A DNA stretch of 64,000 nt, taken from IMG/VR virus record IMGVR_UViG_2799112265_000002, positions 41,652 to 105,651 of that record; one strand, written 5' to 3'. Both the position numbers and the translations under genes were made by a program. The stretch is from a virus. Taxonomy: Duplodnaviria; Caudoviricetes. The notes under the pieces were generated by a model. The model did not search any database, was not told where the DNA came from, and saw only the letters and a list, made by a program, of their open reading frames with translations. Positions 1 to 64,000 of this stretch are shown here, one piece after another (the first letter of the stretch is position 1; the number at the start of each line of letters is the position of its first letter).

Positions 1-417
1 GAGGTCGTCATTATCGACGGCATCTACATGATGCAGGACGAACTCGGAGAGGCTCAGGGATCTCCGCAGGCGCTCACGAATCTCACCCGTGGGTTCAAGC
101 GCATGGCGAAGAACCGGCAGTTGCCCATTCTCATCTCCACGCAGGTCCTCGAATGGAAGATGAACAAGAAGAAGGGGATCACCTCCGACTCTATCGGTTA
201 TTCGTCTTCCTTCGCCCAGGACTCCGACGTGATTCTCGGTGTCGAGTCCACGGAGGACGCGAACATCAACAAGATCAAGGTGGTCCTGGCCCGTAACTGC
301 CCGCCGCTGGAGACCTACTGCCAGTGGGACTGGGAGACCGGCAAGTTCGAGGAACTGAACGAGGACCCGTTCGCCATGGACGAGGTGAACACCGATGGAT
401 ACGTCGGCGCCTTCTGA
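1..417 (+). CDS. dnaB: DnaB-like replicative helicase, C-terminal part (5' truncated)
   Basis: Walker B VVIIDGIY, ILISTQ, SSSFAQDSDVIL and KVVLARN match the SF4 helicase C-terminus; lies next to primase. Confidence 0.85.
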   Translation, partial: EVVIIDGIYMMQDELGEAQGSPQALTNLTRGFKRMAKNRQLPILISTQVLEWKMNKKKGITSDSIGYSSSFAQDSDVILGVESTEDANINKIKVVLARNCPPLETYCQWDWETGKFEELNEDPFAMDEVNTDGYVGAF

Positions 418-694
418 GCCCCGCCTGGTGGTCCTCGCCGGGAACTTCCGGGAGTTCCTGTTCTGGTGCCGGGAGAACAAACGAAACCCCCGTGACCGGA
501 ACCTTATCTACGCCAGCGAAATGCACCGCCTGCAAGGCCTCGGCCCTATCAGGTGGATCTCATACGGCACCGCCTATATGCGCCGCGACTACTGGGAAAT
601 GCGCCAGTACCTGAACTACCTGGAGAGGAGATACCAGTGCCCCGAGCAAAAGCCGGATGGGACGCAATCGGAAACCCCATCCCTGGAAACGTGA
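395..694 (+). CDS. hypothetical protein
   Basis: Compact ORF between helicase and primase with aromatic-rich, protein-like composition. Confidence 0.55.
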   Translation: MDTSAPSEPRLVVLAGNFREFLFWCRENKRNPRDRNLIYASEMHRLQGLGPIRWISYGTAYMRRDYWEMRQYLNYLERRYQCPEQKPDGTQSETPSLET

Positions 695-1599
695 CCGCGT
701 GCCTGGACACCCTGGAACTCGACTACAAGGTCCAGGGCGACGAAATACACATGCCGTGCCCCATGCATGAGGCGCGCACCGGAAAGAAAGACGCACACCC
801 ATCCTTTTCCATAAACTTCGACGAAGGGTATTTCAACTGCTTCTCCTGCGGATACCGCGGGGCCTTCTGGGTCCTCGTCCGCGACGTCCTGGACCTGGAC
901 GCGAGCGAGGCCAAGAACTGGGTCAGGAAGCGGGGCGGAGCGGAGCGCGTCCGGAAGTACCTGGAGAAGAAGAAGCAGCGCGCTGAGCAGGTCGACACGA
1001 CCAAGCAGATCAACGAGGCGTCGCTGGCCCTGTACACCACGCCGCCGCTGAGCGCCTGCGCCGAGCGGTTCTTCCTGCCGGAGGACGCCGAGACGTGCGG
1101 GGTGCTGTGGGATCCGGCCCGGGACATGTGGATCATCCCGGTCCGCGACCCCGACACCGGGATGCTGTGGGGCTGGCAGGAGAAGAACGAGCGGTACTTC
1201 CGCAACCGGCCGCCGGGCATGGCGAAGTCCAAGACGCTCTTCGGCTTGCACACCTACGACGACGACGTGGCCGTGCTGGTCGAGTCGCCGCTGGACGTGG
1301 TCCGGCTGTGGACGTGCGGGATCCGCGGGGGCTTGGCTTCCTACGGCGCCGGAGTCTCCGACGCGCAGATGTCCCTGATCCGCGACCACTTCGACACCGT
1401 CATCGTCGCCCTCGACAACGACGACGCCGGAGCGAAGGCCTGCCAGCGCCTGAAGGACGAGTGGACCGGCCGCGGCCTGACCCTCAAGTTCCTCGACTAC
1501 TCCGTGGCCCCGCACGCCAAGGACCCCGGAGACATGAACGCCGACCAGATCAAGGCCGCCGTCCGCGGCGCCTACTCATCCATCCTCGCCCGTTTCTAG
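637..1599 (+). CDS. dnaG: DNA primase (CHC2 zinc finger + TOPRIM)
   Basis: CPMH...CFSC zinc finger, VLVESPLD, ALDNDDAG, KDPGD; GTG at 637 follows GGAGAGG. Confidence 0.9.
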   Translation: MPRAKAGWDAIGNPIPGNVTACLDTLELDYKVQGDEIHMPCPMHEARTGKKDAHPSFSINFDEGYFNCFSCGYRGAFWVLVRDVLDLDASEAKNWVRKRGGAERVRKYLEKKKQRAEQVDTTKQINEASLALYTTPPLSACAERFFLPEDAETCGVLWDPARDMWIIPVRDPDTGMLWGWQEKNERYFRNRPPGMAKSKTLFGLHTYDDDVAVLVESPLDVVRLWTCGIRGGLASYGAGVSDAQMSLIRDHFDTVIVALDNDDAGAKACQRLKDEWTGRGLTLKFLDYSVAPHAKDPGDMNADQIKAAVRGAYSSILARF

Positions 1600-1646
1600 G
1601 AGCACACCGTGACGCTTAATACCTGCCCCCGCGAGGGGGACCCCCG

Positions 1647-1943
1647 ATGAAGGCACCCGAGGGCTACGAGCACCTGGGCCAGGAGTTCTGGGACCGCGTC
1701 GAGCCGGACCCGGACACCGACTGCCTGATCTACCAGTCCACCGCCACGCGGCCTTACTACCAGGGCAAGTCCCTGCTGACCTTCCTCACTGGAGGGGATG
1801 GCAGTCAGAAGCACAGGGCCTGCCGGCGTCGCATGTGTGCCAACCCTGACCACATCCAGTCAGGGCACTTCAACCCCGGCACCCCGTTCGCCAAGAGGCC
1901 GCGGACCCGGGGACAGTTCAACCGGCAGTACAGCCAGTGCTAG
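1647..1943 (+). CDS. degenerate HNH-like protein (zinc-binding loop)
   Basis: FWDRV...DCLI and HRACRRRMCANPDHI resemble phage HNH endonucleases. Confidence 0.6.
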   Translation: MKAPEGYEHLGQEFWDRVEPDPDTDCLIYQSTATRPYYQGKSLLTFLTGGDGSQKHRACRRRMCANPDHIQSGHFNPGTPFAKRPRTRGQFNRQYSQC

Positions 1944-3580
1944 CCGTCGACTTGCACGCGTACCAGGAGGAGGCGGTAGACCGCGCCGTCGAGCGCGGCT
2001 CCCTCCTGATCGCCTACGAGATGGGCCTGGGCAAGACCGTCATCGCCCTGGCCGCCATCGAGGAGCTGCTGGAGAAGGGGGAGGTGGAGACCGCGGTCAT
2101 CGTGGTGCCGGCGAACCTCAAGTACCAGTGGGCCAAGTCCATCGCCCGCCTCACCGACGTGCCGACCCGTACGGTCACGGTGCGCGAGGACGGGCTGAAG
2201 CAGGAGATCACCGTCCCCACGGAGGAGTACTGCGTCCTGATCGACGGCGACGCGAAGAAGCGCGCCGGGCTGTACGCCAAGGTCAAGACGCTCCGGCCGG
2301 AGTACGTGATCCTCGGCTACGAGAACGTCGTCAACGACTGGAACTACGTGAGGAGGATCAAGCCGGAGTGCATCGTCCTCGACGAGTGCACGGCCATCAA
2401 GACCTTCCGGGCCCAGCGCACGCGGAAGATCAAGAGGCTCACCGCGCCGTACCGCTTCGGCATGACCGGCACCCCGGTGGAGAACGGGAAGCCCGAGGAG
2501 CTGTTCTCGATCATGCAGTGGGTCGACGACCAGGTCCTCGGCCGCTTCGACCTGTTCGACAAGTCGTTCATCGTGAGGAACCGCTTCGGTGGTGTCCAGC
2601 AGTACAAGAACTTGCCGGTCCTGCACGCCAAGCTGGCCGAGGTGATGGTCAGGAAGACGCGCCTGGACGACGATGTGCGGCCGTACCTGCCCGAGGTACA
2701 GGAGTCCATCATCCCGGTCGTGCTGGACCCCAAGACGAAGAAGGCCTACAAGGCCATCTCCGCGGACCTGCTCGCCGAGCTGCGGGCGCTCGGGCCCAAC
2801 ACAGGCAACTTCGACTTGTTCGCCCACTACCACGGAGGAGACACCCCGAACGAGAACAGTCAGCAGGGCAAGATCATGTCTCGCATGCAGGCCCTGGACA
2901 TGCTGCTGAACCACCCGGACCTGATCGTCATGTCCGGGCAGCAGTATGAGGAGAGCCAGGAGGCACGCTCACGCGGCGCCGAGAAGAAGACCTGGCCCGG
3001 CTCGAAGTACGCCTACGAGGTGTGGCAGTCCGGCCTGCTCGACGAGGTCACCACGTCCCCGAAACTGGACGCCGTGGCGGCAGCGATCGAGGACATCCTG
3101 GCGGTGCCCGGCAACAAGGTGATCGTCTTCAGCGTCAACCCTGACATGCTCGACCTGATCGGGGACAGGCTGCCGGCGGGATCCTTCGTCACCTACACCG
3201 GCCGGATGTCCTCCGCGGCCAAGGCCTACGCCGCCCAGCGATTCGAGGCTGACCCGGACTGCCGGGTGTTCCTGTCCAGTCACGCGGGCGCCTTCGGCAC
3301 CGACCTGTACATGGCCAACTACCTGATCAACTACGACCTCGCCTGGAGCGCGGGTAAGCAGGACCAGATCAACGCCCGGCACAACCGGGCCAGCAGTCAG
3401 TTCCGGGACATCTACATCCTGAACGCCATCACCCAGGGGACCACCGAGCCGCGCAAGCTGTCGATGCTGGCGCACAAGCGGCGGGTCGGCTCGGCCATCA
3501 CGGACGGGCGCGGGGCGGATGAGAAGGGGCGCATCGAGAACGACGTGCAGACGCTGACTCAGTGCCTGGACGCGGCGTAA
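1937..3580 (+). CDS. SNF2-family helicase
   Basis: YEMGLGKT, VLDEC, MTGTPVEN and a C-terminal helicase lobe (NYDLAWS...QINARHNR). Confidence 0.9.
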   Translation: MLAVDLHAYQEEAVDRAVERGSLLIAYEMGLGKTVIALAAIEELLEKGEVETAVIVVPANLKYQWAKSIARLTDVPTRTVTVREDGLKQEITVPTEEYCVLIDGDAKKRAGLYAKVKTLRPEYVILGYENVVNDWNYVRRIKPECIVLDECTAIKTFRAQRTRKIKRLTAPYRFGMTGTPVENGKPEELFSIMQWVDDQVLGRFDLFDKSFIVRNRFGGVQQYKNLPVLHAKLAEVMVRKTRLDDDVRPYLPEVQESIIPVVLDPKTKKAYKAISADLLAELRALGPNTGNFDLFAHYHGGDTPNENSQQGKIMSRMQALDMLLNHPDLIVMSGQQYEESQEARSRGAEKKTWPGSKYAYEVWQSGLLDEVTTSPKLDAVAAAIEDILAVPGNKVIVFSVNPDMLDLIGDRLPAGSFVTYTGRMSSAAKAYAAQRFEADPDCRVFLSSHAGAFGTDLYMANYLINYDLAWSAGKQDQINARHNRASSQFRDIYILNAITQGTTEPRKLSMLAHKRRVGSAITDGRGADEKGRIENDVQTLTQCLDAA

Positions 3581-3787
3581 CTTCCAGGATCCCATGCAGG
3601 ACGTCGAGTGGTTGTAAAGGGTTTCCCGCGTGTCACTATCAAAGCATGCGAGAAGACCCACTCGACGTCCTGCTCCGTGAGGGGCTGGAGGACGTCATGC
3701 ACCCCCCGGAGGAGCAGGAGGACTGGGACCTGACCCCCGTCCGCCTGGCTCGTCGCGGTGCCGTCGCCGACCGCTGGTGAACGATGT

Positions 3788-3838
3788 AAAGCGGTTTCCG
3801 TAGATCCGTTGACAAGGGCATATGCCTCTCCGTAGAGT
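3788..3838 (+). promoter_or_regulatory. boxed sigma70/HrdB-type promoter
   Basis: AAAGCGGTT 3788, TTGACA 3809, 18-bp spacer, TAGAGT 3833. Confidence 0.75.
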
Positions 3839-3896
3839 CGACCTCACCAAGCAGGAACCGAACAGAGGATCGAATCGCTACGCAGGGGAGACGCAA

Positions 3897-4244
3897 GTGA
3901 CCACCATCGCTGAAGCACTCGGCATCGACTGGACCGCCCGCCTCTCGGACGAGTCCCCCGAGTACCGCCTGACCCACCACGCGCAGAAGCAGGCGCAGGC
4001 CAAGGGCTGGACGTCCCAGCAGGTCCTGGACGCCGCCAACCGCCCGCACCACACGTACCCCTCCGGCCGCGTACCTGGCCAGTACCGCCACGTGAAGGGC
4101 GACATCGTCGCCATCGTGGACCCCGTACAGCACCGCGTCGTCACCGTCTACCAGGACGTCGAGGAGACCGACCTCCGTCCGGACCAGACCGACCGGGACG
4201 CGCAGACCTACGCCAAGCGCCACGCCTCCCTCGGCTGCAAGTAA
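3897..4244 (+). CDS. DUF4258 / RelE-fold-like protein
   Basis: LTHHAQKQ...WTSQQVLDA...VVTVY pattern. Confidence 0.55.
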   Translation: MTTIAEALGIDWTARLSDESPEYRLTHHAQKQAQAKGWTSQQVLDAANRPHHTYPSGRVPGQYRHVKGDIVAIVDPVQHRVVTVYQDVEETDLRPDQTDRDAQTYAKRHASLGCK

Positions 4245-4344
4245 CACCTTCGAAACGCGTAATCGATATGGACTTCTGCAAAGACGTAATGGTAGAGTCG
4301 TATCTGCTCAACCGACCTACTACGTAGAAAGAGAGCCCCGCTCT

Positions 4345-4821
4345 ATGGCTACAGTCCCGAGACGAGCAACCCGACGCACCGAGCGCCCCATCTCCCTCGA
4401 CCAGGCCGCGCCCTGGGAGAAGACCCGGCAGTTCCTGGCCCTGAAGTTCCAGGAGGCCGACATCGTCAGCCGCAAGAACAAGTTGCGCGACGAGGTCTCC
4501 GCCCACGTGGACGCCAACGGCGAGACCGACGAGAAGGGCAGCAAGTTCTGGCGCCTGCCGACGCCCATCGAGGTCAACGGCCAGACCTTCACCGAGGTCA
4601 AGCGCGAACGCCGCGTCTCCCAGTCCCTCGACGAGGAGAAGACCGACGAACTGGTCACCGCCAAGGGTGTCCGGAACCGCGTCTTCAAGACGGTCGAGAT
4701 GGAGGTCCTGGACCAGGACGAGTTGTACGTCCTCAACCAGGAGGGCGTCATCTCCGACGACGAACTGGACGGCCTCTGGGTCGAGAACGTGTCCTTCGCT
4801 TTCAAGCCCATCCGCGGCTGA
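4345..4821 (+). CDS. hypothetical protein
   Basis: Clean high-GC3 ORF. Confidence 0.75.
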   Translation: MATVPRRATRRTERPISLDQAAPWEKTRQFLALKFQEADIVSRKNKLRDEVSAHVDANGETDEKGSKFWRLPTPIEVNGQTFTEVKRERRVSQSLDEEKTDELVTAKGVRNRVFKTVEMEVLDQDELYVLNQEGVISDDELDGLWVENVSFAFKPIRG

Positions 4822-4836
4822 CAGGAGTCCCACCAC

Positions 4837-5307
4837 ATGAGCACCATCGCCAACAGCATCGACCAGGCCTTCGCCGAGATCGGCGAGCAGTTCTACCCCG
4901 GCTCGACGCGCCCCTTGGTACGTCACCGGAACCGGCTTAATACCGAGGCCGCCCCGTCGGCGGCCGACCCCAGTGCCTGGGACGCCAAGCCGCGCAAGTA
5001 CGTGGTCGGTGGCGTGGAGACCGAGTTCTTCACCGTCGGCCAGTTGGCCCAGGCCCTCGGCCGGCAGCCGGTCACGATCCGGAAGTGGGAGCGCGAGGGA
5101 GTCATCCCGAAGAGCACCTTCCAGTCCCCGGGCCGTGACGGAGACGTCCGCGGCCGGCGCCGCCTCTACACCCGCGCGCAGGTTGAGGGCATCGTCCGCA
5201 TCGCGCACGAGGAGGGCGTCCTGGTCTCCCACCAGAAGCCCATCAAGGACACCCAGTTCACCCCCCGGGTGATCGCCCTGTTCGAGCGTCTGGCGGCCGA
5301 GCAGTGA
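4837..5307 (+). CDS. MerR/BldC-like helix-turn-helix DNA-binding protein
   Basis: FTVGQLAQALGRQPVTIRKWEREGVIP...RRLYTRAQV. Confidence 0.85.
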   Translation: MSTIANSIDQAFAEIGEQFYPGSTRPLVRHRNRLNTEAAPSAADPSAWDAKPRKYVVGGVETEFFTVGQLAQALGRQPVTIRKWEREGVIPKSTFQSPGRDGDVRGRRRLYTRAQVEGIVRIAHEEGVLVSHQKPIKDTQFTPRVIALFERLAAEQ

Positions 5308-5537
5308 GGGTCGTCAAGAGCGCCAAGCATCACGTGTCCATGGGGAACTTCGAGTGGGTGGAGTTCGGCTACGAGGTCGACATCGACTCCGACGACTTCC
5401 CCAAGGCGCGGTCCCTTGAGGACCTGGACAAGATCGCCACCGACCAGATCGACAAGGCCCTCGCGGCCGACATCGAAGAGGCCCGGCTGAACACCGCCGA
5501 GAAGAACTCCTACATCCACTTGTTCCGACAGGAGTAA
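5304..5537 (+). CDS. hypothetical protein
   Basis: GTGA overlap with upstream gene, typical codon usage. Confidence 0.7.
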   Translation: MRVVKSAKHHVSMGNFEWVEFGYEVDIDSDDFPKARSLEDLDKIATDQIDKALAADIEEARLNTAEKNSYIHLFRQE

Positions 5538-5539
5538 CC

Positions 5540-6013
5540 GTGCAGCCTGCTGAGTTCCCCTTCGTGGAAGGCGTCCACTACGAGGTAGCCGAGAACGGCT
5601 GCTGGGAGTGGCGGCTGACCCGAACCCCTCGGGGATACGGGCAGGCATGGGACGCACGGGTCAAGAAGACCCGCTACGCGCACCGGATCGCGTGGGAGTA
5701 CGCCAACGGCAGGTCCCTGGAGCCGAGTGAGGTGGTTCGCCACGACTGCGACAACCCTCCCTGCATCCGCCCCAAGGACCTGCTGGTGGGCACCCAGGCC
5801 GACAACCTCCGGGACATGCGCGAGCGAAACCGGCAGGCCCGTGGGGACAACCACGGCCGGGCCAAGCTGACCGACGAGGAGGTCGCTGCCATACGCGCCG
5901 AGTACACCGGCGCTCGCGGTGAGAAGACTCGCCTGGCCAAGAAGTACAACGTCCACAAGACACGGATCGGCCAGATCCTCTCTGGCGACCGACCTACTAA
6001 TCAGGAGAACTGA
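5540..6013 (+). CDS. HNH homing endonuclease
   Basis: CWEW...GYG...YAHRIAW...VRHDCDNPPCIRPKDL..GTQADN plus C-terminal HTH. Confidence 0.9.
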   Translation: MQPAEFPFVEGVHYEVAENGCWEWRLTRTPRGYGQAWDARVKKTRYAHRIAWEYANGRSLEPSEVVRHDCDNPPCIRPKDLLVGTQADNLRDMRERNRQARGDNHGRAKLTDEEVAAIRAEYTGARGEKTRLAKKYNVHKTRIGQILSGDRPTNQEN

Positions 6014-6015
6014 GT

Positions 6016-6828
6016 ATGCCCCGCACTCTGACCCGCCGCCGTACCGCCCGCGACACCGAGGCCTACTCGCCGGCCGACGAGCCGGAGGAGGAGCACGGCT
6101 ACGCCGACGAGGAGGATGAGGCCCCCACCCGCGGCTCCCGTCGCGGCGCCCGCCAGTCGCTTAATACCGAGGAGGCCGGCACCTCCTCCCGCCGTTCGCG
6201 GCGTCCCTCCCGCGACGAGGACGACGAGGACGACGAGCCCGCGCCGAAGGTCGGCGGAAAGGGCTGGGGCTCCTACGAGAAGACCAAGCAGGCCTCCTCC
6301 GGCTTCCCCGACAACTTCAAGGCGACCGGCGAGTCCGTCATCGTCCACTTCCTGGACGACGAACCGTTCCTGGTCTTCCTCCAGCACTGGATCGAGCGCA
6401 AGGGCAAGAAGTCCTTCACGTGCCTCGAAAGCAAGTGCCCGCTGTGCGACGACGCCGGGGACAAGCCGTCCCAGCAGGTGTGCTTCAACGTCGTCGACTT
6501 CACCGACCCCGAGGACCCGCAGATCAAGGTCTGGCAGGTCGGCCCGATGGTCGCCGACATCCTGAAGAACTACGCCAAGGACAAGAAGACGTCGCCGATC
6601 AACCGCGACGACCTGTACTTCTCGGTCCGCAAGGAGACCAAGAACAACAAGACCACCTACTACATCACGCCCGTCAAGGAGCGTGACCTCCTCGACGACT
6701 GGGACATCGAGCCCCTGGAGGACGAGGACCTGGAGGAATTCGACTCCAAGGCCTACGACGAGGGCATCCTCCAGGTCACCCGGCGCAGCGAACTCAAGGA
6801 CATCGTCCGGGAAATCCTGAACGACTAG
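6016..6828 (+). CDS. single-stranded DNA-binding protein (gp32-like, zinc-binding)
   Basis: QHWI...FTCLESKCPLC, acidic tracts, directly upstream of the polymerase. Confidence 0.7.
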   Translation: MPRTLTRRRTARDTEAYSPADEPEEEHGYADEEDEAPTRGSRRGARQSLNTEEAGTSSRRSRRPSRDEDDEDDEPAPKVGGKGWGSYEKTKQASSGFPDNFKATGESVIVHFLDDEPFLVFLQHWIERKGKKSFTCLESKCPLCDDAGDKPSQQVCFNVVDFTDPEDPQIKVWQVGPMVADILKNYAKDKKTSPINRDDLYFSVRKETKNNKTTYYITPVKERDLLDDWDIEPLEDEDLEEFDSKAYDEGILQVTRRSELKDIVREILND

Positions 6829-6908
6829 GCCCCCGCGGGGAGGCTCTGGCGCCAGCTCGGCGCTGGGCCTCCCCCTCAGCTTCCCACCCACCACCACCGG
6901 AGCCCGCT

Positions 6909-8885
6909 GTGCAGATCCGCAACTCCGTCATCCTCACCCCCGACCGACTTAATACCTTGGTCGAGCGCTTCATGGAGCGCCCGGCCTTCGCATTCGACAT
7001 CGAGACGTTCGGCGCCAACCGAAACGTTCCGACGCAGAACGTCGCCAACTGGATAAGCCTGGCCACCGACGGCGAGGCCTACGCCATCCCGTTCGGCCAC
7101 CCCAACGGCGACGTCCTGATCAGCAAGGCCACGCGCAAGAAGAACCGGCTTACCGGCAAGTTCGACGCCATCCCGGCCGTCTACGACGCCCCACCGGAGC
7201 AGATGCTGCCCTCCGAGGTGTTCAGCATCCTCAAGCCCCTGTTCTTCGCCGAGGACAAGATCAAGATCGCGCACAACGCGACCTTCGACCTGATCTCCAC
7301 GGCCAAGTACTGGGGTGAGATCTGCCCGCCGGAGTACAGCGACACCATCGTGCTCCAGTGGCTCCTCGACGAAAACATGAAGCAGAAGAGCCTCGACGCC
7401 CTGGTCAAGCGCTACTACAAGGTCGACTACAAGGACAACGTCGGTAAGTGCGTCGAGGCCCACCCCTTCTCCAAGGTCGCGCACTACGCGTACATGGACG
7501 CGAAGTACACGTGGCTGCTCTGGAAGCGATTCCAGAAGCAGATCCGGGAGCAGAACCTGACCCACGTGCGGCGCCTGGAGGAGGACGTCCTGGGTGTCCT
7601 GCTGGACATGGGCATCACCGGGGCGCCGGTCGACGAGGCAGCGATGCGCGAGCTGGTCCAGGACATGCAGGCCCGGCTCGTCGAGATCGAGGGCAGCATC
7701 TACCGGGCCGCGGGCAAGCAGTTCAACTTGAACGCCCCGGCGCAGAAGGCCGAGGTGCTGTACGCCCCGAAGAAGGACGGCGGCCAGGGCCTCAAGCCCC
7801 TGAAGCCGACCGACGGCGGGAAGAAGAAGCGGGACGCCGGCCAGGAGCTGGAGTGGAAGGACTTCAGCACCGACTCCGACTCCCTGGAGAAGCACCCGAA
7901 CAACCCCGTCGTCAAGGCGATGCTGGAGTACGCGGAAGTCAGCAAGCTGCTGTCGTACCCGGTGGCCTACCTCGGAGACCCCGAGGACAAGGACAAGCCC
8001 TGCCGGATCTTCGACGGCCGGATCCATGCCGACTTCGTCCAGTACGGGACGGTGACTGGACGATTCTCCTGCCGGGAACCCAACCTCCAGAACATCCCCC
8101 GGCCGGACACGGAACTGGGTAAGAAGATCCGCGGTCTGTTCATCGCGCCGCCCGGCTACAAGCTGGTCGTCGCGGACTACGGCCAGATCGAACTCGTCGT
8201 CCTCGCGCACTTCATCGGCCGCGGTGACCTCTACAAGGGGTTCCACCAGGGAGTCGACCCGCACTCGGCGACGGCCGCCGCGCTGATGGGTGTGGACCCG
8301 CAGGAGTTCATGCGGCGGGTCAAGGAGGGCGACCGAACCTGCATCGACTTCCGCCAGGTGGCCAAGGGCATCAACTTCGCCGTCGTGTACGGCGCGGGCC
8401 CGGACAAGGTGGCCTCGATGGCTGGCATCTCCGTCAAGGACGCGAAGAAGTTCATGGAGATGCACCAGAAGATGTTCCCGGAGATCTACCGCTTCAAGGA
8501 AGAGGTCATACGCGTCTGCCGGTCGCGCCGTCCTCCGCACATCCGGACGCTGCTGGGCCGCAAGCGGCGCCTGCCGCTCATCCTCAGCCAGAACAACGGC
8601 CTGCGGATGGGCGCCGAGCGTCAGGCAGTGAACAGCCTCATCCAGGGCAGCGCGGCCGACCTGATCAAACTCGCGATGATCCGGCTGAACAACTCCCTGC
8701 CGGACGACATGCGCCTGATCCTCTCCGTGCACGACGAACTCGTGACACTCGCGCCGGAGGACAAGGCCGAGGAATGCGCTGCGCTGGTCCGGGAGGCCAT
8801 GCTCGGCGAAGGAATCCAGAAACTGCTCAAGGTACCGCTCTCGTCGGACGTGAAAATCGTGGACCGCTGGTCGGAGGCAAAGTAA
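6909..8885 (+). CDS. polA: family A DNA polymerase with 3'-5' exonuclease
   Basis: FDIET, HNATFD, TGRFSCREPNLQNIP, ADYGQIE, KGINFAVVYG, SVHDEL. Confidence 0.97.
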   Translation: MQIRNSVILTPDRLNTLVERFMERPAFAFDIETFGANRNVPTQNVANWISLATDGEAYAIPFGHPNGDVLISKATRKKNRLTGKFDAIPAVYDAPPEQMLPSEVFSILKPLFFAEDKIKIAHNATFDLISTAKYWGEICPPEYSDTIVLQWLLDENMKQKSLDALVKRYYKVDYKDNVGKCVEAHPFSKVAHYAYMDAKYTWLLWKRFQKQIREQNLTHVRRLEEDVLGVLLDMGITGAPVDEAAMRELVQDMQARLVEIEGSIYRAAGKQFNLNAPAQKAEVLYAPKKDGGQGLKPLKPTDGGKKKRDAGQELEWKDFSTDSDSLEKHPNNPVVKAMLEYAEVSKLLSYPVAYLGDPEDKDKPCRIFDGRIHADFVQYGTVTGRFSCREPNLQNIPRPDTELGKKIRGLFIAPPGYKLVVADYGQIELVVLAHFIGRGDLYKGFHQGVDPHSATAAALMGVDPQEFMRRVKEGDRTCIDFRQVAKGINFAVVYGAGPDKVASMAGISVKDAKKFMEMHQKMFPEIYRFKEEVIRVCRSRRPPHIRTLLGRKRRLPLILSQNNGLRMGAERQAVNSLIQGSAADLIKLAMIRLNNSLPDDMRLILSVHDELVTLAPEDKAEECAALVREAMLGEGIQKLLKVPLSSDVKIVDRWSEAK

Positions 8886-9355
8886 TGGGACTGTTCAGCA
8901 GGAAGAACAAGGACGAAGACAACCCGCTCGACGCGCTTAATACCGACGACGACCTCCAGGTCGACATCTACACCCCGCAGATGCTGACCAAGCGCCTGGC
9001 CTGGGACATCGTCCCGTGCAGCGAGGTCGAGCGGCTGATCCCCCTCATGGGGCTCACCCCTGACAGCCCCGACGTCTCCGACATGGAGCACAAGGCCAGC
9101 CACGACAGGATCGACGCGCTCGCACCCCTGAAGGAAATGCTAGCGCTGTTCATCCCGATAGTTTCTGGCATTACCGCCTCGGCTATGCTGGTTAACTCCG
9201 GAAATTCCGTGGACGAGGAAACCGCAGCAGTTCTTCAGCGGCATCATTCCGTAGTCGTCCGCGCCGGAATTGTGGCGATCCTCGCCAATCTCCTCGACAT
9301 GGGAATCATCAGTTACGCGGATGGAGTGCAGTTCGGTGACGAACTTCTGGGCTAA
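8885..9355 (+). CDS. hypothetical protein
   Basis: ATG overlaps the polA stop (TAATG). Confidence 0.7.
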   Translation: MGLFSRKNKDEDNPLDALNTDDDLQVDIYTPQMLTKRLAWDIVPCSEVERLIPLMGLTPDSPDVSDMEHKASHDRIDALAPLKEMLALFIPIVSGITASAMLVNSGNSVDEETAAVLQRHHSVVVRAGIVAILANLLDMGIISYADGVQFGDELLG

Positions 9356-9794
9356 CAAACTGGGGGCGGCCACTCGACCGGCCGCCCCGGCCCCGGCCCC
9401 TGCGCCGGTACAGCAGCAGCCGCAGGGCGGAGCCTGGTGGAAGCCGCAGCCGACAGCGGCCTACCCCACCCCGCCCCAGCCCCAGCCCCAGCAGACAGTG
9501 CCACTTAATACCGAGGGCCAGGCACCGGCCCGCGCAATGGTGGCCAAGCAGGACACTCACTGCCCTGACTGCGGAGGCTCGAACTACTTCAAGCCGGTGG
9601 GCATGCACAACGCCATGTCGCAGTGCTACGAGTGCGGCTACAACCCGCGCTTCCAGCAGTCGACCGCCGGCCTGCCGTCTGGCAGCGGAGGAGACGGACC
9701 CGCCACGCCCGCCAAGCAGGTCGCCTCGGGCGGTCTGGGCGGCCGGAGCAACTACAACCCCGGCGCCATCATCCGGCCCGACGGCTCGGTCTAA
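9336..9794 (+). CDS. zinc-ribbon protein with Pro/Gln-rich N-terminus
   Basis: CPDC...CYEC. Confidence 0.7.
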   Translation: MTNFWANKLGAATRPAAPAPAPAPVQQQPQGGAWWKPQPTAAYPTPPQPQPQQTVPLNTEGQAPARAMVAKQDTHCPDCGGSNYFKPVGMHNAMSQCYECGYNPRFQQSTAGLPSGSGGDGPATPAKQVASGGLGGRSNYNPGAIIRPDGSV

Positions 9795-9837
9795 GCGCCC
9801 TCCTCCCTGATCATCACGACTGAACGGAATTACCCCG

Positions 9838-11787
9838 GTGACCACCCTGCTCACTACTGCCGGTGACCTTGCAGACCCTTACCGTAGTTTCATCGCCAAA
9901 TCGCGCTACTCCAGGTGGCTCGACGACGAGAACCGGCGCGAGACCTGGACCGAGACCGTCGCGCGCTACGTGACATTCATGCTGGCCCAGTTGAAGGACA
10001 AGCACGACTACACCCCCGACCCCCAGGTGGTCGACGAGATCCACGCGGCCATCCTCAACCACGAGGTCATGCCGTCCATGCGCGCCGTCATGACGGCCGG
10101 CCCCGCCCTGGACCGCTCGAACATCGCCGGGTTCAACTGCTCGTACCTGCCGCTGAAGGACGCCCGCGCTCTCGACGAGTTGCTGTACATCCTCATGAAC
10201 GGCACGGGCGTGGGCTACAGCGTCGAGCGCAAGTACACCGACCAGTTGCCCCCGGTGCCGGACGCCCTGCGCCAGACCAAGGACAAAATCGTGGTGCACG
10301 ACAGCAAGGAGGGGTGGGGAATCGGCTTCCGGCTGCTGCTAGAGGATCTGTGGCAGGGCAAGGTGCCGACGTGGGACCTGTCCAAGGTGCGTCCGGCCGG
10401 GGCCCGGCTTAATACCTTCGGAGGTCGAGCCTCCGGTCCTGAGCCGCTGAACGAACTGTTCGAGTTCGTGGTGCAGAAGTTCCACCAGGCCGCCGGTCGT
10501 AAGTTCAGGCCGATCGAGGTCCACGACATCGCCTGCAAGATCGCATCCGTGGTGGTCGTGGGTGGCGTGCGCCGGTCCGCGATGATCAGCCTGAGCGACC
10601 TGGACGACAAGGAGATGGCCGAGGCCAAGTCGGGGGAATGGTGGGTCGAGCACCCCTACCGCGCCCTCGCCAACAACAGCGCGGTCTACACCGACGGCAT
10701 GCGGCACGAGGACTTCCGCACCGAGTGGGACTCCCTCGTTGCCTCCGGCAGCGGTGAGCGCGGCATCTTCCACCGCGGGGCGGCGCAGAGGCAGGCCGCA
10801 CGGTTCGGCAAGCGGGAGTCCGACACCGACTACGGGACCAACCCGTGCTCGGAGATCATCCTCCGGCCGTTCTCTTTCTGTAACTTGTCCGAGGTCGTCG
10901 TCCGGGCCGAGGACACCCCCGAGACCCTGACCCGGAAGGTGCGTCTGGCGGCTGTCCTCGGCACGTGGCAGTCGACCCTGACCGACTACCCGTACCTGCG
11001 CGACGAGTGGCGCAAGAACGCGGAGGAGGAGCGCCTGCTGGGCGTCTCCCTCACCGGGGTCTACGGCAACCCCTACACCAACGGAAGCAAGGGTATGGGG
11101 CTGACGTCGCTCGCCCTGACCGTCCTGCGCTCGGAGGTCGTCGAGGCCAACGCTGCCGAGGCCCGGCGCATCGGTATCGCGGCCTCGGTAGCGACCACCT
11201 GCGTCAAGCCGTCCGGCACGGTATCCCAGTTGGTGGACTGCGAGTCCGGCCTGCACCAGAAGCACGCGAAGTTCTACTTCCGGCGGGTGCGGGTGGACAA
11301 GAAGGACCCGATCGCGTTCGTACTCATCGACGCCGGCCTGCCGTACGAGGAGGACGCCTACAACAGCGCCGCGTGGGTGTTCACCTTCGCTCAGCGGGCT
11401 GCCGAGGGGGCCCTCGTCCGTGAGGACGTGTCGGCCATCGAGCACCTGGAACTGTGGTTGGCCTATCAGCGCGCGTGGTGCGAGCACAAACCGTCGGTGA
11501 CCATCTCCGTGCGCGAGCACGAGTGGGAGCAGGTCGGCGAGTGGGTGTGGGAGCACCTGGACGAGATCTCCGGCGTCTCCTTCCTGCCGTACTCGGATCA
11601 CACGTATGTGCAGGCGCCGTACGAGGAGTGCACCGAGGCCGAGTACGAGGCGCTGGCCGCGAAGAACCACCGCGTGGAGTGGTCGGACCTGGCGTTCTAC
11701 GAGACGTTCGACCAGACGAAGGGCTCCCAGGAACTGGCCTGCTCCGCGGCCGGCGGCTGTGAGGTCGTCGACCTCGTGACCACCTGA
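9838..11787 (+). CDS. nrdJ: class II (B12-dependent) ribonucleotide reductase
   Basis: FNCSY, VVVGGVRRSA, GTNPCSEI, VKPSGT, C-terminal ACSAAGGCE. Confidence 0.95.
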   Translation: MTTLLTTAGDLADPYRSFIAKSRYSRWLDDENRRETWTETVARYVTFMLAQLKDKHDYTPDPQVVDEIHAAILNHEVMPSMRAVMTAGPALDRSNIAGFNCSYLPLKDARALDELLYILMNGTGVGYSVERKYTDQLPPVPDALRQTKDKIVVHDSKEGWGIGFRLLLEDLWQGKVPTWDLSKVRPAGARLNTFGGRASGPEPLNELFEFVVQKFHQAAGRKFRPIEVHDIACKIASVVVVGGVRRSAMISLSDLDDKEMAEAKSGEWWVEHPYRALANNSAVYTDGMRHEDFRTEWDSLVASGSGERGIFHRGAAQRQAARFGKRESDTDYGTNPCSEIILRPFSFCNLSEVVVRAEDTPETLTRKVRLAAVLGTWQSTLTDYPYLRDEWRKNAEEERLLGVSLTGVYGNPYTNGSKGMGLTSLALTVLRSEVVEANAAEARRIGIAASVATTCVKPSGTVSQLVDCESGLHQKHAKFYFRRVRVDKKDPIAFVLIDAGLPYEEDAYNSAAWVFTFAQRAAEGALVREDVSAIEHLELWLAYQRAWCEHKPSVTISVREHEWEQVGEWVWEHLDEISGVSFLPYSDHTYVQAPYEECTEAEYEALAAKNHRVEWSDLAFYETFDQTKGSQELACSAAGGCEVVDLVTT

Positions 11788-11915
11788 AACTCGTTAAAAG
11801 ATCTTGCTCTGACTAGTTGATACATCGCTGGACCGGTAGTGCGATTCCGATTACGGTATTGCACTACCGGTTCTTTATTACGTCTTCTCGACTACGGGAT
11901 TGGAACCCACACCAC

Positions 11916-13199
11916 ATGCCGCTTAATACCTGCGCGGGTGGCCCCGACAAGGAAGCCCTCGCACTCGTCGCAAAGATCAACAAGGCGCACCCGGGCGCCG
12001 TCTGCTTCGCCTCGGAGATGCGCATCCCCAAGCGGTTCACCTCCGGCTCACTGTCCCTGGACATCGCCCTCGGTGGCGGCTGGCCGGGCAACCAGTGGGT
12101 CGAGGTCATCGGCCGCGAGTCCCACGGCAAGACCGCCATCGTCTACAAGACCCTCGCCGCCAACCAGAAGAAGGACCCCACCTTCACCTGCCTGTGGATC
12201 GCCGCGGAGCACTACGACGTCGACCAGGCCTCCGCCCTCGGCGTCGACAACGAGCGCGTCCTGGTGGTCCCCACCCAGGCCATGGAGTTCGCCTACCAGA
12301 CCATGCTCGACTTCGCCGAGTCCCGCTCCGTCGACATGATCGTCCTCGACTCCTACCCCGCGTTGATCGCGGACGAGGAGCAGGAGAAGGACATGGACGA
12401 GGCCGTCATGGCGCTCGGAGCGAGACTGACGGGCAAGTTTTTTCGCAAGAGCGGGGCGGCCACCAAGCGGTCCATGACGGACGCCGACGACCGCCCGCTG
12501 TTGGGGATCGTCATCAATCAGTACCGGGACGCCATCGGCAAGTTCTCACCCCACGGCACACCGACAACCACCCCGGGCGGCAACGCCAAGAACTACGCGT
12601 TCTACACCCGCGTCGAGGTCCGGCGCGACGAGTGGATCCAGGAGTCCCGGCCGGGCAAGGGCAAGGTGAACGTCGGCCAGGTCATCAAGGTCAAGACCAT
12701 CAAGAACAAGTCCGCCGCCCCGCAGCAGACCGCGACGATCGACTTCTACTTCCGCAGCGCCCCCTTCATGAACTTCGCCCGCGGTGACTACGACACCGTC
12801 AAGGAGATCATGATCATGGGGATCCTCTTCGACGTCATCCAGCGCAAGGGCGCGTACTTCCAGATCGACAACGGCGAGTACGACGACAAGGGCAAGCCGG
12901 TCCTGCGCTGGCAGGGCAAGGACGCCATGCTCGACCACATCCGCCAGGACCTGGACCTCCAAGAGGCCCTGTACGAGAAGATCCTCGTCGCCTCCAAGAA
13001 GGTCGACGAGCGGTCCATTTCCGAGGAGGACCTGGAGGCCGCCGAGTCGGCCGGCACCAAGAAGGTCCGGCGCCGTCCCTCTGGAGTCATCGACGACGGT
13101 CGGTACGAGCCCGGCACCGACCCGGAGAAGGACGCGAAGATCATGGCCCAGATGAACGCCCAGATGATGGCCGACGGGCTTAATACCGAGGCCGCCTGA
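11916..13199 (+). CDS. recA: RecA/UvsX-like recombinase
   Basis: SGSLSLDIALGGG, GRESHGKT, IVLDS, INQYR, TPGGNA. Confidence 0.93.
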   Translation: MPLNTCAGGPDKEALALVAKINKAHPGAVCFASEMRIPKRFTSGSLSLDIALGGGWPGNQWVEVIGRESHGKTAIVYKTLAANQKKDPTFTCLWIAAEHYDVDQASALGVDNERVLVVPTQAMEFAYQTMLDFAESRSVDMIVLDSYPALIADEEQEKDMDEAVMALGARLTGKFFRKSGAATKRSMTDADDRPLLGIVINQYRDAIGKFSPHGTPTTTPGGNAKNYAFYTRVEVRRDEWIQESRPGKGKVNVGQVIKVKTIKNKSAAPQQTATIDFYFRSAPFMNFARGDYDTVKEIMIMGILFDVIQRKGAYFQIDNGEYDDKGKPVLRWQGKDAMLDHIRQDLDLQEALYEKILVASKKVDERSISEEDLEAAESAGTKKVRRRPSGVIDDGRYEPGTDPEKDAKIMAQMNAQMMADGLNTEAA

Positions 13200-13331
13200 T
13201 GGTGGCCGTGCTCTCCCTCCTCCTGGCTTTCGCGGCCGTCTACATCGTGGTCCTCGGCGTCCGCTACTCCCGGCGCCAGGGCCGCGCCCACCTCAAGTTC
13301 CTCATCCTCGCCAACCTCCTGGAGAAGACCT

Positions 13332-13676
13332 ATGGCGGACATGCTGAAGAAGTCCCAGAAGCAGGAGCGGCGAGGAGCGGAACTGCTGGGCGGGACGGTG
13401 AACGCCGGGAGCGGAAACGGCTGGGTCAGAAAGAACGACGTACGCACCCCTGAGTACAGCGTCGAGTACAAGGTCACCGGCAAGAAGCAGTACTCCCTGA
13501 AGGACGCAGAACTTCAGACCGCGGAGAAACAGGCCCTCCTCGACGGCAGGGAAATGCTCTTCGGGATCCAGATGGAAAGCGGAAGGAACTGGATCGTGAT
13601 GAGCGAGGAAACATTCCTCACGCTTAATACCCAGGCGTTCCCGGACGCCGACCCCGACGAGGTGCTGTCGTGGTAA
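13332..13676 (+). CDS. PD-(D/E)XK nuclease (resolvase-like)
   Basis: SQKQE...GSGN...KNDV...VEYK. Confidence 0.7.
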   Translation: MADMLKKSQKQERRGAELLGGTVNAGSGNGWVRKNDVRTPEYSVEYKVTGKKQYSLKDAELQTAEKQALLDGREMLFGIQMESGRNWIVMSEETFLTLNTQAFPDADPDEVLSW

Positions 13677-14107
13677 TGCACCTGCGGATGAACGCCCCCG
13701 AATGGGACGGCGGAGGCAACCCGGACAAGGAAGCCTCCTGCCGGAAGTTCCGGCCGACGAGAGAGCACGACGACTTCTTCGGCGACGGGACCGGAGAGGA
13801 ATCCGAGGCCAAGCACATCTGCAACGGCACCTATACCGACCGGGTGTGCCCCCTCAGAGAACAGTGCCTGTCCTTCGCGCTGATCAACAACGAGCACTAC
13901 GGAGTCTGGGGCGGCCTGACCGTCCTGGAGCGGGCCTACATCAGGAGGTTCGTCCCCAAGAACGAATGGAGTTACGACCGTGCCCCGAGCCGGGAGGACA
14001 TCGAAGCCGTCTGGCCAGACCGGCTCCCGCCGGAAGACGACGAAGCCGACGGGGAAGATGGCGGCGCTGGCGGAGACGAAGAAGAACTCCTCGGTGCTAC
14101 TGGGTGA
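13670..14107 (+). CDS. whiB: WhiB-family Fe-S transcription factor
   Basis: Four Cys (C...C...CPLREQC) followed by GVWGG. Confidence 0.9.
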   Translation: MVMHLRMNAPEWDGGGNPDKEASCRKFRPTREHDDFFGDGTGEESEAKHICNGTYTDRVCPLREQCLSFALINNEHYGVWGGLTVLERAYIRRFVPKNEWSYDRAPSREDIEAVWPDRLPPEDDEADGEDGGAGGDEEELLGATG

Positions 14108-15236
14108 CATCCACAAGCACCTGCTCGACCAACACGGCAAGCCCACGGACCGCCGGCAGGACATCATCCACCCCTCGGAGATGGCCAAGGCCGACTGGTG
14201 CCCCCGCCAGACCTACTACAGGCTGGCGGGGGTTTCCCCCGAGAAGGACCGCTCGTTCTCCGCGCAACTGGAGGGCGTTTTTGAAGAGGGCCACATGATC
14301 CACGCGAAGTGGCAGAAGTGGCTCCAGCAGATGGGCCGCCTGTGGGGGAAGTGGAAGTGCCCCGTCTGCGACTACTGGGAGATGGGTACGGCCGGACGCA
14401 TAGCCTGCCCGTCCTGCCGGAACCGCTCCGACCTCGCTGGCTACCCGGTGTACCTGGAGTACGCCGAGGTGCCACTGGCCGCCGAGCACGAGTTCCTGAT
14501 CGCCGGGCACGAGGACGGCGCCGTGGAGGACCTGAACGCCCTCGTGGAGATCAAGTCCATCGGCATCGGCACCGTCCGCTTCGACAACCCCGAGCTGCTG
14601 CGCGAGTACACGGTGAAGACCGAGGACGGCAAGACCGTCACCGACCTGGACGGCCTGTGGAAGGCGCTGCGGCGCCCGTTCGGCAGCCACATCCGGCAGA
14701 CGCAGATCTACCTGCGGCTGTGCAAGGAGATGGGCCTGCCCTACGACAAGGTGATCTTCCTCTACGAGTACAAGGCGACGCAGGCCCAGAAGGAGTTCGT
14801 CGTCAAGTACAACCCGGAGATCGCCGAGCCCCTGTTCGAGACCGCGCTCGACATCAAGTACGCCCTGAAGAAGGGCAAGCCACCACCGCGGCCGGAGTTC
14901 GCCGGCCAGGACAAGAAGGTCTGCAAGGACTGTCCGTTCATGTCGACCTGTTGGGAGACCACCACCAATGACCAGAGCGGTATCACGGAGGGGCTGGGAA
15001 GCCGTCCAGAGCCCGAGCACGAAGGCGATACGCCGGATGGAGCGGGAGGACCTGTACCTGCCTCCGAAGCCCGAGGGCGACATGCCAGAACTGCCCCCGG
15101 ATCCCACCGAACTCGACGACAGCGAACTGATGCAGTTGTTCGCCCGGACGACAGCGTGGGTGGAGTACACGGGCAGCCGGCTGGCAGCGGCGGAGGTGGA
15201 CGAAAAGTCGTGCGCCGACACACTCGAAAGCCATAA
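13980..15236 (+). CDS. Cas4/RecB-like exonuclease
   Basis: HPSE..WCPR, GHEDG...VEIKS, QTQIY, CKDCPFMSTC. Confidence 0.85.
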   Translation: MPRAGRTSKPSGQTGSRRKTTKPTGKMAALAETKKNSSVLLGDIHKHLLDQHGKPTDRRQDIIHPSEMAKADWCPRQTYYRLAGVSPEKDRSFSAQLEGVFEEGHMIHAKWQKWLQQMGRLWGKWKCPVCDYWEMGTAGRIACPSCRNRSDLAGYPVYLEYAEVPLAAEHEFLIAGHEDGAVEDLNALVEIKSIGIGTVRFDNPELLREYTVKTEDGKTVTDLDGLWKALRRPFGSHIRQTQIYLRLCKEMGLPYDKVIFLYEYKATQAQKEFVVKYNPEIAEPLFETALDIKYALKKGKPPPRPEFAGQDKKVCKDCPFMSTCWETTTNDQSGITEGLGSRPEPEHEGDTPDGAGGPVPASEARGRHARTAPGSHRTRRQRTDAVVRPDDSVGGVHGQPAGSGGGGRKVVRRHTRKP

Positions 15237-15477
15237 GGCCCTATCCGCCGTCCGCAATGCGTCCGCCAAGACAGTGACGCAGGCCAAGGCCATGGCGCAC
15301 GAGGACCCGGAGTACATCGCGGCCCAGGAGGCCAAGACGGCCGCCTACGCCTACCGCAAGATGGTCCAGGCCCTGCACCAGTCCGCCGAGGGCCGCAACA
15401 CACTCCTGAGCCGCGAGCTGACCCGCCGGGTCGGCCGTGGTGACCGCGAGGCGCGCGCCGGCAGGATGAGCGCATGA
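14968..15477 (+). CDS. hypothetical helical protein
   Basis: Protein-like ORF coupled to the next gene by an ATGA overlap. Confidence 0.7.
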   Translation: MTRAVSRRGWEAVQSPSTKAIRRMEREDLYLPPKPEGDMPELPPDPTELDDSELMQLFARTTAWVEYTGSRLAAAEVDEKSCADTLESHKALSAVRNASAKTVTQAKAMAHEDPEYIAAQEAKTAAYAYRKMVQALHQSAEGRNTLLSRELTRRVGRGDREARAGRMSA

Positions 15478-15899
15478 GGACCGTACGCCGGTCCGTGACG
15501 CGCATGGAGCAGCCCCGGCCGCCGTGGGAGTGGCGCAACCACTTCCGGGCCGGGGCGCCCCGGACGTGCCTCACCTCGCACCGGGATCCGGTCTACGTAC
15601 GCCGCGGTGAGCACGTCTACAAGGTCGGTCAGTTCGACTGGCTGCTGCGCCTGTACCAGCACGTCGGCGTCTCCGAGCAGTCGGTGCGCTGGGAGGGCTA
15701 TGTCCTGTATGACCTGGATTGCGAAATGCCCGTAATCAGGTTGTCAAGCGATTGGTTGGAATACGTTGACAACCGTCGAGAGATCGTGTTTCGTATCAGC
15801 AAGAAGGACGCCCTGGCAGCCGGCGGGGAGATCGAAACCCCCGACGGAGTCCGCTTCGCCGTCCCACTCAGCGCCTACTCATCCCACGAAGGGCAGTAA
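15474..15899 (+). CDS. hypothetical protein
   Basis: ATGA overlap with upstream gene. Confidence 0.65.
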   Translation: MRTVRRSVTRMEQPRPPWEWRNHFRAGAPRTCLTSHRDPVYVRRGEHVYKVGQFDWLLRLYQHVGVSEQSVRWEGYVLYDLDCEMPVIRLSSDWLEYVDNRREIVFRISKKDALAAGGEIETPDGVRFAVPLSAYSSHEGQ

Positions 15900-15907
15900 C
15901 CCACCAC

Positions 15908-16642
15908 ATGTCGCTTAATACCTCGGTCGCTCCGGCGGCCGTCACCTTCCGCAGCACGATCACCGCGACGCTCGACACCGAGACCGTTGCCGGGTCGGAC
16001 GCCAAGATCTGTAAGGCCGCCCGGGTCTCCACGGTCGGCGCCGCCGCGGCGGAGACCGGTGAAGCCCGCGGCCTGATCAACTACCTCATGAAGAACAGGC
16101 ACGGCTCCCCGTTCGAGCACGCGCAACTGTCCTTCCTCGTCGAGGCCCCGATCTTCGTCGCCCGCGAGTTCATGCGTCACAGGGTCGGCTGGAGTTATAA
16201 CGAAACCAGCGGCAGGTACCGGGAGTTGGAGCCCGTCTTCTACATGCCGCCGGCCTCCCGCCCTCTGGTCCAGGTCGGCAAGGCGGGGGAGTACTCCTTC
16301 GAGCACGGCACCCACGAGCAGTACGACGCCGTCGAGCACTCCTTCGGCGTCATCTACCGCGCCGCCTACAGCCACTACCAGCAGATGCTGGGCCGGGGAG
16401 TGGCCCGCGAGGTCGCCCGCAGCGTCCTGCCGGTCGGCACGTTCACCTCCTTCTACGCCACCTGCAACCCGCGGTCGCTGATGCACTTCCTCAGCCTGCG
16501 TACCACCTCCGCGTGGGCCACCTTCCCCTCTTTCCCCCAGGAGGAGATCGAGCGGGTCGCCGACGACATGGAGAAGGCATTCTCCCTGCACTTCCCACTC
16601 ACGTGGGAGGCCTACCTCGACAACGGAAGGGTCTGCCCGTGA
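15908..16642 (+). CDS. thyX: FAD-dependent thymidylate synthase
   Basis: HGSPFEH and REFMRHRVGWSYNETSGRY signature. Confidence 0.97.
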   Translation: MSLNTSVAPAAVTFRSTITATLDTETVAGSDAKICKAARVSTVGAAAAETGEARGLINYLMKNRHGSPFEHAQLSFLVEAPIFVAREFMRHRVGWSYNETSGRYRELEPVFYMPPASRPLVQVGKAGEYSFEHGTHEQYDAVEHSFGVIYRAAYSHYQQMLGRGVAREVARSVLPVGTFTSFYATCNPRSLMHFLSLRTTSAWATFPSFPQEEIERVADDMEKAFSLHFPLTWEAYLDNGRVCP

Positions 16643-16796
16643 GCCGCCGAAACGACGACCGTCCCACCGTCATCGCCCTCCTGGCCCTCGCCGCCGTCCT
16701 CCTCTCCCTGAGCACCTGGGCATGGACCTCCGCCCCCTGCGGGATGTGGAAGTGGGAGAAGGCCGGCGACGTGCCCGCCCGGTGCGTGATGCACCG

Positions 16797-17186
16797 ATGA
16801 ACACCCCCCTCCTCGTCACCGTGATTGCCGCGTGGGTCGGCGTTCTGCTCTTCATGGCCTGGACCCTGATCAACGTCGCCGCCGAGCGCGACAGGCTGAA
16901 GGACGAACTGATCATGGAGCGCGTCCGGCGCCGGAAGATCGAAGAAGAGTCCCTGGCCCTGGTCGAGAAGGTCACCCCGCTGATCGAGAAGACCGACTGG
17001 ATGACCGGCCGCTGGCACGGCCAGTTCAACACCCTCGTCCGCATGGAGAACCGCCGGAACGAGAGCGTGGACGCCGCCCGCCGGGCCCTGTGGAGCATCC
17101 CCCTCGTCGCCGAGCACATCAGGACCAGCCTCACCTTCGGCGACCACCTGAACGTCACCGAGTACCGCAACGGAGAGAGCAAGTGA
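16797..17186 (+). CDS. membrane-anchored hypothetical protein
   Basis: N-terminal hydrophobic helix followed by a coiled coil. Confidence 0.65.
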   Translation: MNTPLLVTVIAAWVGVLLFMAWTLINVAAERDRLKDELIMERVRRRKIEEESLALVEKVTPLIEKTDWMTGRWHGQFNTLVRMENRRNESVDAARRALWSIPLVAEHIRTSLTFGDHLNVTEYRNGESK

Positions 17187-17782
17187 ACGCCACCACCGCC
17201 CCCGTCGACCCCGACACCGAGATCGTCGAGTCCTGGCTGCCGCGGTACATCGGCCTCCACGGCTTCGCCGGCACCGGCAAGGACGCCGTCGCCAAGATCC
17301 TCGCCAACTACGGGTACGAGCGGGTCGCCTTCGCCGACGTCCTGCGCGAGGCCCTGTACGTCCTCAACCCGATCGTGTCGTACGGCTACACGGGACAGCA
17401 GTGGCTGAGCGAGGTCGTCGACCACCTCGGATGGGACCTGGCCAAGCGCGAGTACCCGGAGATCCGCCGGATGCTCCAGGTCCTCGGCACCGAGGTCGGC
17501 CGCGAGATGATCGACCAGAACGTCTGGGTCAACTCGGTGTTCAAGAAGTTGGAGGAGGGCAAGAAGTACGTCTTCACCGACGTCCGCTTCGTCAACGAGC
17601 ACCAGGCGATCGACTCCCGCCTCGGCCTGCTGGTCAAGATCGACCGCCCCGGCTACGGCCCCGTCAACGCCCACAAGAGCGACAAGGGCCTGCCCGACGA
17701 GTGGTTCGACGTCCGGATCGTCAACGACGGCAGCCTTGAGGACCTTAATACCAAGGTGCGCGAGATGCTGAGGCTCGCATGA
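17183..17782 (+). CDS. deoxynucleoside monophosphate kinase
   Basis: GFAGTGKD, AFAD.LR, RRMLQVLGTEVGR, TDVRFVNE. Confidence 0.9.
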   Translation: MNATTAPVDPDTEIVESWLPRYIGLHGFAGTGKDAVAKILANYGYERVAFADVLREALYVLNPIVSYGYTGQQWLSEVVDHLGWDLAKREYPEIRRMLQVLGTEVGREMIDQNVWVNSVFKKLEEGKKYVFTDVRFVNEHQAIDSRLGLLVKIDRPGYGPVNAHKSDKGLPDEWFDVRIVNDGSLEDLNTKVREMLRLA

Positions 17783-18117
17783 CGAACCGGTCGAAGCAAA
17801 AGGGCACCAGTTTCGAGTCTTCCGTCCTCCCGGCCATCAAGGAGAAGCAGCCGCTGGCCGAGCGCCGGGCCCTGGAGGGAAAGCAGGACAAGGGAGACTT
17901 CTACATCCCCGGCGAGGACCGCTTCGTGATCGAGGCGAAGAACCACAAGGAGATGGACCTCTCCGGCTGGCTGAGGGAAGCCACCACCGAGGCCGCCAAC
18001 GCGAATGTCCCCCACGGAGTCGTATTCCACAAGAAGAGGGGTACCACGGACCCGAGAGAGCAGTACGCGACCATGAAGGTCGGTACGTTCCTCGACCTGG
18101 TTTACCCGGAAGAGTAA
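17779..18117 (+). CDS. Holliday junction resolvase (Hjc-like)
   Basis: SKQKGTSFE...DKGD...IEAKN. Confidence 0.8.
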   Translation: MTNRSKQKGTSFESSVLPAIKEKQPLAERRALEGKQDKGDFYIPGEDRFVIEAKNHKEMDLSGWLREATTEAANANVPHGVVFHKKRGTTDPREQYATMKVGTFLDLVYPEE

Positions 18118-18133
18118 CTAGGTGACGCAGCAG

Positions 18134-18162
18134 GCCCCAGGTGAGGACGACACCCTGGGGCC
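18134..18162 (+). terminator. stem-loop terminator
   Basis: GGCCCCAGG...CCTGGGGCC followed by TGTT. Confidence 0.6.
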
Positions 18163-18238
18163 TGTTGTCATTAACACAAGATTCCTGTGCCTCCGTATTC
18201 TCGAATTGTGATCAGAATCGGACACACAGGAGTCATCA

Positions 18239-18538
18239 ATGGGAGTTCAGTACGACGACGAGGGGGCCGGTAACGAGGCCATCCTGCGCGTCAAGAGTTC
18301 TTCGAGCGCGGCCAGCCTGGCCAGCGCCATCTCTCACGCCGTTTATGACGGCAAGCGGGTGACCCTACGAGCCATCGGGGCCGGAGCGGTAAATCAAGCC
18401 ATGAAGGCCATCGCCATCGCGAACTCGTTCGTGGCGCCCCGCGGAATCGTGCTCGACTGCCGGCCCGGATTTACCACCGTCACCACGCAGGATGCCGGAG
18501 ATATCTCCGCGCTGCTGCTGCGGATCTTCGTCCACTGA
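18239..18538 (+). CDS. spoVS: SpoVS-like (Alba-fold) protein
   Basis: LRVKSSSSAASLASAI...RAIGAGAVNQAMKAIAIA..F...G..L.C.PGF matches SpoVS. Confidence 0.85.
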   Translation: MGVQYDDEGAGNEAILRVKSSSSAASLASAISHAVYDGKRVTLRAIGAGAVNQAMKAIAIANSFVAPRGIVLDCRPGFTTVTTQDAGDISALLLRIFVH

Positions 18539-18594
18539 CGTTCTAATCCGCTGCCTTTTCGTCTCTACACTGGGTTTGATCCAGTGGAGGCGTA

Positions 18595-18876
18595 ATGAAT
18601 GGTGTGGCGGAAGAAGGACGCAACGGCTCCTTCTCGACCGGAGCTATGGAAACTAAGTTCCCGTCGATAAACCTCCAGCCCGTGGCGCGATTCCAGCCGA
18701 CATCGGTATTCGACGAGACGCAGGTTCGCGGCTCAGCGAACGGCCTGGGTTCCGAGGACTACGACCGTAAGCGCATCGGCGGGGGATTCGCCCCGTCCAC
18801 TAACGGCGCCTCGAAAGGGACCTACGACAAGCGGCTGTGGATCGACAAGAACCCGTACCGAACCATCGGCGGCTGA
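18595..18876 (+). CDS. hypothetical protein
   Basis: GGAGG RBS upstream of ATG. Confidence 0.65.
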   Translation: MNGVAEEGRNGSFSTGAMETKFPSINLQPVARFQPTSVFDETQVRGSANGLGSEDYDRKRIGGGFAPSTNGASKGTYDKRLWIDKNPYRTIGG

Positions 18877-18890
18877 TTAAGGAGCCAGCA

Positions 18891-19232
18891 GTGGCGAAGA
18901 AGAAGAACAGCGGCATCACGACGACGGACAACCCGTCGCTGCGGCCGACCATGGGCACCGACGCCTCCCGGCTGGCCAACGTCGCCAAGCCGATCAAGGG
19001 CCGCAGCGTGCCGAAGAAGGGCAACGCCAAGGGCGGCTTCCTGGAGGCCGCGACCGCCAAGCACCGCCCCGGCATCCTGGAGCGCAACGGCGCCTCCCTG
19101 CGGCCTACCGCGATCCTCTACCAGGCCAACGCCGCCGAGGCCGGCGCGGTCCAGCGCAACGTCGTGACCGTTCCGTCCGCCATCGGCAACCGGGACTTCT
19201 ACGCGAGGCGCCAGTACGGCCAGGGCATGTGA
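18891..19232 (+). CDS. basic hypothetical protein
   Basis: AAGGAG RBS upstream of GTG 18891. Confidence 0.7.
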   Translation: MAKKKNSGITTTDNPSLRPTMGTDASRLANVAKPIKGRSVPKKGNAKGGFLEAATAKHRPGILERNGASLRPTAILYQANAAEAGAVQRNVVTVPSAIGNRDFYARRQYGQGM

Positions 19233-19245
19233 GCAGGTAGCGACC

Positions 19246-19803
19246 ATGTCCAGCAACTGGCAGTACTTGCCACCGATGGGCATCGGGCAGCCGGGCGCTC
19301 CAGTGCGCGCGAATGGTGGAGCAGGAACAGATGGGCTCACCTTCCGCGATGGTCTGGACGCCCGGCGCGCTGCTATGGGCGCTCGCACGCCCTCCGCGGA
19401 GTACCCCGACGGCTACCTCGGCACGATCAACGACAGACGACGCGACCGCGTCATGGAGGGCGTCCAGAAGCGCCTGACCGACCGCAGCTACCAGCGCGGT
19501 GTCCACAAGGGCGACGTGATCGACCGCTCCGACTACTTCTGGCCGGACGCCGGGGGAGTCAACCCCCAGGCAGGTCTCGTCTACGAGGCCCGCGGCCTGC
19601 GCTGGACCCAGTCCGGCACCCCCGAGGAGCGCCTGGCCCACATGGGCAAGAACGCAGCCCTCAGCCCCGCGGAGATGGGCGCCCTTCAGCAGAAGTACGG
19701 CATCTCCGAGGTCATGGCCGACATCGACCCGGTGCGCAGCGAGCGGCTGAAGAAGCTGCTGCCGTCCGCCTCCCCGTACAACTCGCCCGACCAGTGGAGG
19801 TGA
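19246..19803 (+). CDS. hypothetical protein
   Basis: Clean ORF within an operon. Confidence 0.75.
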   Translation: MSSNWQYLPPMGIGQPGAPVRANGGAGTDGLTFRDGLDARRAAMGARTPSAEYPDGYLGTINDRRRDRVMEGVQKRLTDRSYQRGVHKGDVIDRSDYFWPDAGGVNPQAGLVYEARGLRWTQSGTPEERLAHMGKNAALSPAEMGALQQKYGISEVMADIDPVRSERLKKLLPSASPYNSPDQWR

Positions 19804-19918
19804 GCGTGCGCTCGAAGGAGTTCCGCGGCCAGATCGCCGCGATCAAGAAGGCCACGCCCAAGACCCCCGACCAGTCCATCCGTGACGCGCAGAAGACACA
19901 GGGAGCAGGTTCGTCGTA

Positions 19919-21508
19919 ATGCTCACGAAGAAGGAAATCGCCGCCCAGAACCGGGACTTCAAGGCGACACAGAGGGGCGCAGCCGCGCAGATCAAGGCGG
20001 TCACCCCGCGCGCCAACAAGAAGACGCCCGGTCCGGGAGCGTACTTCGGAAGTGGCACCCCCGTCGCTCCCAAGGACACCCCGAAGGCCTCGGAAGTCGC
20101 TCCACCGGAGGGCTCCGGCATACCCGCGGTCACCCCCAGGCAGGAGAAGAAGGCCGCGGGGGTCAAGAAGCAGTTCAACAGCATCCGCGACACCTCGACC
20201 ACGACGAAGAACCTGGCCAAGCGGCAAGCCCACGAGGCGGCCCACCCTGAGCGCTGGCAGTCCATCCAGGACCACCCGGGCGCCGGGTCGAACCCCCGCC
20301 AGTCCTACGGGCTGATGGGGAACACCGACAAGGCGCCGAACCTGCACGGCCAGCAGGAGCTGGAGGCCGTCAAGCGCGAGGGCAACACCTTCGTCTCTGA
20401 CACCTCCGCCGATGTCTGGCACGGCCAGCACACCATGAACCCGACCCGGGACATGATGCCGGTGAACAAGCGGTGGGAGGACCACACTCCGGCGGAGCAG
20501 GCTCGTGTGCTGCGCTCGGCTGCGAAGTTCGGCGTCACCCCCGACTCCGCGCACCGTGCGCTGGCGGCCCAGGTGGACCGCGCCTACGCCCACGAGGGCG
20601 GGCACCACGACTCCTTCTACAGCCCGGCCGAGGACCACACCCGCGACGGCTCCCTGAGCCCGCGTGCGCGCCTGAAGGTGTCCGCGCAGGAGAATGGCGT
20701 CCCCTTCGGCGTCCAGGCCGCTGCGAACGCCATCACGTCCCCGCAGAACGTCTTCGTGCGCCCGGACAAGAACACCGGCAAGGCCGTCTACCCGAACGAC
20801 GAGGCCGCCTCCCACGCGATCCAGTGGGCGAAGTCGGGCAGGACCGGCGAGCAGTACGAGCGGCACCCGGACTACTACGTCCCGGCCGCCGACAAGGTGA
20901 AGAAGATCGTCACCTCGAAGTCCGGGCAGAAGAAGATGGAACTGGTGAAGCGGGACGACGACCCCCGCGCGTACCCGGTCAACGGCTACCCGGCCAACGC
21001 GAAGACGGCGATCGACGTCACCCACCAGGTCCTCAACGGCAAGCAGTTGTCGGACGCGTGGAAGCCGACTGCCGGCGAGAAGGTCTCGGCGTATCACAAC
21101 TCGTGGGTCGACCCTCACGGCTCCAGCCAGTTCTGGGTGTCCGACACCCACTCCGGCGGTGGCGCTTTCGCCCCGCACCTGGAGGACAAGAAGGGCTCCG
21201 GCAGCCAGCAGGCCTACATGGGCATCAAGGGCATCCACGCCTTCCACGACCACATCGCGCGGAATGTGATGCAGGAGCGGGGCCTGAATTCGCTCACCAA
21301 CATGCAGTCCGCCCAGTGGAGCGAGGAGAAGCGGCGCCGCGGCGACAACCACGACGCATCGCTTAATACCTACGGCAAGAGCGGGCTTAATACCGAGGTC
21401 CACCCGGACCAAGGTCACCTGGAGGAGGGCGGTAGCAGCCTGTCCGCCCGCGGCATTGTTCCGAGCAGCAATGCGGTGGCCGCCGCTGTACGAGGACGGC
21501 GAAAGTAA
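19919..21508 (+). CDS. large protein with basic N-terminus and C-terminal HhH-glycosylase-like domain
   Basis: AAANAITSPQN...KVSAY...VSDTH...MQSAQW parallels ORF 40748-41383. Confidence 0.6.
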   Translation: MLTKKEIAAQNRDFKATQRGAAAQIKAVTPRANKKTPGPGAYFGSGTPVAPKDTPKASEVAPPEGSGIPAVTPRQEKKAAGVKKQFNSIRDTSTTTKNLAKRQAHEAAHPERWQSIQDHPGAGSNPRQSYGLMGNTDKAPNLHGQQELEAVKREGNTFVSDTSADVWHGQHTMNPTRDMMPVNKRWEDHTPAEQARVLRSAAKFGVTPDSAHRALAAQVDRAYAHEGGHHDSFYSPAEDHTRDGSLSPRARLKVSAQENGVPFGVQAAANAITSPQNVFVRPDKNTGKAVYPNDEAASHAIQWAKSGRTGEQYERHPDYYVPAADKVKKIVTSKSGQKKMELVKRDDDPRAYPVNGYPANAKTAIDVTHQVLNGKQLSDAWKPTAGEKVSAYHNSWVDPHGSSQFWVSDTHSGGGAFAPHLEDKKGSGSQQAYMGIKGIHAFHDHIARNVMQERGLNSLTNMQSAQWSEEKRRRGDNHDASLNTYGKSGLNTEVHPDQGHLEEGGSSLSARGIVPSSNAVAAAVRGRRK

Positions 21509-21511
21509 CCC

Positions 21512-21811
21512 ATGCAGAACGCAGATTCTGTCTACGACCGGTCGCATCCGTGGGATTCTCTTCCAGAGCGGATTCTCACGGACGCGCTCGGCGTCGCTGA
21601 CATTCCGGGCGATGTGCTCGCACTCCAGAGCGCACCGCCCCCGGTCGTCCGGCCTCTGTTTCCTCCGAGGTTCGGATACAGGGATACGGCCCTGGGTATT
21701 CAGGACGTGCTCCAGGTAGACAAGACCTACCCGTCCCCTTCGGCGAACTTCTATACCGGAACCGAGGGCGGATATTCTGGAAGTCCACGGTCAACTATTG
21801 GGGGTTTCTGA
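21512..21811 (+). CDS. hypothetical protein
   Basis: ORF tightly packed in an operon. Confidence 0.6.
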   Translation: MQNADSVYDRSHPWDSLPERILTDALGVADIPGDVLALQSAPPPVVRPLFPPRFGYRDTALGIQDVLQVDKTYPSPSANFYTGTEGGYSGSPRSTIGGF

Positions 21812-21980
21812 TGGCCGGCAAGAAGGCGCACCGGGCAGATGACAAGCGAAACTCCGGCATGTCGCACAACGTGCCTCGTACGGCACGCGCGGGTTCCGTC
21901 GGCGCCGCGAAGCCAGCAGTGATGCACTTTTTCCACGACCGGCGCAGCGGATTCAACGGAAACGGAAAGCGAGCGAGGTA

Positions 21981-22229
21981 ATGGCATACGCCCCCACGCG
22001 TTCGATGAACGCAGAACTCAACGAAGGCGCCACGGACGGCAAGTACAAGAAGATCGTCGTCGACCGCGGCGGCCTCGGTGTGGCTGACTCGGCCACCGTG
22101 CGCCATCGCGTCGACCTCTACGACGTCTGGTACGGGCGTCACGAGGACGAGGTCAAGATCCGCCCCGACGGCCAGGCCGTGCACACCCCCAACTACGTCC
22201 AGACACCACCGAGCCAGGCAGGATTCTGA
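21981..22229 (+). CDS. hypothetical protein
   Basis: GAGG RBS, typical codon usage. Confidence 0.65.
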   Translation: MAYAPTRSMNAELNEGATDGKYKKIVVDRGGLGVADSATVRHRVDLYDVWYGRHEDEVKIRPDGQAVHTPNYVQTPPSQAGF

Positions 22230-22234
22230 GTCTG

Positions 22235-23218
22235 ATGTCCCTCCACGGAGTCGACCTCTCCAACAACAACGACGCGGCGCACGTCGCGTCCGCCATCGCG
22301 AGCAAGACCAACGCCTTCATCATCGCCAAGGCATCCGAGGGTGAGCACACGGGCGACGCGAAGCACGCCGGCATCGTCAAGGCGGCCCGCACCGCACGGA
22401 AGGCCGTCGGCCACTACCACTTCGGGCACCCCACCCAGGACCCGATCACCGAGGCCAAGCACTTCCTCGCCGCTGCCGGCGCGCAGGTGGGCGAGGTCCT
22501 GGCGCTCGACCTGGAGGCCTCCGAGGGCACCTGGCACCAGCGTCTCGACTACGCGCTGAAGTTCCTGGCGTACGTGAAGGCGCAGACGAAGGCGTCTCCG
22601 CTGTTCTACACGTACACCTCGTACATCACCGGCCTGCTGTCGGTGGCGACGGCCGAGCAGGCCAAGGAGTTGAAGGCCTACCCGCTGTGGGCGGCTGACC
22701 CGAACAACCCTGCCGGTCACCCGGCTATCGAGGGCTGGGGTGTGTGGACGATCCACCAGTACGGGATCGTCAGCAACATCGACCAGAACATGCTGAACGG
22801 CGACCTTAATACCTGGAAGGCCCTGGCCATCCCGGCTCCGGCGCCCAAGCCTGCTCCGGCCCCTGCTCCGGCTCCCAAGCCGACCCCTGCTCCGGCCCCT
22901 GCTCCTGCTCCAACCCCTGTGAAGGCGTACACCATGGTCATCTTCGGTATCGGCAGTGACGCGATGACGGCCGCCGCGGCTTGCGAGTCGTTCCAGCCCA
23001 AGGGTGCGGTCGCCACAGCCCGCCTGGACGTCGCCCAGGCTGCACTGAAGGCGGGTGACCAGGTCATCGCGGTCGGCGGCCCGGCCAACACCGCGATCGG
23101 CTTCAAGCACGCCAAGGCCGGCACCGTCGCCGTCTCCGGCAAGCAGATCGCCGTCCAGGGCGCCACGGCCGGCGACTCCTACGTCCTGCTCGGCCGCTAC
23201 CTGGCCACCGGCAAGTAA
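22235..23218 (+). CDS. endolysin (GH25 muramidase, Pro-Ala linker, cell-wall-binding tail)
   Basis: GVDLS, AKASEG, GHYHF, LDLE, HQY..IDQN and a (PA)n linker. Confidence 0.9.
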   Translation: MSLHGVDLSNNNDAAHVASAIASKTNAFIIAKASEGEHTGDAKHAGIVKAARTARKAVGHYHFGHPTQDPITEAKHFLAAAGAQVGEVLALDLEASEGTWHQRLDYALKFLAYVKAQTKASPLFYTYTSYITGLLSVATAEQAKELKAYPLWAADPNNPAGHPAIEGWGVWTIHQYGIVSNIDQNMLNGDLNTWKALAIPAPAPKPAPAPAPAPKPTPAPAPAPAPTPVKAYTMVIFGIGSDAMTAAAACESFQPKGAVATARLDVAQAALKAGDQVIAVGGPANTAIGFKHAKAGTVAVSGKQIAVQGATAGDSYVLLGRYLATGK

Positions 23219-23232
23219 CACGTTCTGCAAAC

Positions 23233-23272
23233 GGCATCCCGGTTACGCCTTCCGAAGGCATAACCGGGATGC
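23233..23272 (+). terminator. long stem-loop after the endolysin
   Basis: GCATCCCGGTTAcGCCTTC-C-GAAGGCaTAACCGGGATGC followed by TATTGTTTT. Confidence 0.75.
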
Positions 23273-23313
23273 TATTGTTTTGACGGTCAACAACCCCTTG
23301 AGGAAGGACACAC

Positions 23314-23799
23314 GTGAGCGAGCACGTACGGCTGCTGCTCTGCAAGACCTGCGGCTCCCTGGAGGAACTGCCGGACTACGAGGGCGACCCCAGGAACGAC
23401 TACCTCCTCGACGCCCTGGTCAAGCGCCACCCCGACCACATCGCACACCCGATGATGCGGGTGGAGAAGAAGCACTGGGACTCCCCGTCCACCAAGGACG
23501 CGATCATCGCCCAGATCCGCGAGAAGACCGGCCACACCGGCCTCGACCCCGCGTTCTACAACGCCAAGAACACCTTCCAGGAGGACGCACACTCCTGCTG
23601 GCAGAAGCACCTGCGCAACCCCGGCTGCAACGACTACAAGACCGCGTCCAAGCGCCTCACCCCGGACACGGCCGCCGAACGCAAGGCCGCAGGCCTCCCG
23701 AAGTACCGCAGCGCCCAGGACCGCTACCTGTGCGAGTTCTGCCCCGTGCACTCCCTCGTGGTCCAGGCGGCCCGCGAGAAGGCCGGACTCTACAAGTAA
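23314..23799 (+). CDS. Cys-rich hypothetical protein
   Basis: CKTC and CEFCP; AAGGA RBS. Confidence 0.75.
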   Translation: MSEHVRLLLCKTCGSLEELPDYEGDPRNDYLLDALVKRHPDHIAHPMMRVEKKHWDSPSTKDAIIAQIREKTGHTGLDPAFYNAKNTFQEDAHSCWQKHLRNPGCNDYKTASKRLTPDTAAERKAAGLPKYRSAQDRYLCEFCPVHSLVVQAAREKAGLYK

Positions 23800-23828
23800 C
23801 CCCACCCGAACCACACTTGGAGCACAAC

Positions 23829-24209
23829 ATGCCTGACGTCCCGATCCTCGGCCAGACCTCCGCCCCGCTTAATACCGGCGACCTCACGCCCGAGCAGCGT
23901 GAGGTCCTGGCCAAGATGGCCGAGGAGAACCCGCCGGCCGAGGACGAGATCGGCACCCCCGTCACCACGGCGTTCATCGTCGCCGTCGGCCTGGACGGAG
24001 CGGTCATCGCCACCGCCGACCTCACCGAGAAGTACGTGCCCCGCCGCGGCGCCACCCCCGACGACATCTACGGCGCGGCCTCCGTCGTCCTCAAGGACCT
24101 CCAGTCCATGGAGACGGCCCAGCGCACGCAGCAGGCCATGATGATGATGGGCCAGGCCATGCAGCGACAGGCCGAAGAGCAGCGGCTGCGCGCTTCCCTC
24201 AAGATCTGA
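23829..24209 (+). CDS. hypothetical protein
   Basis: GGAG RBS upstream of ATG 23829. Confidence 0.7.
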   Translation: MPDVPILGQTSAPLNTGDLTPEQREVLAKMAEENPPAEDEIGTPVTTAFIVAVGLDGAVIATADLTEKYVPRRGATPDDIYGAASVVLKDLQSMETAQRTQQAMMMMGQAMQRQAEEQRLRASLKI

Positions 24210-24298
24210 GCGGAAATACCAACTGGAAAGCCCTCAGATTCCATTCCATAGCGGAGCGGATTCTGGGGGCTTTCCCTATTCCAGCTAGAATCGAAACC

Positions 24299-25291
24299 AT
24301 GGCCGGATACGAGTTCTACCTCAATCGAGCAACGACCCAGGGCGCCCAGCCGGATTTTCACGCCGGAGCCTCCGGGTATTTCAGCGCGCCCCAGAGCGGA
24401 CTCGACCCGCACATTTTCGACGGGGACCACATCAAGGCGGACGTCCGGGACCACATCCTCGGCGTCTTCTACCACTTCCTGGACCTCCGGTACACCGGTC
24501 GTACCAGGTGGCTGGGCGTGTGGCTCGCCGGATCCGGCATCTCCTACCAGTGGGCCGGCGACCGCGGAAACGGCGACCTGGACGTGCTCTTCGGCATCGA
24601 CTATCCAGAGTTCTGCCAGTCTAACCCGGCCTTCCAGGGAATGCCCGAGGACGAATTCGCCGACCTCCTTAATACCGACCTGAAGAAGACCCTGTGGCCC
24701 GCCACCGCGTCCACCAATTTCCACGGCCAGACGTACGAGGTCACCTACTACCTCAACCCCGGCACCACCCGGGACTCCATCGCGGCAATTCACCCCTACG
24801 CCGCCTACAACCTCACCCACGGCCGCTGGGACATCCGGCCGCCGTCCCTGCCGTCCAACCCCCGGGACCTGTACCCGGCCGAGTGGTGGAAGCACATCGA
24901 CGCCGAGCAGGCCCACGCCCACGTCCTCGTCGACCGCTACACCAAGCTGCGCTCGATGCTGGCCAGCACCCACCCCAACTCGCCGACCTTCAAGAACCTG
25001 ATCACCTCCCAGCGCCTCGTCGTCGAGCAGGCCAAGACCCTCTTCGACGACATCCACCTCGGCAGGAAGGCCGCCTTCGGTGCCGGGGGACAGGGCTACG
25101 GCGACTACGCAAACTTCCGCTGGCAGGCACACAAGGAGAGCGGCGTCGTCAACGCCCTGTCCACGCTGGCCACCGCGGACGTCGAGGCCCGCAAGGCAGC
25201 GGAGACCGAACAGTACGGGGCTCCACTCGACGACGCCGCCACGGCCCTGGCCAAGGCGGCTCTGTGGAACACCCCCTACCGGAGGTCGTAA
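24299..25291 (+). CDS. Pol-beta superfamily nucleotidyltransferase
   Basis: LAGSGISY...GDLDVL (GS...DxD) with later EVTYY. Confidence 0.7.
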   Translation: MAGYEFYLNRATTQGAQPDFHAGASGYFSAPQSGLDPHIFDGDHIKADVRDHILGVFYHFLDLRYTGRTRWLGVWLAGSGISYQWAGDRGNGDLDVLFGIDYPEFCQSNPAFQGMPEDEFADLLNTDLKKTLWPATASTNFHGQTYEVTYYLNPGTTRDSIAAIHPYAAYNLTHGRWDIRPPSLPSNPRDLYPAEWWKHIDAEQAHAHVLVDRYTKLRSMLASTHPNSPTFKNLITSQRLVVEQAKTLFDDIHLGRKAAFGAGGQGYGDYANFRWQAHKESGVVNALSTLATADVEARKAAETEQYGAPLDDAATALAKAALWNTPYRRS

Positions 25292-26142
25292 TGGCCAACC
25301 CAACCCGCAGCCCCTTCGCCGGCCCACAGTTCGAGCAGACCGCCCTGCCGGTACTGCGCGACACCCGCACGTCCCACGAGGCCAAGCAGCAGACCGCGCT
25401 GCGCGCCAAGTACCACCTGACCCGAGACATACCGCTGCACCTTCAGACGCACTACAAGCCCGGCGCGCTTAATATCTCGCATCCCGCACCCCACCCGGGC
25501 GGGATGCAGACCAAGGTCACCACCATCGGCTCCCCGCGGGACACCGACCTCATCCACGACGAGGAACGCGACAAGTACCCGCAAGCCGAGGGCCAGATGG
25601 TCATGGGCCCGCCACACAACCCGCAGCAGTTCGGACACCTGGACGGCCACGGCAACGTCGTCGACCCCAAGATCGGCGACCGCTGGTTCGCCAAGCACGG
25701 ACCGCAGATGTCCCCGGGCAACGAGACGTTCTGGAACAAGCACGCCAAGTTCCAGTCCATCAGCACCAGCTCGGTGCTGCACACCGGCCAGACCGCCTAC
25801 GAGACCGGCTCCCACTCCTACATCACCGGCCCGCTCGCCCCCGACCACCCACACGTCAAGGTGGTCATCCAGGGAGGCACCCCGTACGTCGCCGACGCAC
25901 ACCACCGCCTCGCGGAAGCCCGCGGCCGAGGAGACACCCACGTAGGCGCCCACGTCCTCAACCTGGACCAGTTCAAGCCCGAACAGGGCCCGTTCATCAC
26001 CAAGCGGACCCCCACCGAGGACATCAGCGACCACCTGGTGAAGGACCACGGCTACAGCCCGCGCTTCCTCGGCCGGGCCGACGCCTTCCACATCCACGCA
26101 GACGCGCACCGCCAGGGCCTGCACGAGCACGATCACGGGTGA
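25291..26142 (+). CDS. His-rich protein with ParB/Srx-like motif
   Basis: YVADAHHRLAEARGRG resembles the ParB-N DGHHR motif. Confidence 0.55.
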   Translation: MANPTRSPFAGPQFEQTALPVLRDTRTSHEAKQQTALRAKYHLTRDIPLHLQTHYKPGALNISHPAPHPGGMQTKVTTIGSPRDTDLIHDEERDKYPQAEGQMVMGPPHNPQQFGHLDGHGNVVDPKIGDRWFAKHGPQMSPGNETFWNKHAKFQSISTSSVLHTGQTAYETGSHSYITGPLAPDHPHVKVVIQGGTPYVADAHHRLAEARGRGDTHVGAHVLNLDQFKPEQGPFITKRTPTEDISDHLVKDHGYSPRFLGRADAFHIHADAHRQGLHEHDHG

Positions 26143-26148
26143 CCCGAC

Positions 26149-26643
26149 ATGACAGCAACCGTAGCCATCGTCATCGAAGGCGTGCTGATGCGGGAAGTCG
26201 GAGACGCCGTCATCACCCAGGGCCAGCGCCTGTACTGGGGCCTGATGGAGTCCTACAAGGTCGCCCTGATCACCGATGACACCGACGTCGAGCCGGTCCA
26301 GCACTGGCTGAAGGTAAACGGCTTCAACAAGCACCCCTACCTCATCCCGGCACACCTCAAGGACCCCGAGGACGAGGGCCAGCGAAGGCTCAAGCAGATC
26401 TCCCGCCTGCGACAGGCCGGCTGCAACGTCGAGCTGGTCATCGAGCCCAACCCGCAGATCGCCGCCTACCTCATGGCCCACGGCATCGGGGTCCTCAACT
26501 ACCTGCACCCCAACTACAGCAACCCCCGGTTCCGCCCCGACTACCAGGACACCGTCACCCCCTGGTCCGAGCTGGTCGGCGAGGTGGAGCGGCAGCGAGC
26601 ACTACGCGAAGAAGACCCGAGACAACACATGGAGATCCTGTGA
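26149..26643 (+). CDS. degenerate HAD-fold protein
   Basis: VAIVIEGVL (HAD motif I-like, no Asp), ALITD, WLKVNG, VIEPNP. Confidence 0.5.
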   Translation: MTATVAIVIEGVLMREVGDAVITQGQRLYWGLMESYKVALITDDTDVEPVQHWLKVNGFNKHPYLIPAHLKDPEDEGQRRLKQISRLRQAGCNVELVIEPNPQIAAYLMAHGIGVLNYLHPNYSNPRFRPDYQDTVTPWSELVGEVERQRALREEDPRQHMEIL

Positions 26644-26930
26644 CCGTCCCCCTGGTGATCGAGATCGCCCGCACGCTCAACGCCCTCGTCGGAGCGGCCT
26701 TCTCGGCCCTGCTCCTGCGGGCCACCCTCCCCGTCTGGCGCCAGCTCGGCGCCGCGGAGAAGTGGCTGGCCGCCGCCCTGTTCATCTACAGCGCCAACGT
26801 GTGCGTCTTCAGCGCCTTGTTCTGGACCTCGCCGACCTCCGGACGGTCCTGGATCAACGTCGGCTTCCTCATCAGCCTCCTCGCCGCGCACCGCTACCTC
26901 TACTTCGTCCGGAGGGACACCAGACCATGA
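26640..26930 (+). CDS. membrane protein with three helices (holin-like candidate)
   Basis: Three hydrophobic segments in 96 aa. Confidence 0.55.
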   Translation: MTVPLVIEIARTLNALVGAAFSALLLRATLPVWRQLGAAEKWLAAALFIYSANVCVFSALFWTSPTSGRSWINVGFLISLLAAHRYLYFVRRDTRP

Positions 26931-28849
26931 ACGTCGGAAACATCAGCGCCATCGCCAACGGGTTCACATCGAGACTGAACCGGCTCCAGTTCCCGAACAA
27001 CCCCCGCCCCGCCGCACAGCGCAGCACAGGCGGTCAGAACGCCCCCCAGAAGACCGCCGCACCGGCATCCAACCCTGGACAGGCCACCGCCGGCCCTGGC
27101 CGCGCCCGAGCCAACACCAGCGCCCCAGCCGCAGCCCCGGCCCCCGCCGGCCGCTCCCGCGCCAACACCCCGGCCCCGGCACCGTCCGCCGGCACGCGCC
27201 CTCGCCCCAACGCCCCGACGCCCACGGTCACCGCAGGAGACTTCCACTTCCAGCAGGCGATGGCCCGCTCGGCCGATCTGCTCCACCGAACGGACCGGAC
27301 GAAGGCCAAGTCCCCCGAGGGCAAGTCCATCATGCGTGACGCCGACCGCGCCCGCGGAAGGGACTACGGCACCCTCGTCGCCCAGGACCGCGCGAACGTG
27401 GCAGGCGCCAGGGCCGACCTCAACTCCCACTTCGACGCTGTCAAGACGGAGATCTTCCGCAGCCACGTGTCCCGCACAGCGCAGCCGACCCCAACCCCTC
27501 AGCCGGCTTCTCCCGCGCAGCCGTCCCCGGCACCGAAGAAGGTTGCTGCGGCTCCCGTCCAGGGGTCGCAGAAGCCCTCCCCGGCTCCGGCGCCGGCCCC
27601 TGGCCGCGGAGCGGCGAAGCCCAAGCAGGTTCCAACCTCCCCGGTGAACAGCGACCAGCAGTTCGACCAGAAGAACTACGCCCCGGCCGCCACGGCCGCT
27701 CCGCGTCCGACCCGGAAGTACACCCCTCCGCAGCCCGAGGCGCCAGCCGGAGGCATGCCGGCCGCACCCGCCAAGCCGAAGCCTGCCCAGAAGGCCACTC
27801 CGACGGTCAAGGCACCTGCCGTCCCGGAGCGCCTGTACTCCTCGGATTACGGCGGTACGAAGGTGAAGGTCCAGGTGACCACGCCGGAGCACACCCGGGA
27901 CGACGCCCAGACGTGGAAGGAGGTCGAGAAGGCCTACCCCAACGCGGAGTCCATCAGGGTCCACCACGCCGGTGGCACCTACTCCCTCATGAAGATGCGC
28001 GGCAACGCCCCGGAGCACTCCTCCAGCGCCATCAAGGGCCGCGAGGCGCTGATCCCGGACCTGCCTCGGAAGGAACGTTTCGCCAAGGGCAAGCCCGCCG
28101 CTCCCCGCGCCGAGGAGACCCCGGAGCACACCCGGTTCGAGGCGGGAGAGGGACAGATGGCCTTCGGGGACGAGCCTGCCGGTAAGCCCCCGAAGAAGGT
28201 GGAGGGCGTGAAGATGGCGGCCTCCAAGCGCCCGCAGACCTCGAAGTGGGGAGGCCTGCGACAGGAGAAGCCGACGCCCCCGCCCGTGCAGGTGCACCCC
28301 AAGCCGAAGGCGACCGTCCCGGCTCCGGTGAAGAACCCCCAGCAGTTCCCGTCGAGCGACGAGTTCAACAGCATGCTGAACGACGTCGTCAACGAGTCCA
28401 AGGCCCCGGCTGCTCCCGCCGAGCAGCCTGCCGCTTTGGCCAAGGCCGGGGTGCGCGAGACGCGGCTGAAGATAGGCGGTAAGGAGCAGGTCATCCGCAC
28501 CGTCCACAACGGATCCACGGCGCAGTTGGAGGCCAAGCACACCCGGGCCGTGAAGGCGGCTCTGGCGAAGGCGCACGAACCCGAGGTGACGGCAGCGCAG
28601 CGCAGCCTGGACTCTGCCACCGCGATCGGCGCCAACAAGTCGACCATCGCCTCCCGCAAGTCGGAACTGGCCCAGGCGAAGCGGAAGGCCGCCGGATACA
28701 ACCACGTCGACCCGTTCACCACGGCAGCCAAGGCGAAGCCCGCGAAGGTCCGGTACACGACCGAGGTGCCCGAGCACCTGAAGCCGTTCATGGGCGACGG
28801 CCCGGACGACCCGAACCAGTCCCGGTTCTACGGGATCGGCAAGAAGTAA
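26927..28849 (+). CDS. Pro/Ala/Lys-rich low-complexity protein
   Basis: About 640-aa open frame with GGAGG RBS. Confidence 0.7.
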   Translation: MNVGNISAIANGFTSRLNRLQFPNNPRPAAQRSTGGQNAPQKTAAPASNPGQATAGPGRARANTSAPAAAPAPAGRSRANTPAPAPSAGTRPRPNAPTPTVTAGDFHFQQAMARSADLLHRTDRTKAKSPEGKSIMRDADRARGRDYGTLVAQDRANVAGARADLNSHFDAVKTEIFRSHVSRTAQPTPTPQPASPAQPSPAPKKVAAAPVQGSQKPSPAPAPAPGRGAAKPKQVPTSPVNSDQQFDQKNYAPAATAAPRPTRKYTPPQPEAPAGGMPAAPAKPKPAQKATPTVKAPAVPERLYSSDYGGTKVKVQVTTPEHTRDDAQTWKEVEKAYPNAESIRVHHAGGTYSLMKMRGNAPEHSSSAIKGREALIPDLPRKERFAKGKPAAPRAEETPEHTRFEAGEGQMAFGDEPAGKPPKKVEGVKMAASKRPQTSKWGGLRQEKPTPPPVQVHPKPKATVPAPVKNPQQFPSSDEFNSMLNDVVNESKAPAAPAEQPAALAKAGVRETRLKIGGKEQVIRTVHNGSTAQLEAKHTRAVKAALAKAHEPEVTAAQRSLDSATAIGANKSTIASRKSELAQAKRKAAGYNHVDPFTTAAKAKPAKVRYTTEVPEHLKPFMGDGPDDPNQSRFYGIGKK

Positions 28850-28875
28850 CCCAACGAGATTCGGAGAAACAACCC

Positions 28876-30414
28876 GTGGAACTGTACTTCGGCGGTAGCG
28901 AGATCCCCGGCTGGCGCAAGATGCTGGCCGAGGAAGGCGTCGAGACCGTCAGCCTGTCTTACATGGGCCTGCGGCGCCGGACCAAGTTCGTGCGCCCCTG
29001 GCTCATCGCCGACCACTACCTGGAAGGCCAGAAGGTCTTCCTGGACTCCGGTGCCTACACCGTGAACAAGGCCGACGACGACAAATACACGACGGCGGAA
29101 CTCAAGGAGATCGCCGCGCATTACGAGGCATTCGTCCAGCAGAACATCGACTCGCTTAATATGGTGTCCGAGTTCGACGCGGTCGTTCTCGGACGGGAAT
29201 GGATAGAGGCCCGGCGCGAGGATTTCTGGGAGGACATCCCCGAAGACAAGTTCCTTCCCATCTGGCACGCGGAATGGGGCGTCGAAGAACTCGACCGCCT
29301 CGCCCAGCGCTATAAGCGTGTCGGAGTAACCCAGACGGATTTGGACGGACGGAATCTCGCCCCGGTCCTCAACGAGATCACCAGGAAATACGGAACGCTC
29401 CTCCACGGCGTCGCAATGACGAAGCCCGCGGAAATGGCGGCCGTGAACTGGGATTCCGTCGCGTCCACCTCCTGGATATCCCCCTCGCAGTACGGCGACA
29501 CCATCGTGTGGACCGGCCGCGAATTGAAGCGGTACCCGAAGAAATACAAGGACCAGGCCCGTAAGAGGCACCGCACCCTTTTCCAGGAAGCCGGCTTCGA
29601 CCCCGACAAGATCGAGGACGGAGACAACGACGAGATCCTGCGATTCACCATCTGGTCCTGGCAGCAACTCGCGGCGTCCATCGAGCAGCACCGGGCGCCC
29701 GAGGCCGAACCAGTTACTACTTCCCCTTCAGGGCTACTGGCCGCTTTCGCTCAAACACCCGGGGGCACAGTTGATACGGCCACTGGAGAAATGGTCAACG
29801 GCGTAGCAACTCCCACCCCTCGCAGGGACCGGCCGCGTACCAACTTGCCGGTCATCGGCCTGGTGCAGGAGAAGGAGGTCTACACCGACCCCGAAGACGG
29901 CGTGAACAAGGAGCGGGACGTCCCGCTGGTGACTGTCCGCTCCCAGTCCATGCGGATCTGCTCGTCGTGCTTCCTGGCTCAGAAGTGCCCGGCCTTCGAC
30001 AAGGACGCGAACTGTGCGTACGACATTCCGGTCGAGGTGAAGAGTAAGCAGCAGATGCGCTCGCTCCAGGATTCCCTCATCGAGATGCAGGCGCAGCGGG
30101 TCCTCTTCATGAAGATGGTGGAGGACATGACCGGTGGTTACGCGGATCCGAACCTCTCCGGCGAGATCGACCGTCTCCAGAAACTGGTGAAGGTGAAGAC
30201 GGAACTGGAGCAGGACTCCTTCTCCGTGAAACTGGAGGCCAAGGGGAACGGCGCCCAGGCCGGCATGATCAGCCGACTGTTCGGAAAGGACGCCGGTGAG
30301 CAGATGACCGCCCTGGAGCGACCCATCCCTGCGGACCGGATGATCGAGCAGGGCAGCGGATTCATCGACGCCGAGATCGTCGATGTACCAACTTTCTACA
30401 ACCAGGAAGGCTAG
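28876..30414 (+). CDS. TGT/DpdA-like barrel fused to a Cys-rich helical C-terminal domain
   Basis: FLDSGAY, PIWH, LHGVA, DSVASTSW; C-terminal CSSC...CP...C. Confidence 0.65.
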   Translation: MELYFGGSEIPGWRKMLAEEGVETVSLSYMGLRRRTKFVRPWLIADHYLEGQKVFLDSGAYTVNKADDDKYTTAELKEIAAHYEAFVQQNIDSLNMVSEFDAVVLGREWIEARREDFWEDIPEDKFLPIWHAEWGVEELDRLAQRYKRVGVTQTDLDGRNLAPVLNEITRKYGTLLHGVAMTKPAEMAAVNWDSVASTSWISPSQYGDTIVWTGRELKRYPKKYKDQARKRHRTLFQEAGFDPDKIEDGDNDEILRFTIWSWQQLAASIEQHRAPEAEPVTTSPSGLLAAFAQTPGGTVDTATGEMVNGVATPTPRRDRPRTNLPVIGLVQEKEVYTDPEDGVNKERDVPLVTVRSQSMRICSSCFLAQKCPAFDKDANCAYDIPVEVKSKQQMRSLQDSLIEMQAQRVLFMKMVEDMTGGYADPNLSGEIDRLQKLVKVKTELEQDSFSVKLEAKGNGAQAGMISRLFGKDAGEQMTALERPIPADRMIEQGSGFIDAEIVDVPTFYNQEG

Positions 30415-30572
30415 TTAGTACTTCTCATGACCATCTACAAGCAGGATGAGTCTTTCGGCGCTCCGGATGTGGACGGGCCCGGCGAGGTCGTGTGCAAGCG
30501 GTGTTACGGCACCGGAGAGGACCGGGACGGGGCGGACTGTGTCCCGTGCGAGGGTAACGGTACGGTGCTGGT

Positions 30573-30956
30573 ATGAACAGAAACCTCAGCCTGAAGAGCG
30601 CCCTCCTCGTAATCGGAATTCTCGCCGTCCCGGTAGCAGGAATCTCCGCAATCCCGAATCAGACTTCTCCCCGACTTAATACCGGAATTTCCCAGGAGGA
30701 TTCTTCCAAGACCGAAGGGGATTCGAATCCGCAACCGGTCGCCACGGTAACCCGATACGCGGAGGTGCCGGCGCATCCGAATTCGGGCACGTGCAAGGTG
30801 TCGCTCGTAATCGGCCCGTCGCCCGCGGTGCCGGCGCCCACGTCCTCGGCCACGCCATACGCACCTGTGGCAGGGCTGGCGCATACGCATTCTGTGCAGG
30901 TCAAGATTCCGTGCCCCGTGAAGACAGAGACGGAAACACCAACGTCTACCAAGTAA
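30573..30956 (+). CDS. secreted or membrane-anchored protein
   Basis: Signal-peptide-like N-terminus. Confidence 0.55.
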   Translation: MNRNLSLKSALLVIGILAVPVAGISAIPNQTSPRLNTGISQEDSSKTEGDSNPQPVATVTRYAEVPAHPNSGTCKVSLVIGPSPAVPAPTSSATPYAPVAGLAHTHSVQVKIPCPVKTETETPTSTK

Positions 30957-31113
30957 CCCGACCGCGGGCAACCGATAAGGGCCGTGAGCAGCGTGTGATG
31001 CAGCTCACGGCCCTTTGCCATTACGCATTCACGATTACGGCTTGACGGGAACCGGTTCGGAAGGCGTAACGTTCTCCGCGTCAGCAACCAACCGCTCCGA
31101 CCAGGAGGACACC

Positions 31114-31419
31114 ATGGCCCGCGGCAGCCGCAAGCGCACCTGGTACACCCGACTCCGCAGCTCCTACCCCGTCGCCTGGTACTGCCTCCACCGCGACACC
31201 CGTAAGTCCACCGAGGGCATGCCCTGGGACACCCCCTGGGCGCGGTTCGTGGTCCTCCAGACCGAGACCGAGGACGGCCGCCCGCTTGACACCGTGCTCA
31301 CCCCGAACGAGGCCCGCGTCCTGGCCCGCCGCCTGAACATGGCGGCCGACGGCGTCGAGCAGTCGAACATCCGGCAGGGCAACGGCTGGACCGCCGACGC
31401 GGTCCGCGAGGAGGCCTGA
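31114..31419 (+). CDS. hypothetical protein
   Basis: Follows a promoter and CAGGAGG RBS. Confidence 0.7.
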   Translation: MARGSRKRTWYTRLRSSYPVAWYCLHRDTRKSTEGMPWDTPWARFVVLQTETEDGRPLDTVLTPNEARVLARRLNMAADGVEQSNIRQGNGWTADAVREEA

Positions 31420-31422
31420 GAC

Positions 31423-31944
31423 ATGACCACCCGAGACAACCAGCGCCAGCGCCTGTACGACGCCGAGAACATGGTCCGCGATGTCCTCGACTCCCTCGCT
31501 CAGGCCGACGTGCCCACCTTCGACTTCTACGGCTCCAGCCTGCTCGTCCCGCTGGAGCGGAAGTTCGGAGACCTGGAGAGCATCCAGCGCTACATCGACG
31601 CCGTCCTCGCACTCAACTGGGTCCGCGACACATGGCCCGAGCGCACCGTCCTGCCCGTGCGGGTACGCAAGCGCAAGGGGAAGGTGCACGCGCACTACGA
31701 GCCGCTGACGCGCACCCTCGCCGTCCCCGACCACACCAACAGCCGCGGCTGGGCTATGCGCGAGATCGTCATCCTGCACGAGCTGGCGCACCACCTGGAC
31801 ATGTCCGCGGAGCACCACGGGCCCGTGTTCGCCTCCACCTTCCTGCACCTGGTGCGCGAGGTGATGGGGCCGGAGGTCGGCCTGCTGCTCACCGACTCCT
31901 TCACCCGCCACGGCGTCGCCTTCGGCGTCCTCGCCACCGTCTGA
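31423..31944 (+). CDS. HExxH metallohydrolase (TIGR04338-like)
   Basis: RDNQRQRLYDAE...ILHELAHH...HGPVF. Confidence 0.8.
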   Translation: MTTRDNQRQRLYDAENMVRDVLDSLAQADVPTFDFYGSSLLVPLERKFGDLESIQRYIDAVLALNWVRDTWPERTVLPVRVRKRKGKVHAHYEPLTRTLAVPDHTNSRGWAMREIVILHELAHHLDMSAEHHGPVFASTFLHLVREVMGPEVGLLLTDSFTRHGVAFGVLATV

Positions 31945-32144
31945 GAGGACACCATGAACCTGCTCGCCTTCCGGTACATGCTGTACAAGCTGCTCACCGG
32001 CCGGACCAAGGTGCCCGAGCTGCACGACATCCTCAGCGTCACCCACCTCAATCCCGAGAGCACCGGGTCGTGGTCCCTGATGGTCTCGGTGGACAACCTG
32101 GGGGAGCTGCGCACCTACCGCATCGACATCACGGAGCTGCCGCG

Positions 32145-32612
32145 GTGATCGCGCTGCTCTACACGAAGTGGGAGGTCGGCCTGGAGTCCTGGGCCGCCTC
32201 CTACGGGTGCGACATCGAGCAGGCCCCGCGCGAGCTGGGCTACTACCTGTCGGCCGCCTCCGACGACCTGCCCGGCTGGGAGGACGCCGAGGCGTGGGCC
32301 TACCTGCTGCACACCGGGCCGGCCCGCGTGAAGGACGGCCGCATCATTCTCAACCTGCACTTCCGGCTCGACGTCGACCCCGTGAAGTGGATGGACATGC
32401 GCGAGGACTGGGACCGCAGCATCCCCATCGTGCACGGCGTGCGCCGCGACGTCCTGCGCTACTTCGCCTGGCAGTTGTACACCAGCGGCGCCATCAGCGA
32501 GACCGACGCCGTCATGACCGTCAAGCGCGCCCGGGAGGGCCGCCGGTCCTGGCAGCACCACATCCCCGATCAGGTCACCGTCTACCGGCCCGAGCACCGC
32601 TACCGCGGCTGA
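32145..32612 (+). CDS. hypothetical protein
   Basis: GTGA-coupled ORF. Confidence 0.65.
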   Translation: MIALLYTKWEVGLESWAASYGCDIEQAPRELGYYLSAASDDLPGWEDAEAWAYLLHTGPARVKDGRIILNLHFRLDVDPVKWMDMREDWDRSIPIVHGVRRDVLRYFAWQLYTSGAISETDAVMTVKRAREGRRSWQHHIPDQVTVYRPEHRYRG

Positions 32613-32828
32613 GAGGAACCCCATGTCCCGCATGGACAAGCAGCGCGAGGCCCGCCTGCGCAACGCCGTCGCCCGCCTGATCAACGCCGGCCTGCGTCAG
32701 GCGCCCGTGAGCGACGACGACCCGGTGAGCGCCGACGACCTGTTCGTGTGGGAGATCGTCAAGGTCGTCCGCAACAGCGCCCTGAACGAGGCCCGCGACG
32801 CCGTCGACCGGCTCCGCATCCGAGACTG

Positions 32829-32879
32829 AAAGCAGTTCCTAGAAGTCGCTTGACAACGCGTTCTACAAACCCGTAACGT
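32829..32879 (+). promoter_or_regulatory. boxed promoter
   Basis: AAAGCAGTT 32829, TTGACA 32850, TAACGT 32874. Confidence 0.8.
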
Positions 32880-32916
32880 CTCACTCGTCACCAACCGCTC
32901 CGACCAGGAGGAATCC

Positions 32917-33771
32917 ATGAGCGACAAGATGCTGGACAAGCTGGCCAAGATCCTCAACCAGGCCGAGAACGCCTCCACCCCCGAAGAGGCCGCCACCTTC
33001 ATGAAGAAGGCGCAGGCCCTGGCCACCCTCACGAGCATCGACCTCGCCGTGGCGCGGCAGCACACCGCCAAGCGCGAGCAGCGCGAGCAGCCGACCCACA
33101 AGACGATCACCATCGGCCAGCCCCGCAAGAACAACAACGCGCGCCTGGTCAACCTGTTCATCGCCATCGCCGACCAGAACGACGTCAAGGTCAACATCGC
33201 GATGAACTCCACGTTCGTGATCGCGTTCGGCATGCCCTCGGACATCGAGGTCGTCGAGGCCCTGTACGCCTCCCTGCTGTACCAGATGACCGAGGCCGCC
33301 AATGCCTGGCTGAAGCTGGGCGAGTACAAGAAGGAGACCGTCCTGCGCAGGGTCACCAAGCGCGACGCCTGGGGCCCGTACAAGGACCTCGTCGAGCGGC
33401 CCATGGACGGCCGCACCGCCCGCGCCAACTTTTACGAGGCGTTCACCAACCGCATCTCCTCGCGCCTGTGGGAGGCCCGCCAGGAGGCCCTGGAGAAGGT
33501 CAAGAAGAACGTCTACACCCTGCCCACCACGGGGGAGAACGGCGTCGAGTACGAGGTCGAGGTGTCGGCCGCGCTGGTCCTCAAGGAGAAGTCCGACGAG
33601 GTGAAGGACTACTACGAGAAAGCCTCCACCGCGAAGGGCTCCTGGAAGGGCGCCGGCAGCACCGCGCACACCAGCACCACCGCCCGCCGAGCCGGCGACG
33701 AGGCCGGCCAGTCCGCCCGCCTGGGCAGCGCCAAGGCCATCGGTGGCCAGCGCACGTCCATCGCGGCCTGA
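32917..33771 (+). CDS. DUF2786-domain protein
   Basis: MLDKLAKILNQAENASTPEEAATFMKKAQAL; G..SD.E..E.LYASL. Confidence 0.8.
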   Translation: MSDKMLDKLAKILNQAENASTPEEAATFMKKAQALATLTSIDLAVARQHTAKREQREQPTHKTITIGQPRKNNNARLVNLFIAIADQNDVKVNIAMNSTFVIAFGMPSDIEVVEALYASLLYQMTEAANAWLKLGEYKKETVLRRVTKRDAWGPYKDLVERPMDGRTARANFYEAFTNRISSRLWEARQEALEKVKKNVYTLPTTGENGVEYEVEVSAALVLKEKSDEVKDYYEKASTAKGSWKGAGSTAHTSTTARRAGDEAGQSARLGSAKAIGGQRTSIAA

Positions 33772-34145
33772 TCACCCAAGGAGACATGCACTCATGCGCA
33801 CCATCGCCCGAGGCACGAAGAAGATGCTGGCCGTCAAGGCCGAGTTCACCGAGATTAAGGTCTACGACGCCAGCTCCGGCGAGATGATCCCGGCTGACGC
33901 CGACCGCGCGTGGCAGGAACTCTTCACCCGCGACAAGGCGCGGCTCGTGGAGTCCTCCGACGCCACCAAGTACTTCATCCGCATCCACTCCAACCGCTGG
34001 TACGAGCTGACGCGCCCCGCCGAGGCTCCCACCGCGTGATTCCTACGCACCCCCTGCGTACGGGCCGTCCGACTCGACACCTGAGCCGGGCGGCCCGTAC
34101 CGTTCCCACCGGACAGCAACCACCTCGAACCAGGAGGGGCCCACC

Positions 34146-34469
34146 ATGGCCACGAACCGACAGATGAGCCGCGCCGACTACGAGACGATCTCCGCAGCCA
34201 TCGCCGAATCCGAGGCAGACCTCCCCGGCCGGCGCACCGTCGCCTTCGACATCGCCGACGCCCTCACCGGTACCGCCGACCGCTACGACCCCGTGCTCTG
34301 GCTTCGCCAGTGCGACATCGGCCCGGTCTCGCCGGCTGACGTCGCCGACTGGAGCAAGCGCCTGGAGCTGCGCGTCGTGTCCATCGGCAAGCGACGCCGA
34401 ACCTCTCTCGACATGGGTTACGACCACGTCGAGCAGTACGTCGGTGCGGACGGCAAGCCCCTGGACTGA
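34146..34469 (+). CDS. hypothetical protein
   Basis: CAGGAGG RBS. Confidence 0.7.
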   Translation: MATNRQMSRADYETISAAIAESEADLPGRRTVAFDIADALTGTADRYDPVLWLRQCDIGPVSPADVADWSKRLELRVVSIGKRRRTSLDMGYDHVEQYVGADGKPLD

Positions 34470-34519
34470 AAGCAGTTCATCGAAACCGCTTGACAACGCG
34501 TAATCACGCCGCATAGGGT
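34469..34519 (+). promoter_or_regulatory. boxed promoter with ACGCGTAAT site in the spacer
   Basis: AAAGCAGTT 34469, TTGACA 34490, TAGGGT 34514. Confidence 0.8.
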
Positions 34520-34561
34520 CCTCACATCGGCAACCAACCACTCCAACCAGGAGGGACCCTG

Positions 34562-35431
34562 ATGTACCTCACCACCCAGTCCCCGGTCGAGATCGACACC
34601 GCGCTGGCCGACCTGTACGGCAAGCTGGCCGACATCAACACCGCCCGGTTCCGTGTCCACCGGCTCTGGAAGCAGATCGAAGAGACCGAGCCCGGCTCCT
34701 ACGAGTCCCACCTGCCGGAGCGCTCCCCGGAGCGTAAGCGCGCTCTCTACCGCGAACTCCTGGACCTCGCCGCCAAGGCGGACACCCTCCAGGCCAAGGA
34801 GATCAACCCCCGCGAGGAGGAGTGGATCCGCCGGGGCCGCTGGAACCGCTACTACCTGGTGGACAACACCAACGGCCACGTCCACAAGGACACGAGCTGC
34901 ACCACCTGCTTCTTCGACACGAAGTACGCGTGGCTCGTCGAGCAGTCCGGCCTGAGCGCCGAGGAGCTGGTCGAGCTGGCCGGCGAGATGGCCTGCACGG
35001 TGTGCTTCCCCTGGGCGCCGGTCGACACCCTCAAGCGCAAGTCGAAGCTGGAGGCGCCGGAGCGCAAGAAGGCCCGCCTGGAGCGTGAGGCCAAGAAGGC
35101 CGAGCGGGAGGCCAAGAAGGCCGCCAAGGCCATCGCCAACCCCGACGGCACCCCGCTGAAGGTCTTCAAGGGCCACTACCCCGAGCGCCAGGTCGTCCGC
35201 AACGGCAAGGTCGTCAAGGTCCACCCGGCCCACGACGCCTACAAGACGCTGGAGACCCTGCACGCGGCCCGTGGCTGGCTCACGGACTTCTACTACTGGA
35301 ACAAGGGCGGCGCGCACCCCTCGTTCCGCAAGGAGTCCCTGGACGACGTCGCCAAGGCCGTCGCCCACAAGGAGGGCAAGGACGTCGAGACCGTCCTGGC
35401 CGAGGCCAAGAAGCGGGCCGCACGTCGGTAA
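34562..35431 (+). CDS. hypothetical protein with metal-binding motif
   Basis: GHVH...CTTC...CTVCFP. Confidence 0.75.
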   Translation: MYLTTQSPVEIDTALADLYGKLADINTARFRVHRLWKQIEETEPGSYESHLPERSPERKRALYRELLDLAAKADTLQAKEINPREEEWIRRGRWNRYYLVDNTNGHVHKDTSCTTCFFDTKYAWLVEQSGLSAEELVELAGEMACTVCFPWAPVDTLKRKSKLEAPERKKARLEREAKKAEREAKKAAKAIANPDGTPLKVFKGHYPERQVVRNGKVVKVHPAHDAYKTLETLHAARGWLTDFYYWNKGGAHPSFRKESLDDVAKAVAHKEGKDVETVLAEAKKRAARR

Positions 35432-35500
35432 GCCGTAACTCGGAAGCCGTAGGGAAGAACCCGTAACCTGGGAATCTTCCCTACGGCCCCGGAGGCACCC

Positions 35501-35647
35501 ATGCACGCCCAGAAGCAAGACCCCGAGCACGTGCGCGCTGTCGTCGAGCGTAGGCGCAGCGCCGCGGCCGGCAAGCACGACTCCCGACCGCGCCGGGCCA
35601 GGACCCGGCAGTCAGTCAAGCGCGCAGCGCTACGAGATCAGGAGTAG
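35501..35647 (+). CDS. small basic protein (48 aa)
   Basis: GGAGG RBS; ERRRSAAAGKH; below the ORF-track cutoff. Confidence 0.55.
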   Translation: MHAQKQDPEHVRAVVERRRSAAAGKHDSRPRRARTRQSVKRAALRDQE

Positions 35648-35650
35648 ACC

Positions 35651-35902
35651 ATGACCGAGCAGGCCGAAGAGCTGAAGTGCTTGGAGAACCGCACGGGCGA
35701 GTGCAGCGGCGCCGTGAAGTACCGCGCCCCGCTGTCCGGCACCGGCCGGTCCTTCCCTCGCTGCGACGCCCACTGGGCGGCACGGCTGAAGAAGCAGAAG
35801 GAGATCCGCAACCGGTACGCGCCGGCCTCCGACGTACCGCCGCGCGGCTTCGACCCGACATTCTGTGGGGAGTCGTGGGACGAGGACCGCAGTATCGCGT
35901 AA
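35651..35902 (+). CDS. small Cys/His protein
   Basis: C...C...RCDAH; GGAG RBS. Confidence 0.65.
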   Translation: MTEQAEELKCLENRTGECSGAVKYRAPLSGTGRSFPRCDAHWAARLKKQKEIRNRYAPASDVPPRGFDPTFCGESWDEDRSIA

Positions 35903-35951
35903 AGCAGTTTGTGGGGATCGCTTGACAATGTCGAGCGGTCCCCATTAGCGT
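35901..35951 (+). promoter_or_regulatory. boxed promoter
   Basis: AAAGCAGTT 35901, TTGACA 35922, TAGCGT 35946. Confidence 0.8.
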
Positions 35952-35988
35952 TTCCATCACAACAACCGCTCCCAACCAGGAGGTCACC

Positions 35989-36204
35989 ATGCTGGTCACC
36001 GTCGCCGTCGAGGACCTGGACACCATCGAGAACCACGGCTCGGTCATCGCTATCACCGGCACCACCGAGGACAACACCCGCGTCACCTTCGCCGGGGACA
36101 CCCGCGTCATGGGCGGCCTGATCGAGTGGGTCGAGGAGGCGGGAGACACCCTCGTGCAGATCGAGGCCTGGCAGGTCCTGGGCACCGTGCAGCCGGCGGC
36201 CTGA
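35989..36204 (+). CDS. hypothetical protein
   Basis: CAGGAGG RBS. Confidence 0.7.
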   Translation: MLVTVAVEDLDTIENHGSVIAITGTTEDNTRVTFAGDTRVMGGLIEWVEEAGDTLVQIEAWQVLGTVQPAA

Positions 36205-36674
36205 CATGGCATCGAGCCCCTTCCGGTCGTTCCTCCCGGCTGAGCGCCAGGAGGCGGCCGAGGCCCTGATCCGGCTCCGCGAGAAGGAGCTGAAGGTCCT
36301 GGAGCGCCGCTGGCGCCAGGAGCGAAAGATCACACGTCAGCGCCTGCTGCTGACCAGGATCCAGGCGACGCGGAACAACATTGTCAGTTGGCAGGACTAC
36401 ATTTCCGAGGGTTGCCCCCGCGTCCCCAACGCCACCACCCGAGTTTGATCAGGAGCACCCCCGTGGAGAACTTCAAGGTCCTGTACACCGCCGACGGTGA
36501 GCGGCGGGTGACTGGCGTCAGCTACAGCCGGAGCGCGGCGGAGACGGCCGCCAAGCAGATGGGCGGCACGGTCGTCGGCCCCTTCAAGCCCGGCCAGGTG
36601 GTCGAGCCGGAGGACGTCGAGCAGCCCCGCGCCGGCCGCGTCGTCCAGCGCAAGCACACCACGAGGAGTCACGC

Positions 36675-37520
36675 ATGAGCCACCGCACCGCCTACGACGA
36701 GGCTCTGGACGCCATGCTGGAGGCTGGTATCTCCCGCGGTCGTGCGGACGAGCTGCTGCACGCCGTGTGGGAGCAGGGGAAGACCGCTGCCGCGCAGCCC
36801 AAGGGCGAGGTCGTCCTCGCGCCGGGGGAGGTGTACGTCAAGGACCTGGTGGTCGGCGACATCGTCGAGGAGCGCTTCCCTCACTGGTTCCGCCGGAAGA
36901 TCGTCGTCAAGATCACCGATAAGTCCGCCGTCTTCCGCACCGACAACGGCCAGGACGGCCGCGCTGCGCTCACCTCCAAGCGCAAGGGCAAGGTCATCGA
37001 CAACAAGGTCACCAGGGTGGGCCACTACGATCTCACCGACGAGCTGCTGGGCGAGCTGTCGCTCTGGCACTCCATGGGAGACCTTCGGCGCGCACGGTGG
37101 CGCCGCGGTCTGCTGGAGGAGCTGCCGCCATTCTACGAGATCTTCGGGTACAGCAGCCCGGAGGAGTTGCCGTTCTGGGACGCGAAGCCAGGGGAGACCG
37201 TCGACACGGTGACGATTGCCGGTGGCGTGCGCGTGAACATCAAGCGGTACGACAACGAGCAGACCGTGGTGGACGGCAAGACCATCAACGTGACGTGCTG
37301 GGGCGCCTCCGTGGTGGACCCCGACCACGACCACGAGTTCGCTGTCCTGGGCTGGCGCTACCGCGATCAGGACACCGCGCGTAAGACCGTCGACATGCTC
37401 GACCACGCTATCCGGGGCGGCTACAACCTGGAGATGGCTGTGCACACGGTGTGCAATGTGGGCAACGACAACCTGCCCACGATCGACCGGTGGCGCGAGA
37501 AAGCCAAGCAGGCCGAGTAG
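36675..37520 (+). CDS. hypothetical protein
   Basis: GAGGAG RBS, 281 aa. Confidence 0.75.
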   Translation: MSHRTAYDEALDAMLEAGISRGRADELLHAVWEQGKTAAAQPKGEVVLAPGEVYVKDLVVGDIVEERFPHWFRRKIVVKITDKSAVFRTDNGQDGRAALTSKRKGKVIDNKVTRVGHYDLTDELLGELSLWHSMGDLRRARWRRGLLEELPPFYEIFGYSSPEELPFWDAKPGETVDTVTIAGGVRVNIKRYDNEQTVVDGKTINVTCWGASVVDPDHDHEFAVLGWRYRDQDTARKTVDMLDHAIRGGYNLEMAVHTVCNVGNDNLPTIDRWREKAKQAE

Positions 37521-37593
37521 TCCCTGGTCCCCAAGAAGCCCCCACCGCGCCCAGCCGGCCGGCGGGGGCTTTCGCATGTCCAGGGAACGCTAT

Positions 37594-37644
37594 AAAGCGG
37601 TTCATGAGAACCGATTGACAACGCATTCTTCAAACGCGTAACGT
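37594..37644 (+). promoter_or_regulatory. boxed promoter
   Basis: AAAGCGGTT 37594, TTGACA 37615, TAACGT 37639. Confidence 0.8.
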
Positions 37645-37684
37645 CGTCCTCGTCAACAAGCCGCCCCCGCATCAGGAGGAAGCC

Positions 37685-37909
37685 GTGAGCCTGGACGCGC
37701 AGCCGCTCAACATCGACGCCGAGTTCCCCTCCCACATCCGCGCGAAGCTGGCCGAGATCATGGCCGTCGGGCCGGCGCTGGCGGACGAGGTCGCGCTGCT
37801 CGACCTCTCCGAGGACGTCTCGGACGCCCTCCACCTCGGCAAGGTCGACTTCGACGACCACGACGCGCTGCTCGACGAGATCCGCGAGGCCCGCGGCTCC
37901 CTCATCTGA
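37685..37909 (+). CDS. acidic hypothetical protein
   Basis: AGGAGG RBS. Confidence 0.7.
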   Translation: MSLDAQPLNIDAEFPSHIRAKLAEIMAVGPALADEVALLDLSEDVSDALHLGKVDFDDHDALLDEIREARGSLI

Positions 37910-38117
37910 CCAGACCACCAACCGCCCGAACCAGGAGGCACGCCCCATGTTCACGCACTGCGACCGCTGCGGCAACGATCACCCCGGCCAGCTCGTCCGG
38001 CATGACGACGGCGCGCAGGAAGCGCTCTGCTTCACGTGCTGGAACCCGATCCGGGGGACCGTGAAGGTCCTCAACTGGATCAACAAGCACGGCAAGTTGC
38101 AGTTCTGACCTGGCAGG

Positions 38118-38251
38118 ATCGGACATCCCGCCGCATCCAGATCGGAAATACTCGGCGGACCGAATCGGAAATCCGCGACGGACCAAATCGGATTTTCTTC
38201 GCGCGCACGATCGGATTTCGCGCGTAGATATCTCCTGGTTCCTGGATCGGA
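38118..38251 (+). repeat. ATCGGA array with 23-bp period (iteron-like)
   Basis: ATCGGA at 38118, 38141, 38164, 38187, 38210, plus 38246. Confidence 0.85.
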
Positions 38252-38567
38252 TTTTCGCCCCTCGCGGGGGCGCCCCCGCCCGCGCCCTCGCTCCCCGCCC
38301 GCGCCCCCGCCGCGCCCCTCCCGGGCCCGCCGGCCGCGGACGCTGGCCAGCCCCTCGCCGGCTCCGCTGGCCGTCGCCGGCCTCGCTGGCCGTCGGGCTC
38401 AGCGCTCGCCGCGCCGTTCACCGGCTCCGCCGGCTGCCACACCCCCGCTGACCTGGGCCTTCGCCGGGTCCGCGGGCATGAAAAAAGGCCCCCACCGCGT
38501 CCTGCTGGCCGGTGGGGGCCTTACGTGTTCCATGAAACGCCTTCTACCTGCGGTTTTCAAGGGTTGA

Positions 38568-38619
38568 AAAGCGATTTCCTGAGTACGCTTGACAACACGT
38601 AATGCGCCCTGGATAGTCG
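38568..38619 (+). promoter_or_regulatory. boxed promoter
   Basis: AAAGCGATT 38568, TTGACA 38589, ACACGTAAT in the spacer. Confidence 0.7.
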
Positions 38620-38669
38620 GCCTTCCGCTCGACGCACACGGCGCCGAGCACACGGAAGGAACGCACGAC

Positions 38670-39845
38670 ATGAGCGCCAAGACGATCACCCGCCCCCAGG
38701 CCCTGGCCCTGCGCAACGCGGACGAGCTGCCGGAAGAGCTGCTGCGCCCCGTGGACGCACTGCGCGGCCTGCGCGTCGTGGACGCCCGCCCCAACACCTG
38801 CGCCGCCCTGGTCCGCCTGGGCCTGGCCGAGGAGATCGAGGGTCAGCACGTACTCACCCGCGCCGGGGAGAACGTCCGGGCCATCACGGAGCTGGACTAC
38901 CTCCCGCGCCTTGACCTGATCGCCGCCATGGTCGCCGCCGAAGCTGAGGAAGCCGCGTTGGCTGCTGAGCAGGAAAAGCACCGCCCGGAGGATGGCACCT
39001 ACTACCCGGCCGAGGAAGGCGCCAAGACCTGGCGCGCGGCCTGCCCGATGTACCGCGACGGGCGCCGCGTCTCCGCCGTGGTGGAGAACGGCGGCCAGGA
39101 CCTTTACGTCTACGTGGGCGGAGAGATCATCTACGACGGCGACATGCCCGCCTTCGTCAAGACCTCCGGCGACGTGATCCCGTTCGTGCGTCAGTACGCG
39201 GAGGGTTGGGCCCTGGCCCGCGAATACCGCACCCTGTGGAGCTACCGTGACCACGCCGGGCGCGTCTGGGGCCCGTACGCCGATGCCGAGTTTGCCCACA
39301 CCGACGGTTCCGCCGAACGGTACTGCCGGGGCATCGTCGACACGACCGGCGCCGGTGAAGTGATCCGCATTGACCGCCGCCCGGAGCACTTCGAGACGAC
39401 CGGCCGCAACTGGACCGACACGCGCACCGTCGTGCACGTGGCTGGCGCCCCGGCCGAGGCCGCGTGGAACGCCGCCTTTGAAAAGGGCCGTGCCCTCGGT
39501 AAGGACTACGCCGCAGCGCACGACTACGCCGACGAGGTCATTCGCAACGCGCGCATTCGCGCCGAGGCCGCCCCCGCGCCCGTCTCGGTCTACGTCACCA
39601 CCGCGGACGCCGAGCGCATCGAATACGCGCACGTCCCCAACGGTGACCCCTCCCGCGTCGCTCACTTCCTGGACGCTGCCCGCGCCGTGCCCACTTACCG
39701 GGACGCCAGCACGGACCAGGTGAGCCGCTGTGAGCGCGTCGAGTGCGAGGAGCGCCCCCGCTTCATCGGGACCGCGTACGGCCGCCCTGAGCGCCTGTGC
39801 AGCTTCCACAGCTACGCCACCCAGGGCCGCCGCCCCATCGCCTAG
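38670..39845 (+). CDS. hypothetical protein
   Basis: GAAGGA RBS before ATG 38670; atypical codon use. Confidence 0.7.
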   Translation: MSAKTITRPQALALRNADELPEELLRPVDALRGLRVVDARPNTCAALVRLGLAEEIEGQHVLTRAGENVRAITELDYLPRLDLIAAMVAAEAEEAALAAEQEKHRPEDGTYYPAEEGAKTWRAACPMYRDGRRVSAVVENGGQDLYVYVGGEIIYDGDMPAFVKTSGDVIPFVRQYAEGWALAREYRTLWSYRDHAGRVWGPYADAEFAHTDGSAERYCRGIVDTTGAGEVIRIDRRPEHFETTGRNWTDTRTVVHVAGAPAEAAWNAAFEKGRALGKDYAAAHDYADEVIRNARIRAEAAPAPVSVYVTTADAERIEYAHVPNGDPSRVAHFLDAARAVPTYRDASTDQVSRCERVECEERPRFIGTAYGRPERLCSFHSYATQGRRPIA

Positions 39846-39907
39846 CCACCCCTCAGCACCACACCCCACACCACCACCAACCCACCCCCAAACCAGGGAG
39901 TTTCGAA

Positions 39908-40654
39908 ATGCGTACTGCCAACATCCCCGCCCTGTCCGTCTCGCCGGTCGCCTCCGTCGTCGAGGGGGCCCGTCGGTTCGCCGCCCGTAACGGCCTGCCG
40001 ACCCGTGACCACTGGGACTACTCCCGCGTAGTGGTGACCCCGGACGCCGTCGCCAAGATCGGCGCGGCTTACATGGAACTGCCGTTCATCGACAACGGCG
40101 CCCCGGCCGCCTGGAAGGCCATGCGCGAAGAGGTGATGCGACAGCTTGAGTTCGTCACCGCCCCCGCGTCGCGCGGCGGTCTCGGCATCACGGTGAGCGT
40201 TGAGGACGCCGACCCGTACGACGTCACCCAGCCGGGCGGCACCCGCGCTTTCTTCGATGACGTCGCCAACGGCCGCATGCGCGTTCTGTCCACCGCCGTC
40301 ACCGGCTCGCACTTCTTCTTCAGTGACGACGAAAACGACGCCTTCCGCGCGGTGCACGACATCTTCGGCCACTGCGGCACCGGGCGCGGTGTCGACCGCC
40401 ACGGGGAAGAGGCCGCGTACCGCAAGCACGCGCTTATGTTCTCGCCCCTCGCCCGTAAGGCGCTGGCCACCGAAACCCGTGGACAGAATCACGCGATGAT
40501 CGCCAACGGCGGTGAATTCCAGGCGCAGAAGGTCGCCATCCTGCCGAAGTGGGCGCGCGACTTCGAAGCGGTCCGCCCGGCGTCCATGGCCGACTACCGC
40601 GCCGCCCTGAAGCAGGCCGCCAAGATGCACGCCTCCCAGGGCCTCGCCGGCTGA
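39908..40654 (+). CDS. conserved phage domain protein (FRAVHD.FGH / ETRGQN)
   Basis: NDAFRAVHDIFGH...GEEAAY..H..MFSP.AR.A...ETRGQN. Confidence 0.7.
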   Translation: MRTANIPALSVSPVASVVEGARRFAARNGLPTRDHWDYSRVVVTPDAVAKIGAAYMELPFIDNGAPAAWKAMREEVMRQLEFVTAPASRGGLGITVSVEDADPYDVTQPGGTRAFFDDVANGRMRVLSTAVTGSHFFFSDDENDAFRAVHDIFGHCGTGRGVDRHGEEAAYRKHALMFSPLARKALATETRGQNHAMIANGGEFQAQKVAILPKWARDFEAVRPASMADYRAALKQAAKMHASQGLAG

Positions 40655-40747
40655 GACGCCGTCAGACACACCCCCCACGGGCCCGGGGGAGCGACCCCCG
40701 GGCCCTACACCACCCAACCAACCGCCCCACGCCAGGGAGCCCCGTTC

Positions 40748-41383
40748 ATGATCCCCTGCAAGCCTTCCGACTCCACCCGTCGCCGCTACGTCGCCAACAT
40801 CGTTTCCGTGTTCAACCGCGCCACCGATGACCAAAAGCAGCGCGGCGCCAATTGGTATGTCACCGCTCACGAACTCGCCGAATTCCTCTCCGAGGGAAAC
40901 ACGCGCGCGGGAGCGGGAGTGATCGCCGCACTGAGCGCCAATAAGGCATGGGACATAAACCAGCGCCTTGCCCGCGACGCATTCGCCGGTAACCCCCACG
41001 GCCACACCGGGGACAACCTGGCCAAGGTCGCAAAGATCCTGTCCGGCACCGACCCGGCGGAGGTCCTGCCGATGGATGCCAAGACCGGGAATTTTTACCG
41101 CTGCATTCTCGACCCGTCCGACGCCGAAGCCGTCTGCATCGACCGCCACGCGCACGATGTCGCCGTGGGCAGCCCCTGGGGTGACCGTGACCGGGGACTG
41201 GGCAGCAAGGGCCGTTACGCCGTTCTGTCGCTCGCCTACCGCAACGCAGCCGCCCGGCTGGAGGTGCTGCCGTCCGTCGTCCAGGCCACGACGTGGGTTG
41301 TCTGGACTGAGTCTCTCGCCGGAGTGAAGCGGCGCCCGGTGGTGGAGCGCTACGCCCACCAGACCGACGACCGCGACGCCTGA
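40748..41383 (+). CDS. HhH-glycosylase-fold (DUF7178-like) protein
   Basis: WY...AGVIAALS...KTGNFY..I...IDRHA...Y...AY...VQATTW. Confidence 0.65.
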   Translation: MIPCKPSDSTRRRYVANIVSVFNRATDDQKQRGANWYVTAHELAEFLSEGNTRAGAGVIAALSANKAWDINQRLARDAFAGNPHGHTGDNLAKVAKILSGTDPAEVLPMDAKTGNFYRCILDPSDAEAVCIDRHAHDVAVGSPWGDRDRGLGSKGRYAVLSLAYRNAAARLEVLPSVVQATTWVVWTESLAGVKRRPVVERYAHQTDDRDA

Positions 41384-42140
41384 CCGACCCCCACCCAACG
41401 ACAGGAGACACAGACCATGATCCGCACCGCCCGCGCCACCGTCCGCGCCTACCGCGCCCAGCGCGCCCGCTTCGCCGACCCGGCGCGCGTCAGCACCGGC
41501 CGCGCTGGCGCCGCGTTCCTCCGGACGTCCGGCCGCTAGACACAGCAGCCCCACGAACGCCCCTCGCCGCCCTTCTCCGGGCCGGTGGGGGGCTTTCTGC
41601 TGTCCTGGTTCAGTGAGGGGTAAGACGGACCCAGAGAGGCCCGCTGGTGGCTTCCCAGGGCCGCCCCGCCTCCACGGCCGCCCGTCCCTCCGTGGTCATG
41701 CGCGCGTCTAGCTCCCCACACGACCGCTTGAGCACCGCCCCCCGCCACGCTGGCGACAGGTGGGCCAGGGAGCGGCGGCAGGAGGAGCGCAGCGCGCCTA
41801 GAGCCCCGTCCACATCCCCTAGGTCACTGCTGTAAGCCAGCCCGGCCCAGTCCGACCCCCACGACATCGCGAGCCCCATACGGCCACCCTGCGCCCCCTC
41901 GTCCAGGGCCGCCAATTCGGGGCCAGGGGGAGCGCACCACCGCGGCCGCACAAGAGGCGTACGTCATCCCCCACGCCAGTACGTCAACGGCTTAACGTAC
42001 GGCCGCCCGTGGTCCAGGTCGCCGACGACGTCCACGCAATCCGGGGCCAGGGGAAGGCTCCCCCACTGCTGACCACTCCCAGGGACACAGCACCACCACA
42101 CACACGGCCATGCGGTCGCCAGTCAAAGCCGCGTAACTCG

Positions 42141-42477
42141 CCATTTGCTGAGTTGCTACAGCGTGTTTGCTCACCCTGGTATCTCGGGGCCTATTTGCAG
42201 CTTTGCAATTCCCCGAATCTCGGCAGTGGCCTGTTTGCATTTTGTCGATTTAGGGGGCTGATATTTGCAGCGCTCGGGGGTTGACAGGCCGGCGACGACG
42301 TGCTTAGCGGCCATGTGTGGCGCAGCTCACGCCCTGGGGAAGGGTGCAGATACCGCACGGAAGCGCGAGGCTTGGAATTCGTCGGCTCAGGGGGTTGACA
42401 AGCCGGCTGTCAATATGATCCAAGGAATTTGCAGAATTTGCCCCCCCTACCCTTAAGCAAACATTTGCGAAAGCAAA
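42141..42477. repeat. AT-richer non-coding region with TTTGC repeats
   Basis: TTTGC at 42144, 42166, 42194, 42202, 42234, 42264, 42428, 42437, 42464; GGGGTTGACA twice. Confidence 0.7.
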
Positions 42478-43103
42478 GGGCCTAGACAGCCGCGCAGCGC
42501 GACGAGTTGCAGATGGGGACAGTGACACAGTGGCGGGAACTCGGGGATTTGGGGGTTATCAAGCGGCTGTCACTGAAGACTACGCTGGCTGGTCCGCGAG
42601 CGGGAGCAGGTGAGGGCGTGTCGAAGGCAGTGCACTTCGGGGAAGAGGCCGGCGCACCAGACAGCATCTGGGGGACGTACTGGTTCCGGCGGTCGCTCGC
42701 GCCCAGGTTGCGGGAGACGGGGGACAGGGACCTCGAACACCTGGCGTCGTGGCTGGAGCGAGACGGGGAATTGGGTGAGCGAGCGGACGGGAACTTCCTG
42801 GTTCCTGAACTGCTGTGGCCGGCTGACCCGGATGACGAGGAGTACGCGGAGTGGTCGGCCGGCCGGGACCGGCTGGCGCGCATCGCTGATGCAGTCGAGC
42901 GACTGGTCGGAGATGCAGAACTGGACGACCCTCGGATGGTCGAGCTGGTCGACGGGCTGAAGTGGTCTGCGGAGCGGTGCACCAGTCCGTGGATTGGGTG
43001 GTAGCGCTAGGTCGCCGAGGTCGAGGCCGGCGAGCTGACCAGGGAGGTTGTGCAACTGAGTGACTACCGATAACGTCGGTGATCCAATGAGAGGGGGCCG
43101 TCG

Positions 43104-43649
43104 ATGGTGGTGGGACCGCAGATTACAGCCGAAGAGGCGGAGGCAGACCTGCGCGCTGCGGGGTACGAGCCGCTGGAGCCGTACCCGATGCACGTCCGGG
43201 AGTTGTGGAAGGTGCGCTGCTCGACCTGCGGGTACGAGTGGACGCTCAACCTGAACAAGGTGCGGACGGGGCAGCGTTGCAACCACGTGCGGACGACGCC
43301 GAAGGCTGCCGTCGAGGAGCTGCTGGCCCTGGGTTTCGAGCCTTTGGAGGAGTACCCGGGCAGGCGTGATACGCCGTGGCTGATGCGCTGCGTCGAGTGC
43401 AAGAAGCCGCGACGTGTCCGGCTGGCGAACGTGAAGGGCCGGGGCCCCTGCTCGTGTGTGGAGAAGCGCAAGCAGGCGGAGGCGGAGCTGCGCGCGGCCG
43501 GCTATGAGCCGCTGGACCCGTTCCCGGGGATGGTCCGTAAGCCGTGGCGCTCGCGGTGCGTCGAGTGCGGGTCGGAGCGCCGGCCGAGCATCGACACCCT
43601 GCGGCAGGGGCGCGGGCGCTGCAAGCACATGGACAGCCGGCTGCGGTAG
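43104..43649 (+). CDS. three-repeat zinc-ribbon protein
   Basis: Three copies of L...G(Y/F)EPL(E/D).(Y/F)P...W..RC..C. Confidence 0.75.
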   Translation: MVVGPQITAEEAEADLRAAGYEPLEPYPMHVRELWKVRCSTCGYEWTLNLNKVRTGQRCNHVRTTPKAAVEELLALGFEPLEEYPGRRDTPWLMRCVECKKPRRVRLANVKGRGPCSCVEKRKQAEAELRAAGYEPLDPFPGMVRKPWRSRCVECGSERRPSIDTLRQGRGRCKHMDSRLR

Positions 43650-43885
43650 TTCGGGGGCTACGTGCGGGGTTCGAGGAAGACGCCGTAGGGACGCTCCTCG
43701 TATATGGACTTGCCGTACCTGCGGAGCGTGCCGTGCACGACGACGTCGTAGCCCATGCGGCGGGCGGTCGCCACGTACTTACGGGACTCGCGGACGGCGT
43801 CGGCCTTGGTGCCACGCCACAACAAAGCGTCGGACAGGTTGCGCATGGTTCGTACAGTAAGCGGAGCCGGTGGTTCCGGGCAACG

Positions 43886-43946
43886 AAAGCGGTTCGCGTG
43901 AATCGCTAGACAACAGGGGTACGAACCCGTAGTGTTAACGCGTAAT
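43886..43946 (+). promoter_or_regulatory. boxed promoter
   Basis: AAAGCGGTT 43886, TAGACA 43907, TAGTGT 43930, ACGCGTAAT 43938. Confidence 0.65.
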
Positions 43947-44660
43947 TGAGAACGGCGTAGGAGGAGTTGTGGCGAAGTACGTGGTGTTCCTGCACGGTCA
44001 CGCCAGCGCGCGGGTCGAGGTCGAGGCCGGCGACTTGCAGGAGGCGAACCGCAAGGCGGTCGAGGTCGCCCCCAGGACGAAGTACGTCAGGAGCTGGACG
44101 CCGGTCATGGGCAGCAAGATCGAGGGGGGAAAGTGAGCGAGCAGGTCGACTACCGCGAGATCGAGGACAAGGTGCTGCGCCGGGCGTGGAAGGCGCGCAC
44201 GTTCCGCGACTACTACGGCGCGGTCGGGGCGGAGGCCCGGCGGTTCCCGCCGCGGACGTTGGACGTGTCGGTGACCGGCCGGATGGTGGTGACGCCCCCG
44301 CCGCTGCGTACGGTGCCGCGCGAGGACGGCAAGAAGACGCTGGCCGACCTGGTCGAGCTGTTGATCGAGAAGGGACAGGCGAAGTGACGGATTCGGGGCA
44401 GGCGCGGAGCGCCGTACACCTGGGTGAGGGTGCGTACAAGACGCTGACGCTGCTGGAGACGACCGGGCCGGCGCCGCTGACGGCCACGCACAAGCGGAGC
44501 ATGACGCTGCTGGCGTGGCTGGTCGAGCAGGAGCTGGTCGGGCTCCGCGGTCAGCTCATGGACCTGACGGACAAGGGTCGCGAGGCTTTGGGGCAGGCGC
44601 GGAGCGCCGAGTAGGCCCACCGGCCCAATTTCGAGCATTTAACTACGGCGGGGAGGATTT

Positions 44661-45168
44661 GATGATGGCTGAAGAGATGACGACGAACCGGGCCGAGGCG
44701 ATCGAGCGGGCGAAGAAGCACCCGGCCGGCATGTTCGTCAACGTGCACCGACGGGTGCTTCAGGCGATGGAGATGCTGGGGCTGGCGGAGCTGGCGGCCG
44801 ACGGGGAGTTCTACCTGACCGACAAGGGGCGGGGCGAGAGCAAGCCGGAGGAGTCGAAGGTCGAGGAGCCGGCCGAGAACGCCACGGTCCGGATGCTGAA
44901 GGAGGAGTTCGACGCCATCTCCGACAACACTCCGGTCGGTATGGAGCGCGTCAACGCCACCGTCAGGGGGATGCTCCGCCAGAAGTACGCGGAAGGTGCG
45001 GCCTGGGCGATCCAGGAGCTGCGTGCCAGCGCCGCCGCGGCGCAGCGGTCCTACGAGAGCACGCAGGAGAAGGACTACAAGCGCATGGAGGAGACGCTGC
45101 GCACGGCTGCGAACGTGCTGGCGATGGACCTTCGTAAGCGCCTGATCGACGACAGGGAAGAGGTCTGA
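44661..45168 (+). CDS. hypothetical protein
   Basis: GGAGG RBS; start approximate. Confidence 0.6.
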
Positions 45169-45370
45169 GATGCGTATCGGTACGCGAATCGGGCCGGTCG
45201 GTGTGGGGTTCAGTACTCGGCGGAGGCGTAGGAGGAAGGGGACCGGGCCGCTGGGCACCGTGGTCTTCCTGCTCATGGTCGGGTACCTGATCTATTGGAA
45301 CCACTGACGTACGCCCGCGGAGGGCCCCTGCCTGGGAGACCGGGTGGGGGCCCTTTGTGTTACGCGTTTT

Positions 45371-45420
45371 AAAGTGGTCTGTCGAAACCGCTTGACGGTA
45401 CCTAGTTGCTCGGATAGATT
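45371..45420 (+). promoter_or_regulatory. boxed promoter
   Basis: AAAGTGGTC 45371, TTGACG 45392, TAGATT 45415. Confidence 0.7.
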
Positions 45421-46068
45421 CCTCTTACTGCTTCGGAAGACGTAAGTACGAAGCCGTAACAGGAAGCGTGAGGGGTTCGTGTGAGCCAGCAGCAGAAGGC
45501 ACCGCTCCCGGTCGGAGCGCGCATCGCCTACATGCCGGACGGGTACAGCCTGGTGCCGGCCGTCGTGGTCGCGATCGAGCGGACCAACTCCGGGAGCTGG
45601 CGCGGGGACATCCGCACGCAGGACGGCCTGCTGGAGAACCGCTCGCTGAACCCGGAGTACTTCATCCGGCAGCAGCACCTCCAGCAGGTGAACCGGACGG
45701 CCTGGGCGAACATCTGGGACGAGCTGGCGGCGGAGGGCAAGTGATGCACGAGAACCCCACGGATGCCTGGGCGCACCAGGAAGGCCCGCTCGAACTGGGT
45801 GAGCTGGGTGCCGGCATCGGTATCGACCCGAGCCTGTGCGGAGACGGCTTCCCCCGCGAGGAGTGCCCCAACGGCGCCAAGTGCGCCGACAAGGGCTAGC
45901 TCAGTCTCCGGTCCGGTCCGTCGACAGCGAAGGAGTCGGCGGGCCGGGCCGGTCCTACCACCTGGAGATTGGCGTGAGACGCCTTAATACCTAGTCCGGG
46001 TATTCGGGTGCCCGGCGGGCGGCGTCCCACCGGGCACCTGTCCCACCACCGAGAGGTGCAACTCTCCG

Positions 46069-46776
46069 ATGGGACTCCTCAACCCTATCCAGAGCTGGCG
46101 CGCAAGACGCGCGAGCAAGCCTGAGACAGAGCCTGTCTCACCCCCTTCTCGCCCGCTGGGCGGCCTGCACGCGACCGGTCTGGTCATCGGGTTCTCCACG
46201 ATCCTGGTGGCGCTGGCGTTCGTGGCGCTGGTCGGTATGCGGGTGAGCTGGGTGCCCCTCCGAGACACCGCGGACGGCATCGGCCTGCACGAGGTCAGGG
46301 AGTTCTACCCCCTGGTCATCGACGGGCTGGACGGTCTGGCGGTGGTGGCCTCCCTCGCGCTGGTCGGCTCCCCGGGATACCGGTGGGCGATCGGCACGGT
46401 GGTCGGGCTCACCGCTATCTCACTCGTGCTCAACGTTGCTCACGGCTCCGCGTACGCGGGTGTGACCGGGCAGTCGGACGCCACGACGTGGGGACACGTG
46501 ATCCTCGCGTCGGCCGCGCCGACCGTCTGTATCGCCCTCGGCACGCACCTGGCCGCACTCACCTTCCACCGGCTGGCGGGAGTGCTGGGACAGCGACGAG
46601 ACAGCGTTGAGACACGGGAGCCGGAGGAGCCGAGGAAGCTGCTCACCACGGCGGAGGTGGCGGACCGGCTGGGCATCAGCCGGAGCACGGTCGGCACCCG
46701 CGTCGACCGTGGGCAGCTCACGCCGGTCGTGAAGGATCCCAAGCTGGGCAACCTCTTCGACCCGGCGTCTCTGTGA
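46069..46776 (+). CDS. DUF2637-like membrane protein with C-terminal HTH
   Basis: SW..LRD.A...YPLVIDGL...SLVLNVAH, four hydrophobic helices, LLTTAEVADRLGISRSTV. Confidence 0.7.
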   Translation: MGLLNPIQSWRARRASKPETEPVSPPSRPLGGLHATGLVIGFSTILVALAFVALVGMRVSWVPLRDTADGIGLHEVREFYPLVIDGLDGLAVVASLALVGSPGYRWAIGTVVGLTAISLVLNVAHGSAYAGVTGQSDATTWGHVILASAAPTVCIALGTHLAALTFHRLAGVLGQRRDSVETREPEEPRKLLTTAEVADRLGISRSTVGTRVDRGQLTPVVKDPKLGNLFDPASL

Positions 46777-47383
46777 CATCCCGACGGGGCTCGGCATGAG
46801 TCGGGCCCCGTCTCAACCCTGGAGGAACTGTGTCTCACACCTGGGAGATCGAGATCCCGACCCCGCTGATCCAGGTCGTCGCGAGCGAGCACTGGAAGAG
46901 CGGTGCCGTCCGTGGGTACGGCGGCTACAACGAGTTCGAGGTCGTCATCTCCATCGGCGACGTGGAACTGGTTCGCCGGACCGGCGACGACAACGAGCCG
47001 GACGACTGGGGCCACTACCTGTCCCTGGACGAGCTGCGCGAGCGGACCGTCAAGGAGTTCGGCGAGCGCCTGAAGGAGGTGCTGGGCCTGTGAGCCTGGA
47101 ATCGCTGCTGGCCTACATGGGGATCGACACCGACCTCATCATCATCGACGAGATCAACGACCTGGAGTCCTTCGAGGGCCCCGAGTTCGACTGCTCCTGA
47201 GAGGAACACCATGACCGACCTGAACGAGCCCAAGCACGCCGCGGAGCCGGAGAAGCCCTTCAAGCAGGTGCTGCGCGAGTCCGCGGTACGCACGCTGATC
47301 GAGGGCGCTGCGTGGGCCGTCGGCTTTGCCGTCGTCTACCTGATCCTGTTCTCCTTCACCCACTGACCCGAGGAGCACCCACC

Positions 47384-47836
47384 ATGTCGCTTAATACCGT
47401 GACGGCCCCGGCGGCCGTCGAGATCACCCTGGACGAGGCGAAGTCCCTCCTGGCCCGTGCGGTCGAGGAGCGTGGCGCCGGCTACACGTACCAGATGCTC
47501 ACGATCGACGAGCAGTCCCTGTGTGCGTACTTCGACCCGAAGACGAAGGCGCCGTCCTGCATCGTCGGCCAGGTGCTGGCCTACAAGGGCGTCACCTACG
47601 ACGACCTGGCGGGCCAGGAGGTCAACACCTACGCCAACATCGAGGCCCTGAACGACCAGGGCGTGGTGAAGGTCGACAACGACACCCAGGCGCTGCTGGA
47701 GATCGCGCAGTCCGAGCAGGACGCCGGCATGCCGTGGGGGCGGGCCGTCGAGGAGGCGCTGGCGACGTACGAGGGGCGTGCGCAGGCCTACGAGGAAGAC
47801 GGCTACGACGACCCGTCGCTGGCCTACTGGTTCTGA
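47384..47836 (+). CDS. hypothetical protein
   Basis: GAGGAG RBS; C.Y...PSCIVG. Confidence 0.7.
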   Translation: MSLNTVTAPAAVEITLDEAKSLLARAVEERGAGYTYQMLTIDEQSLCAYFDPKTKAPSCIVGQVLAYKGVTYDDLAGQEVNTYANIEALNDQGVVKVDNDTQALLEIAQSEQDAGMPWGRAVEEALATYEGRAQAYEEDGYDDPSLAYWF

Positions 47837-48489
47837 TGGCGACGCCGAACATCCTGCTGAGCGGGGTCGTGGGCAGCACTGCCTTCGGCCTTGCTCGGCC
47901 CGGCTCGGACATCGACCGGCTGGGCATCTTCGTCCGTCCGACTCCGGAGTTCTTCCGCATCGGCGCCGTCCACAAGGACTCGCTGGTCTCGAAGGATCCG
48001 GACGTCACGCTGCACGAGGTCGGCAAGTACGTGAACCTCGCGCTGAAGTGCAACCCGACGATCATGGACCTGCTCTACCTGGAGTCCTACGAGGAGCAGT
48101 CGTGGGAGGGGGAGTGGCTGGTCGACATCCGCGAGGACTTCCTCTCTGAGCCCTATGTGCGCTCGGCGTACGGCGGGTACGCCATGGGGCAGATCAAGCG
48201 GATCAAGCAGGAGCTGGCCAACGAGGCCAGGCAGAAGCGGGTGGCCAAGCACGCCCGGCACTGCTTCCGGCTGCTGCGCCAGGGCCAGCAACTGCTGGAG
48301 TACGGCACGCTCACGGTCCGCGTGCCGGACCCCGACTTCTACTGGGCGTTCGACGAGATGTCGGCCGACCAGATCGAGAAGGAGTTCTGGAAGGCGTTCG
48401 ACACCTTCAACGACCGGCTCGGCATCCTGCCGGCGCAGCCGAGGACCGACCGCCTCCAGGACTTCATCAACTACGTGCGGAGGATTTGA
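47836..48489 (+). CDS. RlaP/YcgL-like nucleotidyltransferase
   Basis: VVGSTAFGLARPGSDIDRLGIF...CNPTIMDLL...HCFRLL. Confidence 0.85.
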   Translation: MATPNILLSGVVGSTAFGLARPGSDIDRLGIFVRPTPEFFRIGAVHKDSLVSKDPDVTLHEVGKYVNLALKCNPTIMDLLYLESYEEQSWEGEWLVDIREDFLSEPYVRSAYGGYAMGQIKRIKQELANEARQKRVAKHARHCFRLLRQGQQLLEYGTLTVRVPDPDFYWAFDEMSADQIEKEFWKAFDTFNDRLGILPAQPRTDRLQDFINYVRRI

Positions 48490-48608
48490 GTGAAGTGGCT
48501 TCGGGACGTCCCTGACGGCGTCTGGATCGCGGCCCTGCTGGTGGACGCAGCGGCGGCCGTCTACGTCGGGCACGCCCTTCTGGTGGCGTCTGGACACTGA
48601 CCTGACCT

Positions 48609-48642
48609 GCGAAGACCCCCTGCTGCGGCGGGGGGTCTTCGC
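48609..48642 (+). terminator. stem-loop terminator
   Basis: GCGAAGACCCCC...GGGGGTCTTCGC. Confidence 0.7.
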
Positions 48643-48799
48643 ATGCCCGCACAACCCCACGAGAGTGTGACGCAGGCCATACAGGTTCCGTTGAACGCGT
48701 TTCTGATTACGCCTTTCCATTACGCGTTTCTCGTTATAGGTTTCTCTGTGTCGGGGCCACTCCAGGACCACCGAGAACCGCAGCAACGAGGAGCACCGA

Positions 48800-49210
48800 A
48801 TGACCGCCATCACCGACGAGCAGCGCCGCCTCTACATCCGCGAGTTCCTGAACAACCAGGGCCACCACGGGCTCGGCGCGGTGCTGGCGGAGATCACCGA
48901 CGGGGACGAGAGCGACACCTACCTGGACTTCGGGGCCTCCCTCCAGATCCAGGACTGCTCCCGCAGCGTGACGCTCGACTTCGGTGTCTACGGCGGGACT
49001 ACCTCGCAGGACGATCGCGACCAGCTCCGCAAGGACCTGGAGAACGCCCGCGCCAAGGCCGACCGGCTCAAGGGCGCCGTCCTCCTCTTCGTCCAGAAGC
49101 TGGACGAGGCGCTGAGCGACGTCGAGCAGGACCTCAACAAGCGCGACCGGCGGGCCGCGAAGAAGAACAAGCACAAGCGCAAGGCCAAGAAGGCCGCGAA
49201 GAAGGGCTGA
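48800..49210 (+). CDS. hypothetical protein
   Basis: GAGGAG RBS; FLN...H...L.I.DCSRSV.LDF. Confidence 0.7.
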   Translation: MTAITDEQRRLYIREFLNNQGHHGLGAVLAEITDGDESDTYLDFGASLQIQDCSRSVTLDFGVYGGTTSQDDRDQLRKDLENARAKADRLKGAVLLFVQKLDEALSDVEQDLNKRDRRAAKKNKHKRKAKKAAKKG

Positions 49211-49474
49211 ACATGACCGCGAAGCAGGACGACCGCCCCACCATGAACCTCGGCCACCTGGCCATCCCCCACGAGAGTGCGAGCCAGGACTGGCTCCGGC
49301 GCCAGGGAGAGAAGCGCCGCGCGGCCGTAGAGATCGTCGCCGCGGAGTCCAAGAAGTGGTGGGCCGTGCACGCCCTCCCGGACTCCTTCTACGAGCAGTT
49401 CGCCGAGCGCATCGTCACGGCCCTCGACCAGCGTCTCTGACACACCCCACAACCACACACCGAGGAGAGCGCAC

Positions 49475-50584
49475 ATGGCGCACCTGTACGACCTGTTCAA
49501 GCCCAAGGACCTGCTCGACAACCTCGGTAAGGGGTACGTCCGGACGCAGACCAGCCCGGACGGCAGCCGCGTCATCTTCAACTACACGAACCAGACCCAG
49601 TACGAGGGCGCCTGGAACGAGGTCACCAAGCAGACCCGCGGACTGATCATCGACTCCAAGACGGAGAAGATCGTCTCCCGGCCGTTCCAGAAGTTCTTCA
49701 ACTACGAGCAGTTGAACCACGCCGACCAGGCCGACCTGATGCACCACGAGGTGGAGACCTTCAAGAAGTGGGACGGCTCGCTGGGAGTCGGCTACACGCT
49801 TAATACCGGGGAGTTCCGCATCGCGACGCGGGGCTCCTTCACCTCCCCGCAGGCCGAGCACGCCAACCGGATCCTCACCGAGCGGTACCCGACCTTCGAG
49901 CCGATCCTGGGCCTGACGTACCTCTTCGAGATCGTCTACCCGGCCAACCGCGTCGTCGTCGACTACAAGGACCTGGACGACCTGGTCCTGCTCGCGGTGA
50001 TCAACACCGCGACCGGCCTCACGCTGGCCCACGGCGACTACGACTGGCCCGGCCCGGTCAACCAGCCGGTGCACTACAAGTCGCTGGGAGAGGTCCTGGC
50101 GAAGGTAGAGAACTGGCCGGATAAGAACGCCGAAGGCTTCGTCGTGCGCTTCCCGCACAACGACCTGCGGGTGAAGTTCAAGTACGACGAGTACAAGCGC
50201 CTGCACCGGATCCTGACGAACGTCTCCACGCTGTCGGTGTGGGAAGCGCTGGCCGCGGGCCAGGGCATCGGGGAGTTCATCGACCACGTGCCGGACGAGT
50301 TCTACTCCTGGGTCCACCAGCAGGTGCACCGGCTGGAGGCCGACTTCGACCGCGAGCATGCGGCCGTCCTCGACGACTACGAGTACATCGTCAGGCGCCT
50401 GCGCCGGCCGGAGACGGACGGCAAGAAGCGGCGCAAGGAGTTCGCGCTCCAGGCCCAGACGACGCCGTACCCGGGCCTGCTGTTCCGTCTCTACGACGGC
50501 CACGACATCACCGCGGACGTCTGGAAGCGGGTGCGCCCGGAGTTCGAGAAGCCGTTCTGGACGCCGTCGGAGGACGCCGCCTGA
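49475..50584 (+). CDS. RNA ligase 1 (T4 Rnl1-like)
   Basis: TRGLI...RPFQKFFNY, KWDGSLG, ATRGSF, EGFVV, RVKFK. Confidence 0.9.
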   Translation: MAHLYDLFKPKDLLDNLGKGYVRTQTSPDGSRVIFNYTNQTQYEGAWNEVTKQTRGLIIDSKTEKIVSRPFQKFFNYEQLNHADQADLMHHEVETFKKWDGSLGVGYTLNTGEFRIATRGSFTSPQAEHANRILTERYPTFEPILGLTYLFEIVYPANRVVVDYKDLDDLVLLAVINTATGLTLAHGDYDWPGPVNQPVHYKSLGEVLAKVENWPDKNAEGFVVRFPHNDLRVKFKYDEYKRLHRILTNVSTLSVWEALAAGQGIGEFIDHVPDEFYSWVHQQVHRLEADFDREHAAVLDDYEYIVRRLRRPETDGKKRRKEFALQAQTTPYPGLLFRLYDGHDITADVWKRVRPEFEKPFWTPSEDAA

Positions 50585-50883
50585 TGGAGCCCGACGACTT
50601 CGGCGGGTGGTTCGAGGAAGCGGAGCTGGTGGGCGGGCAGAAGCTGCTCGCCCACCCCCGTAAGGACTGCCTGGGCCGGCACTGCTGCATCCACAACCCC
50701 TCCGAGCACCACATGCGCGAGTGGCCGCAGAACTTCCGGCCGGACAAGACGCTCACCGAGCGGATCTGTCCCCACGGGTTCGGTCACCCCGACCCAGACG
50801 ACCTCGAATACAAGCGGATCTACGTCGGCAGGTGGGAGTACCTGGTCGCCGAGGTCCACGGCTGCGACGGGTGCTGCCAGTGA
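50584..50883 (+). CDS. Cys/His-rich small protein
   Basis: C...CCIHNPS.HH...ERICPHG.GHPDPD...HGCDGCC. Confidence 0.7.
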   Translation: MEPDDFGGWFEEAELVGGQKLLAHPRKDCLGRHCCIHNPSEHHMREWPQNFRPDKTLTERICPHGFGHPDPDDLEYKRIYVGRWEYLVAEVHGCDGCCQ

Positions 50884-50927
50884 CCGTGAAGTGCCTGTGC
50901 TGCCGTCCCACCACGAAGGAGAAGCCT

Positions 50928-51797
50928 GTGACCACCCTGACCATGACCAAGGGCCTGCCGGGCTCGGGGAAGACCACCTGGGCCCGGGAGCAGGTGCTCA
51001 AGGCCATCCCGGGCTCGGTCGTCATCGTCTGCAAGGACGACCTGCGGGCGATGCTGCACGCCGACCGCTTCCACGGCAAGCACGAGCGGCAGATCGTCAA
51101 GGCCCGCGACACGATGGTGGAGATGTTCCTGCTCCAGGGGGTCTCCGTGATCGTCGCGGACACCAACCTCAACCCGGCCCACGAGGAGCGGCTGGCCCGC
51201 ATCGCGGAGGGCAAGGGGGCGCGGTTCTTCGTCAAGGACTTCACCGACGTCTCGCTTAATACCTGCGTCCGCCGCGACCTGAAGCGGGAGAAGAGCGTCG
51301 GCGAGAAGGTCATCAGGGACATGTACGAGAAGTACCTGGCCCCCAAGCCTGCCGACCCTCCGGAGTACCTCCACGGCCGGCCGCACGCCGTCCTGGTGGA
51401 CCTCGACGGCACGCTGGCCAAGATGGCCGACCGCAGCCCCTTCGACTGGGACCGCGTGGACGAGGACGACGCGCACCAGGACGTCGTCGACCTGGTGAAC
51501 ACCCTGCGGGACGCGGGCGCCGAGATCGTCTTCGTCTCCGGCCGTGACGCTCGGGCCTACAAGCGGACCCGGTCCTGGCTGACGCAGCACGTGGGTGACT
51601 GGACGAGCCTGTCCCCGCTGCTGATGCGCTCCGAGTACGACATGCGCAAGGACTCGATCGTGAAGGAGGAGATCTACCGACAGGAGATCCTGGGACGCTA
51701 CAACGTGTGGCTGGTCCTGGACGACCGCGACCAGGTCGTCGACATGTGGCGCAATCTCGGCTTGCGTGTCCTCCAGGTGGCGCCCGGAAACTTCTGA
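50928..51797 (+). CDS. pseT: polynucleotide 5'-kinase / 3'-phosphatase
   Basis: GLPGSGKTT kinase plus DLDGTL, VSGR and LDDR HAD phosphatase motifs. Confidence 0.93.
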   Translation: MTTLTMTKGLPGSGKTTWAREQVLKAIPGSVVIVCKDDLRAMLHADRFHGKHERQIVKARDTMVEMFLLQGVSVIVADTNLNPAHEERLARIAEGKGARFFVKDFTDVSLNTCVRRDLKREKSVGEKVIRDMYEKYLAPKPADPPEYLHGRPHAVLVDLDGTLAKMADRSPFDWDRVDEDDAHQDVVDLVNTLRDAGAEIVFVSGRDARAYKRTRSWLTQHVGDWTSLSPLLMRSEYDMRKDSIVKEEIYRQEILGRYNVWLVLDDRDQVVDMWRNLGLRVLQVAPGNF

Positions 51798-52249
51798 GTT
51801 TGCTCTCAATAACTACGCCCCCGTCTCAGATTTTGAGGCGGGGGCAAGTAGTACCCGCTAGTAGCTTGACAATTCACGCCCTACGACTCCGTAAGTAAAC
51901 CTGTGATCCCCGTCACTTCAACACAGCGTTGAAGTGCCCATTTCGGGCAGTTACCTCAAGTAACGGTAAAGATCAGCGCGCGTAGATGAACTTTTAAGTA
52001 CCTGAAAGTCAAGGAAGAGCAAAGAAACGCTGTTGCGTAAGGACCGTCGGGGCTGTTCGCGTTCATCTTCCGATGCTAAGTTCCGTGCACAGGCCATCCA
52101 TTAGTTCTTCACAGTCGATCCCCGCGCTCTTTGCGTCAGGCAAGGACTTGAAACTCGGCTCCGTGAAGGGGATTTGGCCAGCACCATGTGTCTTCACGCG
52201 CTCCACCCTCACATCAGGGAGCGCGTTGTTGGAGGGGTTAACCAGGGCC

Positions 52250-53161
52250 ATGAACACAACCAGGCGCGACGGCCAGGACACGGGAGAGCAGGACGTCCGG
52301 GAGCTGCGTCGCCTTCATGCGGGGAGCACGCACACACCCGGCGTCGACAACGTCCCGTACGTGCGTGACAAGGAAGACGTACCGCACGAGGAAGCGCTCC
52401 CCGACTTCTACGGCCTCGACGACGCGGAGTTCCCGACCATCCAAGAGGTCAAGGACGAGCTGTCCGCCATGGTGGACGCCGGGGAACTGTGCATGGGCTG
52501 GGACGCCGAGCAGCAGGCGTTCACCTACTGGTTCCCCGCGGACGAGGAAGAAGTGTGGGAGGACCTGGCACCTGAACCCACTCCTACCGCACGCCGCCGC
52601 AAGACCTTCCGCCCCAAGGGCTTCCGTCGTGCCGTACTGACCGTGGCAGCCACCGTGGCGCCGCTGCTCCTGGGCATGGTCGCCGAAGCCTCCCTGGACG
52701 AGCACGCGCAAAACCGCCGGCCCGGACTGGACCACCCTGACCTGGCGGGAGGCTGGGCAGAAGAGCCCACGTCGGCCCCCACGTCGGCCTCCATAGCAGC
52801 CGACATCGTCACCGAGCCCTTCGAGGCCCGGCCCGACGGGGACAACTACGCCCGACATGCCCGGCCGACCGCTGCGACGGCCACGCACATGGCCAGTAGC
52901 TACGTCGGCAGGCACCGCAAACTCTCGGGGGCGTCCGTGCCCAAGAAGACCGACGCCAAGAGGCCCGACGCCAAGAGGACCGACTCGACGACGGCGAAGA
53001 CGCCGTCACCGGCCCCTGCGAAGAAGCGCACACTCCCCTCTCCCAGCCCGATCGGGGCTGCCCCGGAGATGCCGGCCGGCGGGGCCCGGCCGAAGCGCGA
53101 AAACCCTGTTCAGGAGGTTGTGCACAACGTTCTGAGCCCCGTCGAGTCGCTTCTCAGGTAG
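52250..53161 (+). CDS. membrane-anchored hypothetical protein
   Basis: Acidic N-terminus, central hydrophobic helix, basic Pro-rich tail. Confidence 0.6.
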   Translation: MNTTRRDGQDTGEQDVRELRRLHAGSTHTPGVDNVPYVRDKEDVPHEEALPDFYGLDDAEFPTIQEVKDELSAMVDAGELCMGWDAEQQAFTYWFPADEEEVWEDLAPEPTPTARRRKTFRPKGFRRAVLTVAATVAPLLLGMVAEASLDEHAQNRRPGLDHPDLAGGWAEEPTSAPTSASIAADIVTEPFEARPDGDNYARHARPTAATATHMASSYVGRHRKLSGASVPKKTDAKRPDAKRTDSTTAKTPSPAPAKKRTLPSPSPIGAAPEMPAGGARPKRENPVQEVVHNVLSPVESLLR

Positions 53162-53274
53162 TCGTTGTCAAGAACTGCCTGCGAAACGCTTGACAGAACG
53201 CGTAATCCGGAAGCAGTATGTCGGCATGCCTCGTGCTGCTTCCGGTGCGGGGTCGTCGAGAGATTGAGGGAGTC

Positions 53275-53646
53275 ATGGGCGAGCGCGTCAGAAAGTTCTG
53301 CGACCGCAAGGTGAAGCGGGGCAGGAAGGCCGAGGTCTGTGGCCAGGACGTGCCCAACGACGAGTCCACGGTCTTCCAGATCGGTACCACCCGGTACGAG
53401 GCGGACCTGTGCCAGGAGCACCAGGACGAGATGCTGGAGGCCATGGAGCCCTACACGTCCATCGCCCACACGGCCCGCAAGCGCGTCGGTACACAGGTGC
53501 GCAAGGCCATCCAGGGTAAGGGCGGCCAGGCATTCACAGCTCAGGACGTCCGCCAGTGGCTGCGCGAGGAGCGCGGCTACGACGTGCCGGACACCGGCCG
53601 GCTGACCAAGGCCTGGATCGAGGAGTTCGAGGCGGCCCACCAGTAG
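53275..53646 (+). CDS. lsr2: Lsr2-like nucleoid-associated protein
   Basis: F.I..TRYEADLC.EH...VRQWLRE.GYDVPDTGRL. Confidence 0.8.
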   Translation: MGERVRKFCDRKVKRGRKAEVCGQDVPNDESTVFQIGTTRYEADLCQEHQDEMLEAMEPYTSIAHTARKRVGTQVRKAIQGKGGQAFTAQDVRQWLREERGYDVPDTGRLTKAWIEEFEAAHQ

Positions 53647-54080
53647 CTTTCATCCGCCTCAGCGAGGGTCGGAGGACCACAGGTCCCCCGGCCCTTTTTC
53701 GCGCCCGAGAACAGTGTCCTACCCCCCGCCTCGCGCGAGGAGAGGGGGCAGTGGCCTGCGATTACAAACACGTAATCGTGATCGTGTAGAAAAGACTCAT
53801 GCAGATGAGCGAGCGACAGCCGGCCCAGGGGAACCACCTCCCCTCCGCCAGCCTGCCCATGCTCGTCCTCCCGGTCCACGAGGCATTCTGCCTGGGCCGC
53901 GGCGCGTTCCCCGCCCGCTAGGGCAGCTCCTGGTACCTCACCGCCAGTTGCAGCGTAAGACCCAGCGGGGAACCCTTCCCAACGTTGTCCAGTTAGTTGC
54001 TCGATGTGCTTGACAAGCCATAGTGCTGATACGGTAAGTTGTACAACGTTCTTCAAAGGTGTTCTACGGAACGTCTTCTT

Positions 54081-54154
54081 CTGGATGTAGCGCAGCCCGG
54101 TAGCGCGCCTGCTTTGGATGCAGGGGGTCGCAGGTTCGAATCCTGCCATCCAGA
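54081..54154 (+). tRNA. tRNA-Pro(TGG)
   Basis: CTGGATG/CATCCAG acceptor; CCTGC-TTTGGAT-GCAGG; TTCGAAT T-loop. Confidence 0.95.
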
Positions 54155-54159
54155 CTCAA

Positions 54160-54232
54160 GGCCCTTTGGCAGAGGAAGTTAATGCGCCCGCCTGAAAAGC
54201 GGGAGATCTTGGTGCGATTCCAAGGGGGGCCA
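54160..54232 (+). tRNA. tRNA-Phe(GAA)
   Basis: GGCCCTT/GGGGGCC acceptor; CCCGC-CTGAAAA-GCGGG; variant T-loop TGCGATT. Confidence 0.8.
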
Positions 54233-54242
54233 CTTTGTCCAG

Positions 54243-54387
54243 ACGCCGAGCCCTGTTCCTGGACAAAAACTGCAATCAACCCTGAACAGGGGCGGGAGAC
54301 CGAAACGCATTACTGGGGCGAATCCGCAGAACCTGTGTGGTAGGGAGCAGCACTTATCCCGAGTCCGTCACCTAATCTCGTAGGCGT
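54243..54387 (+). ncRNA. c-di-AMP (ydaO/yuaA) riboswitch
   Basis: ACGCC/GGCGT closing stem; TGGGGCGAATCC, GTAGGG and CCCGAGTCCGTCACCTAATCTCGTAGGCG blocks; directly upstream of a cell-wall hydrolase. Confidence 0.85.
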
Positions 54388-54400
54388 ACGGAGTGCAATC

Positions 54401-55027
54401 ATGAATAAGAGGATCGCTGGACTCGTTCTCGCGGGCGCACTGGCCCTTTCCCCTCTCGCGGCTTCGGTAGCGGACGCGGAATCCAGTTACGTGACCGTGA
54501 AGAGCGGACAGACCCTGAGCGGGATCGCATCGGCCCACAGGACGACGTATCAGCACCTCGCGTCCATCAATCACATATCCAACCCCAGTCGTATCTACCC
54601 CGGCGAGAGGATCTACCTGACCGCCGGCTCAGCGCCCGCGCCGGCCAAGCCCAAGCCCAAGCCCACCAGCTCGACCTCGTCGGGCACGCGAATCGTCAAC
54701 CAGGCCGCCAAGTACATCGGCACCCCGTACGTATGGGGCGGCTCCTCGACCAAGGGAATGGACTGCTCGGGCCTGACGTACGCCACGTTCAAGGCTCTGG
54801 GGAAGTCCCTCCCGCGGGTCGCGTCCAGCCAGTACCACGCCAGCAAGAAGGTCAGCTCGCCCCAGAAGGGTGACCTGGTCTTCGTCCACGACGGATCCGG
54901 CAGCGTCTACCACGTCGCCATCTACGTGAATTCCACGACGTGGCTGGAGTCGGAGCACCCGGGTGCGGGTGTCAACTACTACCACCCGTGGTCGAAGTCC
55001 GTTTACTACGGACGGATCGCGGTGTAG
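54401..55027 (+). CDS. secreted LysM + NlpC/P60 peptidoglycan endopeptidase
   Basis: Signal peptide; VKSGQTLSGIA...IYPGE LysM; PYVWGG...DCSGL...HVAIY. Confidence 0.93.
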   Translation: MNKRIAGLVLAGALALSPLAASVADAESSYVTVKSGQTLSGIASAHRTTYQHLASINHISNPSRIYPGERIYLTAGSAPAPAKPKPKPTSSTSSGTRIVNQAAKYIGTPYVWGGSSTKGMDCSGLTYATFKALGKSLPRVASSQYHASKKVSSPQKGDLVFVHDGSGSVYHVAIYVNSTTWLESEHPGAGVNYYHPWSKSVYYGRIAV

Positions 55028-55080
55028 TAGGGTCCATTGCAGGAAAGGCCGGAGGGAATTTCGAGGTTCCTCCGGCCCCC

Positions 55081-55160
55081 GCCCGAGTAGACGAATGGCA
55101 CAGTCAACCGCCTCAAAAGCGGTGCCGGAAGGCGTGTGGGTTCGAGTCCCACCTTGGGTA
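55081..55160 (+). tRNA. tRNA-Leu(CAA)
   Basis: GCCCGAG/CTTGGGT acceptor; ACCGC-CTCAAAA-GCGGT; long variable arm. Confidence 0.9.
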
Positions 55161-55234
55161 CGCAGGGAAGGCCGACGGACGAGGCTTAGGCCGGTAAATT
55201 CCGGGTGGGTGGCGAGCGGTCGAGACTTCCCCGT

Positions 55235-55307
55235 TCCTCCATAGCTCAATTGGCAGAGCAGACGGCTGTTAACCGTCAGGTTCCTGGTTCGAGTCCAGGT
55301 GGGGGAG
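55235..55307 (+). tRNA. tRNA-Asn(GTT)
   Basis: TCCTCCA/TGGGGGA acceptor; GACGG-CTGTTAA-CCGTC; TTCGAGT T-loop. Confidence 0.95.
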
Positions 55308-55370
55308 CAACACCTTGGGATGGGTGTAGTTAAAGGGCTGAGCCCCGGTGAACCGAATGGTCGCCGGGGC

Positions 55371-55658
55371 TTAGTCGTCTCCGATGCCGGTCACGACGAA
55401 CGTGAGCAGACCACACACGGTCGTTACCCCCAGCAGGGCCGGCCAGTGGGCGGACAGTAGCCCCAGGCCGGCCGTGATACCCCACGCCACGTGCTTGACC
55501 GTCCAGACAGTGACCTGCTCCGGCGCCTCGTCGTCGGCCGGGGAGGGAGCCGGCCCGCCGCGGCGGTGGGCACTCAGGTGCCGCTGCTTGTCGACGGCCG
55601 CGTCCACCTCGGTGTCGGACATGCCCCAGTCGTTGCAGCGGTCGCAGTACCAGATCAC
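55371..55658 (-). CDS. small membrane protein with zinc-finger-like N-terminus
   Basis: WYCDRC...H...H followed by two hydrophobic helices. Confidence 0.5.
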   Translation of the reverse strand: MIWYCDRCNDWGMSDTEVDAAVDKQRHLSAHRRGGPAPSPADDEAPEQVTVWTVKHVAWGITAGLGLLSAHWPALLGVTTVCGLLTFVVTGIGDD

Positions 55659-55800
55659 AGCGCACCCCCATTCTTCATTACGCGTTTCAAAGCACTTCAG
55701 GATAGGCCTCGGCCTGCTCTGACCTGCTAACTTGCACTCTGGCCACCACCGGAGGAGCGCTCACTGCTAGAGTGAAACCCGTTCACTCCTGGAGTGAACG

Positions 55801-55830
55801 TTGACATGAAAGACGTAATGGATATAGCGT
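55801..55830 (+). promoter_or_regulatory. sigma70-type promoter with AGACGTAAT in the spacer
   Basis: TTGACA 55801, 18-bp spacer, TAGCGT 55825. Confidence 0.7.
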
Positions 55831-55887
55831 AAGCGGACGCCGGGTCGACAGGCCCGGAACCACCAACCCCCTGCGAGAGGAACCCCC

Positions 55888-57126
55888 TTGAGCGCCCTTA
55901 CCGAGCACGTCGAGATCGACTGGGTCCGCGACATCCTCATGGACCCCGAGGTCGGTCACCAGGCCGCCGCGGACGACCTCATCTTCAACGGGATCGACAC
56001 CTCCGAGACGGCTGTACGGCGCTGGCGCAAGGCCAACGGCTACAAGAAGGCCATCCTGGTCGAGCCGGGCAAGGAGCCGAAGCGGCTTAATACCCTGCCC
56101 GAGGAGGGCACGGCCGAGGCAGTGGCCGAGAACGAGGCGCTGAGGGAACGCGTGGACGCCCTCACGGCCGACAACCGGCGCCTGTTCCAGAACTACAGCA
56201 AGGCGAAGGCCCGCGGCGACGAATACATCCAGGCCGTCTACCAGGCCGCCCGGGACGCCGCCCAGTTCGTAGGACAGACCCCCGTGGCCCCGCCGAAGGC
56301 CGACCGCCGCACCAAGGCCGCCGAGGTCGCCCTGTGGCACCTCACCGACTGGCAGGGCGGCAAGAAGACCCTCACCTACGACCGCACCATCATGCGCACC
56401 CGCGTGATGCGGTACGTGGAGAAGGCCCACGAGATCACCGACATCCAGCGCGCCGACCACCCCGTCCGTAAGGGCGTCTTGCTCTTCACCGGAGACATGG
56501 TCGAGGGTGTCTCCATCTTCCCGGGCCAGGTCTGGGAACTCGACGGCACGCTCTATGAGCAGATGTTCGACGTCTCCGACCTGATGCTCTGGACGATCCG
56601 GCAGGCCCTCCAGATCTACGAGGAGGTCGAGGTCGTCGCCGAGTACGGCAACCACGGCCGCCTGGGCAAGAAGTCCGACGGCATCAAGGCCTCCGACAAC
56701 GTCGACCGCATGGTCTACAACATCGTCCGCGAGCGCCTGGCCGACGAGGAGCGCCTGACGAAGTTCCAGACGAGCGGGGACTGGTACCAGCACTTCACCA
56801 TCGGCAACTACAGGGCGATGGCCATCCACGGCGACGAGATCAAGTCCTTCGGGGGCAACATTCCGGCATACGGAATTTTGCGGAAGGCCAACCAGTGGGC
56901 CTCCGGCGTCCTGCCGGCCTTCAAGGACCTGTACATCGGCCACTACCACCAGTCCATGCAGTTGCAGTTGGCCAACGGCGGCTCCGTCTTCATGACCGGC
57001 AGCCCGGAGAGCGACAACATCTACGCCCACGAGTTCGTCGCGGCCACGGGAGACCCCTCCCAGCGCCTGCACTTCATCCACCCCGAGAAGGGACGCGTCA
57101 CCAGTGAGCACCGCATCTGGCTCTGA
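55888..57126 (+). CDS. calcineurin-like metallophosphoesterase
   Basis: TDWQ, GDMVEG, GNHGR, IHGD, GHYH. Confidence 0.85.
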   Translation: MSALTEHVEIDWVRDILMDPEVGHQAAADDLIFNGIDTSETAVRRWRKANGYKKAILVEPGKEPKRLNTLPEEGTAEAVAENEALRERVDALTADNRRLFQNYSKAKARGDEYIQAVYQAARDAAQFVGQTPVAPPKADRRTKAAEVALWHLTDWQGGKKTLTYDRTIMRTRVMRYVEKAHEITDIQRADHPVRKGVLLFTGDMVEGVSIFPGQVWELDGTLYEQMFDVSDLMLWTIRQALQIYEEVEVVAEYGNHGRLGKKSDGIKASDNVDRMVYNIVRERLADEERLTKFQTSGDWYQHFTIGNYRAMAIHGDEIKSFGGNIPAYGILRKANQWASGVLPAFKDLYIGHYHQSMQLQLANGGSVFMTGSPESDNIYAHEFVAATGDPSQRLHFIHPEKGRVTSEHRIWL

Positions 57127-57427
57127 GCCCACCACCACGACCCTGGAGAACCCCTTGAGCATCGTCACCGAGGTCACCTCCGAGCACGAGGCCACCTACC
57201 GCTACCTCACCGATGACGACGGCGACTACTACGTCTCCATCAAGGACGTCGTCAGCAGCCTGCTGTCCTTCTCCGACAAGTTGGAGGGCATGGGCGGCGT
57301 CTACGAGCAGATCGGCGACGCCTTCACCCAGGTCGCCGTCCAGTTGGCCGAGCCCTTCATGCAGATCGAGACCGAGGCACCCGTCCTCAGCCTGCTTAAT
57401 ACCTACCCCTCCGGGGGCGCCGAGTGA
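57104..57427 (+). CDS. hypothetical protein
   Basis: Overlap-coupled ORF. Confidence 0.6.
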   Translation: MSTASGSEPTTTTLENPLSIVTEVTSEHEATYRYLTDDDGDYYVSIKDVVSSLLSFSDKLEGMGGVYEQIGDAFTQVAVQLAEPFMQIETEAPVLSLLNTYPSGGAE

Positions 57428-57610
57428 GGACAGCCCGCGACAACGCGGTCTGGAAGGTCCGGGTCCTGATGCGGGCCCGGACCGGCTGGAAGCCCAAGAC
57501 CTACTTCTACTCCCGCGAGTACCACGTGACGGAGTGGCGGGAGAAGGCCGCGGGCGCACCCGACCTGTTCCAGATCGACTTCATCGGCAAGTACACCCTG
57601 GAGGAAGACC

Positions 57611-58105
57611 ATGGCTAGCGGCCCCGTGCCCCCTGTCGGATCCATCGGCGTCGTCGCCACCGGAGGCATCATCGGCTGGGGCATCCGGCTGCTGACCTTC
57701 TCCCGGTACAACCACGCCTTCATCGTCGGCCCCGGCGGACTCCTCGTCGAAGCGCAGCCGGGCGGCGCCCGCATCGGCCACATCTCCATGTACCCGAAGG
57801 CCGTCTACAACAGCGACAAGGTCATCCCCGACGAGACCCGGCTGGCTATCTGGGAGACCGCCCTCGGCTTCGCCCAGGCCAACAACGGCAAGGGCATCGG
57901 CTACAACTGGCTCGACGACGCCGCCCTCGGCCTGCGCTTCTTCGGCGTCTGGTCCAACTGGATCGCCGGCCGGATCGCCCGGCAGGACCGTCTCCAGTGC
58001 GCCCAGTTGTGCGACCTGGCCTACAGCCTGAACGGCATCCACCTCTTCGACGACGGCCGCCTGCCGCTCGCCGTGGACCCCGGGGACCTCCGGGAAACCT
58101 TCTGA
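57611..58105 (+). CDS. permuted papain-like (YiiX/YebB-type NlpC/P60) protein
   Basis: I...T.S.YNHAFI before GYNW and QCAQLCDLAY (His precedes Cys). Confidence 0.7.
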   Translation: MASGPVPPVGSIGVVATGGIIGWGIRLLTFSRYNHAFIVGPGGLLVEAQPGGARIGHISMYPKAVYNSDKVIPDETRLAIWETALGFAQANNGKGIGYNWLDDAALGLRFFGVWSNWIAGRIARQDRLQCAQLCDLAYSLNGIHLFDDGRLPLAVDPGDLRETF

Positions 58106-58137
58106 CCACCACCCCCTCACGCGAGGAGCACCAGACA

Positions 58138-58641
58138 GTGACAGCGAAGACGTGGCTTAATACCCGCCCCCACCACCCGATGGCAGCCCTGAGACAGTGG
58201 CACCAGGCGGTGGGGGAGAAGAAGTTCATCGAGCGGGACGCGGCCGGCAGGGACGAACTGATCGCCCTGCGGTTCGCCCTGATCACCGAGGAGGCGCAGG
58301 AGGTCCTGGAGGCCCTGCTGAACTACGCCAAGACGAAGATCATGGACGACCACTTCGAGGCCCACCCGGAGGCCACCATCACCGGCCTGCACGTCGTCGA
58401 GGCGCCGCGCCGGTACGAGGCCCTGGCCAAGGAGTTGGCGGACCTGCTGTACGTCGTCTACGGCACCGCGGACCTCCTGGAGATTCCCCTGGAGGCCGTC
58501 TTCGCCGAGGTCCATCGCTCGAACATGAGCAAGGTCGGGCCGGCCGGCGAGGTGATCCGGCGCGAGGACGGCAAGATCCTCAAGCCCGACACCTACCGCG
58601 AGGCCGACGTCCACGGCGCCATCACCGGGGAATGGCTGTGA
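58138..58641 (+). CDS. MazG-like nucleotide pyrophosphohydrolase
   Basis: LITEEAQE...KELADLLYV...VHRSNMSK...REDGKILK. Confidence 0.88.
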   Translation: MTAKTWLNTRPHHPMAALRQWHQAVGEKKFIERDAAGRDELIALRFALITEEAQEVLEALLNYAKTKIMDDHFEAHPEATITGLHVVEAPRRYEALAKELADLLYVVYGTADLLEIPLEAVFAEVHRSNMSKVGPAGEVIRREDGKILKPDTYREADVHGAITGEWL

Positions 58642-58793
58642 AGCGCAAGCGCCGCGACTACGGCGCGTTCCTCGAAGGCCTGGCCCGCCTCGGGCTCGCG
58701 GTCCTGGACGCTCTAGCGTCCCCGTTCACCTGGATGTAGACACAAGGAAGCCCCCGACTCCAGTAGCAGTGGAGGCGGGGGCTTCCGGCTTGC

Positions 58794-58994
58794 TCAGGCG
58801 CTGTACTGACCGTCCTTGACGCCCTCGACGAAGGCACCCCAGGCGGACGTGGGGAAGCCCAGGATCGGGCCCGCCGTGTCCTTGGAGTCCCGTACATAGC
58901 GGGCGCCGTCGGTGTCGGCGACCTCGACGCACTCGCCGGCACCGTTGCTGAAGCTGCTCTTCTTCCAGACCAGCTTGTCGTCGTTACCCTGCAT
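58794..58994 (-). CDS. DUF397 (BldB-like) protein
   Basis: WKKSSFS...CVEVA...VRDSKD..GP.L.F...W.AF. Confidence 0.92.
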   Translation of the reverse strand: MQGNDDKLVWKKSSFSNGAGECVEVADTDGARYVRDSKDTAGPILGFPTSAWGAFVEGVKDGQYSA

Positions 58995-59889
58995 GGCTGT
59001 ATTCCTCTGCGATGGATCTGATCATGGCGATGGACTTCTCCGGCCGCTCCGAGGCAGCGACCAGCCGCTGGAAAATGTCTTCGTGACGGCGAAGGTCCGA
59101 TTCCTTGTCCAGGTACGTAGCGCTGGTGGGCCCCTCCGAATAGACGATGGATCCTGGGATGTCCTCGAAGGACAGGACAAGGAAGCTGTATCCCATCGAC
59201 TGGTGTGCCCCGGCGTCGAAGGGGAGTACCTGAACAGTGACGTTCGGAAGTGTCTCAGCACGATCCGCCAGCGACACAAGCTGCTCACGCATGACGTCCG
59301 GTGAGCCCACGATCCGGCGGACCACTGCCTCGTTGAGGATGGCCCACAGCCGGGGCGGGTGCCCCGACGTCAGGACGTCCTGGCGCTTGATCCGTGCACT
59401 TGCACGAGCCTCCACCTCGTCGACTGAAAGTTCGGGCTCCAAGGCCCGGATCACAGCCTGCGCGTAACGCTCGGTTTGCAGCAGGCCGGGCACCAGCTCG
59501 GTCTGGCACGCCAGGATCGACGCGGCGTCCGACTCGAAGCCGAGGTACGGCTTGAACCACTCCGGCAGGGCGTCCCCGTAGGAGTGCCACCAGCCGTTCT
59601 GCCGGCTCTGCCGGGTCAGTCCGATGAACTGCCGGACTTCCTCGGGATCGTCAACTCCGTACTCGGCCAGCAGAAGTTTGGCATCCTGGTCAGACAGCGG
59701 GGACTTGCCCCCTTCGATCCGGCTGACCTTGGACTCGGACCACCCGAGCTGCTTGGCAACCTGCGCAGCGGAGAGGTTCTTCGCCCGGCGCAAGTTGCGC
59801 AGCTCTCCACCGAGCCGGCGCCTCAGCACGGTCGGACTGGCTGCCAACGTGACCTCCCAGGTTGCGGGTACTGCTGCACAGTCTGCCAC
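58984..59889 (-). CDS. XRE HTH + DUF5753 (WhiJ-like) regulator
   Basis: RRRLGGELRNLR...SKVSRIEGG...VPGLLQTERYA...E.VVRR..G...QL. Confidence 0.92.
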   Translation of the reverse strand: MADCAAVPATWEVTLAASPTVLRRRLGGELRNLRRAKNLSAAQVAKQLGWSESKVSRIEGGKSPLSDQDAKLLLAEYGVDDPEEVRQFIGLTRQSRQNGWWHSYGDALPEWFKPYLGFESDAASILACQTELVPGLLQTERYAQAVIRALEPELSVDEVEARASARIKRQDVLTSGHPPRLWAILNEAVVRRIVGSPDVMREQLVSLADRAETLPNVTVQVLPFDAGAHQSMGYSFLVLSFEDIPGSIVYSEGPTSATYLDKESDLRRHEDIFQRLVAASERPEKSIAMIRSIAEEYSHAG

Positions 59890-60076
59890 CCCCTTTGGTT
59901 ACGGGACACCCATCACTCTTCCGTGCACGTGCTCGGTTCATGCACTTGCATGACGGACGGATCAAGAGGATGCTACTAGCAGAGCGTGGTGGCCCCGTCA
60001 CTGCGTTCTGCAACTGCACGTCTTGGGGCGCCTGTTCGGGGGGACAGCGTGTGAACGTCGAGCGGAGGAGTGGCAG

Positions 60077-60328
60077 ATGGGTGACACGACGGAGACGACG
60101 AAGACGACAAAGCCCCCCGCGCCTACGAGCTGGTCAGAGGGCGAGGCGCGCACGGCGCTCGTCAAGCTGCGGGACGCGCTGGCGATGGTGAACGTCACCC
60201 TGCCGTCCCTGGGCCTCGACCACGTCAGTGTGATCCACGGCAACCCCCTGATCGAACTCGGCCGGATCCGTCCCGACGTCGCGGAGGAGCTGGCGTACGC
60301 GATCCGGAAGGGGGTCGTCAGTGACTGA
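60077..60328 (+). CDS. small protein of WhiJ-type loci
   Basis: LRDALA...LPSL..D....PLIELG. Confidence 0.65.
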   Translation: MGDTTETTKTTKPPAPTSWSEGEARTALVKLRDALAMVNVTLPSLGLDHVSVIHGNPLIELGRIRPDVAEELAYAIRKGVVSD

Positions 60329-60560
60329 GATCTTCGAGCCCAAGGAGCACACCCTCGTCTGGGACAAGACCCGGGACGACGTGTTCGAGGTCATGGAGGT
60401 CGGACCCTCCCGGGTCGCGCTCCGGCCGCCCGCGGGGGGTATCGAGCGGTGGGTGGAGAAGACCGACATCCGGCCGGCGACCCCGTCCGAGGAGCTGCGG
60501 CCGAAGCTGGCCAAGCGCAACCACGACAGCGCCTGCAACTCCGGAAGCTGGGGGCTGTGA
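60321..60560 (+). CDS. small beta-rich protein of WhiJ-type loci
   Basis: EVME...V.LRPPAGG.E.W. Confidence 0.65.
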   Translation: MTEIFEPKEHTLVWDKTRDDVFEVMEVGPSRVALRPPAGGIERWVEKTDIRPATPSEELRPKLAKRNHDSACNSGSWGL

Positions 60561-60892
60561 TGGGAGCGTTCCGGTTATGGCGCTACATCGAGCACTCCAT
60601 CGGGCTGGACCCGCAGGCCGAGCGGGATATGGAGGACATGGAGTGCACCGGCTGCGACTGGACGGCCAACGGCGGAGGAGAGGGCCTGACCTTCGACCAG
60701 ATCCAGGAAGCGGCCCTGAAACACGCGGGAGCCACGGGTCACCGCGGCTTCCGGCAGACCACGACGAACTACTGGCTGGTCGTCCGGCATGACCAGGACG
60801 TCGCCTCACAGTTGTCCGTCCCGGCGGTGCCAACCCCCACGTCACTCCGCCGGGACGGGCTCCCACTTCGGGGCGCCGATCCGCCCGTGTAG
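60560..60892 (+). CDS. Cys/His small protein with a TTA codon
   Basis: ECTGC...ALKH...GH.GF; codon 6 is TTA (60575-60577). Confidence 0.65.
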   Translation: MGAFRLWRYIEHSIGLDPQAERDMEDMECTGCDWTANGGGEGLTFDQIQEAALKHAGATGHRGFRQTTTNYWLVVRHDQDVASQLSVPAVPTPTSLRRDGLPLRGADPPV

Positions 60893-61160
60893 GCGGTCCC
60901 GAAGCACCCCTCATGAGTTGGCCGTGCCTCCCCTGACGCGGCGAGGGGTGAAGGAACCCCGGCCACCTGCTTTCCCCCGAGGCAGTGGCCGGGGTTTTCC
61001 GCGACATGAGGCCGGCCGCTGACACATTGAGCCCCGTTTGCCAGACTGGCAGGCGGGGCTTCGTGCTGTCCCGAGCAGCTAAGCGGTACAGTGTCCCGTT
61101 TACAGAGTGTCAGGCGCGCGTGCGTCAAGTGCCAGATCGCCCTATGTGGCCTAGGTCACG

Positions 61161-61211
61161 AAAGTGGTTTGTAGGATCCGCTTGAAAAGGTGTTCCTGAC
61201 GCCCTTACAGT
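61161..61211 (+). promoter_or_regulatory. boxed promoter
   Basis: AAAGTGGTT 61161, TTGAAA 61182, TACAGT 61206. Confidence 0.65.
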
Positions 61212-61251
61212 TACTACGTCAGCAAGTACTACTCAGCATCGGAGGAACTCA

Positions 61252-61545
61252 ATGGCCAGCAGAGGCAAGGCAGTTGCTGGAAGTGGAGGCCGGAACAAGC
61301 TGGGGACCAACAAGGAGACCCAGAAGCTGGCCGACCTCGCCCGCGGCCAAGGCTGGACCGTCGAGGTCACCGGGGGCAACCACCTCAAGTGGACCCCGCC
61401 CCCACTGGACAAGCCCCGGAAGAACTGGACCGAGGAGGACAAGGTACGGCAGATCCCCGAAATCAGCGGGCTCACCCCCGCCAACGTAGCTTTCGTCAAG
61501 CTGAAGAGCCGCCTCGCCAAGAAGGGCCTTAATACCCGGCCCTAA
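61252..61545 (+). CDS. HicA-like dsRBD-fold protein
   Basis: LARGQGWTVEVTGGNHLKW..P...TP...LKSRL..KG. Confidence 0.6.
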   Translation: MASRGKAVAGSGGRNKLGTNKETQKLADLARGQGWTVEVTGGNHLKWTPPPLDKPRKNWTEEDKVRQIPEISGLTPANVAFVKLKSRLAKKGLNTRP

Positions 61546-61611
61546 TAGGGCGAGAAACATCCCGGGTACCATTAAAAGTCGCAACCCCCAAAGCGACGGA
61601 CGGTACCCGGG

Positions 61612-61953
61612 ATGTTTCTTTTTCTCGCTTCGGGATCAGGAGGGGGCGGGCTGTCCGTCGATAACCCCCTGGTCCTCGGCCCGATCGCGGCATTCATATT
61701 CGCCGTGTTCGTCACGGAAGTCGTCGTCTCAGGCAAGGCATACCGGCGTGAGGTCGAAGAGAACAAGCGGCTCCGCGCCCTGACCGAGAAGGTCGTCCCC
61801 CTCGCCGAGCAGATGGTCTCCGCCGCCAAGGACCTCGTCCAGGCCACCCGGGACAGTGTCGCCACACAGGCCACCGTCACCGACGTCCTGGAAGACGTAC
61901 TGGACCTGTTTCAGAGCGACGGAGGCCCCCGGCCCCGCCGGAGGAGGCCGTGA
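61612..61953 (+). CDS. single-helix membrane coiled-coil protein
   Basis: Hydrophobic helix, then YRREVEE coiled coil. Confidence 0.6.
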   Translation: MFLFLASGSGGGGLSVDNPLVLGPIAAFIFAVFVTEVVVSGKAYRREVEENKRLRALTEKVVPLAEQMVSAAKDLVQATRDSVATQATVTDVLEDVLDLFQSDGGPRPRRRRP

Positions 61954-62372
61954 TGCCCCTGCTGCCCCAGACACGCGGACGTGACGACATAGCCGACCTG
62001 GAGGACCTGGTGGACCGCTGCGTCGCCGAGGTCGCCAAGGTGGTCGGCTCAACGCCCGAGCACATGCACCGCCTGCGCACCACCCGCGTACGGCTCGTAC
62101 GCCTGCGCACCGGCTTCGCCCAGGCCCGCCAGGAAAGCACCTGAATACAGCCTTGAGAGCAAATACCGCTAGGCTCGAATACCGAGGCAGTCAGTTCCTG
62201 TAGGAGACCCCGCGTGTATGTATCGAGCTGCATTTTTGTAGACGGCCAGCATGTCTATCCAGGACCTGACTGCCCTCATAATCAAGTAGAGGACGAAGAA
62301 GGGCCGGTACAGGAACCGGGCTGGACCGTCCAGCAAAACCGGTAATCCGACCCTGTACGAAAGAGGAACACC

Positions 62373-62771
62373 GTGCCAGCTAAGTCTGCCGCTGCCGACC
62401 AGGTCACTGTCCCCGCCCCGGTCCCGGGCCGCTCGTCCGACTGGGACGCCCCCAACCTTGGCTGGACCGTCCAGTCCGGCGTGAAGTTCGAGAACACCGA
62501 CGCCGTCCCCGGCCAGGTCTTCGTCCAGGCCCAGTTGCCCGACCCGGCCGCCCAGGTTGCCGCCGGCATCGACCCGGCCACGGCCAACGCCGGCCTGGTC
62601 GTTCTGAGCCAGGAGGAGGCCGCCAAGCACCCCGGCGGCCCGGAGGCCGACGACCGCCTCGCCGGCACCGCCGTCTACGAGGGCACCATCAACGCGGGCA
62701 CCGCCACGGCGCCTGGCGCGGGCTCTGCGGCCCCTGCCACCGTCTCCACGGTCGCCAACGTCCCGGCCTGA
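62373..62771 (+). CDS. Ala-rich hypothetical protein
   Basis: GAGG RBS; terminator follows at about 62802-62838. Confidence 0.7.
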   Translation: MPAKSAAADQVTVPAPVPGRSSDWDAPNLGWTVQSGVKFENTDAVPGQVFVQAQLPDPAAQVAAGIDPATANAGLVVLSQEEAAKHPGGPEADDRLAGTAVYEGTINAGTATAPGAGSAAPATVSTVANVPA

Positions 62772-62851
62772 CCCCTCCGGGGTTGATCACCCGGACCGAC
62801 AGCCCCTGCTTCCCCTCACCGGGGCAGGGGCTGTTTTTGTAAGGAGACACA

Positions 62852-63304
62852 GTGCCACCCAGACCACGGCGCGCGAGCAGAAACCCCCGCCTGAACGACT
62901 ACGAGCAGATATCCATGTTCGAGGTCCCCAAGGCAGAGACCCCCCAGCCGCGCCGCCCTACGCCAACCCCGCAGCCCGGATCCCGCCGGGTCATGTCCGA
63001 GGAACTGTCCGACGCCATCCAACTGGCCAAGGATGGCGACGACTCCGAATTGCTCCCGTACCAGCCGACCCCCTCCATCAATCCGCCGCGCCCGAGAACT
63101 CTTGCCGCCGGTTACGACAAGGATTCTCAGACGCTACGGGTGCGATTCAGGAACGGCCAGGTATACGGCTACTACAACGTCCCGCCGAACGTCTGGCGAA
63201 ACTTCCGCCGATGGAAGTCTCCCGGCCGCGGAATCAACCGCGTCCTGAACAACTTCCCCTATGCTCCCGAGCACGATCTCGACGAGCCCACAGGCAACTA
63301 CTGA
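62852..63304 (+). CDS. KTSC-domain protein
   Basis: GYD...TLRVRFRNGQVYGYYNVP...S.GR.IN. Confidence 0.85.
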   Translation: MPPRPRRASRNPRLNDYEQISMFEVPKAETPQPRRPTPTPQPGSRRVMSEELSDAIQLAKDGDDSELLPYQPTPSINPPRPRTLAAGYDKDSQTLRVRFRNGQVYGYYNVPPNVWRNFRRWKSPGRGINRVLNNFPYAPEHDLDEPTGNY

Positions 63305-63343
63305 TTTACCATTTCCGGCCGGCCGGAGAATAGGCTCCATGTC

Positions 63344-63646
63344 ATGCCTGAAACCCGTGACATGGGGCCTTTCTTCGCCCACACCGTAAACCTCACACCG
63401 GAGGCGCCCCTCATTCACCGGGCGCCCACCGACGAGATCGAGCCGCCCTACCGGCGATCCAATTCCGTCATCATCAAGTTCTGGCCGGGAAAAGGAATCG
63501 TCCTCGGCCGCTGGCGCCACACCTGGCGCAATGAGAGCGACGCCCTTTACACCGCCCTCCAGGGATACGGGAACGCCCTCTCCACGGACGACATCCGCGA
63601 CCACGCCCACAGATTCGACGAGGTCGACGATGCCCTCCTCACCTGA
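63344..63646 (+). CDS. hypothetical protein
   Basis: Protein-like ORF in an operon. Confidence 0.55.
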   Translation: MPETRDMGPFFAHTVNLTPEAPLIHRAPTDEIEPPYRRSNSVIIKFWPGKGIVLGRWRHTWRNESDALYTALQGYGNALSTDDIRDHAHRFDEVDDALLT

Positions 63647-63727
63647 GAACACCGCGGAAGAGAAGGAAGCGGCCCGCCGGGTCGTGGCCGGCAAGACAGA
63701 CGACATGGAAGAGGAGTACGAGGTCCT

Positions 63728-64000
63728 GTGCGCGCTTGGACTTTTGTGAAGGGACTCTGGCAGGGCGCCGACGGCGCGGCCGAGGAGAAGGTCGACCCGG
63801 TCCGTGGGAAGGTCGCCAAGCGGCTGGACCGGCTGCCGACCGGGGACGTGCTCGACTGGGCGGACAGTGTCGGCAGCGGCCTGGCGAAGGCTCTGGACGA
63901 CTACCGCAAGCAGGCCACTCCGGAGAGCCTGCTGGAGGCCCGCCGCGGGGCACAGAGCCTCCTCGGAGTGCTGGATGTGCTCTCCCGACGGGAGGCATGA
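63728..64000 (+). CDS. hypothetical protein
   Basis: GAGG RBS before GTG; ends at TGA 64000. Confidence 0.55.
   Translation: MRAWTFVKGLWQGADGAAEEKVDPVRGKVAKRLDRLPTGDVLDWADSVGSGLAKALDDYRKQATPESLLEARRGAQSLLGVLDVLSRREA

Follow-up and report, generated by a model that had tools for sequence, protein, structure and literature searches.

The DNA analysed here, referred to as the window, makes up the right-hand 64 kb of a 105,651-bp virus record, a provirus according to IMG/VR. Scanning the whole window against Rfam 15 with cmscan gave five matches at the gathering score, namely four tRNAs and the c-di-AMP riboswitch family RF00379. The riboswitch match, at 54261-54400 (+), scores 59.6 bits where the gathering score is 38 (E 2.7e-11), and spans positions 1-134 of the 134-position model. 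This covariance check bears out the original prediction, in which a ydaO-type riboswitch had been called at this site, and ARAGORN and Pfam agree with the setting it had described, within a tRNA cluster and between tRNA-Phe and a LysM-NlpC/P60 gene. The locus and the one distant gene relevant to it comprise the following features.

54081..54155 (+): tRNA-Pro (TGG); ARAGORN, Rfam tRNA 69.1 bits
54160..54233 (+): tRNA-Phe (GAA), whose 3' end adjoins the riboswitch leader; ARAGORN and Rfam
54243..54387 (+): c-di-AMP (ydaO-type) aptamer, P1 to P1; RF00379 and comparative analysis
54390..54393 (+): Shine-Dalgarno sequence GGAG, 7 nt ahead of the ATG; from the sequence, invariant in 15/15 leaders
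54401..55027 (+): hydrolase, 208 aa, signal-peptide-like N-terminus, LysM and NlpC/P60; Pfam and orthologue alignment
55047..55077 (+): G+C-rich hairpin after the hydrolase stop codon, 3 nt ahead of tRNA-Leu, without a U-tract; folding
55081..55161 (+): tRNA-Leu (CAA); ARAGORN and Rfam
55235..55308 (+): tRNA-Asn (GTT); ARAGORN and Rfam
22235..23215 (+): GH25 lysin, a separate candidate lysis enzyme; Pfam Glyco_hydro_25, 79.9 bits

The hydrolase gene and its neighbours

Both domains of the hydrolase lie well above their Pfam cut-offs (LysM, residues 32-73, 46.6 bits against 20.9; NlpC/P60, PF00877, residues 107-193, 80.7 bits against 23). They follow an N-terminus that by eye resembles a Sec signal peptide and is kept among orthologues, in keeping with the secreted LysM-NlpC/P60 enzyme that had been expected directly downstream of the riboswitch. 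The Cys of a DCSG motif and the His of a YHV motif, which we take to be the catalytic residues, are invariant in the alignment of 8/8 orthologues, and relatives of the protein in the PDB are 4xcm and LytE 8i2e. Orthologues differ in the LysM domain, through loss or gain: those that carry it (window, L002, L004 and L031) measure 206-219 aa, and those without it (L005, L006, L008, L034, L036 and L041) about 164 aa, with the signal peptide, the catalytic domain and the riboswitch retained in all. The enzyme had also been held to be distinct from the GH25 endolysin, and a GH25 lysin is indeed encoded elsewhere in the window, at 22235-23215.

The close abutment of tRNA and leader recurs in four relatives (L002, L004, L005 and L008), in which a tRNA likewise ends 0-1 nt ahead of the leader. 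One of these, the viral contig L004, is devoid of tRNA-Phe and has tRNA-Pro adjoining the leader instead, which indicates that the conserved element is the tRNA-leader junction and not the identity of the tRNA. On the other side of the gene, the segment 55028-55082 folds with -25.7 kcal/mol (z -2.26; 7/200 shuffles as stable); its hairpin at 55047-55077 is not among the terminator calls and may have a role in processing or stability.

Genes for a T4 Rnl1-like RNA ligase and a polynucleotide kinase/phosphatase lie at 49475-51794, just upstream of the tRNA array, and look like a tRNA-repair pair beside phage tRNAs. The window also encodes an Lsr2-like nucleoid protein, a SpoVS homologue and a DUF397/HTH_31 (WhiJ/BldB-like) pair (53218-53643, 18239-18535 and 58797-59889 (-)), which are regulators of host-development type carried on a phage.

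Structure and conservation of the aptamer

The bounds of the aptamer given by comparative analysis, 54243-54387, differ from the cmscan bounds (54261-54400), and the start at 54243 is the one that had been proposed originally. The closing stem, placed by covariation, pairs ACGCC (54243-47) with GGCGU (54383-87). Its end at 54387 leaves 13 nt to the ATG at 54401 and a gap of 2 nt to the GGAG at 54390-93, exactly the spacing beside the ribosome-binding site that had been noted earlier. In the cmscan alignment the conserved blocks of RF00379 are found in the phage aptamer and a few highly conserved consensus positions deviate; one such departure is a C for U in the block GGGG(U/C)GAAUC. The structural elements are as follows.

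54235..54266 (+): helix X, 5' arm 54235-54242 (UUGUCCAG) with 3' arm 54259-54266 (CUGGACAA, in the P2 loop); covariation
54243-47/54383-87 (+): P1; covariation
54251-58/54284-91 (+): P2, 8 bp, with a 25-nt loop; covariation
54292-97/54376-81 (+): P3; as in the Rfam model
54316-18/54364-66 (+): P5; as in the Rfam model
54324-27/54337-40 (+): P6; as in the Rfam model
54343-46/54357-60 (+): P7; as in the Rfam model
54350..54396 (+): putative pseudoknot, P7 loop GCACUU (54350-55) with GAGUGC (54391-96); complementarity

This structure was examined in an alignment of 15 distinct leaders, all close relatives (14 from viral contigs, and L163). Pairing is kept in 99.3% of 566 cells, as compared with 39-47% in slid controls, and in 98-100% of cells for each of P1-P3 and P5-P7. 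Double changes affect four pairs, of which P1 and P2 contain one each and helix X two, and single changes compatible with wobble pairing occur in P3, P5, P6 and P7; of the seven compensatory cells, three stem from the single sequence L163. None of 500 column shuffles equalled the observed pairing and double changes, a comparison that ignores relatedness, which alone can beat such shuffles. The local P1 and P2 of the Rfam alignment (UGCA at 54271-74, and a CCC/GGG mini-hairpin) were set aside in favour of the upstream P1 and the long P2, its P1 being paired in 61% of cells.

Conservation of the leader is on a par with that of the neighbouring tRNAs: it is 84-94% identical to three relatives, whereas the ORF reaches 65-85% and the spacers on either side 32-57%. 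The free MFE of the leader is not more stable than that of shuffled sequences (z 0.19). From these comparative data, the leader RNA is under selection, and the phage RNA is, as judged by sequence, genuine, selected and encoded by the phage; it belongs to the c-di-AMP riboswitch family and has a clade-specific 5' helix.

A clade-specific helix at the 5' end

Helix X starts 1-2 nt past the tRNA 3' end and crosses P1 and P2, the 5' strands of which lie between its arms; it is specific to the clade and falls outside the Rfam model. Its pairing is kept in 99.2% of cells across the 15 distinct leaders, with two pairs altered on both sides in L163, and it is present in the free MFE fold of 9/9 leaders folded. 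By the pattern of substitutions, helix X is under selection as well. It could represent an alternative, ligand-free fold or a clamp on P1 and P2 in the manner of an H-type pseudoknot.

The octamer TTGTCCAG occurs at 7 sites in the window (53985-53992, 54235-42, 54259-66 and four more) against 1.46 expected, a count that 0/100 shuffles reach. An 11-nt near-repeat of the 5' arm of helix X lies about 90 nt upstream of tRNA-Pro, in an inverted repeat around a TTGACA box, and the repeated octamer may be an operator or promoter motif.

Occurrence in other viruses

IMG/VR holds 24 related hydrolase loci. At all eight full-length loci (50-77% identity), RF00379 is directly upstream with 58.3-68.8 bits and the tRNA flanks are the same; at the twelve domain-only loci scanned it was found in none, the scan having covered 20 of the 24 loci. 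A census of IMG/VR was also carried out with two independent sequence patterns for the conserved aptamer blocks, and being based on pattern scans it gives a lower bound. The first pattern returned 14 stretches, all identified as RF00379 by cmscan, and the second returned 23, in which eight new contigs were judged by alignment to be seven clade members and one chance match; the latter (L142) has no 3' block and was dropped. The clade sharing the tRNA-riboswitch-hydrolase arrangement thereby amounts to 22 contigs including the window (21 others), with 14 distinct leaders. A scan of metagenomes with a clade-specific core pattern recovered one contig only, L163, a more divergent member of the clade with 56.3 bits. 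The 17 clade leaders scored by cmscan range from 56.3 to 71.9 bits.

Two viral matches do not belong to the clade (L033 and L039). Both lie near provirus ends beside host-type genes, one next to an amino-acid permease, the other next to a SleB-like hydrolase with a lactate/malate dehydrogenase alongside, and they are best read as host flank. Among cultured phages, RF00379 was found at 0/6 NlpC/P60 loci of Streptomyces phages (E up to 0.1). Megablast gave no close cultured phage, matching the tRNA-Asn segment only; distant blastn searches with the leader gave chance tRNA-like matches only, and no tblastn record obtained with the hydrolase covered 80% or more of the protein. Sequencing runs beyond the likely source assembly contain about 11-13% of the sampled words, a figure without bearing on habitat. 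In run X1, the likely source assembly, the prophage contig has a word depth of 250 and other contigs with tRNA-like words have 363-469; the latter may be repeats.

Expression platform and proposed mechanism

The putative pseudoknot, in which the P7 loop pairs with the 3' tail, overlaps the Shine-Dalgarno sequence and covers three of the four GGAG bases. All six of its pairs are invariant in 15/15 leaders, so that covariation within the clade is zero, and the adjacent loop and spacer bases vary. The survey was extended to 30 other RF00379 matches, with the anchor found in 24 and six left unanchored. Loop-tail complementarity of at least 5 contiguous bp within tail positions 1-12, involving differing sequences, was present in 24/24 anchored host matches, with single-sequence shuffle tests giving p<0.05 in only 5/24. 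A scan of 53600-55900 for promoter and terminator consensus sequences returned none, the consensus being uninformative for Streptomyces-type promoters. A different anti-Shine-Dalgarno pairing suggested by constrained folding, an extension of P1 in which UCC (54238-40) pairs with GGA (54390-92), was rejected as the main mechanism: in L163, the only relative that is informative here, two of its three pairs break and helix X compensates.

In one study, two RNA libraries yielded contigs that are about 97-98% identical to the leader and bridge both the tRNA-Phe/leader junction (54177-54346 and 54180-54318) and the leader/ORF junction (54289-54434). They would fit co-transcription of tRNA, leader and mRNA in a related phage, with DNA carry-over as another possible source; such contigs reveal neither transcript ends nor abundance.

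Based on the above data, we consider it fairly probable that this is a functional phage c-di-AMP riboswitch in which the ligand closes the aptamer and the pseudoknot, hides the Shine-Dalgarno sequence and turns off translation of the hydrolase. The aptamer would be transcribed jointly with the upstream tRNAs, probably as a leader that begins at the tRNA 3' end. Binding of host c-di-AMP would close the aptamer, including the P7-loop/3'-tail pseudoknot typical of the class, and the pairing of GCACUU with GAGUGC would sequester the Shine-Dalgarno sequence and shut off translation of the NlpC/P60 endopeptidase at high c-di-AMP; at low c-di-AMP, translation would be allowed. This OFF model is favoured by the invariant loop-tail pairing that overlaps the Shine-Dalgarno sequence, by the family-wide complementarity and by the precedent of C. 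glutamicum nlpC. Ligand binding and the OFF direction are put forward by analogy with characterised relatives, and we infer the translational level of control and the co-transcription with the tRNAs from the arrangement of the leader. The link that had been drawn to osmotic or germination state, like the timing of the hydrolase within the phage life cycle, is likewise suggested by analogy with host regulons.

A more speculative extension, to which we would give about one chance in several, is that the phage eavesdrops on host c-di-AMP to time its secreted endopeptidase, perhaps during lysogeny or in hyphae that are germinating or under osmotic stress, through a sensor wired into tRNA maturation. 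The leader would be freed from a tRNA-mRNA precursor, and only then would helix X become available or protected. We know of no described processing-dependent riboswitch of this kind.

The alternative that survives best, although we find it unlikely, is that the c-di-AMP aptamer is real but acts on transcript abundance, through non-canonical attenuation or RNA decay, and not on ribosome access. The S. coelicolor rpfA riboswitch, which is without a canonical terminator, is reported to alter transcript levels and not translation, as summarised by Reich et al. (PMC9960051). A leader whose 5' end would come from tRNA processing could be sensitive to RNase access, and helix X, at that very 5' end, is under selection. 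The gap between P1 and the ATG is nevertheless only 13 nt, no terminator-like element was found at the locus, and the Shine-Dalgarno sequence sits inside the conserved loop-tail pairing, all of which fits better with control of translation.

The opposite polarity, in which c-di-AMP would free the Shine-Dalgarno sequence and act as an ON signal, appears distinctly improbable. It draws on the free fold, which pairs the Shine-Dalgarno region with the 3' half of the aptamer (UCCGU, 54364-68), a partner that aptamer folding would take away: the Shine-Dalgarno bases are mostly paired in the unconstrained ensembles of most of nine leaders, and helix X, which would disfavour the aptamer, is found in every free MFE. 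The UCCGU:ACGGA pairing nonetheless loses one pair in most relatives, with a C opposite an A, and it is to the folded, ligand-bound aptamer that the pseudoknot containing the Shine-Dalgarno sequence belongs. Furthermore, the characterised actinobacterial examples are OFF switches (PMC9960051).

The drift of the aptamer to another ligand, such as pApA or a cyclic dinucleotide of anti-phage signalling, seems very improbable. The few departures at highly conserved consensus positions and the unusual phage context could be taken as hints of such a change, but all members score well above the family threshold, and the C-for-U departure is also present in a crystallised sequence that binds c-di-AMP, as printed in PMC5393176. 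Hardly any credence is due to a decaying relic, that is, an aptamer captured with a host gene whose function has been lost, since the leader is conserved like the tRNAs where the spacers and even the ORF diverge, compensatory changes maintain the pairing of P1, P2 and helix X, and the leader stays intact among orthologues that have lost or gained LysM.

Phage origin and host

The provirus class of the record and the position of both its ends at gene ends made it necessary to exclude a host-flank artefact, in which trimming would have left the riboswitch and hydrolase as host chromosome beside a prophage. By GC3, 121 ORFs were called in the record, 118 of which were scanned with Pfam. The left part encodes a serine recombinase, a tyrosine integrase, terminase, portal, capsid, sheath, tube and baseplate proteins, and the window encodes primase, an SNF2 helicase, PolA, RNR, RecA, ThyX, the GH25 lysin, RNA ligase, PNKP and Lsr2. 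Downstream of the tRNA/riboswitch block follow an exonuclease-like gene, MazG and more small genes. The record is a temperate prophage of about 105 kb and of myovirus type (contractile-tailed). Its two integrases adjoin each other left of the window (G000:C1:1-3519); the C-terminus of the large serine recombinase also matches an IS4/5 transposase domain (DUF4096), and the start of the record coincides exactly with the stop codon of this gene.

The exonuclease-like gene is syntenic downstream of the module in 5/5 searched records, with only its first 51 residues matched, at the record end, in the fragmentary record G005. In a second, partly different set, 5/5 records encode both the terminase, at 85-90% identity, and the tyrosine integrase, at 68-72%; four of these five records, 104,853-110,248 bp long, have direct terminal repeats and an estimated completeness of 100%. 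These four complete genomes hold the module between phage genes, which places it inside phage genomes. Together with the rest of the 21 other viral contigs that carry the module, their possession of module, terminase and integrase upholds the earlier view that the riboswitch is phage-encoded. A search of 185,579 species-representative genomes for the hydrolase gave no close homologue: its best match reaches about 45% identity and is confined to the catalytic domain. We judge the trimming artefact already refuted by the synteny and the four terminal-repeat genomes, in spite of the provirus class, the record ends at gene ends and the resemblance of L033 and L039 to host flanks.

The host is most likely Streptomyces, on the basis of the G+C content of the record (65%), a tRNA-Asn that is 98.6% identical to tRNA-Asn of Streptomyces phages, tblastn searches with the hydrolase in which 121/214 records were Streptomyces phages, and the Streptomyces-typical domains SpoVS, Lsr2 and DUF397/HTH_31. 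A diadenylate cyclase domain was found in 0 of the 118 Pfam-scanned ORFs, so any c-di-AMP sensed would be that of the host.

Discussion

c-di-AMP is a signal linked to osmotic balance and wall homeostasis, and the mechanism of translational c-di-AMP switches is still unsettled in Actinobacteria. Searches of openly accessible full texts returned no report of a phage c-di-AMP riboswitch. As far as found, the phage context is new, and both the class of riboswitch and the class of target were already known; the advance is one of context and not of principle. A second-messenger riboswitch is a conserved and, from the comparative data, selected part of a whole phage clade, although riboswitches are considered rare in phages, and it lets the reading of host c-di-AMP by a virus be tested on a concrete example. 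By placing its secreted endopeptidase in the c-di-AMP wall-hydrolase regulon of the host, the phage would follow the host's own logic. The tRNA, the 5' helix, the aptamer and a Shine-Dalgarno sequence held in a pseudoknot also constitute a compact natural module for the study of translational c-di-AMP switches.

The nearest characterised system is the nlpC riboswitch of C. glutamicum (RSnlpC), an experimentally established translational OFF switch (Reich et al. 2023, PMC9960051), for which the authors proposed a pseudoknot pairing with the GGAG of the ribosome-binding site. Like the phage RNA, it places a ydaO-type aptamer directly upstream of an actinobacterial NlpC/P60 wall peptidase without a canonical terminator. 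Unlike the phage RNA, it is chromosomal, has no abutting tRNA and uses another anti-Shine-Dalgarno sequence, and is not known to have an equivalent of helix X.

Chromosomal riboswitches of Streptomyces provide a second comparison. Three genomes have 3-5 RF00379 matches each, 10/11 of them above threshold, and 9/10 of the latter precede wall hydrolases, these being M23 (5), Rpf-type transglycosylase-LysM (3) and NlpC/P60 (1) enzymes, with start codons 2-14 nt past the match. RF00379 was also found at 11/20 other actinobacterial NlpC/P60 loci, and the two surveys together substantiate the association of actinobacterial ydaO riboswitches with wall hydrolases that the original prediction had relied upon. 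The Streptomyces riboswitches share with the phage copy the Rfam family, the tight spacing of aptamer, Shine-Dalgarno sequence and start codon, secreted wall hydrolases as targets, a long P2 insertion and loop-tail complementarity. The phage copy differs in lying within a tRNA array and in having helix X; none of the 10 Streptomyces riboswitches examined comes near its aptamer in sequence, and the host genomes searched gave no close homologue of its hydrolase.

According to McCown et al. 2017 (PMC5473149), phage genomes seldom contain riboswitches, and the only phage examples listed in that survey are c-di-GMP-I riboswitches of Clostridioides difficile prophages and glutamine riboswitches of cyanophages. 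The former resemble the RNA described here as phage-carried sensors of a host second messenger; both belong to other classes, with other ligands and other hosts, than the c-di-AMP RNA (PMC5473149). At the structural level, the Thermoanaerobacter ydaO RNA that was crystallised (PDB 4QLM/4QLN) shares the conserved blocks and the P7-loop/3'-tail complementarity, as read from the sequence printed in PMC5393176. Judging by eye from the Rfam consensus and this printed sequence, that RNA seems to have no P2-type hairpin between the 5' strands of P1 and P3, where the phage RNA carries its 8-bp P2, whose 25-nt loop pairs with the leader's 5' end to form helix X.
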